From Hemiscyllium ocellatum (Eukaryota), in contig NC_083429.1 in NCBI RefSeq assembly GCF_020745735.1, forward strand, positions 16,907,877 to 16,971,876: a stretch of DNA of 64,000 nt, written 5' to 3'. Under the pieces are notes generated by a model, which saw only the letters and a list, made by a program, of their open reading frames with translations, searched no databases and was not told where the DNA came from. A program made the position numbers and the translations under genes. Below, in pieces: positions 1 to 64,000 of this stretch. How positions within the stretch are numbered: position 1 is the first letter of the stretch; each line of letters begins with the position of its first letter.

Positions 1-175
1 GGTAGAGGCAGGCACGATAGATTCATTAAGATGCACCTGGGCAGATGCTTGAGTAGATGATGAGCAGAGGGTTACAGATGCTTAGGAATTGGGTGACAGG
101 TTTAGACAGTTGATTTGGATCGGCTCAGGTTTGGAGGGCCCAAGGGCCTGTTCGTGGGTTGTAAATTTTCTTTGC
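1..175 (+). mobile_element. CR1 LINE 3' tail fragment
   Basis: ggtagaggcagg...gggcccaagggcctgtt; similar tail at about 45290-45457. Confidence 0.65.
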
Positions 176-1249
176 CCTTATTAATTTGCATAATATTATG
201 AGAGACAAAGTGCATAAATGCAATTTGTCATTGACACTATAGATGACTGATAGCTTTATGAGAAGACAAAAGGGGCAATATATTTCAAAAGGAATATTGA
301 ATGGCTGATTTTATTGGTCCCTCCATCAGGACTGATGATCACCTGTCATTCATTTATTCTGATCCATTCTGAAATGTGGTATATGTCTACCCAGTTCTAT
401 CAAAATTGTGATGGCAGCGTTGAAATGGAATTGAGCTGGAAATGGTAGAAGCACTGCATGTGGCTAGTTACCTGCATCCTTTTCCTGTGTTGCATGAAGG
501 TGGAAATCCTGGAATTAGGACTCTCTCTTCGTTGCTGAAGGCTTCTGACTTGGCCCAACTCCTTGAAAATCCAGGCCTTGCGCTTAGATTTCTCCTGCTG
601 CACCAACTGGTAACCGTATTGTATGTCCCCAAATTAGGAACCTCTAATCAATTTGATGAAAACTCTGACTTAACAGCCAATTCATTCTAAATTCTCTGTA
701 ACCGTAAAACAAACTTTATAGATCCTGCATAGTCAACGTAGCATTTGGATCTTTGATTTGTGTGTGAACTGTTCAGTCAGGTGGCTTAATTGATGCTTCT
801 TTTGCAATTCAGTGGTATAGTTTCATATAAAACCTGATGTCTGAATTGGACACTCTTCCATCAGCAAGTATTTGCAAGTGTTGTTCCTAAAATGCTTACC
901 TACACTGATGAATCATTATCATGTGGGTGTTTTCAGATGAATTTTGCACTGTGACTGTTTTACTTTCTATCTCAAGTCAGAATTAATTTTCTACTTTTGA
1001 CTGTTATTTATTTCCCTCCTTTTCTGTAGCACTGATTCTCACTGAATTATAGGTTCTACAGAGATTGGTATTCCTGGTTTTCACATTCTGCTGACATTTC
1101 CTGTCAATGGGGTACAATTTCCACAGCTGCTGACTCTCCCTGGAGTACAGGTTACACCAACAGTTACTGTCATGTTTTTGCCTATTGGCCACATACTTAT
1201 GCATTTCCAAAAATATAGCACTGATTAAATGATTAGTACTAGTTCCTAC

Positions 1250-1550
1250 TTAGCACATTCTTGCCTTTGGATCAACAAGTCACCCCAAACACTCAAGTGC
1301 GTGATCAGGTGAACACTTAGTGTGGTGTTGAAAGTATTGCAGATATTTCATAGATGAGACACTAATTAAATCTAGGCCTTGTCTGCCTGCTTAAGATGTA
1401 AAAGAGAGGTAACTAATTCTGTTGCTGTCCTGACCAACACTAATACTATAACTAATGCCTAAAAAAGTCCACTGTGTATTTATCTTATTTGTTGGCTGTC
1501 CTTGTACATAAATTAGTTATTTATTTGTCTATGTAACAATTATGAATGTA
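1250..1550 (+). mobile_element. Degraded Deu-domain SINE (SacSINE1/AmnSINE1-like)
   Basis: gatgagacac...ggccttgtctgcctgc...gatgtaaaaga...tgtcctgaccaacac resembles the Deu core; similar to 62715-63130. Confidence 0.45.
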
Positions 1551-1569
1551 GAATTAAAAGAGTGACTAC

Positions 1570-4092
1570 TTTGCTGGGATTGTTCCACAGGCCTGCCAAC
1601 AGTCACAGAAGACCGAGGAGTAGATATGTGGGCAAATCTCAATACTGAGAGAGAAACAGGGTTGTTGTTGTAAGGGATTTCAACTTGGTAACATTAACTG
1701 GAATCAGATGGGATGGAGTTTTTCAAGTACATCCAGGAGAGCTTCTGGTGCCAGTATGAAGCCAGCCCTACTAGAGACAGGGCAGTGCTAAACCCAGTCC
1801 GGAGGATTGAAGCTGGTCAAGTGGTTGAAGTTTCAATGGGCAAGCAATTTGCAGATAGTAACCAGAACTCTAACTTTTCAAAACCATTATGGAAGAGGAT
1901 AATGGTTGTGCAGAAGTTAAGTATAATTAGAGGAAGGCCAATTTGAAGTAGTACAGTGAGATTTCAGGTTAGCATGACCCTATATGAGTGAAAGGCAAAG
2001 GGAGCAATTCCAGGAAACCCTGGATGAGAAAGGTATCAAAAGGTTGATAATGAAAAGAAAGGGAGCATATATCTGGTACAGTGCATTTAAACAGACAATG
2101 CCCTTCAAAAGTATAGCATGTGAAAAGTTGCTTAAAATGGAAATTAGCACAAAGGAAGGCTAGAAAATACCTTTGGCTGATAGGGTTAAGGAGAACCCCA
2201 AGGTATTTTATGATTTGGAGATGCCGGTGTTGGACTGGGGTGTACAAAATTAAAAATCACACAACACCAGGTTATAGTCCAATGTGTTGAATTGGAAGCA
2301 CACTAGCTTTCAGAGCGACGCTCCTTCATCAGGTGATTGTGTCACTCCCTGATGAAGGAGCATCGCTCTGAAAGCTAGTGTGCTTCCAATTGAACCTGTT
2401 GGACTATAACCTGGTGTTGTGTGATTTTTAACAAGGTATTTTATAAATGTATTAAGAATAAGAGGATTACAAAGGAAGGAATGGATCTTATTTGAAACCA
2501 AAGGGGCAACCTGTGCATGGACCTAGAGGACATTAGTGAGGTCTTAAATGAATATTTCTCATCTGTATTCACGCAGAATAAAGACATTGTAGCCATGTCT
2601 TTCAGTTGGGATGATGTGTTAACAAGCAAAAGGTGTTAGTTGTTTTAACAAACATAAAGGTGCATTAAACCTTAGGGTCTGAGATAATATTAAAAAAATT
2701 ATTGCTGGAAAAACTCAGCTGTTCTGACAGCATCTGTGAAAAGAAATCAGAGTTAATGCTTTGGGCCTGGTAGCCCTCAGAATTCTCCCTCATGTCCTAT
2801 AAAATGTACCCCAGTCTGCTGTGGGAGGCAAGGGAGGAGATTGTTGGGACTCTGGCAGAGATGTTTAAAACTTTGCAGGCTACAGGTGAAGTACCAGAAG
2901 ACTGGAGGATAGCTAATGTGGTTCTTTTGTTTAAGAAAGGCAGCAGGGATCGGCCAGATAATTATAGACCTGTTAGTCTGATGTCATTGGTACAGAAATT
3001 ATTGGGAACATTTTCTGAGAGACAGGATTAATCAACATCTGGAAAGACAGGAATTGATCAGGGATAGTCAGCACAGATTTGTTAGAATGAGCACCTCTGT
3101 AATTTAGTTGAGTTTTTTTTTTGAAAAGGTGATTGCATGTATTGCTGAAGGTAGTGCAGTTGATGTGGTTTACATGGACTTCAATAAGGCTTTTGGCAAG
3201 GTCCAGTATCTAAAATTGGTCCAAATGGTAAGAAGCCATGGGATCCAAGGCAAGTTGGCAAACTGATCCAAAATTGGCTTACAAATAGGATGTGATAGTG
3301 GAGGGTTATGTTTTGTGATTGGCAGCCTGTGACTAGTTGTATACTACAGAATAAATGCTGGCATACTTGCTGTTTGTTATGTGCATTTGTGCTTGGATGT
3401 GAATGTTGAAGGTATAATTAATAAAATCGCCGATGACATGAAAATTGACATTGCTGAAACGGAGGAGGATGGTCTTAGGCTGCAGTCTAATATTGATCAG
3501 CTGGTAAATTGGGCAGAACAATTGTAAGTGGAATTTAATCCTGATAAGTATCAGGTGATGCATTTTGGGAGGTCATATAAGGAAAGGATATAAGGTGGAA
3601 TACTGCACAGACGCACACAATCCAAGGGGTGTGATTGCACTGGACTGGGTGCAGCAGAGATTCACCAAGATATTGCTGAGAAGGAAGGTCTCAGGAGTGA
3701 CTGCGTAGCTGAGCTTGTTTTCCTTGGGGCAGAGGAGACTGTGGGAATTTGATCAAGGTATACAGAGTTATGGGAGGCATAAACAAGAGTTGATCATAAT
3801 AATCTTTTCCCCATGCCAGATATGTCTAAGACCAGAGGGCATAAGTTTAAGGTGAGTAAGTGGTTTAAAGGAAATCTGAAGTAAACTTTGCACTTGGAGG
3901 GTGGTAGAAATCTGGAATGCGCTGTCTGACCGGGTGCTCTTGCAGCATTGAACATTATCTGAATGAAAACTTAATACCAGTGCAAAGTAGGCAATGGGCC
4001 AAGTGCAGGTAAATGGGACTTGTGCAGTTTAGTGTTTGTTGTTGGCACAGACATGGTGGGCTGAAGGGTCTCCTTTTATGCTATATGATTCT
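1570..4092 (+). mobile_element. Decayed CR1 LINE ORF2 and 3' tail, interrupted by Penelope-type insertions
   Basis: ORF 2792..3031 GEVPEDWRIANVVLLFKKG..DNYRPVSL; VDVVYMDF..AF and ADD motifs in broken frames; CR1 tail. Confidence 0.9.
2210..2432. mobile_element. Palindromic non-autonomous Penelope-type element (family F1) with target-site duplication
   Basis: About 85-bp inverted arms aaatcacacaacaccaggttatagtccaa...ccttcatcagg / cctgatgaagg...ttggactataacctggtgttgtgtgattt; caaggtattttat duplicated at 2199-2211 and 2432-2444. Confidence 0.8.
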
Positions 4093-4426
4093 GCTGAATT
4101 AGTACATCAATCACAAGATTGAGATGAAACTTTCACAAAGTGCCTTTTTAACATGAATATTAGATACCAAATTAATGCCATGCTTCCCTTTAGAGATAAA
4201 AAATATGCATGAAATGAGTACAAAATTGCCACTCAATCACGTTAATTGGTCAAATTTCACTAAGTGAAATGCTTTATGCATTTTTGAACATGATAGTGTT
4301 CTAGAATTGAGTAGAACTGTAGGGTTTGCATAAACCACAATTTTCTTCTCAATCTCACTACATTTATTCCATCCCATAACTATTTCTCCTGCATATCACA
4401 TTGAGTGTTCTGACTTTACAGTACTT

Positions 4427-4690
4427 GGTTATAGTCCAGCAGTTTTATTTGGAAGCATTAGCTTTTAGAGTGCTGCTTGTTCATCAGATGGCTGTGGAGC
4501 AGGACCATAAGACACAATGTATAGTAAAGATTTTGCTATAAATTGCCTTATGATCCTGCTCCACAGCTGCCTGAGGAAGGAGCAGCACTCTAAAAGCTAA
4601 TGCTTCCAAATAAACCTGTTGGACTATAACCTGGTGTGGTGATTTTTAACTTTGTCTACCCCAGTCCAACACCAGCTCCTCCACATCATT
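4427..4690. mobile_element. F1 palindromic element
   Basis: Long inverted repeat ggttatagtcca...ggactataacc plus ccccagtccaacaccag tail. Confidence 0.8.
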
Positions 4691-5212
4691 TTTAGTGCTT
4701 GACTTTCTACGTTCTAAAATGATTCTCATGCATAGTTCTGGTGCCATTTTAGCTTTTTAAAGATGTGCATTTGTGGGGTTAGATTCTAGTTAAGTTGCTC
4801 TTCTGATCCTGTGCTAAAGGTATTCATGCTTTCCATCAATAGCTGCACTTCACAATGACTTACTTGCTGGAAGAACTTTGGAATATTTTAAAATTGTGGA
4901 AAGTACTACAAAATTGTAAATTATTTTTGTCTGTCTGGTTTGGATATGTGCATGTGATTAGATGCTGAAAATAGATGTTTGGCTGTGGTGTCCCAGTGTG
5001 TGTGGTCTGGCCTTTTTGAACATTATAATTTCTGGTAGGTTGGTGTTTTCTGAGGACTTGATTTGGTTAATCTATATTCTGTTCCCTCAGAGCTAATGGT
5101 GTTAAGACTGCAAACAGACTGAACAGAATGTTTAAATACCCCATTTTGTACTTGAAGGTGACCTAAGGTTCTGCATTAACTATTATAAAATTGTAGAATC
5201 ATACAATTCTGA

Positions 5213-5418
5213 AGTTAAAAATCATACAACGCCAGGTTATCGTCCAACAGGTTTATTTGGAAGCACTAGCTTTCGGAGCACTGCTCCTCACAACCATCTG
5301 ATGAAGGAGCAGCACTTGAAAGCTAGTGCTTCCAAATAAACCTGTTGGACTATAACCTAGCATTGTGTGATTTTTAACTTTGTACACCCGAGTCTTAACA
5401 CCGGCTCCTCTAAATCAT
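5213..5418. mobile_element. F1 palindromic element with about 18-bp TSD
   Basis: Flanked by aatcatacaattctgaag (5197-5214) and aatcatacaatactgaag (5413-5430). Confidence 0.8.
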
Positions 5419-7187
5419 ACAATACTGAAGATACCCTTCAACCCATTGAGTCAGTACCACTACAGCTGTGCTAAATTTACACCAGTCCCACTTTCCAGTG
5501 CTGGGCCTATAGCCTTGAATGTTATGATATTTCAAGTGTGCTTCCAAATTTTTTTTTTAAAGTTTGTGATTAGATCAGATCCGATTAGATTCCCTACAGT
5601 GTGGAAATTCTTTGAACATTTGTCACTGAAACCTATTTAAACTGCTTTCTGATTGTTCTGTCAACAATGTACCCATTTTTGTAAAGAACAAGATAATTTT
5701 ACTGAAAGCAATGGTATGATTTTAACGCACAACCTGTATAAACACATTTATGTTTATGATGCATGACATCACGATTCATCTGTACTGTTAAATTTTCAGT
5801 AATAGCAGCTGACTCGCAAAACTTAAGGCGTACATCCCTCTGAGCTCAATGAGATAGTATCACAATTCTAATGATTGCTCTTCATCTTTTTGTTGAATCT
5901 ATAACTAGAAATTATCTTGTCTAGGGAACAGTGGGTAAGAGATCTTGCATTTTTAAAATTTGTTCTCCAGTCTTTTAGTCCAAACACAATTTGATACAAT
6001 AGACACTCAGAATGGAGGGTAACGTTGCCATGGGCACTGATCCTCAGTTTAACACTGTTAGTGAGCGCACAATGAGCCATTCTGTGAAGTTCCTTGAGAC
6101 ATTTTCCAATGATAAAGGTATCGATGTATGTTGTTACATTTTCTATTTTTAAATCATTAACAGTACAAATTCTTTCCCAAAGTCCTCTTCAAAAAGCTTT
6201 GTTTGTTCTATGGTTTCTTTATAAAATGAATCCCAGACTTGGGCAGAGCATGAGAAGAGACATTAAGCAGATGTTTAAATGATTTTATTGCATGTTCTAA
6301 GCTATCTCTTCCTTTGACTTTTGCCCGATTCCCTGTCTGCTGAATGTTCTGTTCTTAACTCGCATAGCTTAGCATTGTCTAGAAATAGTATATAGTCTCT
6401 TGTGTTAAAATCAAATGTGCAAATGTATGGAATAACCACAAGTTGAGCCACGTGCAATCTTGCTTTTACTAAGCAGAATGTTTTCCAGCTGGAATACAAA
6501 GCTGCTGTGGTCAGAGTTACAGGCTTTCAACCTTCATCCTGTCCTGGCTGAAAATGTCTCATTCAGCCCCATTCTTGTGCATTAAATTGCCAGTGGAAAT
6601 ACTACGCCTTGAAAGTTAAGAAATTATTAGTGAGACGGGCTGCCCTGTTTAAATCTGGCTAGATGTACTATATTCAGTTCACTAAAGTTCAAGAAGGATG
6701 TATTGGCCTTGGAGTGGTTATGGTGCACATTCACCAAAATTAAAAGGAATGGTTTCAGGAAACACTTCTACTACTGGGTAGTAGAAATCTGTCACTTTTT
6801 CCCCTGGGGAAATTGGGGTTCGATTGAATGTTTTTAGAATAGATACAGTATTGTTAAACAGTCAACAATATTGTATCAATCGAATGTAGGAGAATGGAGT
6901 TAAGATGCAGATTAACTGTAATCAAATCGGATGGTAGAATGCAGTTGAATCAAATGGCCACCTCTGTTCTAATGTGATATAACCATTGGTTTGATATGTG
7001 CAACTACCATTGGCTGTTTGAGGGAATTTGAGTAAAGCTACGGTAGTGATTAAGATCAAGAGCTTCATTTGTAAATTACTGCAGCTCAACGGGAAAGAAG
7101 TATTAGCTCAAATGTTCTTTGGATACTTCCTGTTTATGGTTCGGCACTGAGTAACTGTGAGCTGATTTTGTCTCTTTCCTCTTGCAG

Positions 7188-7332
7188 ACATGAGTTTGAC
7201 TCTGAGCAGATTCCCGAGTTAACAAAGGATCTTTACCTCCAGGATATCCATTGTGTTGGGTCTCTGTGTAAGCTCTACTTTAGAGAGCTACCAAATCCAC
7301 TGTTAACCTACCAGCTGTACGAGAAATTCTCA
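7188..7332 (+). CDS. ARHGAP32: ARHGAP32 coding exon (first in window; RhoGAP domain)
   Basis: tctctttcctcttgcAG acceptor and GTgagt donor; encodes (R)HEFDSEQIPELTKDLYLQDIHCVGSLCKLYFRELPNPLLTYQLYEKFS, the RhoGAP KLYFRELPNPL segment of ARHGAP32/33. The arginine-finger exon was not found and probably lies upstream of the window. Confidence 0.95.
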
Positions 7333-7814
7333 GTGAGTACTTTCACATTCAATGAATTAAGCAGGCCATAAGCAGTTCATGACAATGTAATGAAATGGCC
7401 ATGGTTGTACAGAACTCCACAATAGCCAGCAAACTGTCGCCAACAGCTTAAACATGGCAATTGCGTTATCAGCCCTAGAAGGGTTGAAAACCACACCTTG
7501 CTATGGGTCCACTGAACATCACTTACATTCCCACTCTTGCTTTCCCAGCACAGATGCTAGACAACCCAATCTCCTCTCCAAGTCGAGGGGCCCTGACACT
7601 CATTCCTTGCTGGCTCTCACCAGCTCATATTGGCTTTCACTCTTTCCTGAGAGAAAGCACAGATCGTACATTCTGTCTCCAGTGTGTGTATTTGCAAGTG
7701 AACATTCAGCAAGAAAACCTTATCAAGTCCACAGTCTGCTTCCAGCAAGGTGTCGTATCACAAGAGGGAAAACACCCTGATTTTTCCTGAATAATCAGTT
7801 GCTGAATGCAATGA

Positions 7815-8570
7815 AATAAACTGGTATCAGGGTGAAACTCTGCTGATTGGAGTCATACCTGGTACATAAGAAGATGGTTATAGTTGTTTGAGATCACGTC
7901 AGTTCCATGGCACCTCTGCAGGAGTACCTCCGGGTGGTGTCCTGGGTCCATCCATCTCCAGCTGCTTTATCAAGGACTTTCCCTCCTTCATAAGGTCAGA
8001 AGGGTGTGTTTGCTGATTATTGCACATTCATGACTCCTCAGACACTGAAGCAGTCCATAATCAAATAGAACAAGATCTGGACAATATCCAGGCTTCAACT
8101 AACAAGTAGCAAGTTAGATTCACATCACACAAATGCCAGGCCATGACCACGACCAATAAGACATAATCTAACCACAGCCCTTGCCATTCAGTAGTGTTAC
8201 CATCACTAAATTCCCCATTATCAACATCCTTAGGATTACCTTTGACCAGAAAGACAACTGGACTTGCTACATAACCACAGTGTCTTATAGGAGGCTTTCA
8301 GGGGCCAGGAATACCGAAGCAAGTAATTCACCTTCTGACTCTCCAATGCCTGTCCACCATCAACAAGGCTTAATTCAAGAGTGTGATGGAATATTCTTAT
8401 TTATCTGGATAAGAGCATCTCCAGCAACACTCCAGGGCCTTGACACCATCTATGACAAAGCAGCCCACTTGACTGGCACCTCATTCACAAATGTCCACTC
8501 GCTCTACCACTGACGCTTAGTAGCAGCAGTGTATACTATCTACACGATGCACTGCAGAAATTCACTAAAG
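7815..8570 (+). mobile_element. Decayed LINE RT fragment (second CR1/L2-group family); a 3' end of the same family lies at about 10700-10985
   Basis: GVP.G.VLGP-like and FAD(D/Y)C-like remnants; the same family occurs on - at 23690-24130, 28560-29380, 46430-48160 and 57890-58430. Confidence 0.7.
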
Positions 8571-8949
8571 AGCATTATAGTCCTCCTTACAAAAAAATGC
8601 AAAACAAAGAAACACAGTTAATAGTTCAACACCACAGTCATAAGTACCAAGCCATGCTGAGCTCAACCTTCCCTGCTCCAAGCTCAACATTGTCCCTGCT
8701 GCTACCCTGGGCTGGACTGCCTGTTTTCTGTCTTTCAGCCTGTTCCTCCTCCCACTGCCACCTCGGGCTGCCTGCTCCTTCTCATGCTCTCGCTCTCTCT
8801 CGCGTGCACCGCCACTGCCAGCTGCCTCAGGTGGTATTTTCCTGTTCGCAATGCAAGTGGTGTGGTCTTTTTTTGATCCAAGAAAAGACTCGACAAATGA
8901 TTCCTTTGCCCAAACCAATCTTTATTTTGCACACACCAACAACTATTTA

Positions 8950-9277
8950 GGGTAGCACAGTGGCTAGGTGCTTAGCACTACTGCCTCACAGTGCCAGGGA
9001 CCCAGATTCGATTCTAGCCTCTGGCATCTGTGTATGTGGAGTTTGCACATTCTCCCCCGTGTCCATGTGGGTTTCCTCCGAGTTCTCCGGTTTCCTCCTA
9101 CAATCCAAAGATGTGCAAGTCAGGTGAATTGGTCATACTAAATTGCCCATTGTGTTAGGTGCATTAGTCAGGAATAAATATAGGGTTGGGGAATGGGTCT
9201 GGGTGGGTTACTCTTTGGAGGGTCAGTTTACTTGATGGGCCAAAGGGCCTGTTTCCATACTGTAGGGAATCTAATCT
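8950..9277 (+). mobile_element. tRNA-derived V-SINE (HE1-like)
   Basis: tRNA head with A/B boxes, V-domain gtggagtttgcacattctcccc...ggtttcctcc, CR1-like tail gggcctgtttccatactgtagggaatctaatct. Confidence 0.85.
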
Positions 9278-11112
9278 TAAAACGAAACTATCAATCTACA
9301 AAACTAAATAAATTCAAACCAACCTTTTATCAATTCTGTTTTGTTTCTTGAGCAAAGTCTCACCAGACGGGTCCATGGGTCTGATCAGTGGAGCAATAGT
9401 AAATTAAGCATGGAAATAAGCCTTGTTGATTGCAGTACCTTCGCAGAGGTAGACAGGCAGCAATGCCACCCTATCCATGAACTGAACCCACTTGCTGATC
9501 AAGGGTGGCCGCTGGCCATCTCAGGGTTCCACCTCAGAGGGTGGTTCCTCTCCCCACTCTTATGTCTCCGTGAACAGCAAGCGATCTTGGTGGAACATCC
9601 AAGTAAACTGTTGAAGTCTTTTATCGATCTGAAACAAGACTGACAAATGACTCCTTTGTCCAAACCAATCTTTATTTTTCTTGCATGCAAGGGGAGAGTA
9701 CCTATTCACATTATAGGAAACAACTTCAACAAGTGATTCAAGATGCAGCCTTTTTATAACAAACATGGGAGAAATCTCTGTGACTCTTTGTTCAGCAAAG
9801 CAGTAAGTACAAAATTGCAATAACTGGCCTGACTGATAGGAAGTGAATACTGGTGCAGTTCATTTGGACTGTCTGTTCTTTCCCAAGCCATCTGCTTTCC
9901 CATGGACCCTGGCCAAAAGATGTCTGCTTGTTTAAGCTGCAGTTTTTTTTTGCTTACCCCTAGCTATTAGCAATACTAAATTAAACCTTCAAGCCACTCT
10001 ACCCTTCCTGCTGGCTTCCAAAACATTTTATTCTTCCACAAAAGCCTTGGACTACAATATGATATAGGCGGATTGGTCAGATGGACTGAACTGTGGCAAA
10101 CGGAATTTAATCCTGAAATATGAAAGCTGATGCATTTTGGGAGGACTAATCAAGGGACTAAAGGTCGAATGGTCAGACAGAGGATTTGAGGGACCTTGGT
10201 GTCCATGTTTAGAGATCCTTGAAAACAGCTGTACAGGTAAATAAGTTGGTAATGAACACCATGTTCAATTGTTACATTTAATTCTGGCATTGAGATCTGA
10301 GGTGCAGTAAAAAAAAGTCATGATTTCTTGTCTAAAATGTTCCAGCTTTCTGCATATGCAATAGAAATGCATTAGCTGTATCCTCACCAATCTGCTGAAA
10401 GTTTCTACAGAATGATGCTTTTTCTGTATTAAAGTTTGCCTCAACTTCCATCTGTTGTCTTATGCCACTTTAAATATTATGTCATCCAGGAAGTTAATAC
10501 TGTCATTTTGTCTTATGTCTTTGGTAATGTCAATGGATGGTTGGTCATTATTAGGATTTAGATAAAAATCTTCTAATTCTGTTTCTGTGAGAGCCCAAGC
10601 ACCCCATATCTAAGCACATATACAGAGGATATTGTTAATATGTGACTGCATCACCTATTAAATGAGTTGGAGATAATGAAAAAGGAGTCCCTGAAAACTA
10701 AAATGTAGCTTTCCTGAAAATCTCCAATCCCCGGGAAAGACGAATACAGATGTGTCAGAACACCACCACCTGCAAGCTTCCCTCCAAGATGCACATCACC
10801 TTGCCTTGTAATCATATCATCATTCCTTACTGTTGCTAGCGCAAAATCGGAGAAATACTTTTCTAAAAACAGTGTTGGTGTATCTGCACCACATAGACTA
10901 CAGCAGTTCAAGAAGATGGCTCACTTTCACCCTCAATGGTACTTGGGAATGGTTAATAACTTACTAGTGCCCCCACCTTCCATGTAAAACACTGTTTTAG
11001 GGACGTGGGGTGACTGTCGTCAATCTGGAGGTTGGATGGCATTCTTCAGTGAAGATGGAATTTGGTGTGTTCAGTGAAAGGAAGCTGACTGTAGCTGCTT
11101 TGTGTTCTGCAG

Positions 11113-11195
11113 GACTCTGTATCAGTGGCTTCAGATGAGGATCGCTTGATTAAAATTCACGATGTCATCCAGCAACTTCCTCCTCCTCATTACAG
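11113..11195 (+). CDS. ARHGAP32: ARHGAP32 coding exon (RhoGAP)
   Basis: ttctgcAG/GTatg; DSVSVASDEDRLIKIHDVIQQLPPPHY(R); phase 0 to 2 fits neighbouring exons. Confidence 0.95.
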
Positions 11196-11857
11196 GTATG
11201 CATACTCCGACTGCTTAATCCTTATAAATTGGGGAACAGTTCCAAGTGTCTGTTCTTTCATTTATAATCGGAGAATGGTTACAATGTAAAAGGAAGTCCA
11301 CCTGTTCGTACTGGCTTCCTGCAAGAGTGGCAGTTCATCATATTTACCCATACTTTTTCTATGCAGCTCTAATTTGTTTTTCCCAATAAACTACTTTCTT
11401 TTGAAAATTAAAATTGAACCACCTCAGTCAGGCAGTGCATTCCTGATCCTACCCACTACATCGTGTTTTATTATGTTGGCTTTCTACCAATCACCTTAAA
11501 TCTGTGTCCTCTGTTTCTTGACTTCATTTCTAATCTTTCCATGATTTTTAACAACTATTATTGGAGCATATCAACATAAGTTGGCAATTCACCCCCTTCT
11601 GTCATTCACTGACCTGCGGCTCACTTCATATATCTATCTATCAAATCTCTGAATGCATTCGGGTTCATGAATCATTATTAACAGATTTCTCAATCTGCAA
11701 CTTTCAGTGGTTTATGCATATATATCCTGGGATCTGTCTGCGTCTGCACTCTTTTATATTGTACTTTGGGAAGAACAATGAAGAAAAGCATTGTTTTGCA
11801 GTTCTTTGCATTGAATTTCATCTACCTCCTGCCTGCCCATTCCTCTGGAAGTTTACT

Positions 11858-12480
11858 GAAAACAACAAATGCTGGAGATTACAGCAGGTCAGGCAGCTTC
11901 CATAGAGAGAGAGAGAGCAAGGCTAATGTTTTGAGTCTAGATGACTCTTCATCAGAGCTGAAGTGTGCGGGGGACAGCATTTATGCGATAGTTTATGGGG
12001 GCGCGGGGACGTATGTGGGCGTAGTAGGTGTAGGTGCTGATGGAGAAAAGATGTTGATAGTTCAGATTAAATGGTCAGAATGTGAGAATGGCAGAACAGT
12101 GGCATGTCTCCTGCCAGCCTTGAAAGGAGACACAGTCCCACCGGCATGGGGAGGGGAGAGGAGAGAGGACATGATAACAGAATGTAACAAGCTAAAGGAA
12201 AGGGAAGAAATGGGAGTTGGTTCACAATCTGAAGGTGTTGAACTCAATATTAAGTCCAGAAGGCTGTAAAATGCCTCATCTGAAGATGAGATGTTGTTCC
12301 TTCAGTTTGTGCTGGAGTTCACTGGAACGCTGCAGCATGCCAAGCACAAACACATGGGCATGTGAGCAGGTCACTGTTAAAATAACCAGCTACAGGAAGG
12401 TTGGGATAATGCTTGTGCATAGACTGGAGGTATTCTGCAAAGTGGTCACCCAGTCTATATTTGGTTTTTCCAATGTAGAG
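11858..12480 (-). mobile_element. Penelope-like element 3' fragment (family F3)
   Basis: Minus-strand remnant KLKEQHLIFR*GILQPSGLNIEFN (typical PLE C-terminus) followed by a hammerhead-like motif at 11922-11958. Confidence 0.75.
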
Positions 12481-13194
12481 TCACAGCGCAACACCGGGCA
12501 TTTTGCAGCCTTCTGGGTTTTGGTCCGACCTCTTGAAATGTATCTTTGTCTTCACCCCACAGTTTACAATACTTCCATGTTTTCTATTGTTCAGAATGAG
12601 CTCTGCTGTGATAAAGTTTGCACTGAAAAGATGTAGTAGCTGAATATCAAATGGACGATATCTCTATATTCCGATTAACAGTTGTAATAGTCATTCTAAT
12701 TTCTAATGCAGAAATACAATTGCAGAACACAAAGGAAGACTATTAGAACTCGAACGTGGGTAGGTTTGGATGGTTAGTCATATCTCTGACCTGCAGTAAC
12801 CCCACACTGGTTACACTGTCACAACAATCCCCATCAGCATTCTTTTGAGTTTGCTGCATTTAGGGCACTGTCTCATAATCACAACTGTTGGCACAGGCAT
12901 TGTAAAGCACTCTTCTTTTGGTGACTGTTTTAGGTTGTTGTATGCTGTTATTCCTGCTCCCTTCACTTCAGGCAACCTTATCACTTTCTCAAAATTGCAT
13001 TAATTTGCCCATATTCAGACAGAATTGCATTAATATCACCAAAATATTGCATTTTATAACTGCTTTCTTCTTTGCCTCCTGGCTGTCTTGACATCACTAA
13101 GGTGAAGCATAACTACCATATGCGTGAAGTCCCTTCTAATGTCTATTGTTGATATTTTACTGAGCCTTGGCTAACTTGTGATCTCTTTGTTCAG

Positions 13195-13302
13195 GACCCT
13201 GGAGTTCCTGATGAGGCACCTAGCTCGATTAGCGACTTTCAGCTACATCACCAACATGCATACTAAGAACCTGGCTATTGTTTGGGCTCCAAATCTTCTC
13301 AG
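13195..13302 (+). CDS. ARHGAP32: ARHGAP32 coding exon (RhoGAP)
   Basis: tttgttcAG/GTgaga; TLEFLMRHLARLATFSYITNMHTKNLAIVWAPNLL(R), the canonical RhoGAP N-M..NLA.V.AP.L motif. Confidence 0.95.
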
Positions 13303-13539
13303 GTGAGAACGTTCATGCTATTAACTATGAGATAAAAATTTTGATGTACATGGGACTTTACTGTGACACAAACTTGTTAGATTCAAAATCGTCAACTGCT
13401 AGCAGAGTTTTGCAGTCAATTAGCACGAGAGTTGGGCAGTGACAAAAGACTGGAAAATGCATCAGAACAGCCTACAGAAATCTCAGTGGTTTGAATATTT
13501 GGAGTTACAAATAGTGTAGGTGAGATAGGAAGTGTTCTA

Positions 13540-14130
13540 AATACAGTTTGCTCTCCTTACTTAAGGAGAGATTAAAAATGGGCTGGAAGCAATTCAGAGA
13601 AGGTTATTCACTTTATATCTGGATTGAGCCATGCTGATCTTACAAGGACGGGTTGGGCAGGCTGGGTATGTATCCTCAGGAGTTCAGAAGGATGAGGGGT
13701 GATCTCATTGAAGGATAACAGGTGGTCTTATTGAAACATATATGACCCTGTTTCATCCCAAGGGGGATCCTAATTTCAGCATTTACCCTGGGATTTGACA
13801 GGGTAAGTGCTGAAATTAGGATCCCCCTTGCAAGTGACACTGGGACTTTGGAATTTGGTTTTAAAAATTTAGGAGTCTTCCATTTAAGACAAAGAAGTAG
13901 TTTTTTTTCTGTCTGAGGGTCTTCAATCTTTGGAACTGTCTTCCCCAGAAGGCACTGGAGGCAGGGTCACTGAATATTTAAAAAGCAGAGGGAAGTAGAT
14001 TCTTGACTAACAAGGGAGTCAGAGGTTATCACTTTCTCCTAGTTGAGGCCATAATCAGATAAGCTATGAATGTTTGAATAAGAGCAGACTCGAGAGTAAA
14101 TGACCTACTGACTCCTAATTTTTGTATGTT
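13540..14130 (+). mobile_element. Old CR1 3' fragment
   Basis: ctggaagcaattcagagaagg...gaggggtgatctcattga...CR1 tail. Confidence 0.7.
13759..13830. repeat. Inverted repeat: 32-bp stem, 8-nt loop
   Basis: caagggggatcctaatttcagcatttaccctg-ggatttga-cagggtaagtgctgaaattaggatcccccttg. Confidence 0.95.
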
Positions 14131-14144
14131 TGTAAATGGTATAT

Positions 14145-15328
14145 GAACATAGAACAATACATCACAGAACAGGCCCTTCAGCCCACGATGTTGTGCCGAA
14201 CATTTGTCCTTCTTAAGCACCTATCCATGTACCTATCCAATTGCCACTTAAAGGTCACCAATGACTCTGACTCTGCCACTCCCACAGGCAGCGCATTCCA
14301 TGGCCCCCCACTCTCTGGGTAAAGAACCTACCCCTGACATCCCCTTCTATACCTTCCACCCTTCACCTAAAATTTATGTCCCCTTGTAACACACTGTTGT
14401 ATTTGGGGAAAAAGTCTCTGACTGTCTATCTATTCCCCTGACCATCTTATAAACCTCTATCAAATCACCCCTTGTCCTTCGCCGTTCCAATGAGAAAAGG
14501 CCTAGTACTCGCAACCTATCCTCGCACGACCTATTCTCCATTCCAGGCAACATCCTGGTAAATCTCCTCTGCACCCTCTCCAAAGCTCCACATCTTTCCT
14601 AAAATGAGGTGACCAGAACTGCACACAGTACTCCAAATGTGGCCTTACCAAGGTCCTATACAGTTGCAACATCACCTCACGATTCTTGAATTCAATCCCT
14701 CTGCTAATGAACGCTAATACACCATAGGCTGCCTTACAAGGTCTATCCACCTGAGTGGCAACTTTCAAAGATCTATAAACATAGATCCCAAGATCCCTCT
14801 GCTCCTCCACCTTACTAAGAACCCTACCATTAACCCTGTATCCCGCATTCCTATTTGTCCTTCCAAAATGGACAACCTCACACTTGACAGGGTTGAACTC
14901 CATCTGCCACTCCTCAGCCCAGCTCTGCATCATGTCTAAGTCCCTTTGCAGCCAACAACAGCCCTCCTCACTGTCCACAACTCCACCAATCTTCGTATCA
15001 TCTGCAAATTTATTCACCCACCCTTCGACTCCCTCTTCCAAGTCATTAATAAAACCTACGAACAGCAGAGGACCCAGAACTGATCCCTGCAGAACTCCAC
15101 TTGTAACTGGGCTCCAGGCTGAATATTTACCATCAACCACCACTCTCTGACTTCGGCTGGTTAGCCAGTTCTCTATCCAATTAGCAAAACTTCCCACTAT
15201 CCCATGCCTCCTGACTTTCCACATAAGCCTACCATGGGGAACCTTATCAAATGCCTTACTAAAATCCATGTACACTACATCCACTGCTCTACCCTCATCC
15301 ACATGCTTGGTCACCTCCTCAAAGAATT
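14145..15328 (-). mobile_element. Relatively young 5'-truncated CR1 LINE (RT domain)
   Basis: 270-aa ORF 14502..15314 with VDVVYMDFSKAFDKVPH, GVLQGSVLGPLLF, KFADDTK; frameshifted continuation 14374..14583; ttctatgttc tail. Confidence 0.95.
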
Positions 15329-15464
15329 AAGTAGGGTTTACATTGGAGCAAGTCTCTTATAACAGAAAGTTGCCTCTCTCTTAGGAGGTGCCCTGTTCAG
15401 CCCATTACTGTTACAGGAGGAAGATGAATGTTTTCCTTTTTCATTTTGGCTTCTCTATTCCCAG

Positions 15465-15610
15465 GTCCCGGCAGATTGAATCCGCCTGTTTCAGTGGTAC
15501 TGCTGCCTTTATGGAGGTTCGGATTCAGTCGGTGGTGGTGGAATTTATCTTGAATCACGTGGACATGCTGTTCAGCTCCAAAATCAGCTCAGTAATGCGA
15601 GAAGGAGCAG
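15465..15610 (+). CDS. ARHGAP32: ARHGAP32 coding exon (end of RhoGAP)
   Basis: ctattcccAG/GTaggt; SRQIESACFSGTAAFMEVRIQSVVVEFILNHVDMLFSSKISSVMREGA; the ESACFSGTAAFMEVRIQ string is ARHGAP32-type. Confidence 0.95.
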
Positions 15611-16787
15611 GTAGGTCCCAGTTCATTCCCCGTATTATGGTTCCGGACTCATCACATTGACTGTTCTTGTCTAATATCAATTCGGGATCACAAGACTGTT
15701 GTACTTGCATCCAATCAGGACTGCTGGTTTCTGGTCCTTTCTGCAGAAACAGTCTGCTGAAATGGTTACTACCTTAATTTTTATGAACTTTTCTAACCAG
15801 TAAACCTACTGAAAACCAAATAGAAGAGGATTGCTGGTGCCACCTGCCTGTCATCTACCTGGAACTCATCGATGAAACAACTTACTGTGCCCATTCCTGA
15901 CATTACCACTGTTTCTGTTGGTGAATTTGGCTCTGCTATTGAATGTTTTGGTCTAGATTCTCTGAAGCTGTAACACAAGACAGAAAGTGGTACAAAATAA
16001 AAGTGTGTTTCTCCGCAATTCTATATATCGGCTAGCATTAGCCCTTCAGAGAGAGATTTTGATGATTAGGTGATGCTGTAGTGATTAAGCACAGAGTTTG
16101 TACATTGCAGATGTTTTTAAACAACCTGTTCAACCATATTACTGGAGCAAGTGGGACTTGGACCCCAAGACGACTTGCTTGAGGCTTGAATGCTATCACT
16201 GACCCAAGAGCCTCCACATATTATAAACATCAATTTGCAACTGTCTTTGATCTGTTTCACTGACTGATGGTCAGAATGTGAATTTCTGACTAAATCAGTT
16301 TTTCTGTTTTCTTTTGGAACAATAGTAGTAATCCTTTCCTTTAATTCTTCTCCCCACAAGTTGAAACTGGGAGTTTATGGTGCCTTAGCTCCAATGCAGA
16401 ATAACTTCGATATTTTAGAACATTGTGAAATTCACAATGTTCTATCTTGGAAGGGCCACAACTGTTCACAATTCTGAATTAATTTCCCACTACAAAAGGA
16501 TGGCTAATGAAGGAATCATAATGTAGGGTCGGCCTTCTGCAGATTCCTTGCATCCTTCACAGGATTTAGGAGCGATGAGCTACAAGCTTGGATTCTATTG
16601 AGAGTGACAGGCTAAGGAATAGAATTCTCTCTGGGAGTCAGGAGTGTACATTTTTTTTTAATAATTACAAGGTAGCTCTTGTACCCACCCACCAAACCCT
16701 ATATGGCCAGTTTGTTACAGTAAGATTATAAAAAGTAAAACATTTCGATAGTCATTTACCCTTCTGTTTTTCTATTCTCCTCTTCAG

Positions 16788-16989
16788 GGCATGCATCTCT
16801 GTCTCGGCCGAAGTCCTTGCTGGTGTCATCCCCTTCCACCAAACTACTCACCCTGGAGGAGGCCCAAGCTCGAACACAGGTCCAGATCATCTCCCCTATG
16901 AATTCAGACAGCAAGTACATCGAAGTAGGTGATGGGCCTGCAGCTTTACAGGGCAGGTTCCACACAGTCATCGACTTCCCAATTGACAG
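16788..16989 (+). CDS. ARHGAP32: ARHGAP32 coding exon
   Basis: ctcctcttcAG/GTaaaa; GHASLSRPKSLLVSSPSTKLLTLEEAQARTQVQIISPMNSDSKYIEVGDGPAALQGRFHTVIDFPID(R). Confidence 0.95.
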
Positions 16990-17483
16990 GTAAAACAGAA
17001 TCACCACCTTTTTAGTATGTTTTGTGGCTGTTATCTAGAAATGTATACAGGGCCTTTTCAACCTGCTAAAATGTCATCACATTACAAGCCTAATTGCATT
17101 CTTCTTCCTCTGGGCTGGGGCTATTTACACATTTCATTCCCGGCTCTCCCCCTTTCTGTCTCCCTTTCTACCCACCCCTTCTCCCACTTCTCTAGATCAG
17201 GGAATTGTGGTCATTGTTACTTATTCTTGTCATTTGCCTCTACTTCTCAGAAAACCCTCCACCGAGCTCACATCTTTGACCAAGCTTTTGCTCATGTCTC
17301 TTAATGCCCGTAACCAAGTTTTAGTCTCCAATTTAGTCTGATCCACTTCAGTGATACATCACAGAGCGATTTTCAGTATTAAAAATTTGTATAAATGCAT
17401 GTTGTTGTAATTTGTGGTGTTCTTTGTTTTCAATGCAGGTTGGCACACTGTTTAACAGTGAATCTTTTATTGTTCTTATCCAG

Positions 17484-17629
17484 GAAGAGGACAACCAGCA
17501 AACCCAAGAAATCACCTGTTGGTACTTGGCGCTCTTTCTTCAACCTGGGCAAGTCTTCATCTATAGCCAAGCGGAAACTGCACCGTAATCCCAGTGAACC
17601 AACTCAAATGAAATCCATGGTTTTCACAG
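17484..17629 (+). CDS. ARHGAP32: ARHGAP32 coding exon
   Basis: ttcttatccAG/GTgggt; KRTTSKPKKSPVGTWRSFFNLGKSSSIAKRKLHRNPSEPTQMKSMVFT. Confidence 0.93.
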
Positions 17630-17937
17630 GTGGGTGTTATTGGATTGTTTGGAAAGCATGTGCTTTTCTGTTTCTGAATTTGCCGAGACCCTACGACAGC
17701 GTCTGGTGTAAGAGGCCATTTGTTACAGGCAGGAGGACGCAATGAGTTCTGCCAGGTTGCTCAAGTGAATATCGCCTGATGTCTTTACTGTTCCAGAGCA
17801 TGAGGCATTAACAAGCACTACTGTACAAGGGTTTAAAGTTATAATCTCAGACATTATAGGCTGCATGATTAATAATTATGACTCAGTAAAATCTTCATTC
17901 TCAACATTTCTGATTTTATTTTTTATCATTCTGTCAG

Positions 17938-18009
17938 CAAGGGGTGATTCAGGAACACTTCGGTCTGCTAAAAGTGAAGAATCTCTCTCATCTCTACACA
18001 ATGTTGAAG
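17938..18009 (+). CDS. ARHGAP32: ARHGAP32 small coding exon (72 nt)
   Basis: ttctgtcAG/GTtagt; ARGDSGTLRSAKSEESLSSLHNVE(G) with the conserved TLRSAKSEESL; not in the ORF track, found by reading splice sites. Confidence 0.92.
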
Positions 18010-18245
18010 GTTAGTGCAAAGCAATCATTTTATATTATTTATATTTTGCATATTGCAGTTTGATTGCTACATATTCAAGTATTTGTTTGCAGCCATTGTT
18101 ACAGTGCTCCATATAGCCTGATAGTCCAAAATGCTGCTATCATGATCAGTAAGTGTGTTAAATCACAAAACTGCTCAGTGACGATCACATAACAGAACTA
18201 CCAGACTTCCATCGCATAACTAATGCCCTTGTTATTGAAATTTCA

Positions 18246-18464
18246 GGCAGTGACTGTCATCCCAGTGCTACTTGGACTAGAGGGCAGTGACTGTAATCCC
18301 AGTGTTGCTGGGTTAGCGGGCAGGGACTGTAATCCCAGTGTTGCTGGGTTAGCGGGCAGTGACTGTAATCCCAGTGTTGCTGGGATTGTGGGCAGTGACT
18401 GTAATCCCAGTGTTGCTGGGATTGTGGGCAGTGACTGTAATCCCAGTGTTGCAGGGATTGTGGG
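18246..18464. repeat. Intronic 36-bp minisatellite, 6 copies
   Basis: Unit ggcagtgactgtaatcccagtgttgctggg(ttagcg/attgtg) starts at 18246, 18283, 18319, 18355, 18391 and 18427; no spacers. Confidence 0.95.
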
Positions 18465-19247
18465 TATTTACCATAATTCAGTGGATTAGTAGCCATTGTG
18501 TAGCCTGTGCATTATTTTTTTATGGCTGAACGCTCAACATTTATTCAATAAACTTGTTGATTTTTGCTTTTTAACCGATACTTCTCTCTCATTTGTCAGT
18601 TCAGAATGAGCCATTGTTGGGTTTTTGATAACTCACTGATCTTGCTATATGAATGAATCTGTGCTTCTCACTCAGTAAAATGCTATGATGTTCAATCATG
18701 CAGTTAATTAATCTCGAGAGTTAATTAAACATTTTGCATATTCTTGTGTGCAATATTAGATTTGGCTGCTTGCTTACCAGGTCAAAGGTAAGAATGAACT
18801 AACAATTGTCCTTTTTAGTGTGATCATTCTACCAGATTATTGAAAGATTTGAGGTAAAAATTGTCCCACGTGTATCAGTAAATATGAAACTAGCATCAGT
18901 ATTCTGTAGTTTAATTGAATTAAATAGAAACATTAAAAAGATACATGGAAAAAGAAATCGACAATTTAAAGTGTTGCAGACATGCTGTGTTGACTAGCAA
19001 ATACAGGGGCACAAAACATCTCAATTTCAAAAAATGCTGCTGTGACATAAGAGCTGTTAGCTCAGAGCTGACCTGACTCTCAACAGCATCTACTTTCTAT
19101 GGTTCCACACCATTCCTTGCTTACAAAAATAGGAAATACTTGGCCAGTCACTCTCAATAGAGGTGGAGAGAGAAAGTGAGTTTCAAGTCGATAATGTTTC
19201 TTTGACACTGGAAAATGCTTCAGATTTTCAACAAGAATGAACCCTTC

Positions 19248-19978
19248 TGTTAATTAAACAAAATCCCCAGAAAAGTTCACCTCGCTTTGTAATCTGTTAA
19301 AATAGGAGTGATAGAGAACTCCCAAATTCCACTATTTAAAGAAAATATCTATTTTTTAACTCTGCAAGTAAACATTAAACAACAGCTATTCACAACTCTA
19401 AGCCCCCCCTTTCTTTTAACTGCTTATTACCTGCCTCCAACTGTATAACAATATGCTGTTCCAATAAAACATTATTAAAATTTACATCCACTTAATTTCA
19501 AAACCACACAGCGGCTGTCGTCTTCTGTGACTTCACTCTCTTCTGGCTGCTGAATTCCCTGGATCTTGTCTTTATTTTTACTGTAAGTGTGTTTCATACG
19601 AAAAGGTACCTTTGATAGATACCTAATTTCTTGGGTCTCTTTCGATGGCATTTGCTCTCTGTCCAGTTTTCAAAATGCCTGCATTTTTATATTCCCAACA
19701 TCAGATCATCTCATTGGTTCAATGTTAGCAAAACAATAAATTTAAACTGGATTGGGTTTTAGTATCCTGGGGCATAATTTAAACTGGTTAAATCGGAATT
19801 GCTGTAAAAACAGCAGCCAAAACGCAGATATCCACTTCACAGTCAAATGTTATATATTTTCAATTTTCCAGTACTCACTGGGACTGTCATCTCCTCACAT
19901 AGGTGCTTGTAATCTTTTAGTTCAGAACAGCATTCACTCTCCCTTAAAAGTACAGAGAATGCCTTCAACTTCATAACA
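19248..19978 (-). mobile_element. Probable solo LTR (731 bp)
   Basis: TGTT...AACA termini; on - strand CCAAT boxes (19751-55, 19713-17), TATA (19684-93) and AATAAA (19571-76) in U3-R order. Confidence 0.55.
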
Positions 19979-21258
19979 GAAGCAAGGCAAAAAGTGGTTG
20001 ATGATGGGTCTACAAGATGTGTAAATTGGATAAACAACTCCTCACCAGTAGATGCTGTCAACAAGAAATTAAATGAGGAAAGAAGTTATGACCTTAGATT
20101 GTTGAAAGTACCTTTTTTTTTCTTCCCCCTCCATGCTGTCTCTGAACTTGTTTAAAACCTGCTCCATTTTTACCTTTTTTGAGTTGCGAAAGGTGTCATA
20201 AACTCTGTCTCTCTCTTCACAGGTGTTACTGGACTTGTTCATGACTTTAATATTCCAGCATAAGCAGTATTTTGGTTTTATGAAATACTGTCAGTCTTGG
20301 TTTGCAATTTTCATTTGGTCTCCAGGTTCAAAAGAGTTCCAGATTTTCATTGGACTATAATGTAGTGTTTCTGACATCATGCCTGAATGGCCTAACTTTA
20401 ACTTTGATACTGTGCTCAATTGTTCTTAACTCTCCCATCAATGGAAGTAACTTTTATCAAATCTTATACTTACCTTAGCCACCTCAGTTACATCATCCCT
20501 TAATTTTTTGTAATCAATGTTAATACAACCTGATCCCAGCAACCTGCTTTCCTAAGTTAACCTCATTAACTTCAGTACCATGGACAATTCTGCTCAGCAA
20601 TAGATCAGTGTTCTGACCAGAAGAAAACTTTGCACCCACTTGTGTTTCAGTTTCCTCGACATTTCAATTGATATTTATATCTGCCCACTAGCTTTGTGCT
20701 CACCCTGGATTTATGTTTCTGGATGTCTGCTTTATTTATGTGGCAAGATAAGGTCAAAAATTTAACTCCATTTGATTAACAAGACATTGGTAACTGTTGG
20801 TAAGCAGCAAACAAAACAAAATGATTTTAAACTAACAGGGTGTGTTGGAAATGCAGGGATTTCACTCTCCAAATAAATGAAGAATATCCAATCTTTTCCA
20901 AGTTATTTAGGAACATCGAAACAACTCAGCACTCAGCCCCTCAAGCCTGTTCTGTCATTCAGTGAGATCTTGGCTGATCTGTGGCTTTAGTCCATAGCCC
21001 TTAATGCATTTACTTAACATAATTTTAAATCTGAAATCAAAAAATTTAACAAAATTAAAGTGCAATCTGAGAGCAGGGAACTGCTTACAGAGCCACTTGC
21101 AAGAAAGTTATTGAACAACCTGAGAATGGCATGATATGAAATTCTTTCTGATGCCAAAACAAACGTAACTATTGGAATACTTTTCTACATAGAGTGCTAC
21201 AAGACTTGGTTTGGTTGCTTATTTAGTGGTGAATGATATGCTGTTCGTTCTTTCCTAG

Positions 21259-22521
21259 GAGAATCCAAGGTGTACAGACCTAGAAGGCCTCGGTCTAGCA
21301 GCGATGCTCTCTCTGTTTCTTTCAATGCTGGTGGGCTTCCTGGTCTCAACCACTGTAACTCATATGACAACCTACCCAATGATGAGAGTGAAAGAGAGGA
21401 AGGTGTGCACCCAATGCCTGCACTCTTGTCTTCCAGAATGGAGGATGTAGAACTGAGTCCACCCGATATGGGAGCAGCTAGTTTGGACTTCGATCCAATG
21501 TCATTTCAGTGTAGTCCACCAAGGACAGAACATGCAGGTCCTGACAGCATTTCATCTCCGGTGGATTCTTCAGCCAGTGGCAAAGACAAGTCAAATAGCA
21601 GCAAGAAGGAATCAGATTTGGGTAGTGCCTGCCTTACCCCTGGTAGTGCTACTAGTTCTGAACCAGTATCTCATTCCCCTGATAAGCTGATAAGTCCCTT
21701 CTTCTCTCCAGATCTAAGTCCCACTGATGAGAAGCTTGCTAAACCAACTTCTTTTGCAGAAAAGGTAGTTCATGCTTTCTCCCCAAAAATTGGACGCAAG
21801 TCACCCAAGTCTCCTCTGTTGACCATCTCTGAACCAATGACCATTTCTGTACCAACCCGAGTATCTGAAATGATTGGCAGTATGGCAACTGTTTCACTGG
21901 GTTCATCGCCACCTCAGACAAATCCAGCAGGGAGTGGCAATGTGAGCAAGTCACCTCCTCAAATGATGTCAATGCTGCTGAAAACTAGCGACATGCAACT
22001 ACCTGAGGGATGTCGTCAGGAGATCCACACCAAGCTTTCTGCTGCAGGGTCAGAGGCCAGAGAGCAAATCCCTGATTGGCATGATCAGACCTCTCACTAC
22101 AAGGCTATCGCGACTACCCAATCACAAGCAGCGTCAAAGTGGGAAAGCTCAAACTGGCATGAACTGACCAACCAAAACAAGACTACATCATCTACCGGTT
22201 CACAAATTGGGACTCCAGGTCAAAGTCCAGACTGGTATGAACTGACCGATCAAAACAAAACTGCACCACCCACCAATTCACAAGCTGGAATTAAAGGGCA
22301 AAGTTCAAACTGGCATGAACTGACCAATCAAAACAAGACTACACCATCTACCAATTTACAAATAGGGGCACCAGGACAAATCTTAGATTGGCATGAACTC
22401 ACCAATCAAAACAAGACTACATCATTTGCCCATTCACAATCGGAGGCAAAAGGACAAAGTCCAGACTGGCATGAACTGACCAATCAAAACAAAACAATAC
22501 CATCCACCCATTCACAAACAG
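21259..22521 (+). CDS. ARHGAP32: ARHGAP32 large coding exon (Ser/Pro-rich, contains 26-aa tandem repeat)
   Basis: tttcctAG/GTgagt; ESKVYRPRRPRSSSDALS...SYDNLP...LSPPDMGAASLDFDPMSFQCSPP...FAEKVVHAFSPKIGRK; within ORF 21270..22532. Confidence 0.93.
22065..22521 (+). repeat. In-frame 78-nt (26-aa) coding tandem repeat, about 6 units
   Basis: TGG (Trp) codons at 22077, 22155, 22233, 22311, 22389 and 22467, an exact 78-nt period; consensus S[P/S][D/N]WHELTNQNKTTPSTNSQ..xxGQ. Confidence 0.95.
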
Positions 22522-22852
22522 GTGAGTGTTGAAGCATGGTTATTACACTAGATAAGGTTCATTGGAAAAGGATCACAGAGCAAGCTACATTTCAGCTCAA
22601 ATATTGGTTGAGTTGAAAGGAATAAGTTGCAACTGGCATCTTTCAACTCTACTGTTTAGTGATAACTTCTGTCAAAGGTAATCTATTTTCACCAAAACTC
22701 AGAATACAAATCTCTGTTCTAATTTTTCTAGTATAAGTGTTTGGTCCTCAATGCTGTGAGTCATTACAATGAGAAGAAAGCCTCACATTCAGGTTTTAAA
22801 CCTCTTCTTTGGGTGTTGCACAGAGTGACTGATGTCAAGGCGGCAACAATGA

Positions 22853-23420
22853 ATATAAGACCATGAGACATAGGAACAGAAATTAGGCCATTCAGCCCAT
22901 TGAGTCTGCTCTGCCATTCAATCATGGCTAATAGGTGTCTCAACCCTATTCGCCCACTTTCTCCCCATAACCCTAGATCCCCTTGATAATCAAGAACCTA
23001 TCAATCTCCATCTTAAATATACTCAATGACCTGGCTCTCTCAGCCTTCTGTGGCAATGAATTCCATAGATTCATGACTTTCTGATGGAAGATGTTTCTCC
23101 TTTTCTCCATTTTAAAAGGTCTTCCCTTTACTCTAAGGCCACGTCTTTTTGTCCTAGGCTCTCCTACCAATGAAACATCTTTCCAACATTACTCTGTCCA
23201 GACCATTCAGTATTCTGTGCGTTTCAGTTAGATCCCTCTTCATCCTTCTAAACTCCATTGAGTATAGATCCAGAGTTCTCAAATGTTCCTCATACATTAA
23301 GCTTTTCATTCCTGGCACCATTCTCATGAACCTCCTCTGAACATGCTCCAGGGCCAATATATCCTTCCTGAGTTATGGAGCCCAGAACTGTGTACAATAC
23401 TCTAACTGTGGTCTGACCAT
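22853..23420 (-). mobile_element. CR1 3' fragment
   Basis: ORFs 23154..23357 (LEHVQRRF) and 22973..23170 (LWNSLP). Confidence 0.85.
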
Positions 23421-24464
23421 ATATGATTAAAAGGATGTGCTGTTTGCCAAAAGGAGTTTGCCAAACAAAACATGAACAGGTGCTTGACTATCTAACAAAT
23501 AATTATACATTTTCCTTTTACTTTTACCTCTTCCTCGCACACACACACACACCTTTGCAGTAATTTGTGCTGGACTATTATTTCATAATTAATGCAAGCA
23601 TTTTGGTACCACCTTGGCCCATTACAGTCCATGCATCCAAGTGCTGTTAGGGACAGTGTTCTAGAGTTTGAAGCCTGTGACATGAAAGGCAGTATCATTC
23701 ATAGGGTGGTGTGAGACTTGGAGGAAAACTTCCAGCTCATGGTGTCAACAATAATAACTTGCATGGTTTAATTCATCAATTATTTTCCTCACTTCTAACC
23801 TTATGACAGGGAGCAACTGAAGATAGTTGGGCCCTGAACAATTCTGCAGTGGTACCCTGGGACTGAGATGATTCACCTCCAACAAGCACAATCATTTTCT
23901 TTGTAGTTGATGTGACTGCAGCCAATAGAGAGTTTTCCTTGACTCCCATTGACTTAAAGGGTGTCTTCATGCCACATTCAATCAAATCCTGATTTGATGT
24001 CAAGGACTGGCACTGTCTCCCACCTCTGGCATTCAGTTTCTTTGTCCATGTGTCAGGAGCTTACAGTGGGGTAAGGAGTCACATGACTGGTGGACCCTAA
24101 GCCAAGTGTCAGTGAACAGTATTGAGTAAGTGCCACATAATAATACCATTGATAGTGCAAGAAAATTAAACCTAAAGGAGAGGGAGCAATTAAAATTCAC
24201 TGGGATGAAGGCAAGCATGAGACATTAGCATTATAAATAAGGGCTTGGAAAATATTGTGCCCAGAACATTCAGGGAAACGTAAACAATGGTTTCTGAATC
24301 GTGAATAATACTGCTAGAGTAAATTGTGAATCAATTTCAAGATTTTCACTAGAAAATTAAAGTTCGTCATGCAAGGGTTTTAGGAGAAGAAATGTTTTGC
24401 CATAAAGGATCAAAATTTAAATCATCATTTAAAATAGAATTGAACAAAGTGAAATGTAAGAAAG

Positions 24465-25970
24465 TACACCTGATCAGGTGTACCCGAGAACTCTGTGGGA
24501 AGCTAGAGAAGTGATTGCTGGGCCTCTTGCTGAGATATTTGTATCATCGATAGTCACATGTGAAATGCCATAAGACTGGAGGTTGGCAAACGTGGTGCCA
24601 CTGTTTAAGAAGGATGGTAAAGACAAGCCAGGGAACTATAGACTGGTGAGCCTGACCTCAGATGGTGGGCAAATTGTTGGAGGGAATCCTGAGGGACAGG
24701 ATGTACATGTGTTTGGAAAGGCAAGGACTGATTCGGGATAGTCAACATGACTTTGTGCGTGGGAAATCATGTCTCTCAAACTCGCTTGAGTTTTTTGAAG
24801 AAGTAACAAAGAAGATTGATGAGGGCAGAGCAGTAGATGTGATCTATATGGACTTCAGTAAGGCGTTTGACAAGGTTAGATCTCATGGAATACAGGGAGA
24901 ACTGGCTCAAAGGTAGAAGACAGAGGGTGGTGTGGAGGGTTGTTTTTCAGACTGGAGGCCCGTGACCAATGGAGTGCCACAAGGACTGGTGCTGGGCCCT
25001 CTACTTTTTGTCATTTACATAAATGATTTGGATGCGAGCATAAGAGGTACAGTTAGTAAGTTTGCAGATAACACCAAAATTGGAGGTGTAGTGGTCAGCG
25101 AAGAGGGTTAGCTCAGATTACAACAGAATCTGAACCAGATGGGCCAATGGGCTGGGAAGTGGCAAATGGAGTTTGATTCAGATAAATGCAAGGTGCTGCA
25201 TTTTGGGAAAGCAAATCTTAGCAGGACTTATACATTTAATGGAAAGGTCCTAGGGAGTGTTGCTGAACAAAGAGACCTTGGAGCGCAGGTTTGTAGCTTC
25301 TTGAAAGTGGAGTCGCAGGTAGATAGGATAGTGAAGAAGGCATTTGGTATGCTTTCCTTTATTGATCAGAGTATTGAGTACAGGAGTTGGGAGGTCATGT
25401 GGCTGTACAGGACATTGGTTAGGCCACTGTTGGAATATTGCGTGCAATTCTGGTCTCCTTCCTATCAGAAAGATGTTGTGAAACTTGAAAGGGTTCAGAA
25501 AAGATTTACAAGGATGTTGCCAGGGTTCGAGGATCTGAGCTACAGGGAGAGGCTGAACAGGCTGGGGCTGTTTTCCCTGGAGCGTCAGAGGCTGAGGGGT
25601 GACCTTATAGAGGTTTGTAAAATCATGAGGGGCACAGATAGGATAAATAGACAAAGTCTTTTCTCTGGGGTGGGCAAGTAATGAACTAGAGGGCATAGGT
25701 TTAGGGTGAGAGGGGAAAGATACAAAAGAGACCTAAAGGGCAACTTTTTCACGCAGAGGGTGGTAAATGTATGGAATGAGCTGCCAAAGGATGTGGTGGA
25801 GGCTGGTACAATTGCAACATTTAAGAGGCATTTGGATGGGTATATGAATAGGAAGGATTTGGAGGGATATGGGCTGAGTGCTGACAGGTGGGACTAGATT
25901 GGGTTGGGATATCTGGTCGGCATGGACGGGTTGAACCGAAGGGTCTGTTTCCATGCTGTATATCTCTACA
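24465..25970 (+). mobile_element. 5'-truncated CR1 LINE (RT and tail)
   Basis: ORFs 24662..24916, 25139..25681 and 25706..25897 encode CR1 ORF2 segments. Confidence 0.95.
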
Positions 25971-26193
25971 ACTTTACAAATGAAGACATTAGAACAGTTT
26001 GTACCAACCACAATCCCAGAACTGGCACTGGTATAATGAGCCGTTTGCTCTCATCCTGTGCTGTGAACCCGAATGAAGGTCCCACTGTACTGTAACATTT
26101 GTAAAAGGTTCAATTGTCTTTAGTGCACTATGCAGATTGTGCAAAGGGTTTTTTTTCATCTAATTAATGTCTGTCCTTCTATTTACTCTGCAG

Positions 26194-26564
26194 TGACACC
26201 AGTGGATTATTCAGCAGCGACTCCAGTGGAATCCCCTCAGGAGGCTCCTCCAGTTAGCTCTGTGCCTCTCCTTCCACCACCACCACCTCCAAAAAGCGCT
26301 GCTCGCTTGCTGGCGTTGGCTCTTGCTGAGAGTGCCCAGCAGGCCACTGCACAGTCTCAGAAAAAACCTCAGCCTGGGCGGCAAATCTCAGGGGATCACA
26401 ACCTTCACAACATCCCTGTTACAGACCCATGCTCAGTGTCAGCTTCTTCAGCACCTCCTACAACAGCTAGCTATCAGTTAACTGGGCAGCCAACTGTCGA
26501 ATCACAGCCTGCCACAGGCCAAGTCCCTCCTGGTACTACAGCAGGGCCCACAGCTTCAGGTCAG
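26194..26564 (+). CDS. ARHGAP32: ARHGAP32 coding exon (poly-Pro and LALALAESAQQA motif)
   Basis: atttactctgcAG/GTaagg; PVSSVPLLPPPPPPKSAARLLALALAESAQQA; phase 1 to 0. Confidence 0.9.
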
Positions 26565-27344
26565 GTAAGGATTAATCAGGGTTAATCTGTCAGTTGGACT
26601 CTGGAATTTGGTGCTTCATAGGAAATTTGATGGTGTTCCTTTGCTAAATTTTGACTGAAGGAAAACTGTTGTAAATATTCAGTTGGTCAAGCAGTTTTGC
26701 AGTTTGCATGTTTCTATCATTTATCAATATTTGAAATTGATTTCTTTGTGAGGTAGAACCAGTTGTTAGTTCGTAGGGATGTGTTCAGAGAGAAAACCTG
26801 AACAGTAAAGCTCAATATCATGAGGATTTCTCGACCGTCAACACAAGTCACCCACCCCCCAAAATGGGCATTTATTGTTCAACTAGTTAAGGTCTCCCCT
26901 CCACTTGCATCCCAGGTAATTCAGCTCAGACATTGGTTACTTTAATGCTCCAAAAATACATTCTGTGCCAAGGGCCCCCAACAAAAATGTTCCTTAGCAG
27001 AGTCTATAAGACAAAGGCAAACGAAGACGAGCCCTTGAACCTGCTCGGACATTCAGTAGGATCATGTTTGATCTGATGTCCTTCACATCAACTTTCCTGC
27101 CTTTTCTCCAGAATCTTTGATTCCCTGATTATCTCAGTTTTAAATATGCGCCAGTTCTGTGTTGCAAGGAGTTTGAAAAACTCAACTCTCTGAGAGAGGA
27201 AATTTTTCTCCATCTTAGATTGGCAGCCCTTTATTCTGGGACTATGCCTGCTCGTCCCATGAGGAGAAGCATCCTCTGCATTTACCCTGTTATCCCGTTA
27301 CATGCAGGCAACATGTACTAAACATAACATGTTGGTGGAGGTAC

Positions 27345-27590
27345 AGAAACAAAATACTATGGATTTCCAACTCTAAAATATAAACAGAAAAAGCTGGAAA
27401 TACTCAGCAAGTCATACTCTGAGAGACAGAGTTAACATTTCATATTGGCAACCTTCCGTCAGACTCTTTATCATTTTCGGTGAAAGGTTATCCAATCTAG
27501 ACATTTTACATGCTTTCTTTCCACAGATGCTGCCTGACTTGGTGACTATTTCCAGCATTAAATGTTTTATTTCAAATTTCCAGCATTGTG
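27345..27590. mobile_element. Degenerate inverted Penelope-type ends (F3-like)
   Basis: aaagctggaaatactcagc...cagagttaacatttc opposite cacagatgctgcctgac...ttccagca; similar units at about 2690-2780, 34330-34700, 55420-55625 and 57028-57125. Confidence 0.55.
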
Positions 27591-27979
27591 TTACTTTTGT
27601 GACCAATTCCAAATCGTTCCACTTGTTAAGTGAGTAGATAAGTAAACTGTACCATCCTAGACAACTTAATCTGAAAAATCTAAATCAATGTTATGGTTTA
27701 AATGTGTTCAGTATTATGGAATCGGAAAAGTAAATCCTGAACACGTACTTTCAATCTAGTCTTAAACAGTTTGCCCGGTCAATGAGGTCACATTCTGTTC
27801 GGGGGAATGAGTAAACGGCAAATCTTACTTTAAGTTTAAATTCCATGACTGCAGATAGTAAATAAGTTGTATTAAGTTTTTACAAGAATTTGAATTAATT
27901 TGAGTTTGTGCATTAGCCAGTAAGAAGTAGGCCTGCAAAGTGGAACTGCACAGAAGCTGAAATAACAGAAATTTGATTA

Positions 27980-28550
27980 CCCTTTATTGGTCAGAGTGTT
28001 GAGTACAGGAGTTGGGAGGTCATTTTGCAGCTGTACAGGACATTGGTTAGGCCACTGTTGGATCATTGCATTCAATTCTGGACTCCTTCCTATCGGAATG
28101 ATGGTATGGGTGGAGGATTTGAGCTATAGGGAGAGGTTGAATAGGCTGAGGCTGGTTTTCCCTGGAGCGTCGGAGACTGAAGGGTGACCTTATGGAGGTT
28201 TGTAAAATCATGAGAGGCATGGATAGGATAAATAGACAAACTCTTTTCTCTGGGGTGGGCAAGTAATGAACTAGAGGGTATAGGTTTAGGGTGAGGGGGA
28301 AAGATATAAAAGAAATCTAAGGGGCAATGTTTTCACGCAGAGGGTAGTATGTGTATGGAATGAGCTGCCAAAGGAAGTGGTGGAGGCTAGTACAATTGCA
28401 GCATTTAAAAGGCATCTGCATAGGTATATGAATAGGAAGGGTTTGGAAGGGTATGGACCAGGTGTTGGCAGGTAGGACTAGATTGGGTTGGACATGGATG
28501 AGTTGGACCGATTGGTTTGCTTCTGTCCTTACATCTGGATGAGTATGACA
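27980..28550 (+). mobile_element. CR1 3' fragment
   Basis: Closely similar to 25360-25960. Confidence 0.9.
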
Positions 28551-28559
28551 CTATCTGGA

Positions 28560-29380
28560 AAAGAGAAAGTGGTGGTGAGGCACCACTATGAATGCCTATA
28601 GTCTTTGTGGTGTAGGGACACCACAGTGGTGTTAGGAAGAGAATTCCAGGATTTTAACTCCACAACATTGAAGAAGCAACAATATAATTCCAAATCGTGA
28701 TGACACATGGCTTGGGGGGGGGGGCTTGCATGTTTGGGGTTTGTGTGCATCTCCTGCCTATCTCCTTCTCGGTAGTTGAGACTTAGTTTGAAAGGTGCTG
28801 TTGAAGGAGCCTTGCTGATTTACTGCAGTACATCTTGTTGTTGAAACATAGTGCTCCCACTGTGCATCAATGGTGGATGTGATGCCACTCAGGCAGGCTG
28901 CTTTGTCCTAGATCGGGTTGAGCTTCTTGATTTTTGTTGAAACTGTGCCCATCCAGGACAGGGGACAGCATTCCGTCAACTCCTGACCTCTGTGTTATAG
29001 ATGGTGGAGACAAGAGACTAAGTTACTTCTCCCAGAATTTCAAGTGCCTAATTCATTCTTGTAACCACGGTATTTATATGACGTATCCAGTAGGTTTCTG
29101 GACAATGGTAACTCCCAGAGTGTTGATCGTGGGGGATTCAGAGGTGAGAATTAATTTGAATGTTATGGAAACTTTCAAACTGCATAGTGTTTTGCCACTG
29201 CTCATGTTGACTGAGCCCACTGTCTGAGGGCTTATCCAGGGATGGTGGTGACAGTCGCTAGAAAATTGAAATAGAATTCTCTAAACTTGCCATCAGGTTG
29301 TTCCTTGACTCGTCTGTGGAGCAGCTCTTACAAGTTTGGCACAAGCTAATAGTTGTTAGTAAGTAGGGGTCTGCAGAATT
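28560..29380 (-). mobile_element. Second-family LINE 3' fragment
   Basis: Reverse-complement similarity to 8100-8570 and 10700-10985. Confidence 0.65.
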
Positions 29381-30017
29381 GGCAGCTCATTGCTGCATGC
29401 TTACTTACAAATTGAAGCAATAGGTACCTCACTTTAAATCTTCTCGTTTGCATTTATTGTCACTGTATCTCAGTCCTTTTCTGAGCCAATCATTCCTATT
29501 TCTTAAAGTTGAAAATTACTTTTAAATGTAAATATTGTTTTCACTTTTCATTGACACAACCATCCTCTTGAAGGTTTTATTGTTGCAAAGTTTAATTTAC
29601 TTCTTTCAAATGTTACAGCATTTATATTAGTTTGACTGCAAAACCACAGGCAAATTTAGCTTTTTTAATAGAGAAGCACCAGAACTATGACCTTGGGATT
29701 ACAGTTTTACGGGGATCAGAGGCGTTGAGCACTTATGCATTTCATGGTCTTGGAGAGGTCATGGCAGAAAGGCTGAAGGCAACAGAGCAAGATTCAGCTG
29801 TTGCAGGCAGGGAAACAGAGGAGGTTGGAATGCAGCTGTTTTCAAAATATTGGTCCACAGCTTCAAGCATCAAAAGGACAACTAATCTGGCTCAAGAATT
29901 GTTCATGGTATGGGGTAGCGAAGAGGAAATACTAATATTTGAAATAACATTGGAACAAAATGTTTCTTAAATCCTGGTAATCGGTTGGTTATTGCTATAT
30001 TTATTTTTCTTTTCCAG

Positions 30018-32321
30018 GTTCGGACAGCAGTTTCTGCAGGGCCTTCCTTGAAGACATCAGAGTCACGTGCTCCAGAGCAGTCGGGATCAACTTTCATCTC
30101 CGATAACAGCTATGTTACCCGCCCAACCGCAGTTATGGCCATTCACAGTGGACATCATGAGAAAACAAGAGACAACGTCCAAGCACCAGCTGTAAAACCA
30201 AGAGCTGACTCTGTGCCAGTGGATCGTAGTGCTTACAGTAACACTCCACAAGTGCCGCACCTCCGATCAGTAGAAAATCGGGTGCCTCCTAGTCATTCCA
30301 TGTCTGATACCATTAATGCCTCCAACTTCCATTCATTCCTAGCTTCAACAACCATACCATCATCTATTGAGGATGCTTTACCCCCACCTCCTCCTCCTAA
30401 ACCACCTTTTCTTTGCCAGTCACATCCCTATCATTCCAAGTTGGAAAACTTGCCAGATTTAGACAAACACTTCCAACAGAAGAATGCTCATTCAGCGCAG
30501 TCACTAGTCTACCAGTGTCGGGCTGAGAGTGTCCCCCAGCACTTGTCCTGCCAGTCTAAATCTGAGAGCACATCCCAGCATCTTTTGTATGGTACGCGTC
30601 CTGACAATATTCCCTCAGCCACATCGCGATTCAACAGTTTTTCAAGCCAGCCAAAAGCAGTGTCCGTTCACCTTTCCAAGTCTCGACTTTCAAGGTCAGA
30701 CTATGTTCCTGCCATGAGGGCATTTGTGTGCCCACATTCCCAGTTTGAGGAACCAGTGTATCCCACAATAAGACGGGTTCACTCTCTGCATGTACCTCCA
30801 TCTTCCGTAAGATCAGTTCCCATTTCAAGAACTGAGGTGCCTCCAGCTGATGAACTCTTCTATTATCAGAGACCCATCTATCAGTATAAGCCATGCCACC
30901 CACCACCACTTCAATCAGATTATCATGTTACTCAGCTGCAACCATACTTTGAAAATGGCCGAGTTCAGTACAGGTACAGCCCTTACTCCACTTCTGGGCA
31001 TAACCTACACGGAACTGATGGTGTGATTTATGATTTTGCAGATCCCTATGGTTCGATAAGACTGAGACAATTCCATTCTTTTACCAGTCGAGACATCCCA
31101 CCTTATACTGGCAGATTCCAGGGTAAAGTTTTTCCATATCCCAATGCACCTCCTTACCCACGCAGTGGTGCCCATGCCAATGCAATGAGTAGAGAGCACA
31201 GTTTTGTAAGTCGGGATGTGCCTCCATCTCCAGATGTGAAAATGACCCATATGATGTGGGATCCAGAGGAGTTGGAGAAATCCCGCTTCCAGTCCATTCG
31301 GCGTGAAATCCGCAGCCGGCAAAAGAACAAAGGCTTAGTGATGTCACAGTATGACAACGTGACCCCTGTCTTACAGGAAGAATTTGGTGGGCTAGAGATC
31401 CTGCATTCAAGAAGTAAGTCTGATCCTGGGAAAACTGGTGCCCTGGCGAGTGAGGGAAAGGAAAGGTGGTATCCTGCCACCTCAAAGACTCCTGATCCTG
31501 ATCCACCATACAGCTATCAGCAGTCAGACTGTGAACTCGATAGTGGGGCACATATCGAACCATTGGCTCTCCATCATGGATCTTTTGGAAATGGACAGCT
31601 TGAGAAACCAGCACCACCTCCGATACAAAGCACCAGCAGGACCAGGAGGCTACATGAATCTCCCTGTGATCTGTCACGGTACGATTCCTCTCAGAGGCCC
31701 TCTGCAGATTTGAAAGGGGGACAAATATACAGTGCACACACTGCAATTCCAGCAGGATATGGGTTGAAGCATCGGCCTGACCACACGGAATCACGAACAT
31801 ATCCATCTGCAACCGGTAAATATGTGCTTTCTTCTCATGAGCCTTTACGGAGTTATGAAGATTCCTTCCGGGCAGTAAGTGAAAGGCCAGAACTGGAAAG
31901 ACCCAAAGTGAGGGGGACTGGTGGGGACCATTCTTCACGAGACTACTACAGCGAGGAGGAGGAGGATCCTGCCAGGCCATTGGTATCCAACCAACCTGAG
32001 AGAAGTTACAGCACCAGATTCCAGCAGCAGCTAGAGCCTTTGGTTAGGGAACAATCTCTCTCATACCCATACCCTTGCTTAGGCCACTCGGGCAGTAAGC
32101 GGCACAGTACATTGACAGTGATGTCTCAGTATGATAACTTGGATGACTATCACACACTGTCACAGCAGCAGAGGGGAGGCCTAGGAGGAAGTGCACCATT
32201 TGTACCCCTGGGCTTCAGTCATCCTCAAGGGAGGACATTCAGCACTGCTTTAGGCCAGGGAAGCTTTGTAACAGCAGAGTTGGCATTGCAGAGGTCTGAA
32301 GCAGAGGTACATGTGGAATGA
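30018..32321 (+). CDS. ARHGAP32: ARHGAP32 terminal coding exon (to TGA)
   Basis: tttttcttttccAG acceptor; 767 codons plus TGA; conserved blocks YPTIRRVHSLH, RSVPISRTEVPP, SDYHVTQLQPYFENGRV.YRYSPY, RSKSDPGKTG, SQYDNLDDYH; C-terminus TALGQGSFVTAELALQRSEAEVHVE is ARHGAP32-type. Confidence 0.95.
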   Translation, partial: VRTAVSAGPSLKTSESRAPEQSGSTFISDNSYVTRPTAVMAIHSGHHEKTRDNVQAPAVKPRADSVPVDRSAYSNTPQVPHLRSVENRVPPSHSMSDTINASNFHSFLASTTIPSSIEDALPPPPPPKPPFLCQSHPYHSKLENLPDLDKHFQQKNAHSAQSLVYQCRAESVPQHLSCQSKSESTSQHLLYGTRPDNIPSATSRFNSFSSQPKAVSVHLSKSRLSRSDYVPAMRAFVCPHSQFEEPVYPTIRRVHSLHVPPSSVRSVPISRTEVPPADELFYYQRPIYQYKPCHPPPLQSDYHVTQLQPYFENGRVQYRYSPYSTSGHNLHGTDGVIYDFADPYGSIRLRQFHSFTSRDIPPYTGRFQGKVFPYPNAPPYPRSGAHANAMSREHSFVSRDVPPSPDVKMTHMMWDPEELEKSRFQSIRREIRSRQKNKGLVMSQYDNVTPVLQEEFGGLEILHSRSKSDPGKTGALASEGKERWYPATSKTPDPDPPYSYQQSDCELDSGAHIEPLALHHGSFGNGQLEKPAPPPIQSTSRTRRLHESPCDLSRYDSSQRPSADLKGGQIYSAHTAIPAGYGLKHRPDHTESRTYPSATGKYVLSSHEPLRSYEDSFRAVSERPELERPKVRGTGGDHSSRDYYSEEEEDPARPLVSNQPERSYSTRFQQQLEPLVREQSLSYPYPCLGHSGSKRHSTLTVMSQYDNLDDYHTLSQQQRGGLGGSAPFVPLGFSHPQGRTFSTALGQGSFVTAELALQRSEAEVHVE

Positions 32322-35300
32322 AGAGAAATTTTACCCTGTGCAGTCTCTGCTGGGCAGTAGACTGTTTTATTTTTGAAAAAAAGATAACCAGAGTACTGTT
32401 TTTAAACACAAAATATGATGAATATTGGATCTTTTGTGTTGTGTATTTAGAGTACGCGTATGAAACGTGAGACTGCGTTTGTGCCCTTGGTGAATGACTC
32501 TCGCTCAGTGTTAATAATCGTCAGAATACAGCCTAGTGGCTCAATAGTTAAGGGAATGATCTTCCTTGTATGTTTTTAGTGAGAAAAATGATTTGGGTCA
32601 GTGAAGCTGCTGAGGAGAGTTTGTTACCTCTCTGCCTCTATCAGTAACCCCTTACTCCTTGTCCCCTCCTCCTGTTTGTTTTTTCTCTTCTCTTCTGGCA
32701 CCACCACTACCAGCACCACCCCCACGACCACAACAACTGCAGGGCTGGCTCTGCATTTATCAACTTTGTGCCTCCTCATTTCTTCCCCAGCTTCCTGCAC
32801 AAAATACACCCCCATAAACCCCAACCCCAGTTGCCCAGTTACAGGTCTGGCTGTGCCTCTGTAAAGACATCCCATCCCCAGCCAGAGTTAACAGTGGAAT
32901 GCTTATTCTTCCAATCAATTCTTCTTCATATTTATCTTAGTAACACAGTGTTTGACAGAGTTATTGCTCCACTATTTTTGAAACTCTGTTCATTAGAAGC
33001 ACAGAGCTAGCCCTGCACTTGAGTCTTGTAACTTCAGGTGTAGTGGGAAACATGATTAGGTGAGAAGAGCAGCAAAGAAATGGCAATAGATATTGCAGAA
33101 TGGCAACATCCACGTGCCAACGGGTAAGCTTAGTGCCAGCCATATCTAACAGCGACTGGGGCTTGACAGGCTGTGAATTCAGCTGATAATAAATATATCT
33201 ACTTTATCTTAACTATGCTTGTATGTAGATACTAACTAACTGTTCCAGGGTTGAAACTAAATAAGACTTCCGTATCAGACTACACCATCTAATTGAATAC
33301 ATCAAAGCTTTATCATTTTCATGACTAGTTTGAATCCAGTATATAAATTGCACGTAACTACACAATTCCCTTGTGAAGGAATCCTTTCCATGTCGCTGTG
33401 CTCTGGCTGGGTTTGTGCTATCGTTATGGTATAAACAGAAGCAACAAAGCCTTTGCCCTGCTACCAGGTGAGCAATGCTGTACTATGCACTTGGCCCATG
33501 TGTCAGAGGAGCTCCTGAGCACGAGGAGGCTGGAACTTCATGTAAGCTGATAATGTAGGCCTGAAATATGTTTGTTTTGAATTTGAGCCATTGTCACCTC
33601 CCTTGCCCTGTTTGGACTGCCCTTTCTTGCAGACATTTAAAGGTGTTTCAGACTAATATTAATGTTTGTGCACTGTCTGCAGGGAAAGCAGTAACACTGT
33701 GAAATACTCAAACAGACCTCGTGTTTCCGAGTCAATTGTGTAGATTTGTTAATATTGTTCCTATAATTTACAGAGTGACATTCAGTAAACTATTTAACTT
33801 GGGAAAGGATATTAAAACTGTGATTATTTTTGTAGCGATGCTCATCCTGTGCACAAATGTTATGGGACAAATATTATTGAATTATTGTACGAGTCAGTAA
33901 TGACCACTGGGACCCGCTAACCTTAACTCTGCCCTGCAGTGGCATTGTTCATGTTGGTTTATCCCACCGTTCGCTCTCAGAATTTAAAGCAGGTCAATTT
34001 CGGACACAATCTTCCACAATGAAAACTGAACCAAATAATTGGATATCTCTTTGTTAATGATCCCAGCACCTGAAATGATTTCCCTGTATTTCCACTTATA
34101 ATACACAGATTACAGGCAGTACTTGGCAGAGATATAATCTGCTTTGGCTCAGGGCTATTGAAGAGCCCTTGATCCCTTGATCTGTAGATCTTCAAGTAGT
34201 GTTCAGATATTGAGATTGAACTTCACAACATTTTCCTCAGTCATTTAAATGGTGAGTCCAGATATTTTAAGAAATTGTGCAAAATAGTGTGGGGGAGGTG
34301 AGTTTACAGGCTGGTTGTTACATCTTTATAAATAAGAACAGAAAATGCAGGAAATATTCCGGTGGGTCAGCTGACATCTGTAGATAGAGAAAGATGAGCA
34401 TTAATGGCTTAGGTGAAAGATCCTTTTTCAGAGCTGAAAGATGCTTGAAGTTGATAGTTTTTAAGAAAGTACAGAAGCAAGGAAAGAGATCAGGAAAGAA
34501 AAAAGGGAAGTTTGATAGTGTGGAGGACAGGAGTGAATAAATGACGAGAAGATACTGTAAGGCAAAAGGAATTGACAGTGAGTCAAGTGTAGAAACATTG
34601 ATCCAGAAAGAAGAATAACAAAACATTGGAAATATTCAGTTGACCAGGCAGCATTTGTTGCGTGAGCAGCAAATGTTAATATTTTAGCTAATGATCTTCC
34701 TGATTGGGCCATAGGATTTCACTGTCTGCTGGGACTGATTCTCCATTACCAGTCTATGGTGTTGATGTTGACTTTTCTGGTAAATCCATAAAAACAAATC
34801 ATAAATAGTGAAAAAGTGAAGAAATAGTGATTTGACTGAACATTTTACTGTTGGAATGACAATTGGAATTTTGTGTTTTTAAAAAAAGAGCAAATTACAG
34901 GGAACAAATGCAGCCTTGCATACTGTGTGTAGGATATATATGTAGGACGCATTATGCGTTTTGGAGACGTGGAGCAGGGGCAGTGAAGAATCCATTTTAT
35001 CCACTATTCTGTCAAATGTCATTTAGCACAAGCCAATGACCATCCAGCAGCATTCCAGTTGTGTATATTGAAACCTTGTTAGACCTACTAAAGTATTTAC
35101 TATTGGCTTGAAATTTGTAGGAATAACAATAAAACAGGTCAAAATGCAAACAAGCCTCAACAGTTAGAAATCGTAGTTCTACTGGTCTCTGAAAGAGAGG
35201 CTAATTTCAGGTGGTGCAACTGATGTGAGAAATTAGATTTGATGAGATTCCACTATTGCTTATTGAATGGTGGAACACATTCCAGTGAGAGGGCTTTCTC

Positions 35301-36320
35301 TTATTCAGTTTCTTATGAAACCATTATACGAGACCTGATGGATATTTCTGGCATTTTCTGTTTCGTCTCAGTTTAGCAGCATTTCCAGTGTCTTTTTGCT
35401 GGGAATGAAACCTCTGGGGGCAAAAGCAGATTTCTTGTAAGAGGTGGGATAACAAACAAGAACAATGATTTCTGCTCAGTAACATATCTATGCTGTAATG
35501 TCCATAGTTCCCAAAGCAACAAGCCCATTTCAATCCCTGCAAAATACTCCATCTAAACATTGTAAAATGGGATCTGAATTGTTTCTGATTATCGAACAAT
35601 GCATCATCTGTCTTGATATATGAAGGGATCAGTGTTGCAACAGCTCCAGTTAGAGCTAGCTAGTTTTTACAAACTGTGGGAACAGTGTGAAGTATATATT
35701 TCACCCAGTGCCTGAAGAAACGGGTCAAGATGTTAGTGCTTAACTCATGCTGATAAGACATACAACATTCGAGAAGTAAATCAGTGGTATTCTTTAGGAC
35801 AAATTTAACAGCCCAACTTTGCGACACTTCTGAATTCCTGATGGATGTCAGACTGAGTCATCTAATTGTGTCAATTGCTACATGTAATTGATCTTTTTTC
35901 TGTGTCTTTTTGGGTTTTATTTTGTGTCTTGGTGTAAAATGTGGAAAGCAAAGCTGATGTAACTATGTGTAAATACTGGATTCTGTTTGTGATTCCTGTA
36001 CATATTGGACACTTCCTGCTGCTGCCAACCTTGTATTGAAACTGGAGTTGATTTTTCTGTTTTTTTTGTACTGTACAGTGATGAGCTGGACTTGCACAAT
36101 TCAGCAGTGTCGCATTGTTCCATTATAAGGATCTCAGCTGCATTACATAAAAAAGACAACATCAACCCAAACCATCTCAATTCTGGTTCTCTCGTTGATT
36201 GACTACATCAGGTATAATGAATGTCATGATGCACTATGCATTAATCTGGTACACATGATTTCAGAACATTTCTGGTCTCGATTCATACATTCAATATCCA
36301 CAGCCACCAAAAAAATTGTA
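32322..36320 (+). other. ARHGAP32: Putative ARHGAP32 3' UTR (3' end not determined)
   Basis: Follows the stop codon; repeat-poor relative to flanks; candidate polyA signals AATAAA 33188-33193, ATTAAA 33811-33816, AATAAA 35128-35133. Confidence 0.55.
32357..32366 (+). promoter_or_regulatory. miR-132/miR-212 target site (GTAGACTGTT)
   Basis: Complementary to miR-132-3p (UAACAGUCUAC...) nt 2-11, starting 36 nt after the stop; second 6mer ACTGTT at 32395-32400. Confidence 0.7.
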
Positions 36321-36329
36321 TTATATTTC

Positions 36330-36850
36330 ATAGAGTAGCATGGAAACAGACCCTTCGGTCCAACTCGTTCATGCCAACCAGCTATCCCAACCTAATCTAG
36401 TCGCCCTTGCCAGCACCCGGTCCATATCTCTCTAAACCCTTCCTATTCATATACTCATCCAGATGCCTTTTTAAATGTTGCAATTGTACTAGCCTCCACC
36501 ACTTCATCTGGCAGCTCATTCCATACATGCACCACCCTCTGTGTGAAAAAGTTGCCCCTTAGATCCCTTCAAAATGTTTCCCCTCTCACCTGAAATCTAT
36601 GCCCTCTAGTTCTGGCCACACCCACTCCAGGGAAACGACTTTATCTATTTACCCTGTCCATGCCACTTATGATTTTATGAACTTCTATAAGTACCCCTCA
36701 GCCACTGTACCAGGGAAAACAGCCCCAGCCTATTCAACTTCTCCCTAAAGCTCAAATCCTCCAACCCTGGCAACATCTCTAAATCTTTTCTGAACCGTTT
36801 CAAGTTTCACAACATCCTCCCGGTAGAAGGGAGACTAGAACTACACACTA
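36330..36850 (-). mobile_element. CR1 3' fragment
   Basis: catggaaacagacccttcggtccaac tail and ORF2 C-terminal remnant. Confidence 0.9.
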
Positions 36851-37046
36851 TATTAAAGCAAGTGACTCTGCAGTCCATGAAACAGCTGTTTGTCCTGCTT
36901 CAGTGCTTGTCTTCTGTCATTCACCACTGTGTTTGTATGTTCCCATTTTAACGCCATCTCAGCAAAACTCCAGCATTTCTTTCCACCCATCCTCTGCATT
37001 GCCATCGCAAGGATCCCTGAAAAATGTGTTCTCAGTCCCGTCTTCT

Positions 37047-37887
37047 GAATAGAATAGCAGAGAAATTTGTCATCACCGTACTTTTAGATGAAAAATACAG
37101 TGAAAAGTTTTAAGACCCCTACCACAGTACCTATATTAATGACAGAAATCATATATAATTTTAAAAATGTAAAATTAAGGCAAAGTTCTTCAAAGTTCAA
37201 TTAATGCTCCTGGAAAGCTGATTAAGGAATGATGGAACACACTGAGACGCAGCAGGGATAAGAGCCATTCTGGACGAGACTGCCTTTCCAGGCTGCTGGA
37301 ATACTGGGCCAGAAGGCGCTGCTGAAGGAGACCACGCCAGGAAAAGACTGCCACTGCCCGATGAGACTGGATTTTAGGCAGCTGGAAGACTAAGACTGCC
37401 ACAGTGGCTGAGACTTTCTTGCCAGGACAAGACTGCTGTGGCAGTACAGGACCACCACACTGGGAGACTGCTATGTTATGCCACAGGAAACTACTGTGTC
37501 ACTGAGCCGGGAGAAGCCTTCTGTTATTCATCCAACAATCCTCCAGAAACTGCCACTGATCCACCATCACTGCCTTTCATTTATATTTTTGCTCTCAGGC
37601 ACCCAGGTCTAGCTGCAGACCTGAGCTTCAGCCCAGCCTGCGAGTCTGTATGAGGGGAGTCAGACCAGGAGCTGCTCCTCACTCACTGTGAGACCCTGGC
37701 CTCGGGTGGAGCAGTGGTTCATCCTGGATGCTGATGTTGCCACTGTCCTTCACCCCACCACCATCCAGGCTTTTAAAAAAAGAAAACAAAAAGTAAAAAT
37801 AAAGGGGGAGAAAAGAATTGGAAGAAAGCTGATTGATAGGAGCAGACAAGCTCTGCACACAGCCCCCTTACTCCGCCACCATCTTTG
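37047..37887 (-). mobile_element. Probable non-autonomous retroposon
   Basis: Minus strand begins CAAAGATGGTGGCGG (internal-promoter/YY1-like) and ends ttttcactgtattt...gtgatgacaaat...ctattctattc, a LINE-type tail. Confidence 0.4.
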
Positions 37888-38667
37888 ATTAACATGCTGT
37901 TATTGTGAAAAGTTCCCTCATGCATGGGCTCAATACTGTCTACCATTCCTCTGGATCCTTTGATTGGCTCTCTGCTGTCAGACCTCTTGACCAGCAACAG
38001 GTTTTTAACTATCCACTTTATCCTATCAGTAACCTGCTCTAACCTTCTGAGCTTTAAATTCCTATAATGCTAGCCCCTTGTACAATGCTCCCCCATCCAC
38101 CTTCACACCAATATTGATGGCTATGCCTTTACACACTAGATATCTTGTTTAAATCCTTCTCTTTAATATTTTCCTTTTTGACCAAATGCTTGTTTACTTG
38201 CCCTAATGCCAGCACCTTTAGTTATCATTGTTACTTTTTGACCACAGTGGTAATCTTTGTATTTTAACACATCCTTCTATGAAGTATCTTGAGATATTTT
38301 ATTATACACAAGGTGCTTTATAAATGCAAGTTGCTTAAGTCTAAATTGGACCTTGGATGATGACTTTAGATGAAATGAATTGTGTTTCCCTATCCTATGC
38401 TCTGACTGAACCAGACCAGCCCCCAGTTATGTTGCTTGATCATATGTTGGGTATTAAGTTATGTACCCAATCTATTGTCAAGGTCTTTCCATTCTAACAT
38501 TTACACCAGTCGCACTGAAACTTCTGCACATATCCTTGTATCCTCCTCACGTGACTCTTCTAATATCTGCTTGCTGACCTCCCAGTTATTTGATTCCATA
38601 ACACTGACTTGTTCAAAATACTACTCAAATACTGTCGTACTCAATTATCACCTTGAGCTTGTTGACC

Positions 38668-39585
38668 ATAGAGTCATACAGCATGGAAACAGACTTTTCA
38701 GTCCATCCATTTCATGTCAAACATAATCCCAAACTAAACTAGTCCAACCTGCCTGCTCTTGGCCCATATCCTTCCAAATCTTTTCTTTCATGTACTTATC
38801 TAAGTGTCTTAAACATTGTAACTGCACTTGCATCCACCATTTCCTCAAGAAGTTCATTCCAGATATGTACCACCCTCTGTGTAAAAAAAAATTGCCCCAA
38901 TATCTTTTTAAAATCTCTCTTCTCACCTTAAAAATATGTCCCCTAATCTTGAAATCCCCAATCTAGGGCAAAGACACCTACCATTGACCTTATCTGTATT
39001 CCTCATGGTTTTATAAACTTCCATAAGTTCACCCCTCAATCTCTTATGCTCCAGTGAAAAAGCTCCTAGCCTTTCTTTATAATTCAAACCATCCATACCC
39101 ACAACATCCTGGTAAATCTCTTCTGAACCCTCTCTGGCTTAATAACTTCCTTCCTATAACAGGGTGACTAGAACTAGAAACGGTACTCCAGAAGAGACCT
39201 CACCTATGTACTGTACAACCTCAACATGACTTCCTAGTTCCTATACTCAAAGGAGTGAACAATGAGGGTAAGCTTGCTAAATGCCTTTTTAACCACCCTG
39301 TCTATATATGACACAAACTTTAGAGAACTATATACCTGAACTCCTAGATCATTCTGCTCTGTGACCCTACCGAAGGCCCCACTGTTAAGTCCTGCCCTTG
39401 TTTATTGTACAAAAACACAGTACCTTGCATTTATCCAAATTGAACTCCATCTGTCATTTTTCAGCTCGTTGACCCATTGATCAAGATCCCTTTGTAATCT
39501 TAGAAAACCTTCACTGTCTACCATGCCACCAATTTTGGTGTCGTCTGTGAATTTACTAACCATGTCATCTCTCTTTTCATCCAAA
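38668..39585 (-). mobile_element. CR1 RT/3' fragment
   Basis: ORF 39402..39584 SKFTDDTKIGG; CR1 tail. Confidence 0.9.
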
Positions 39586-40444
39586 TCATTTCTATACGTG
39601 AAATAAAAAGCTGGTCTTGATAAAAGTGATCAAGAGGTTTTAACGCTACAGTGGTCTGAGTGTTTTTCAAACAACCTTTTGGAACAAAAACCTATTGGAT
39701 TTGCTCTGTTTACCTGATTGGTGTGTGGGACAGGATTTACTAATGTAGTTAACTCTGAGGTATACACTGAAGTAGCCTTGACAGCCATTCAATTCAGCAC
39801 AACTAGAGATAGACAATAAATGCTGGCCTGATCAGCCAAAACTACAATCCAAGAACAGCATCTAGTTACAGAGAATGTAAAGTGTACTGCAGCCCAAAGA
39901 GCAGAGATGGGATATGTGGAGACTCAAAATTCTATACTTTCTCATTGCTCACCTCATTTTCCCTTGTTGTTCTGTACAATATCCTGTGTTTCCCCCTTTT
40001 GTTCTACATAAATATATCCTGAGTTAGAGTCTGAGTTTTACATGGTTATGCTGGAGCCTCTGGCTGCTGAGTTGTTATCTGTAAAGTGAGCAGAAGTAAC
40101 ATTGCCATGTTCATTTGTACTCTGTCCATTCACCATTCCTGTTAACAGTAATGATGTGGAAAACATCTCTCGTGCTGATTACAAACACTTGAATTTCACA
40201 TTGGATCAACTGGTGTATGCCTTAATCACAATAACATTCTCTTGCTGTTTCTATATCCGTATCAATTGAGATCCTTTGTTCAAGGATGTCATTATGTTTC
40301 TATGTCTGCCATTAATTGGTGTGAATCTTATTTGTAACAATGTCAAGTTAGTTTGAACAGCAAATTCTCAATTGTTTTTGTTTGCTTTTCTGTACTCTTA
40401 CACCATGCACACCAGTATATGCTAATCATATACTTTTAACTTAG

Positions 40445-42910
40445 AAGTACAGGGAGGATGAGACAAACATGGCTGACGAGGGATGTATAAAAGCAAAAGA
40501 GAAAGCATATAATATGGTGAAGTACAGTGGAAACTAGAGGATTGGGAAGCTTACAAGTGACCAACAGATGGCAACAGAAAAAAAAATGAAAGAGAAGATT
40601 AAATATGAGTGTAAGCTAGCCAGCAATTTAAAGGAAGACTGAGTTTCTTTAGATATATAAAGGGCAAAAGAAATGAAAAAGTGCACATTATACTACTGAA
40701 AAATGACAGTGGAAAGATAGAAATAGGGAACAAAGAAATGGCTGAGGAACTGAATAATTACTTTGCATCAGTCTTCATGCTGGAAGGCGCAAATTATATC
40801 CCAAAAACTGAAGAGAATGAGGGGGCAAAGCTGAATATGGTGGCCATCGTCAAGGAGAAGGTGCTAGAAAAACTGAATGGCCTGAAGGTGGGTAAATCAC
40901 CTGGATCAGATGAACTATAGCACAGAGTCCTAAGGGAGATAGTTGAATAGATAGATATTGAAGGTGTTGGTAGTGTTCTTTCAGGAATTGCTAGAGTCAG
41001 GGAGAGTCCCAGAGGACTGGAAAATTGCTACCGTAACACCCCTGTTCAAAAAGGGAGTAGGGCAAAATATGGAAAATTACAGTCTGATTAGCCTAACCTT
41101 GGTTGTGCATAAGATCCTGGAATCCATTGTGAAGGATGAGATTTCTGAATATTTGGAAATGTATGGTAAAATAGGGTTTTATCCAGCAGAGATCATGCCT
41201 GACAAATTGCTAGAATTCTTTGAGGTCACATTTGCTTACAGTTCAAACTTTTAACCTGCTATTGTTAGTTGCTATTCATGGTTGACCACGGAGTTCCATA
41301 ATAGCAGTCTGAGAATTTGAATTCTGTTTTGTCATAAATCTAGAAATAAAAATGGTAGGTTTCCAATTTCTTCAAGCTGTCTGACCGTTGTGAAAACCAA
41401 CCTGTTCGCTGAAAGTAATTTTTGAGATTGGAAACTTACCATCCTGCTGAGTCTGGTCTACTTGCAACTGCAGGCCAAAATCATTGGGGTATTGAGTACA
41501 GGGGTTGGGAGACCATGTTGTGGCTGTACAGGATATTGCTTAGACCACTGTTGGAATATTGCATGTAATTCTGGTCTCCTTCCTATCAGAAAGATGTTGT
41601 GAAACTTGAAAGGGTTCAGAAAAGATTTACAAGAATGTTGCCAGGGTTGGAGGATTTGAGCTAGAGGGAGAGGCTGAACAGGCTGGGACTATTTTTCCTG
41701 GAGCGTCAGAGGCTGTGGGGTGACCTGATAGAGCTTTATAAAATCATGAGGGGCATGGATTGGATAAATAGACAAAGTCTTTTCCCTGGGGTGGGCAAGT
41801 AATGAACTAGAGGGCATAGGTTTAGGGTGAGAGGGCAAAGATATAAAAGAGACCTAAGGGCACCTTTTTAACGCAGAGGGTGATATGTGTATGGAATGAG
41901 CTGCCAGAGGAAGTGGTGGAGGCTGGTACAATTGCAACATTTAAGAGGCATTTGGATGGGTATATGAGTAGGAAGGGTTTGGAGGGATATGGACCTGGTG
42001 CTGGCAGGTGGGACTAGATTGGGTTGGAGTATCTGGTTGGCGTGGACAGGTTGGACTGCAGGAACGCATACCAAACATCATCTTCACTATCCTATCTACC
42101 TCCGACTCCACTTTCAAGGAGGAAGGCAAATGCAACGAAGGTGTTTATGTTGAGGGGATTCGAAGGTAGGCTGTACTTCTGAGGCTCTGGTCAGACCGCA
42201 TTTGGAGTATTGTGCACAGTTTTGGGCCCCATCTCAGGAAGAATGTAATGGCCCTGGAACATGTTCAGAGGAGGTTCATTAGAATGTCTCAGAAGTTAAA
42301 AGCTTCATATTTGAGGACACTGGGTCGATACTCAGTGGAGTTTAGAAGGCTGAGGGCAGATCAAATTGAAACTTGGAGAATACTGAATGGCTTGGACCAA
42401 GTGGATATTGGGAAGATATTTCCATTGGTAGGAAAAACTAGGACCTGAGGGCACAACCTTAGTTAAGAGAAGACCTTTTAGACCCGAGATGAGGAGACAA
42501 AGTTAAAAATCACACAACACCAAGTTATCTTCAACAGGTTTATTTGGAAACACTCGCTTTTGGAACCCAGTATCATAGAGAGGTACTCCTTTGGCTATAC
42601 ATTCTGCGAGCATGATCTTAACCTCCACATCCCCCTGATGAAGGTGCGGCATTTTGAAAGCTGGTACTTCCAAATAAACCTATTGAACTATAACCTGGTG
42701 TTGTGATTTTTAACTGTGTCCACCCCAGTACAACACCAGCACCTCCAGCTCATGGAGATCAGGAGAAAACTCTTCAGCCAGAAAGTGGTGAATCTATGAA
42801 ATTCTGCCATAGAAGGCTGTGGAAGCCAGGTCATTGAATATATTTAAATGGATATGGCTAGGTTCTTGATTGTCAAGGGTTATAGGGAGAAAGTAGGAAA
42901 TTGGGGCTGA
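40445..42910 (+). mobile_element. Cluster of nested CR1 fragments, with a SINE remnant at about 41280-41480
   Basis: ORFs 40681..40920 (ELNNYFASVF), 40958..41254 (VPEDWK) and 42212..42448 (LEHVQRRF); CR1 3' copy 41485-42060. Confidence 0.85.
42498..42754. mobile_element. F1 element inserted in CR1, with TSD
   Basis: gagatgaggaga (42486-42497) and gagatcaggaga (42755-42766) flank the inverted arms. Confidence 0.75.
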
Positions 42911-44009
42911 AAACCTTTTTTATGGTGACATTTAGTTTCACAGGAAACTTTAGCTTCCTTCAAGACCTTTTCAATACCATACAAGATGGACATATATAAA
43001 TAAAAACAAATAGTGGTGACCTGTGGATGGTACAGCTGTAGACATCAAAGCTGCATTTTTTTTCACACATGACTCATAGAACATGAGATTAAACTCAGTG
43101 CATAAAATTTCCATTCTGTGCAAGTCAAGGTTTAGCAAATAACTGCTGGTCTTTCTCATGCTGAAGTCTCTAATGTGGACTTTATTTTGGACCAGGAAAA
43201 GTGAGAGTACTATGATAAAGAAACAACATTGTGACAAGAGCCTTTCTAGAGCACTATTAACATAGAAAAGAACATATGGTCTATTAAATCCAGCAGAGAT
43301 AAGCAACTGAGTCCCAAAGAAATCAAAACATTGTCAGTGATTACAAGATACAACCATATCTTAATGATATATTTTCACTGAGCTAACTAACATTCTAAAG
43401 ATGTTCTTGAGACTCATTGAACCTTGACATCAGAGGAACTGTGGAAGTTATTGGAACATAACACAAAAACCATTGATATTTCCATGGAAGTCACAGTAAG
43501 TAAAGAATCCTGGAAGAAATTCACTCCCAATTTCCTTCACCATCTGAGAAAAGAAATACAAAATACAAATGGTGCAGGGTCTCCTTTTCAGAAGGTCTCA
43601 TTCAGATCAGCCAGACTGCAGATTCACTGCCACCAGCGGCATATTCATGAAGAATGCTCCCTTTCCGCGCACAATCAAAAGATGCTGAAAACAGCTATAT
43701 CTGTTCTACTGGGTAAGAAAACACTGGAACTAGCAATTTGGAATGTTTTTGTGGCTCTATCTTCCAATCCGCTACTCACACACCTGTATTTTTCATCTCC
43801 TGCTCACACCTAAGCTCTTCATTGGCTCATGGTGTTGGGATAGTATCTCAGCATGGATAGGGCTCAGAGTTAGGATACATGGGCCATTTTCAGGCTGGCA
43901 AACAGTAGTAACCAGTGGAGTGCTACTGGGATCACTGCTGGGGTCTCAATTTTATGAGGGATTTCAAACCACCTTTGCAAATGGTACAAAGATAAGGAGG
44001 AAGATAAGT

Positions 44010-44360
44010 TGTGTGAGGGGAGTACAGTGGAGTAGTGCTAGTAGCCCTGAATGCTCTGGAAGCGAGGCTCAAATTATTGAATTTAAATTCATTGAATAAA
44101 CTCCAGAATTGAAAGTTGGTCTTATTCCCAAGAATGATCATTGTTTAAAAAATTAATCTGATTTCTTCATGCCTTTTAGGGAAGGAAATCTGCTGTACTT
44201 CACTGAACCTCCCCTACATGTGACTGCAGACACAAAACAATGTGGTTAACTTTTAACTGTCCTCTGAAATGGCCAATCTAGCCCCACAGTTCTAGAGCAA
44301 TTAGGAATGATCAATAAATGCTGACATTGCCATCAAAACTCATATTCCATCAAATAATTT
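44010..44360 (+). mobile_element. tRNA-derived SINE (SlmI-like body) inserted in a CR1 fragment
   Basis: gggaaggaaatctgc...ctacatgtgactgcagac...aatgtggttaacttttaactgtcctctgaaatggcc; second copy at 60950-61200. Confidence 0.5.
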
Positions 44361-44567
44361 TTAAAGTTTGAAAAGTGAAAATGAGTATAAATAACCTGAA
44401 TGAGTGATTAAAAATTTAGCAAATGAAATATATGGTAAAATGTGAAACTGCCCACTTTGATAGAATGAAGAGTGAAGCAGAATATAAGTTAAATTGTGAG
44501 AGACTGTAGAATACTAAGGTCAGAGGGACGATTGCTTGCAAACGTTCACAGAAAATTGGCATGGAAT

Positions 44568-45842
44568 TATAGAGTCAGAGAGATGTACAACATGGAAACA
44601 GGCCCTTCGGTCCAACTCATCCAAGCCGACCAGATATCGCAACCCAATCTAGTCCCACCTGCCAGCACCCAGTCCATATCCCTCCAAACTCTTCCTAATC
44701 ATATACCAATCCAGATGCCTCTTAAATGTTGCAATTGTATTAACCTCCACCAGTTCCTCTGGCAGCTCATTCCATACATGTACCAACCTCTGCGTGAAAA
44801 TGTTGCCTTTTTTTATATCTTTGTCCTCTCACCCTAAACCTATGCCCTCTAGTTATAGACTCCCCCACCACAGGGAAAAGACTTTGTCTATTTACCCTAT
44901 CCATGCCCCTCATGATTTCATAAACCTCTATAAGGTCACCCCTCAGTCTCTGATGCTCTAGGGAAAACAGCCCTAGCCTATTCAACCTCTCCCTATAGAT
45001 TAAATTCTCCAACCCTGGCAACATCCTTTCCTGAACCCTTTCAAGTTTCACAGCATCCTTCCGATAGAAAGGAGACCAAAATTGCACGCAATATTCCAAC
45101 AGTGGCCTAACCAATGTCTTGTACAGTCGCAACATGACCTCCCAACTCCAGGTGGAGAAGCGTCACTCCAAAAGCTAGTGTGCTTCCAATTAAACCTATT
45201 GGACCACAACCTGGTGTTGTGATTTTTTAACTTTGTACACCCGGGCATCTCCAAATTTTAACTCTTATGCTCACATCCAATCATTTACATAAAGTGCACG
45301 GTAGATTAAGAAGCATCTGGACAAATGTATGAGTAGGTGGGGAGCAGAGGGATACAGATGGTAATGAATTGACTGACAGCTTTAGATAGTACATTTGGAT
45401 CGGCTCAGGCTTGGAGGGCTAAAGGGCCTGTTCCTAGCCTGAAAATTTTCTTTGTTCTAAATGATGAAAAGTAGTGGACCCAGCACTGATACTTGTGGCA
45501 CACCACTGGTCACAGGCCTCCAGTCTGAAAAAGAACCCTCCACCATCACTCTCTGTCTTCTACCTTTGAGCCAGTTCTGTATCCAAATAGCTAGTTCTCC
45601 CTGTATTCCATGGGATCTAATCTTGCTAACCAGTCTCCCATGGGGAACCTTGTCAAACACCTTATTGAAGTCCATGTAGATCACATTTACCACTCTGCCC
45701 TCATCGATGTTTTTTGTTACTTTTTAAAAAACACAAGCAAGTTTGTGAGATATGATTTCCCACGCATAAAGCCATGTTGACTATCCCTAATCAGTCCTTT
45801 CCTTTACATGTACATCCTGTCCCTCAGGATTCACTCCAACAA
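44568..45842 (-). mobile_element. CR1 LINE pieces (3' end and RT), interrupted by an F1 half-element (45151-45260) and a + CR1 tail
   Basis: ORFs 44767..45135 and 45457..45693 (YMDFNKVFDKVPHGRL...GVPQVSVLGPLLF). Confidence 0.9.
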
Positions 45843-46429
45843 TGAGGAAGACAATTGAATATTGGCTTTTATTGCAAGGGGAATGGTGTACGAGAGAATA
45901 AGCAGAGGAGTTGAATACATACTTTGCATCAATCTTCATAGTAGAAAACACTATTAGCATTACAAAATATTAAATGGGTAAAGGAATGAAGGGAAATAAA
46001 TACAATAACATCACTGGAGAAGAAAATGCAATGAAAACTACTGGGGCTACTGTACCTGATGGGATGTGTCATAGGCTATTACAAGAAATAGCAATTACAG
46101 ATAGTGGATGTACTGGTGGTAAACTCCCAAGAATTCTTAGATTCTGGAAACATTCTGTGGGTTTGGAAAACTGCCAATCTCGCATCTTTATTTGAGAAGG
46201 GAAGGAGGTAAAACAAAACAGGTAACTATAGGCCACTTAGCTTAACATCTGCAGTAGCAGAGCATAAAACTGCATAGCATGATCAAGAAGAGTCAGCATA
46301 GCTTCACGAGGGGAAATTGTGCCTGACAAATTGACCAAAAAACCTTTTGAGGTGGTAACAAGCAGTATAGCTAAAAGGAAGCAGTGGATGTAATATACTT
46401 AGATTTGCAGAAGAGAATGTAACACAGGT

Positions 46430-48160
46430 TAGGCCTTTTTTTAATTCATGCACAGGACTATGGTGTCACTGCTATACTTATTGCCTGTTCTTAGTTGGAC
46501 CCTGAGAGGTTCACTGAGAGCTACCTTCTTGAACCGCAGGCCATATGTTGGAGGTAGACCCACAAAGCTGTTAGGGAGGATGTTCCAGGATCTTGACCCA
46601 GTAAGTGGGGAAAGGGATGGTGATTATATTTCTATGTCAGAATAGTGAATGGCTTGGAGGGGAACTTTCATGGGGTGGTGTTCCATGTATTTGCTGTCCA
46701 TATCCTTTTAGACAAGTTGGTCATGTGTTTAGAAGATTCTGTCTAAGGATCTTTGACAAATGTCTGCAGTGCAACTTGCAGGTGATACAGGCTGCTGGTA
46801 CTGACCATCAGTAGTGGAGGGAGTGATGTTTGTGGATGTGCCAATTAAGTGAGTTGTTGTGTCCTGGGCGATGTCAAGCTTCTTGAGTGTAGTTGGAACT
46901 GCAGTCATTCAGGCAAATGGAGAGTATTTCACACTCCTAACTTGTGAGTTGTAGATGGTGGATAGGCTTTGGGAAATCAGGAGGTGACTCACTCACTGCA
47001 GTCTTCCTAGCTCTGATGTTGTTGTAGCCACTGTTTCTTCAGTGAGTCCATATGAGTTTCAAGTCCATGGTAACCCCTGGTATGTTGATAGTGGGAAATT
47101 CAGTGATCTGTAATGCCATTGAATATCAGGGGGCAATGATTAGACTGTCTTTTCTTGGAAATAATTATTTCCTGGCATTTGCATGGTGAATATTATTTGC
47201 CCCTTCTCAACTCAAGCCTTTTATTGCATTTGAACATGGATTGCTTTTGTATCTGAGGAGTCATGAATCATGCTGAACATTGTGCAATTATCAGTGAACA
47301 TCCCCATTTCTGACCTCCTGATGGAGGGGAGGTTATCTATGAAGCAGCTGAAAATGCTTGAACCTCGAACACTGTCCTGAGGAACTCCTTGTCAGGGCCC
47401 ATATCCGTCACAGGATCAGAGCCTCCAAATGTTTTTTGATATTGTGTGGATTGAATTGAATTTGCTGAAGACTTGCGTCTGTGATGCTGGAGTGTGCAGA
47501 AGGATCATTCACTCGGCACTTTGTTTCGAATACTTCAGTATTCTCTTTTGCACTGATGTGCTGGGTTCCTCCATCAGTAAGGAGAGAATGTTTGTGGAGC
47601 TTCCTCCTCCAGTGAGTTGTTTAATTATCTATTCACAACTGGATATGGCAGGTCTGCAACTTAGATCTGATCTGTCAGTTGGGGATCACTTTGCTATGTC
47701 TATCACTTGCTGCTTAGGCTGTTTGGCACAAAATAGTCATGTTTTGTAGCTTCACTAAGTTGACAGTTAATGTTTAGCTATGCCTGGTGCTACTTCTGAC
47801 GTACCCATCTGCACTCTCCACTGAACCAAGGTTGATTCCCTGGATTGATGGTAATGGTAGAGTGGGAAATATGCCAAGCTCTGAGATGGCAGATTGTATT
47901 GGAGTACAATCTGGCTACTGCTGATGGCACACAATGCCAAGTCTTGAGCTGCTAGATGTGTTCGCAGTCTGTCCCATTTAGCACAATGATAATATCATAT
48001 AATGTGATATAAGGTATCTTCAATGAGAGAGTGAGACTTTGTCTCCACAAGGACTATATGGTGGTCATTCGTACAATACTATCATCTGCAGCAGGCAGAT
48101 TGATGAGAATGATGTCAAGCATGCTTTACCCTCTTATTAGTTCCCTCACCACCTGCCATC
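46430..48160 (-). mobile_element. Second-family LINE, about 1.7 kb, decayed
   Basis: Reverse-complement similarity to 7815-8570 and to the family 3' tail. Confidence 0.7.
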
Positions 48161-48269
48161 GATCCAGATTAGCAGAAATGTCATGTGGGGCCCTTGTGGT
48201 AAGTGGTAATGTCCCAACCTCTGAACCAAAAGCCTTGTCTCAGTTCCCCTACTCCAGAAGTAAAAGCAG

Positions 48270-49010
48270 AAGATGTAGGAACATGAGTTCAGTCCTTCAA
48301 CATTCAATAAGATCACGTCTGGTCCAACATTCTTCACATCCACATTCTTCACATCCACATTCTTCTCTTTTCCCTGTGACCCTTGATTGCCATACAGATC
48401 AAAAATCTGTCTAACTCAACTTTACATGTACTCAAAGACCATGCTCCCACTGCTGTGTGTGGTAAGGAGTTCCAAAGACTTTCAACCTTCTGAGAAGAAT
48501 TCCTCCTCATCTCAGTGTTAAATTGGTACTCCGTTTTTATAAGACTGTGTCCTCTTCCACAATGGTAAACATTCACAGCATTTACCCTGTCAAACTCCGT
48601 AAGAACTTGATATGATTCAATGAGATCACTTCTCGTTTTTCTATACTCCAGTCAATAGAGTCCCAATCTCTTCACCTTTTGCTCATAACATAATCTCTCC
48701 ATACCAAGGATAATCTTAGTAAGCCTTCTCTGAGCTGCCTCCAATGAAATGATAGCCAAGACTTTCCTACTCTTACACTCCAACTCTCTTGAAATAAGAG
48801 CCAATGTTGCATTAGCCTTCCTGACTTGACTTAAAAACAAGATCATGGAGTCAATGAATAAGGATGGACTGACTGTCAAGAACACCAGGTTTAAGAATTG
48901 CATATATGAAACCTGTATGGCAGCTCTCTGTGTTTCATGCACAAGTACCCCTAAATCCCTTTGTGTTACAAATTTTTGCAAATTTTGGTCGTTTAAATAA
49001 TACTCTTCTT
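48270..49010 (-). mobile_element. CR1 3' fragment
   Basis: ORFs 48652..48981 (QRDLGVLVH, LEAAQRRLTK) and 48349..48576 (LWNSLP). Confidence 0.85.
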
Positions 49011-49446
49011 TTGTTCTCAGATGCAGTGTGTGGAGGTATAGGAGGCACAGGGGTTCAAGTTGTTCCAGAAAGGGAGGTTGGGGTTCAGGATAGAATACCT
49101 GTGTGCTGCCTCCTCTACTTCCTCCCAGTGCAGGATATGGACACTATCCCCAGGGCTCCTGAAGGTGTTCTCCTATACAAACAGTAACAACTTCAGACTG
49201 CCAATCTTACTCTGGCAATTCAAAGAATCACCAGAGTAGGCTTTATTGCCTTCACCTGCTTGGTGCAATACACTGATCACTGTGCATCTTGAATGATCTT
49301 TCAGGTTGCTGTTCTGGCAGCTTGGCTGCGTTTCTCAAGGCAGTATTGCGATCCCTGATTGCCCACTGCTCCAGCTGGTAGGCCTTCTCAAACTGGGCCT
49401 GAATCTTTTCTATCTGCAGTCGGTTTGCTTGGCTTCATCCCTTCTA

Positions 49447-49910
49447 AGTGAGTCCCTCTCTCACTGCACCCCCCAGGTCATCTCCTCTGCCCTGAAGCTC
49501 TGCACCCCCCTCTTGACCAGCAATCTTCTTCCCGAGCTTTCTGCCCTCACCCCCTCTCCGGCCTATCACCCTCACCTCCTTCCACCTATCGTTTCCCCCC
49601 CCCACCTTCTAGCTTAGCCCGCTTGGCACACCAGCCTCATTCCTGAAGAAGGGCTTATGCCCGAAATGTCGATTCTCCTGCTCCTCGGATGCTGCCTGGC
49701 CTGCTGCGCTTTTCCAGCACCACATCTTTCAACTCTGGTCTCTAGCATCTGCAGTCCTCACTTTCTCCTAGTTGATCTTAACCTACTGCCAATCCTCTTG
49801 CAAGGATGCCTACGTTGAAGAAGCTCTCCTCCTCCCTCTACAAGGATCTCAGTCTTCCCGACCTCTCCGCGCCCACACCTTCTCCGGCCTATCACCCTCC
49901 CTTTATCCAC
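49447..49910 (+). mobile_element. Non-autonomous Penelope-type element (family F2) with hammerhead-like motif
   Basis: ctgaagaagggcttatgcccgaaatgtc at 49643-49670; internal direct repeat 49527-49573 / 49853-49899. Confidence 0.75.
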
Positions 49911-50067
49911 CCAAGCCTCTTCTTGTTTAAATATTTTGTTAAGGTTTCCTCCCAATTCATACTACTGCCATAGCAGATATTTTTTCTTGCTCTTTAGTAT
50001 TTGTCTCTTAAAATCTATGGTTTGTGTATCTCATGTAGCTCCTGCTTCTGCCCAGTTTCTGGTCTAA

Positions 50068-50195
50068 GGAGCAGGAGAATCGACGTTTCAGGCATAAGCC
50101 CTTCCTGAAGAAGGGCTTATGCCCGAAACGTCGATTCTCCTGCTCCTCAAATGCTGCCTGGCCTGCTGTGTCTTTCCAGCACCACATTTTGTAAC
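50068..50195. mobile_element. F2 fold-back fragment (37-bp arms, 5-nt loop) with intact hammerhead core
   Basis: ggagcaggagaatcgacgtttcaggcataagcccttc-ctgaa-gaagggcttatgcccgaaacgtcgattctcctgctcc. Confidence 0.8.
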
Positions 50196-50959
50196 TATAT
50201 ACTTTTGATGTACATTTCCAAGGATTCATTACAGCCTATAAACAAGTCCCTATTGCTGTCTGTCTGAAAGGACTGGCAATGCCCATTCAATAAGGCTAGA
50301 CCAGGCTGATTCTCAGTCTTTGAGGGTTGGTTAATGTTTCAGGATTTGCTTTCGGTGATTTGGGATTCTGCTCACCTACGGCTGGCACTTGGCTTCGGGC
50401 CATCGCACTGAGGTGGTCTCTCTGGAGATATCATTGAAGAAGATGCCAGAGAGGGAGAGAGCGAGAGCGAGTTGGGACTTCAGGTTATCCCTTTGATTCC
50501 CCTCTTTGGGTCTTTTTCCAAGATTCTGTGACCTGTGTCTAATACTAGCATTAGGAAGATCCAATGAGGTGACTATTTTCTACATTTGGAGATTGCAGGA
50601 CATGGTTTTGAATCTTCAACTACCAACTGCTGTCCATAGCCAATATACCTCTGCCCTTCTACTGAGCTGAGTGCCACCAAGCTTGTGTAGCATCCTTCCA
50701 ACAAACCAGGTTCACTGGAGGTGCAAACTGCATCAGTCTGAAACAACGTGGCTGTTAACCACTGGCTGGATAGGACCACACCTGTCTGATTTTGACAGGA
50801 AGTTGACTATGCAAGGTCAGACTGCATGAATAGTGTCTGAGCTCTGCAGTTTGCAAATTGCAGAGTCCAGCTAGGTTTAAATTTAGCTTCCATGTTTCGA
50901 GTTTTTATCCATGCTCATGAAAAAATATCAGTACTTTTGTATCAATCCTGGAGGTCATA

Positions 50960-53040
50960 GATCACCTGACCACAGATTAATCAAGTCAGCATGGTTTTGT
51001 TTATGGGGAGGTTATGTCTGACTAACATGTTTGAAGTTTTTAAAGAGGTGACCAGGTGTGTCAATGACGCCCCTGTGTTTGATGTAGTCTACCTGGACTT
51101 CAAGGCTTTTGATAAGGTCTCACATGGGAGACTGATTATAAAGTAAGAGCCCATGGCAAATTGGTTTCAGAATTAGCTTAATGATAAGAAGTAGAGGATT
51201 GAGAAGTGTTTTTGTCTAGTGGGGCTCTGCAGGATCAATGTTAGAGCTCTTGCAATATATATATTAATGATTTAGACTTGTATATCGGAGAATTGATTGA
51301 TAAATTTGTGGGTGAGGTAGTAAATAGATCAGAGAAGATCCTTAGATTACTGGAGGATACAGATACGTTGGTCAGTGGCAAATTAATTAATTTGGATAAG
51401 ATTGAGATGATACACATGGGCAGGACAAAAAAGTCAAGGGAATACAAAAAGAATGGTAGGACCTTAAGTTATCAGGCCAGATAGGCGAGGTAGTTAAGCA
51501 GACATATGGGATGCTTACATTTATTAACTGAAGCATAGAGCTTAAGAACAGGGAGGTTATGCAGGAATTGTATAAAACATTAGTTAGACCACAGCTTAAG
51601 TATTTAGTATAGTTCTGGAATCCACATTCGAGGAGGAATGTGATAGCACTGGAGTGGGCGCAGAGGAGTTTATCAGGATGTTGCCAGGACTGTAGAGTTT
51701 CTGTTGTGAAGAGAGATTGGATAGACTGGGGTTATTTCCCTTGGAGCAGAAGAGACTGAGTGGAACATGATTGAGAGGTATAAAATTATGAGGGGCATAG
51801 ATAGCATGGGCAGGAAGACATTTCTCCCTTTGATGGAGGGGTCAATGGTCACCAGCATATATTTAAGATAAGGAGAAGGACATTTAGAGGAGATGAGAGG
51901 AAAACATTTTTCACCCAGGTGGTGGTGGGAATCTAGAACTCAGTGCCCGCTAGGGTGGTAGAGGAAGAAACCTTCAAAGCATTGAAGAAGTATTTAGATG
52001 TACACTTGCGATGCCAAGCCATACAAGGCTATGGGCCAAGTGCTGGAAAATGGGATGAGAATAGTGAAGTGGCTGTTTTGACCAGCGCAGATCCCAGGGT
52101 CTTTTTTCCTGTGTCGCAGACTCTGACTATAGCTCTAAATTAGTTAAACATGATTTCCCTTTGTGAAAGTAATATTAACTTTGCCTGATTACATTAAACA
52201 TATCCAAGTGCTCTATTTATAACAGCTTTAATCATAGCTTCTAATATTTTCCCTATGATAGATGTTAAGTTAACTAGCCTGTAATTTCCTGCTTTCTACC
52301 TCTCTTTTTGGAGAAATAAACTACTTTAGTCATTTTACAAAGTAAATAAACCTTTCCCTAAAACCTGCAGCACAGAGACAGGCCCTTTGGCCCAAACTGG
52401 TCCACGCCGACCAAAATGTCCATTCCACGCTAACCCCATTTCCCTGCACTTGGTCCATATCCTTCTAATCCTTTCCAATCCATGTATTTGTCCAAGTGCT
52501 TTTTAAATGTTGTTAATGTTACCCGCCTCAAACACTTTGGCTGACAGCTCAATCCATATGCGTACCATCCTCTGTGTAAAAACGTTACCCCTCAGGTTCC
52601 CTTTTATTCTTTCTCTTGTAACCTTAAATTGATGCCCTCTAGTCCTTGATTCCTCAACCCTGGGAAGAAACTGAGTGAGTGCATTCACCCTATCTCATGA
52701 TCTTATACACCTCTATAAGGCCCCCCCTCAGACTCCTATGCTCTAAAGAAAATAAGGTCCTAGCTTGTCCAACCTCTTCCTGTAACTCAGACCATTGAGT
52801 CCTGGCAAGATCCTTGTAAATTTCTTCTGCATTCTTTCCAGTTTAATAACATCCTTTCTATAACAAGGTGATCAAAAATTAAAACACTCTCTAGGACCTT
52901 ACCATTAAGTGTATAAGTCCCGTTCTGATTTGTTTTTCCAAACTGCAGCACCTTGCATTTATCTAAATTAAACTCCATCTGCCACTCCTCAGCCCATTGG
53001 CCAATCTGATCAAGATCCTGTTGTAATCTTCACTTTTTCC
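50960..53040. mobile_element. CR1 fragments (+ 50960-52130; - 52140-53040)
   Basis: DVVYLDF.AFDKV remnants; ORFs 51943..52143, 52503..52688 and 52787..52978. Confidence 0.85.
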
Positions 53041-53455
53041 AATATCTCCTGCCTATGCTTCCAGGAACTTAAAAAGTAGAAGTGGGAGTAGGCTGATTGG
53101 CTCTTGAGCCTGTCCCATCGTTTATCAGAAATATAGCTGATCTTCCACGTCATCTGCACCTTGTCACACATTAAGTTTCTCTCTGCACTACTGCTTGGTT
53201 CCACGGGGCTTAGAGTTGCTCATCATCTCTCTTGCTTGATAATTTTTCAGTGAACCCTTTTTCCTGAAAAAGGAAAGATGAACTCCTTCATGAAGACCTT
53301 TAGAGTTGCATCAAAGAATTGAGGTTGCTGTAACTTCTAATAAAATTAATTTCCGCGATTTGGTCATTTATTATGATGTGAAGATTAGATTAGACTAGAT
53401 TAGACTTACAGTGTGGAAACAGGCCCTTCGGCCCAACAAGTCCACACCGACCCGC

Positions 53456-53815
53456 CGATGCTGGTGTTGAATTGGGGTGAACAAGATCAGAAGTCACAAA
53501 ATACCAGGTTATAGTCCAACAGGTTTATCAGAAATTAAAAGCTTTCAGAGTGCTGTTCCTTCATCAGGTGAGAAGTCTCTGTATCAATATGTTTGATTTT
53601 ATTGGAAATTGAGCCAGCAATTTGTGGTGTCAATGGTAGCCATGATGTGGAGGTGCCAGTGTTGGACTGGGGTGGACAAGGTCAGAAGTTACACAACACC
53701 AAGTTATAGTCCAACAGGTTTATTTGAAATCACAAGATTTTGGAGTGCTGCTCCTTTGTCAGGTGAAATTACAGCATAACCTGACTATAACCTGGTGTCA
53801 TGTGAGTTCTGACTT
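53456..53815. mobile_element. Two F1-family fragments
   Basis: gtgttggactggggtg...caccaggttatagtccaacaggttta...ccttcatcaggtg. Confidence 0.7.
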
Positions 53816-56120
53816 AGTCATTTATTATGCTACATTTTGAATTCCTTTAATACCCTTGGGGTAAATGCAACACTTGACATTCAGCACAAACTCCAACTGT
53901 AACTCCCTCTTGACTGCATTACATGTTTTCATTTGTAAGCTGCTCCAATCATCTTCAAAGCCCTTCAATAGGGTCAGTTTGAACCTCTGTCAGCAAGAGG
54001 AACTGGTGCACAATCTGTTGGTAACCACCTGAGCAGTCCCAAGCAAATAAATCCTGACACCCAGGGGGGCCATAGCCATCAATAGCATTCCAGAGAGGGA
54101 AGGTTTACAGATTTAGAGATGTTCAGGCTGGAGGGTACAGTATTTTGCCACCTTTCTTGATTGCTGTCTCTCACTTTAGTTCTGAGTTAAGTAGTATTTG
54201 CCTCATGTGTATACAGGCCATGATAACCTGCTATTGTGTTTGACCGTACCTCATGCTACCTCCTACCTATCCTAACCCTGGCCTCTCTGTTTCTTCTAGG
54301 CTTATCAGATGTCTAAGACACTCGAGTGAAACATACTGGCAGGGATAGGAAATCATGAAGAAGATGCCTGTGGCTCATGTCAATTCGCCTGAGCAGTATT
54401 TAGTGAGAGGACTCTGCACTCTGATTTCAATGGGGCTTTTGATAAGAGACCAAATTCAAGTCCCAGCTCCACAGCGGATGAAAGGGATGGGAAGATCGAC
54501 TGAACGGACACTTGGAGATTAGATGGATAGCGACTTGAAAGTGTCATGGCCACTCTGAGGAAATGTTTGAACTGCCACTATGTCTGCATCATTTAGAATG
54601 AAATGGCTGAGGAGAGATTTATTTGTGGTGTAGAAAAGTATGAGGAATCTGGAAAGAAAGGGTAGGAAGCCGACTACCAACAAGGTGTAGGCTTTGCCTT
54701 CACTCGGGTATTTGTAGCTGATGCAGCAATATTTATATTAGCTCCTGTAACGTAAGAGCTGGCCTTTGGTAATGTGGCATCGAAAGATTCAACTGCTATT
54801 TATTAAAGCTCCTGAGGTATTGAAACACTACAGCTACAGGCATTTCAGTTTATCAGCGAATAATAAACTGTTTGGAGTACCACACAGTTGTGGCTACCAA
54901 TGCTGCAGAAGCAGTTGTTCGATGCAAGACTTTCTCTGGAGTGAGGGTTGATGATCTTGTCTCCAAACAGTGAATGCTGCCCAGAGCATTAAATGGTACA
55001 GAGATAACAGGATAGCATACATAATAGATATGTATACCCTGGTGACTTTTTTGGTGGTGACCAACAAACAGTACAAGGAATAGATGAAAGAATACCTCAG
55101 GTGGGGGCAGGGAGACAGTGGCTGCCAAGTTAGGCCAAGGATGACGATTTGTCCAGCTCTGGCAGTTACTACACCTATACAACCCTATGCTGTTTATGAA
55201 ATTGTTAAGTAAAGTGAAGTGAAAGAGGTTTGTAAAGGACTGAGATAATTTTTTACAAGATTTGTGTTTAAAGAAATGTCTTGCAGAAAGGTAGTAGGTA
55301 ATCTTCGGTGTCATAGTGCACATAAAAAGTTATAAATATTATTCCGATTTTGATTCAAGATCAGAATTGAAAGTTGTTGGATCACTTATTTACAGATAAC
55401 ATAATTCAAATGTCAAACAAAAATAGAGAGTGCTGGAAAAGCTCAGCCAGTCTGACAGCATCTGTAGAGAGAAATCAGAGTTAATGTTTTAGGTCCAGTT
55501 GAAGTGACACTCAACCCAAAACATTAACTCTGATTTTTCCCCATAGATGCTGCTAGACCTGCTGAGCATTTTCAGCAATTTTAATTTTTGTTTCTCATTT
55601 ACAGCATCCGCAGTTCTTTCAGGTTTTGTTCACGTTTCAAATGACCTTTAGAATTAATATCAAAGTGAAAAAAATCAATAGGTTTTCGTTGTGTGTACAA
55701 CTTACTCACCAGTAGGTGTCAGACAGAGACAGTCATGTCGTACATAACGTAGAATTAAATTGTATATTATTTGGCTCGACTGATCCAGTGCACTCACACC
55801 ATCTTCCCCACTGCATCTCCCCAACCCCACCCCCACTCTTCTACATCTAACCCATGCAGCACCGCCTTCTATTCTTTCTCGTTCTTGTATTTGTCCATCT
55901 TCTCCTGAAATGTCTCACTGCTATTTGCCTCGAACACTCTTAGCAAGGTCCATGTTCAAACCATGCACTGGGTGAAGATGTTTTTCATGAATTAATTATT
56001 ATATTTATCAGTGACTATCCTACAATGATGCTCAAGCTATTTTATTCCAGAAGCACGTTCACAGCCTGGAGCCCGAATTGCAGTTAAACTTACATTGAAA
56101 ACTGTGGATATCAGTCAAAT

Positions 56121-56433
56121 GGGCAGCATGGTGGCTCAGTGGTTAGCACTGCTGCCTCACAGCGCCATGGACCCAGGTTCAATTCCCGCCTTGGGCAACT
56201 GTCTGTGTGGAGTTTGCACATTCTCTGCGTGTCTGCGTGGATTTCCTCTGGGTGCTCCGGTTTCCTCCCACAGTCACAAAGATGTGCAGGTCAGGTGAAT
56301 TGGCCATGCTAAATTGCCCATAGTGTTAGGTGTAGGGGCATGAGTCTGGGTGGGTTGCTCTTCAGAGGGTCAGTGTGGACTTGTTGAGCCAAAGGGCCTG
56401 TTTCCACACTGTAGGGAATATAATCAAATAATC
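56121..56433 (+). mobile_element. tRNA-derived V-SINE (HE1-like)
   Basis: gggcagcatggtggctcagtggttagcac (A box), ggttcaattccc (B box), V-domain, CR1-like tail. Confidence 0.9.
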
Positions 56434-57269
56434 AGGTTGAAAAACCTGTAACAAAAAAAATAGACAAATTCAGCAGCTAACAGGGTGGAGACACTATTTA
56501 AAAAATGCATGAAGTGATATTCAATTTACAAACCAATGCACCATTGTAGACTTAAGTATTATTTAACATAACCTAAACCATCTGAGGAATGGGGCTACGC
56601 TAGTGACTTTCTGTCTTGCCACTTACATCGTTCAATCTTGTAACCCTTCAAGTTGCCCTGATTGCTCTGGTGGAGTGAGGAGTGTGGGCCTGAGCACTTC
56701 TTGTATTGGATAAATTGCAAAAGAGATTTTCCAAACTTAGTACAAAGATTGATTCTCCCTGCTTGTTAAATGTTGAGCTTTGTAACATGAAGGGCGCTGC
56801 TATACACCTGATATTGAGAGCCTCAGATCCACCTCAGCATGTGCTTGTGTAGCAGCCTGTGACTGCTCAAGTAACATAAAATCATTAAAAGCTAGAAATG
56901 TAAGCACAACAACTAAAATAAATAGGGCACAGAAAGTGGCCAAAAAGCAAGTTATGTTGGGAATACCTCAGCCAATATTTCAAATACACAAAGACAATTC
57001 AGCCTGGAGACAGGTCCTTGCAAGAGGTAAAACCAGAAATTGCTGGAAAATCTCAGTAGGTCTGAGAGATCTGTGGAGAGAAATCAGAATTAATGTTTTG
57101 GGTGTAGTGACCCTTCTTCAGAACCCTTCTAGCAAGTGGTAAGCCCAGACAATTGAAAACCAGAGAGGCACCAGAACACATTAGCAAGTGTAAAAGGATA
57201 GTTCAGCATTTCCTGACAAACAAAACACGAGGTGCACAAGGCAGACGTCCCTCAGTAAAGCAAAAGACT

Positions 57270-57500
57270 GAAGGGTCTGTTTCCGACCAGACCCTTCGAT
57301 CCAACTCATTTATGCTGACCAGATATCCCAACCTAATCTCTCCCCATTTGCCAGCACTTGGCCCATATCCCTGTAAACCCTTCCTATTCATATACCCATC
57401 CACATGCCTTTTAAATGTTTGAATTGTACCAGCCTCCAACACTTCCTCTGGCAGCTCATTCCATACATGTACCACCCTCTGTATGAAAACATTGCTCCTG
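57270..57500 (-). mobile_element. CR1 3' fragment
   Basis: ORF 57203..57532 QRVVHVWNELPEEV. Confidence 0.85.
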
Positions 57501-57889
57501 TGTCGCTTTTGGTAATTACTGTCAATCATCATCTGATTGGTATATTCTTCATAACAATCCTCTACCAGTCAAAATGCATTTACTAACCAATCAGCTATCT
57601 GTTTTCATATACAGAATGACGGTTTTACCTTTAAATTGATACCCTTGTGAATTGGTGTTCGTGTGAGCTGTCCTGCTGAGTGCAAGCCAAAACTTCGAAA
57701 ATGTGTCTATTTTCAGCAATACTCAAATTGTAATAATGTTGAGTTAACATGTGAAGATGTGCACTGTACTGAGTGTATTCTTCACTTTTTATTTTACTTT
57801 TAATTTCTAAATATCCTTTCTAGTCTTTCTGTTTATGATGATTCTATTAAATATCCAAGCACCAATTTTAAACTGACCTTTTATTACTT

Positions 57890-59590
57890 TGACTGATGTA
57901 GAGATTGCTGGGAAGGTCACTATCTATCCCTAATTGCCCTCGAGAAGGTGTTGGGGAGCTGCCTTCTTCAACCACTGCCATCCCTGGAATGCTGCCAGGG
58001 AAAGAGTTCCAAGGTTTTGACCCAGCAACAGCGAGGGAATAGTGATGTATTTCCAAGTCAGTTTGCTGAGTGGCTTGAAAGGGAACTTGCAGATGGTGGT
58101 GTTCCCATATATCTGATACCCTTGACCTTTAAGTTGGATGTGGTCATGGTTTCAGAAGATGCTGTCTAAGGATCTTTGGTGAATTTCCTGCAGAGTATCT
58201 TGCAGATAGCACCCGCTGTTGCAACAGAGCATCATGGTGGAGGGTGTGCTGCCAATTAAGTGAACTGCTTCCTGCTGGATGGTGTCACCTTCTTGAGTAT
58301 TGCTGAAGCTGCACTCATCCAGGCAAGTGGGCAGTATTCCATCACATTGTTGACTTGCATCTTGTAGATGGTGGACAAGCTTTGGGGAGCCAAGAGGTGA
58401 GTTATTCAGAGCAGAATTCCTATCCTCTGACCTAGAACATAGAATATAAGACTTTACAGTGCAGAAAAAGGCCCTTCAGCCCAAGACGCTGTGTCAAACA
58501 TGACACCAAATTAAACTAATCCCTTCTGCCTGGCCTTGGTCCAAATCCCTCCATGTCTTGCCTATTCACATGCTAATCTAAAAGTCCCATAAATATCCTT
58601 ATCATATCTGCCTCCACCGCCAATCCCCGAGCAGTGTGTTCCAATCTCTTACCACTCAGTGTAAAATGCTTGCCCCTTCTGAGAACATTCCCTGGTCTCC
58701 TCAAATTCATGCCCCTAGTATTTGACATTTGAACTCTGGAAAAAACTTTCAGTCCTATCTATACATAATTTTATAGACTTCTATCAAGTCTCCCCTCAGC
58801 CTTCGCCACTCTAGAGAAAAAAACCAAGTTTTTCTCACATCTTCTTATAGCGTATACCCTCTAATCCAGGCAGTATCCTGGTGAACCTCTTCAGCACCCT
58901 CTCAAAGCCTCCACATCCTTCCTGTAATGTGGCAACCAGAATTGAACTTGGGAGCCTAATCAAAGTTACAGAAGCTGCAATATGACACCCTTACTCTTGT
59001 ATTCAATTCCCTGACCAATAAAGGTAAGCATACCATACACCTTCTTTACGACCCTATCTACTTTTACATCATTGCTGTTCAGGTTCCTACCATCAACTGT
59101 ATGTTTTTCCTTAACATTTGATCTCCCAAAGTGCAGACCACACACTTACCCAGATTAAACTCCATCTGCCATTTTTCCGCCCATATCTGCAACTGATCAG
59201 TATCTCACTGTATCCTTGGACAATCTTCTACACTATCCACAACTCCACCAAACTTTGTCTCGTCTGCAACATTACTAACCGACCCAACTACATTTTCATC
59301 CAAGTCATTTCACAAACAGCAGGGATCCCAGTATGGATTCCTGAGGAACACTAGTTGCCGCTCTCCAGCCAGAAAACTACCCTCTGCCTTCAATGGGCAA
59401 GCCTTTGTATTTATGTGATTGGCCCAGTTCAATTTCTGGTCAATGGTAAGAGCCAGGGGGATTGAGAGTAGGGGATTCAGTGATGGTAATGCCATTTAAT
59501 GCCAAGTTGTGATGATTAGATTCTCCCTGTTGTCAATAGTCATTGCCAAGCACTTATGTAATGCAAATGTTAATTCCAATTGTCAGTTCA
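57890..59590 (-). mobile_element. Second-family LINE interrupted by a CR1 copy (58433-59400)
   Basis: The host LINE resumes at about 59400 after the CR1 (tagaacatagaa tail at 58433). Confidence 0.75.
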
Positions 59591-60039
59591 TACTTCCTCT
59601 GTAGTTTTAGTAACTCAGAACTCACCTTTTGAAATTACTTTGGTTACCTTTCTGAATCTCTCCTCCATGAATTGATAGCTCTTCTGGCACCTTTTTCTTA
59701 ACCATGAAATGCTTTGGGATGTTAAAGGCACCAGGTAGAAACAGGCCTCTGTACCTGAAAGCAGCCACAAAGATAATGATGTATCAATATAAATTTGTTT
59801 GGTTAGAGATAAACTGGACATTCAGGAGGACTGTTGCAGATGCCACTGAGGCATGGGATAATTAAAGCAATTAAAATTCAGCAATGACTGTGGATATAGG
59901 CTTGTATGAATTTATTGAGTATATTGAGAAATCTGGTGAGTATGGTACATGCAGGTTGTTATCTCAACACCAGGTGGCACTTTGATGGAAGCAATAGCAG
60001 TGCAATGTAATAATGACACTCCAAATTTTTCTCCTGTTT

Positions 60040-60760
60040 TAATAAAACAAAGAACTGATGCTAGATATCTGAAACAAAAACAGAAATTGCTGATGAACCT
60101 CCACAGGACTGGCAGTATCTATGAGAAGAAAGCAGAGTTAAGATTTTGAGTCCAGTGACTTTTCATCAGAACTGAGAGAAGAGAGGAAGAAGTGGTCTTT
60201 ATGATGAAGATGTGGTTGGGGATGGGGGTGGGGGTGTGGGGGTGAGGGGATGGTGGTGGGAGGGTGGTGGAGGGAGGGAGAGGTGAATGCATAGGTGGAG
60301 ATGGAGCCCAGAGAGACAGAGATAGAGAGATATGAAAGGGTAAGGAATTGAGAGATTATTAATAGTACACTAGGACAGAAGAGAAAGTGAATAAGTGATA
60401 ATGAGAGCTAGGGGTAGCAGAGAGGTCAGTGGGTAGGCTATGATGAAAACAATCATGTAATGTGATATTAGCCTGAGAACATGTCGTCTGTACTGAAACC
60501 AGCCCATGTCATAACAGAACCAGGATGTGGGGTGGGTAAAAAGCAGGGAAGGATAGAGTCAAGTTCTCAAGTTATTGAACTTGATGTTGTGTCCTTGAGG
60601 CTGTGGGGTTCCCAAGCAAAAAATGAGGTATTGTTCTTTGAGCTTGCACTGAAGCTTGCTGGAACACTTCAGCAGGGTTGCAACAGAAATGTTACCATGA
60701 GAGCAGAGTGGTATATGAAGTGGCAGGCAACCTTACAGAGTCATTCTTACAGAGAGTGTG
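60040..60760 (-). mobile_element. Penelope-like element 3' fragment (F3)
   Basis: Homologous to 11858-12480; G-rich tract 60216-60285; hammerhead-like motif 60136-60173. Confidence 0.7.
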
Positions 60761-61200
60761 TAGGTGTTCGGTAGCTCACACAGGATCAGTGACTCAGCAC
60801 CTATCAGGATGCAAAAGCTCAACAGTGAGTGATGGCTAATGGAGAGAACTGTTACAACATTCCTTTCAGTGTCTGTAGTTTGACATCCTGCTGAATATAT
60901 AAATACTTTGGTGTACATCATCACAGGAAGAGAGGGAGGAACTGACATAGGGATAACATCACTGACCCATGAATCCAGAATCTCAGGCTAATGTTCTGGA
61001 GACAGTGGTTCGAATCCCAACATGTAGATGGTAAACTTTGAATTAATGGTGACCATGTAACCACTGGCAATCTTTGTAAAAAACCAACTGGTTTACTCAG
61101 GAAGGAAATAAAGCTGCCATCCTTACCTGGTCTGGTCTGGTCTGCAAGTGACTTCAAACCCACTACAATGTGATTAACTCAACACTGCTTCCTGGCAATT

Positions 61201-61530
61201 AACATAGAACATTACAGCGCAGTACAGGCCCTTCAGCCCTCGATGTTGCGCCGATCTGTCATACTAATCTGAAGCCCATCCCACCTACACTATTCCATGT
61301 ATGTCCATATGCTTGTCCAATGATGATTTAAATTTACTTAAAGTTGGCAAATCTACTGCCATTGCAGGCAAAGCATTCCATACCCTTACTACTCTCTGAG
61401 TAAAGAAATTACCTCTGACTTCTGTCCTATATCTATCACCCCTCAATTTAAAGCTACGCTCCCTCATGCTCACCATCACCATACTAGGAAAAAGGCTCTC
61501 CCTGTCCACCCAATCTAACCCTCTGATTAT
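61201..61530 (-). mobile_element. CR1 3' fragment inserted into a SINE
   Basis: ORF 61285..61509 RGNFFTQRVVRVWNALP. Confidence 0.9.
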
Positions 61531-61689
61531 AGGAAATAAATGTTGGCTGAGTCAACAATGCCCACATTCAATGAAAGGATAAAATGAAAAGTGGTTTTGT
61601 AATGGAGCAGTATTTCTTCTGGAGTCCTGTCATTCTTCAAGAGAGAGTACCTTGTTTCAATTTCCAAATCATGCTCACAGTTATTGAAT

Positions 61690-62453
61690 TTTGAGAAGAT
61701 TTGTAGCTCAGGTTGAGGTTCTGGATGTAGGTTTGCTCACTGAGGTAGAAGGTTTGTTTTCAGATGTTTCATCACCATACCAGGTAACATCTTCAGTGAG
61801 CCTCCGGACGAAGCACTGCTGATGTTTCCTGCTTCCGATTTAACAAACCCAATCCCGCAGACAAAACACATCCAGAAACCCTAGCCACTCTCCCCTACAT
61901 CAAAGACCTCTCGGAAATGACTGCCAGACTACTCAGACCCCTTGGCATCATGATAGCCCACTAAAACAGCAGCTCACAAACTTGAAAGACCCTATACGGA
62001 CAACAAACAAAACGAACATCATTTACAAATACTTTGCAAGAACTGTAACAAACACTACATTGGACAAACAGGCAGAAAATTAGCCCCCAGGATACATGCA
62101 CATCCAATAGCCACAAAACAACATGACCCACTCTCACCTCTATCCTTACATATGGATGAGGAAGGACACCACTTCGACTGGGACAACACATCCATCCAGA
62201 GACATGCACAAGAATTCCTAAAAGCATGGTATTCCAACTGGAATTCTATCAGCAAACACATTGACTTAGACCTCATTTACCAGCCCCTGAGAAAAAGAAC
62301 AGGAAATGACATCACCAACTCAAAGAAACCCAAACTTATAAATAGAAATCAGTGCTTTATCTGGAGGCTCACTGAACATGCTACCGAGTATGATGACAAA
62401 ACGTCTGAAAATGAACCTTCCAGCTCTGCGAGTAAACCTAATCCACATCCTCA
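61690..62453 (+). mobile_element. Penelope-like element (family F4): GIY-YIG endonuclease remnant with an inverted 3'-end copy at its 5' side
   Basis: LPYIKDLSE..ARLLRPLGI; NIIYK (62015) / CKNCNKHYIGQTGRKL..RIH (62035), the GIY-YIG motif; 61690-61838 is the reverse complement of the 3' end. Confidence 0.9.
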
Positions 62454-62714
62454 CAGTGTTTGGTACAATTGTGTTAAAAACCAATAACAACTGAAGCATT
62501 TGAGATCCTGGAATTTGTGAAAAAAGTGAGAAGCCACAAAATATTGAAAGATGAACTGCGACATTGCCAAATGGAACATAAGTAAATTATAAGAAAAGGG
62601 AGCAAGAGGAGTTAGGTGCTCCTGAGGGTAAAACAGAAGAATGGAGTTGCCCATGATTGAAGGGTCATGGTCACAGAAGGCACTAGCCTGCCATGAGACC
62701 AACTTGTTTTAGCA

Positions 62715-63130
62715 ATTCACCTCTGAGTCATAAGATTCTCGGTTCAATTCCCAATACAGGGCTCAAGCACAAGCAAAAGCTGACACTGCAGTTCAGCACT
62801 AGGAAATGTTGCTCTGTCAGAGGAGCCGTCTTTTGGGTGAGATATTAAAATTAGCTCCCCTCGAATTGATTAGATGGATGTAAGCATTCCTGAAGCAATA
62901 TTCAAGGAAGAGCAGGAGTGTTATTCCTGGTTTTCTGGCCAATCCCTAAGCAACATCATAAAGAGAAAGAGATTACCTGATCGCTAACATATTAATGTTT
63001 TTGAGAGTTTGTTGAGTGCTGCAGTATTTCCCATATTACAATATTGATCACTTTTCAAAAGTACTTAATTGTCAAGAGCTTTCAGACATGTGTTTAACAT
63101 GAAAACTACTACATAAATGTAATTCTTCAT
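62715..63130 (+). mobile_element. Deu-domain SINE (SacSINE1/AmnSINE1-like)
   Basis: B box ggttcaattccc; gccgtcttttgggtgagatattaaa...ggatgtaa...gaagagcagg...ctggccaat core; aagtacttaattg...taaatgtaa tail. Confidence 0.6.
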
Positions 63131-64000
63131 TTTCACTTTTACATAGAGCATCTGTATCAAGGAAGGCTACCAATGTAGGAGATAATGGAGATCTGCATCT
63201 GTTGCTATGAGAGTGTACATCAAGTAATTCCCAAGGCTTTAAAACTTTAGGACAATGATACTCAAGGAGCTTATCCAGGATGAAGCAGTCAGTTAAACCA
63301 ACCTCTACAACACTATCTCCAGCTCATCCAATACCCCACTGTCTATCTCCCACAGAAGCAGAGATAAGTTACAGCACAGTAAGGAGTCATTCAGCCCACT
63401 GTGTTGCACCAGTTGAATAAATGAGCCGCCCATCCTAATCCCATTTTCCAGCTTCCAGGTCCATAGCCCCAGCTCTTCAGCTGCAGAACCAGTTTTATCA
63501 GCACAATTTCATGTTGAGTATTACATGATACAGCTGCAGGCTGAACTGGTGAATTAGTGATTTGCTGCTGAAAATGAGAAACCAGTCAAACGTAGAGCTC
63601 AACTCGAGCCTGAAACTGTTCATTTAGAAATTAGACAATTAAATAGAAATTAGACAATTAGATTGGTGTCCCATACAAATCAGTATCAATTTCCATTAAT
63701 CCTGATGAAACTCTATGGCAGCCAGTAGGATAGGAGCAGTATCTGGTCTCGAAATTCCTTCGTTTGGATGGAGTGGTTGGCAAACAAAAGTCTTTGAGAA
63801 TCACCGGAATTGAACGTGTGTTCTGAGCACAGTGAAAGGTGTGAGCAATGCACACTTGGCTTTGAAGCAAATGTTTTCCTTAAACCTGGGACATCAGATT
63901 CTGGAATCTTCTGGCTGGCATTGTAGGTCAACCCACAGCAGGTGGACTGCAGCAGTTCAAGAAGACCTTCTTGAGAGAAACTAGGATTGGGTAATAAATG

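What the first reader, a model, noticed from the sequence alone, without database searches (positions are those of the whole stretch)
22065..22521. Tandem array of five WxxL (LIR/AIM-like) motifs inside ARHGAP32
Seen: an exact 26-aa periodic in-frame array at the end of the large exon, with no indels: IPDWHDQ (degenerate), SSNWHEL, SPDWYEL, SSNWHEL, ILDWHEL, SPDWHEL. The W-x-E-L-T-x-QNKT core is kept in the last five units while the S/T-rich spacers drift. Established: the ATG8-family (LC3/GABARAP) interacting motif is [W/F/Y]xx[L/I/V], favoured by upstream acidic or phosphorylatable residues (p62 DDDWTHL, Atg19 WEEL). The long ARHGAP32 isoform PX-RICS is a known GABARAP-binding trafficking adaptor, via its N-terminal region. 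From memory, human ARHGAP32 has no such repeat here. Inference: this lineage may have added a multivalent, phospho-tunable ATG8/GABARAP-binding module to a RhoGAP, a possible avidity-based autophagy or receptor-trafficking adaptor.
Basis: partly seen in the sequence, partly recalled or inferred. Interest (0 to 1): 0.78.

Follow-up and report, generated by a model that had tools for sequence, protein, structure and literature searches.

The report
Shark ARHGAP32 tandem tryptophan-motif array
A 26-residue peptide carrying a Trp-x-x-Leu motif is repeated six times in the disordered middle of the epaulette shark's ARHGAP32 (PX-RICS) protein; sharks, rays and chimaeras all have this array (3-11 copies), bony vertebrates do not, selection maintains it, and it is probably a multivalent docking site whose partner is unknown (ATG8/GABARAP is one untested candidate).

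Summary
Window 22062-22521 (+) holds six in-frame 78-bp units with no indels. They form the 3' end of an ARHGAP32 exon that ends in a consensus donor (CAG|GTGAGT). The public 2008-aa Hemiscyllium ocellatum gene model contains the array with exactly these splice junctions.

The array is not special to this species. All 16 cartilaginous-fish orthologues examined have it: chimaera 3 units, rays about 4, sharks 6-7, Heptranchias 11. The consensus is GQS[PS]DWHELTNQ[NS]KxxPSTHSQxGxK. Bony vertebrates have one homologous copy of the unit, without the Trp.

Between units in the window, the core has pN/pS 0.14 and the rest 0.84, at equal pS. AlphaFold2 predicts the array to be disordered.

The LIR reading is only partly supported. 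It is favoured by W, L and the preceding Asp being conserved while the two residues between W and L vary. It is weakened by three points:
- No unit matches the canonical LIR regular expression, and only 2 of about 70 match the extended one.
- Positions outside any LIR (Q+6, K+8, S+15, G+18, K+20) are at least as constrained.
- Units that lost W or L persist.

Binding was not tested. Best reading: an ancient, selected, multivalent linear-motif array with an unidentified partner.

The parts
22062..22521 (+). Tandem array of six 78-bp (26-aa) units, residues 965-1117 of the gene model. The last unit is completed by the first 8 nt of the next exon.
22062..22139 (+). Unit 1, a divergent variant (EQIPDWHDQTSHYKAI...). 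The same variant sits at the first position in all sharks and, modified, in rays.
22140..22217 (+). Unit 2 (WESSNWHELTNQNKTT...); Trp codon at 22155-22157.
22218..22295 (+). Unit 3 (GQSPDWYELTDQNKTA...); Trp codon at 22233-22235.
22296..22373 (+). Unit 4 (GQSSNWHELTNQNKTT...); Trp codon at 22311-22313. It is 86% identical in DNA to unit 2, which suggests partial gene conversion.
22374..22451 (+). Unit 5 (GQILDWHELTNQNKTT...); Trp codon at 22389-22391.
22452..22521 (+). Unit 6 (GQSPDWHELTNQNKTIPSTHSQT|), cut by the splice donor. It is the positional orthologue of the single-copy element of bony vertebrates.
21259..22521 (+). ARHGAP32 exon that carries the array (residues 697-1118 of the model). 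It follows an AG acceptor at 21257-21258 and starts and ends in phase 1.
22522..22527 (+). Consensus 5' splice site GTGAGT immediately after the array.
   Evidence: the junction THSQT|VTPV is present in the public model
26194..26564 (+). Next exon (residues 1118-1241). It completes unit 6 and encodes the conserved ESPQEAPPVSSVPLLPPPPPPK...LALALAESAQQ segment.
30018..32321 (+). Last coding exon (residues 1242-2008 plus the stop codon).
21951..22040 (+). Conserved element just upstream of the array (SPPQMMSMLLKTSDMQLPEGCRQEIHTKL). It is predicted as two short helices and is nearly invariant in cartilaginous fishes.

Best explanation
The array is a selectively maintained, multivalent short-linear-motif array. 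It lies in the intrinsically disordered linker of ARHGAP32/PX-RICS, between the RhoGAP/GABARAP-binding part and the poly-proline/LALALAESAQQ element.

Origin. It arose in the stem of cartilaginous fishes by tandem duplication of a 26-residue segment. Bony vertebrates still carry one copy of that segment (...SSQ[NS]K.VP[ST]G.TQ.G...DSPQ). In the cartilaginous-fish lineage the segment also acquired an exposed [DE]-W-x-x-L anchor.

Inferred mechanism. Each unit is one weak docking site, with Trp and Leu as hydrophobic anchors, Ser/Pro/Asp upstream as a possible phospho-switch, and the older Q.K...P S T . S Q . G . K part as a second determinant. Three to eleven such sites in a row would bind a clustered, oligomeric or membrane-bound partner by avidity. 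The partner is not identified. An ATG8-family protein (GABARAP/LC3) is the best named candidate and is scored separately as a rival.

Shown: existence, coding status, age, copy-number variation, purifying selection, predicted disorder, and homology to a single-copy ancestral element. Inferred: docking function and avidity.
For: - Coding. Only one of the six frames is open. A consensus donor follows the array and the phase matches the next exon. The public gene model has identical junctions. All 15 listed isoforms from four orectolobiform sharks keep six units.
- Age. The array is present in 16 cartilaginous-fish species: chimaera 3 units, rays about 4, sharks 6-7, Heptranchias 11.
- Unit individuality. 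All seven units of Cetorhinus, Scyliorhinus and Heterodontus match one-to-one by position, and each matches its counterpart better than any unit of its own species.
- Selection. Between units in the window, the core has pN/pS 0.14 and the rest 0.84, with similar pS (0.39 and 0.34). The quiet core is therefore not explained by recent homogenisation. Variable sites are 7 of 30 in the core and 28 of 48 elsewhere, Fisher p = 0.005. Trp, a single-codon residue, is kept in 62 of 69 distinct units.
- Disorder. AlphaFold2 on the 13-species alignment gives pLDDT 35-47 and no secondary structure across the array, with short helices on both flanks. There is no Pfam or PDB match.
- Ancestral element. The last shark unit aligns collinearly with the single-copy QNK.VP[ST]G.TQ.G of birds, reptiles, mammals, coelacanth and bowfin, directly upstream of the shared DSPQ...PPPPPPK flank.
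- Trp density. Seven of the protein's 17 Trp residues lie in these 156 residues.
Against: - No partner is known and no binding was tested.
- Among galeomorph orthologous units the W-core as a whole is not more conserved than the rest of the unit (3.4 against 3.5 minimum changes per column). The constraint is spread over the whole 26-mer, which could also fit a unit that folds on binding or a structural role.
- Some lineages homogenise or expand units (Pristiophorus, Heptranchias). Part of the similarity between units is therefore concerted evolution, not selection.
- The alignment behind the disorder call is shallow (13 sequences).
- The within-window pN/pS rests on 10 non-independent pairs of very short sequences.
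- No transcript contigs were found to confirm splicing directly.
Confidence: 0.65

Rival explanations
1. One reading: each unit is an LC3-interacting region. Trp would enter hydrophobic pocket 1 and Leu pocket 2 of an ATG8-family protein, with the upstream Asp and phosphorylatable Ser strengthening the contact. The array would give PX-RICS high avidity for GABARAP/LC3 clustered on membranes. This is a special case of the best explanation.
For: - Five of six units here, and 1-10 per species elsewhere, have W-x-x-L.
- The region is predicted to be disordered, as most LIRs are.
- D/E at -1 occurs in 64 of 69 units, with Ser at -2 or -3.
- In orthologous units D(-1), W and L change 1, 2 and 3 times, while X1 and X2 change 7 times each. 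That is the anchor and non-anchor pattern of Theta-x-x-Gamma.
- PX-RICS is an experimentally shown GABARAP partner.
- Multi-LIR avidity has precedent in Atg19.
- The iLIR authors note that a hexapeptide with His at position 4 (NEK9 RGWHTI) still scores high on their matrix.
- From memory: the BNIP3/NIX LIR is W-V-E-L, the same W-x-E-L type.
Against: - No unit fits the canonical LIR expression and only 2 of about 70 fit xLIR. None fits the GABARAP-selective GIM.
- X1 strongly affects binding in peptide arrays.
- The bare [WFY]xx[LIV] core is often non-functional.
- Constraint on T-N-Q-x-K, P-S-T-x-S-Q and G-x-K is not a known LIR feature, and it is as strong as on W and stronger than on L.
- Units without W or without L are conserved across four rays.
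- The mapped GABARAP-binding region (562-796) lies upstream and exists without the array in mammals.
Confidence: 0.22
2. A neutral coding minisatellite: a slippage-prone repeat tolerated in a disordered linker, with no function of its own.
For: - Copy number varies from 3 to 11.
- Heptranchias has a recent run of near-identical units, and Pristiophorus has homogenised middle units.
- Spacer codons in this species evolve almost neutrally, pN/pS 0.84.
Against: - The array is retained in chimaera, rays and all sharks sampled. From memory these lineages diverged several hundred million years ago.
- Unit-by-unit orthology holds across three shark orders.
- Core pN/pS is 0.14 at the same pS as the spacers.
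- The single-codon Trp is kept in 90% of units.
- The reading frame has never been broken in 16 species.
Confidence: 0.05
3. A regulated phospho-acceptor cluster, not a docking array. It would use repeated Ser-Pro (proline-directed kinases) and Ser-Gln sites (an SQ/TQ cluster; or, read as x-S-Q-x, weak LC8/DYNLL-type motifs) to tune the linker's charge or recruit phospho-readers.
For: - S(+15)-Q(+16) is among the best conserved pairs (62 and 55 of 69).
- The corresponding [ST]-Q is the part shared with bony vertebrates.
- S-P or S-S precedes the Asp in most units.
- There are six SQ/TQ sites in 156 residues here.
- PX-RICS function is known to be controlled by phosphorylation-dependent 14-3-3 binding elsewhere in the protein.
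Against: - It does not explain the conserved Trp, Leu, Lys(+8) and Gly positions.
- The residue after the Gln is A, M, T, V or I without preference, a poor fit to the TQT anchor of LC8 (consensus from memory).
- No phosphoproteomic data exist for sharks.
Confidence: 0.08
4. A structural or material role. The units would fold on binding into a regular repeat, or act as aromatic 'stickers' (Trp) separated by polar spacers to drive condensation at the postsynaptic density or on membranes.
For: - Constraint is distributed over the whole 26-mer, including Gly(-5), Gly(+18) and Lys(+20) at the unit joints.
- The period of exactly 26 is kept in nearly all units of 16 species.
- Trp is enriched about five-fold over the rest of the protein.
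Against: - AlphaFold2 finds no fold.
- There are only two hydrophobic residues per 26, and no PDB or Pfam relative.
- A copy number from 3 to 11 argues against a closed fold.
Confidence: 0.08

Closest known systems
Single-copy element of bony-vertebrate ARHGAP32 (e.g. ...SSSQNKTVPTGHTQPGAVALDSPQ... in birds and reptiles; the equivalent in mammals, coelacanth and bowfin)
   Same: It is homologous and collinear with the last shark unit. It shares Q-[NS]-K-x-V-P-[ST]-x-x-[ST]-Q-x-G directly upstream of the shared DSPQ...PPPPPPK...LALALAESAQQ flank.
   Different: It is present once, not 3-11 times. It has no Trp; Arg/Pro/Ile occupy the W-H-E-L positions. Its function is undescribed.
LIR/AIM motifs, and multi-LIR receptors such as yeast Atg19 with one canonical and two accessory LIRs
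   Same: A minimal W-x-x-L core with upstream acidic or Ser residues in a disordered region. Several copies in one chain could give avidity for clustered Atg8.
   Different: The units fail the canonical and extended LIR expressions and the GIM. The conserved downstream T-N-Q-x-K and P-S-T-x-S-Q have no LIR counterpart. Five to ten identical tandem copies are unlike any described LIR protein. Binding is untested.
GABARAP-binding region of PX-RICS (human residues 562-796)
   Same: It is in the same protein and the same disordered post-GAP region. It links the protein to GABARAP-dependent trafficking.
   Different: It lies about 170 residues upstream of the array, is conserved in species without the array, and contains no copy of the repeat.
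Other tandem linear-motif arrays in disordered regions: GW182/TNRC6 Trp motifs for Argonaute and CCR4-NOT, Eps15/epsin DPF/DPW arrays for AP-2, APC 15- and 20-residue repeats for beta-catenin (all from memory)
   Same: The architecture matches: many copies of a short, often Trp- or Phe-anchored motif separated by polar spacers, working by avidity, with copy number varying between lineages.
   Different: The sequence motif differs from all of them (it is not GW, DPW, WxxF or the beta-catenin consensus). None of these partners was tested.

Membership tests
LIR/AIM (ATG8-family interacting motif) | Core Theta-x-x-Gamma: [W/F/Y]-x-x-[L/I/V] | tested here: met
   WHEL x4 and WYEL x1 in the window. 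Other cartilaginous fishes have 1-10 W-x-x-L units per species.
LIR/AIM (ATG8-family interacting motif) | [quoted passage not shown] | tested here: not met
   No unit matches in 16 species. Pro/Ser/Leu sits at position 1 and His/Tyr at position 4.
LIR/AIM (ATG8-family interacting motif) | [quoted passage not shown] | tested here: not met
   No unit in Hemiscyllium matches. Only PDWQVL (Scyliorhinus torazame) and PDWQDL (Heptranchias) match elsewhere. The single mismatch is His/Tyr at position 4.
LIR/AIM (ATG8-family interacting motif) | Lies in an accessible, disordered region flanked by acidic or phosphorylatable residues | tested here: met
   pLDDT is 35-47 with no secondary structure. D/E at -1 occurs in 64 of 69 units, with Ser at -2 or -3.
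LIR/AIM (ATG8-family interacting motif) | Theta and Gamma conserved above their neighbours | tested here: inconclusive
   W (2 changes) and L (3) are more conserved than X1 and X2 (7 each). They are not more conserved than Q+6, K+8, S+15, G+18 or K+20 (0-2 changes). L is present in 71-81% of units, K+8 in 96%.
LIR/AIM (ATG8-family interacting motif) | W- and L-dependent binding to the LIR-docking site of an ATG8 protein | not testable with these tools
   No complex prediction or binding assay is available. Structure prediction takes single natural sequences only.
GABARAP interaction motif (GIM) | [W/F]-[V/I]-x-V | tested here: not met
   X1 is His/Tyr and Gamma is Leu in all units of the window.
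ARHGAP32 / PX-RICS orthologue | PX-SH3-RhoGAP architecture plus the conserved C-terminal region, with best hits to ARHGAP32 across vertebrates | tested here: met
   The window encodes residues 388-2008 of the 2008-aa model. Precomputed Pfam domains are SH3 and RhoGAP, and 312 ARHGAP32 hits were found.
Folded repeat domain (any Pfam or PDB family) | Significant profile match or a confident predicted fold | tested here: not met
   Pfam gives 0 families at E<=1 and only a chance hit at E=0.099. The best PDB match has E=0.62. AlphaFold2 finds no structure.
SQ/TQ cluster domain | At least three SQ/TQ within 100 residues (definition from memory) | tested here: met
   Six SQ/TQ sites in 156 residues. 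This is a count only; kinase targeting is not testable here.

The most novel reading that the evidence does not exclude
Cartilaginous fishes converted a single conserved linker element of PX-RICS into a 3-11-valent, phospho-tunable ATG8/GABARAP-binding array. This would give a RhoGAP trafficking adaptor avidity for GABARAP-coated membranes. It would be the first tandem LIR array of this size, and a natural experiment on valency. A related reading is also not excluded: the older half of the unit (Q.K..P[ST]..[ST]Q.G), present once in human ARHGAP32, is an undescribed docking motif, and its partner could be fished out with the shark array as an amplified bait.
Probability: 0.2. Interest if true: 0.7.

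Novelty: new variant of a known kind. Interest (0 to 1): 0.5.

Why it matters
ARHGAP32/PX-RICS is a synaptic RhoGAP and a GABARAP/14-3-3/dynein cargo adaptor linked to autism-like phenotypes in mice. Its long disordered C-terminal half is poorly understood.

The shark array shows that a 26-residue piece of that linker is functionally important. It has been kept, unit by unit, across the lineages of cartilaginous fishes sampled. It also points to a homologous single-copy element in human and other bony vertebrates that has no assigned function.

More generally, it is a clean, datable example of how a linear motif is born and amplified. The ancestral copy is still visible in the sister lineage, and the natural copy-number series (3, 4, 6, 7, 11) could be used to test how valency tunes binding.

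If the partner is an ATG8 protein, the array would be an unusual multivalent LIR. If not, it defines a new Trp-anchored motif.

Tried and rejected
- Transcript evidence. A search with residues 950-1170 for short translated contigs found only four weak hits of the proline-rich kind and no array-bearing fragment. This says nothing either way.
- Cross-species dN/dS. Orthologue DNA could not be fetched. One protein is not on record, and the Chiloscyllium and Cetorhinus genes span more than 400 kb, so no DNA is served. Only within-array codon statistics were possible.
- Known repeat family or solved peptide. Pfam and PDB gave nothing.
- Unrelated proteins with the motif. The two weak hits to the repeat part of the query in the 1.84-billion-protein search (P0033, P0038) are unrelated repetitive proteins.
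- Folded repeat domain. Rejected on the AlphaFold2 result and on composition.
- N-glycosylation sequon N-K-T. Rejected, because position +9 is Thr in only 23 of 69 units and the protein is cytosolic.
- LC8 TQT-type motif at H-S-Q-x. A poor fit, because the residue after Gln is not preferentially T or V.
- Transposon origin of the repeat. There is no other copy of the unit in the window, and the unit is homologous to ancestral coding sequence.
- Earlier notes of this scan. None exist for this place or for these words.
- Complex prediction with GABARAP.
- ELM LIR expressions. The paper consulted does not print them, so they were not used.
- Outgroup. No lamprey or hagfish orthologue was identified among the hits. 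Whether the Trp was gained in cartilaginous fishes or lost in bony vertebrates therefore rests on parsimony only. Bowfin has a lone Trp nearby.

Full report
OBSERVATION

The repeat is real. Tandem Repeats Finder reports a 78-bp period over 22153-22518 (4.7 copies, score 413) and a 156-bp higher-order period. Cutting the exon's reading frame from 22062 into 78-bp pieces gives six 26-residue units without any indel. The 32-nt core recurs four times with up to 3 mismatches, against zero expected, and occurs nowhere else in the window. Only the annotated frame is open across the array; the other five frames carry 6-12 stops each.

GENE CONTEXT

The array ends the exon 21259-22521. This exon is followed by CAG|GTGAGT and ends in phase 1. 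The next exon (26194-26564) follows a polypyrimidine-AG and starts with the two bases that complete the split codon. A search of 1.84 billion representative proteins returned a 2008-residue protein that is 100% identical over the exon. It is NCBI's 'rho GTPase-activating protein 32 isoform X1 [Hemiscyllium ocellatum]'. It has the PX-SH3-RhoGAP architecture and uses exactly these junctions (...THSQT|VTPV......TASGQ|VRTAV...). tblastn places residues 388-2008 in the window. All 15 listed isoforms of Hemiscyllium, two Chiloscyllium species and Rhincodon differ only at the N-terminus and keep six units.

DISTRIBUTION

A region-restricted search (residues 880-1180) found full coverage only in cartilaginous fishes. 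Bony vertebrates matched only the flanks. Cutting the orthologues in the 26-residue register gave these unit counts:
- Callorhinchus: 3
- Pristis, Amblyraja, Narcine: 4
- Mobula: about 3-4
- Hemiscyllium, Chiloscyllium (two species), Rhincodon, Stegostoma: 6
- Cetorhinus, two Scyliorhinus species, Heterodontus, Pristiophorus: 7
- Heptranchias: 11, including a run of near-identical units

The consensus is GQS[PS]DWHELTNQ[NS]KxxPSTHSQxGxK.

The units keep their individuality. In Cetorhinus, Scyliorhinus and Heterodontus all seven units match one-to-one by position, and each matches its counterpart better than any unit of its own species. In Pristiophorus and Heptranchias the middle units are homogenised or recently duplicated. 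In Hemiscyllium, unit 4 looks partly converted by unit 2. The array therefore predates the split of chimaeras from sharks and rays. From memory that split is several hundred million years old.

ORIGIN

In bony vertebrates the segment between SPKIGRK and LALALAES is about 150 residues, against 203-410 in cartilaginous fishes. At the place of the last shark unit they carry a single collinear element. Examples are SSSQNKTVPTGHTQPGAVALDSPQ in birds and reptiles, SSSQSKAVPSGQTQTG in a mammal, IITQSKPTPTGQTQAG in coelacanth and ELSRANQNKAHPP in Xenopus. This element sits directly before the shared DSPQ...PPPPPPK flank.

The positions shared with this element are Q+6, K+8, P+11, [ST]+15 and Q+16. These are among the most conserved positions of the shark units. 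The W-H-E-L positions are Arg/Pro/Ile-type residues in bony vertebrates. The array is thus a tandem amplification of an older conserved linker element that also gained a Trp-Leu anchor. No jawless-fish outgroup was found, so whether the Trp was gained or lost rests on parsimony.

SELECTION

Between the five good units in the window, the decapeptide D-W-H-E-L-T-N-Q-N-K has pN 0.055 and pS 0.39 (ratio 0.14). The remaining 16 codons have pN 0.29 and pS 0.34 (ratio 0.84). Synonymous divergence is the same in both parts, so the quiet core reflects selection on the peptide and not recent homogenisation. These are ten non-independent pairs of very short sequences, so the figures are indicative only.

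Across species, the information content per position is highest at K+8, S+15, Q+6 and W. Minimum change counts over the seven orthologous units of four galeomorph species are:
- K+20: 0
- G-5, D-1, Q+6, S+15, G+18: 1 each
- W, K+8, S+12, Q+16: 2 each
- L: 3
- H+1 and E+2: 7 each

Two things follow. First, D-W-x-x-L behaves like an anchored motif with free middle residues. Second, the constraint is not confined to it.

STRUCTURE

AlphaFold2 on a 13-species alignment gives pLDDT 35-47 and no secondary structure across the array. It predicts short helices in the conserved flanks SPPQMMSMLLK, EGCRQEIHTKL and ARLLALALAESAQQ. Pfam and the PDB hold nothing similar.

THE LIR HYPOTHESIS

The canonical LIR is [WFY]-x-x-[LIV] in a disordered region, often flanked by acidic or phosphorylatable residues. 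The bare core is frequently non-functional.

In favour:
- The units have the core, the Asp, the Ser and the predicted disorder.
- The conservation pattern around W and L fits an anchored motif.
- PX-RICS binds GABARAP.
- Multi-LIR avidity is documented for Atg19.

Against:
- No unit fits the canonical expression, and only two in all species fit xLIR, because of His/Tyr at X1. The iLIR authors do note a high-scoring His-containing hexapeptide.
- X1 matters for binding, and the GABARAP-selective GIM is not met.
- Strong constraint downstream of L has no LIR explanation.
- Ray unit 2 lost W (DQHELTNQNK) and ray unit 3 lost L (DWHES), yet both are kept in four rays.
- The mapped GABARAP-binding region is residues 562-796. 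This is upstream of the array and present in species that lack the array.

I put the LIR reading at about 0.2. The general reading, a selected multivalent linear-motif array whose partner is unidentified, is at about 0.65 and includes the LIR case.

VERDICT

The feature is an undescribed, ancient, cartilaginous-fish-wide variant of a known kind of thing: a tandem linear-motif array in a disordered linker. No paper in the library connects ARHGAP32 with sharks or with an LIR of this kind. Interest is moderate. The evolutionary case is unusually clean and it highlights an unstudied conserved element of human ARHGAP32, but the mechanism is untested and the organisms are not experimental models.

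Noticed in passing
P0001 residues 12-17 (N-terminal PX-isoform exon, outside the window): [quoted passage not shown] It is the only such match in the 2008-residue protein, and the N-termini of the other orectolobiform isoforms also carry DDFVRL. It may be a better LIR candidate than the array.
   Followed up: partly
window 21951-22040 (+): SPPQMMSMLLKTSDMQLPEGCRQEIHTKL, just upstream of the array, is nearly invariant in cartilaginous fishes. It is recognisable in bony-vertebrate ARHGAP32 and in ARHGAP33-like proteins, and is predicted as two short helices. It is an unannotated conserved element.
   Followed up: partly
window 22522-26193 and 26565-30017: Two introns of about 3.7 and 3.5 kb split the C-terminal coding region into three exons, and the first begins exactly at the end of the array. 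From memory the mammalian gene has one very large terminal coding exon, so these may be lineage-specific introns. This was not checked.
   Followed up: no
window 26194-26230 (+): Hemiscyllium and both Chiloscyllium species have seven more residues than Stegostoma and Rhincodon between the array and ESPQE (...SQTVTPVDYSAATPVESPQ against ...SQIVTPVESPQ). This looks like a small duplication specific to the family Hemiscylliidae.
   Followed up: partly
window 14502-15314 (-), 25139-25681 (+), 44767-45135 (-), 40958-41254 (+): Open reading frames with reverse-transcriptase-like sequence of LINE type (e.g. ...FWSP.YRKDV..LE.VQ.R...) lie in the introns of and downstream of ARHGAP32. They are decayed retrotransposon copies.
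   Followed up: no
P0045 (Heptranchias perlo) residues 1045-1200: Six consecutive units are identical or differ by one residue (GQSPDWHELTNQSK[GS]APSTHSQAGAK). This is a recent expansion that raises the array to 11 units.
   Followed up: partly
window 22140-22217 against 22296-22373: Units 2 and 4 are 86% identical in DNA and share SSN...QIG.P, unlike their counterparts in Stegostoma. This explains the 156-bp higher-order period and suggests gene conversion within the array.
   Followed up: partly
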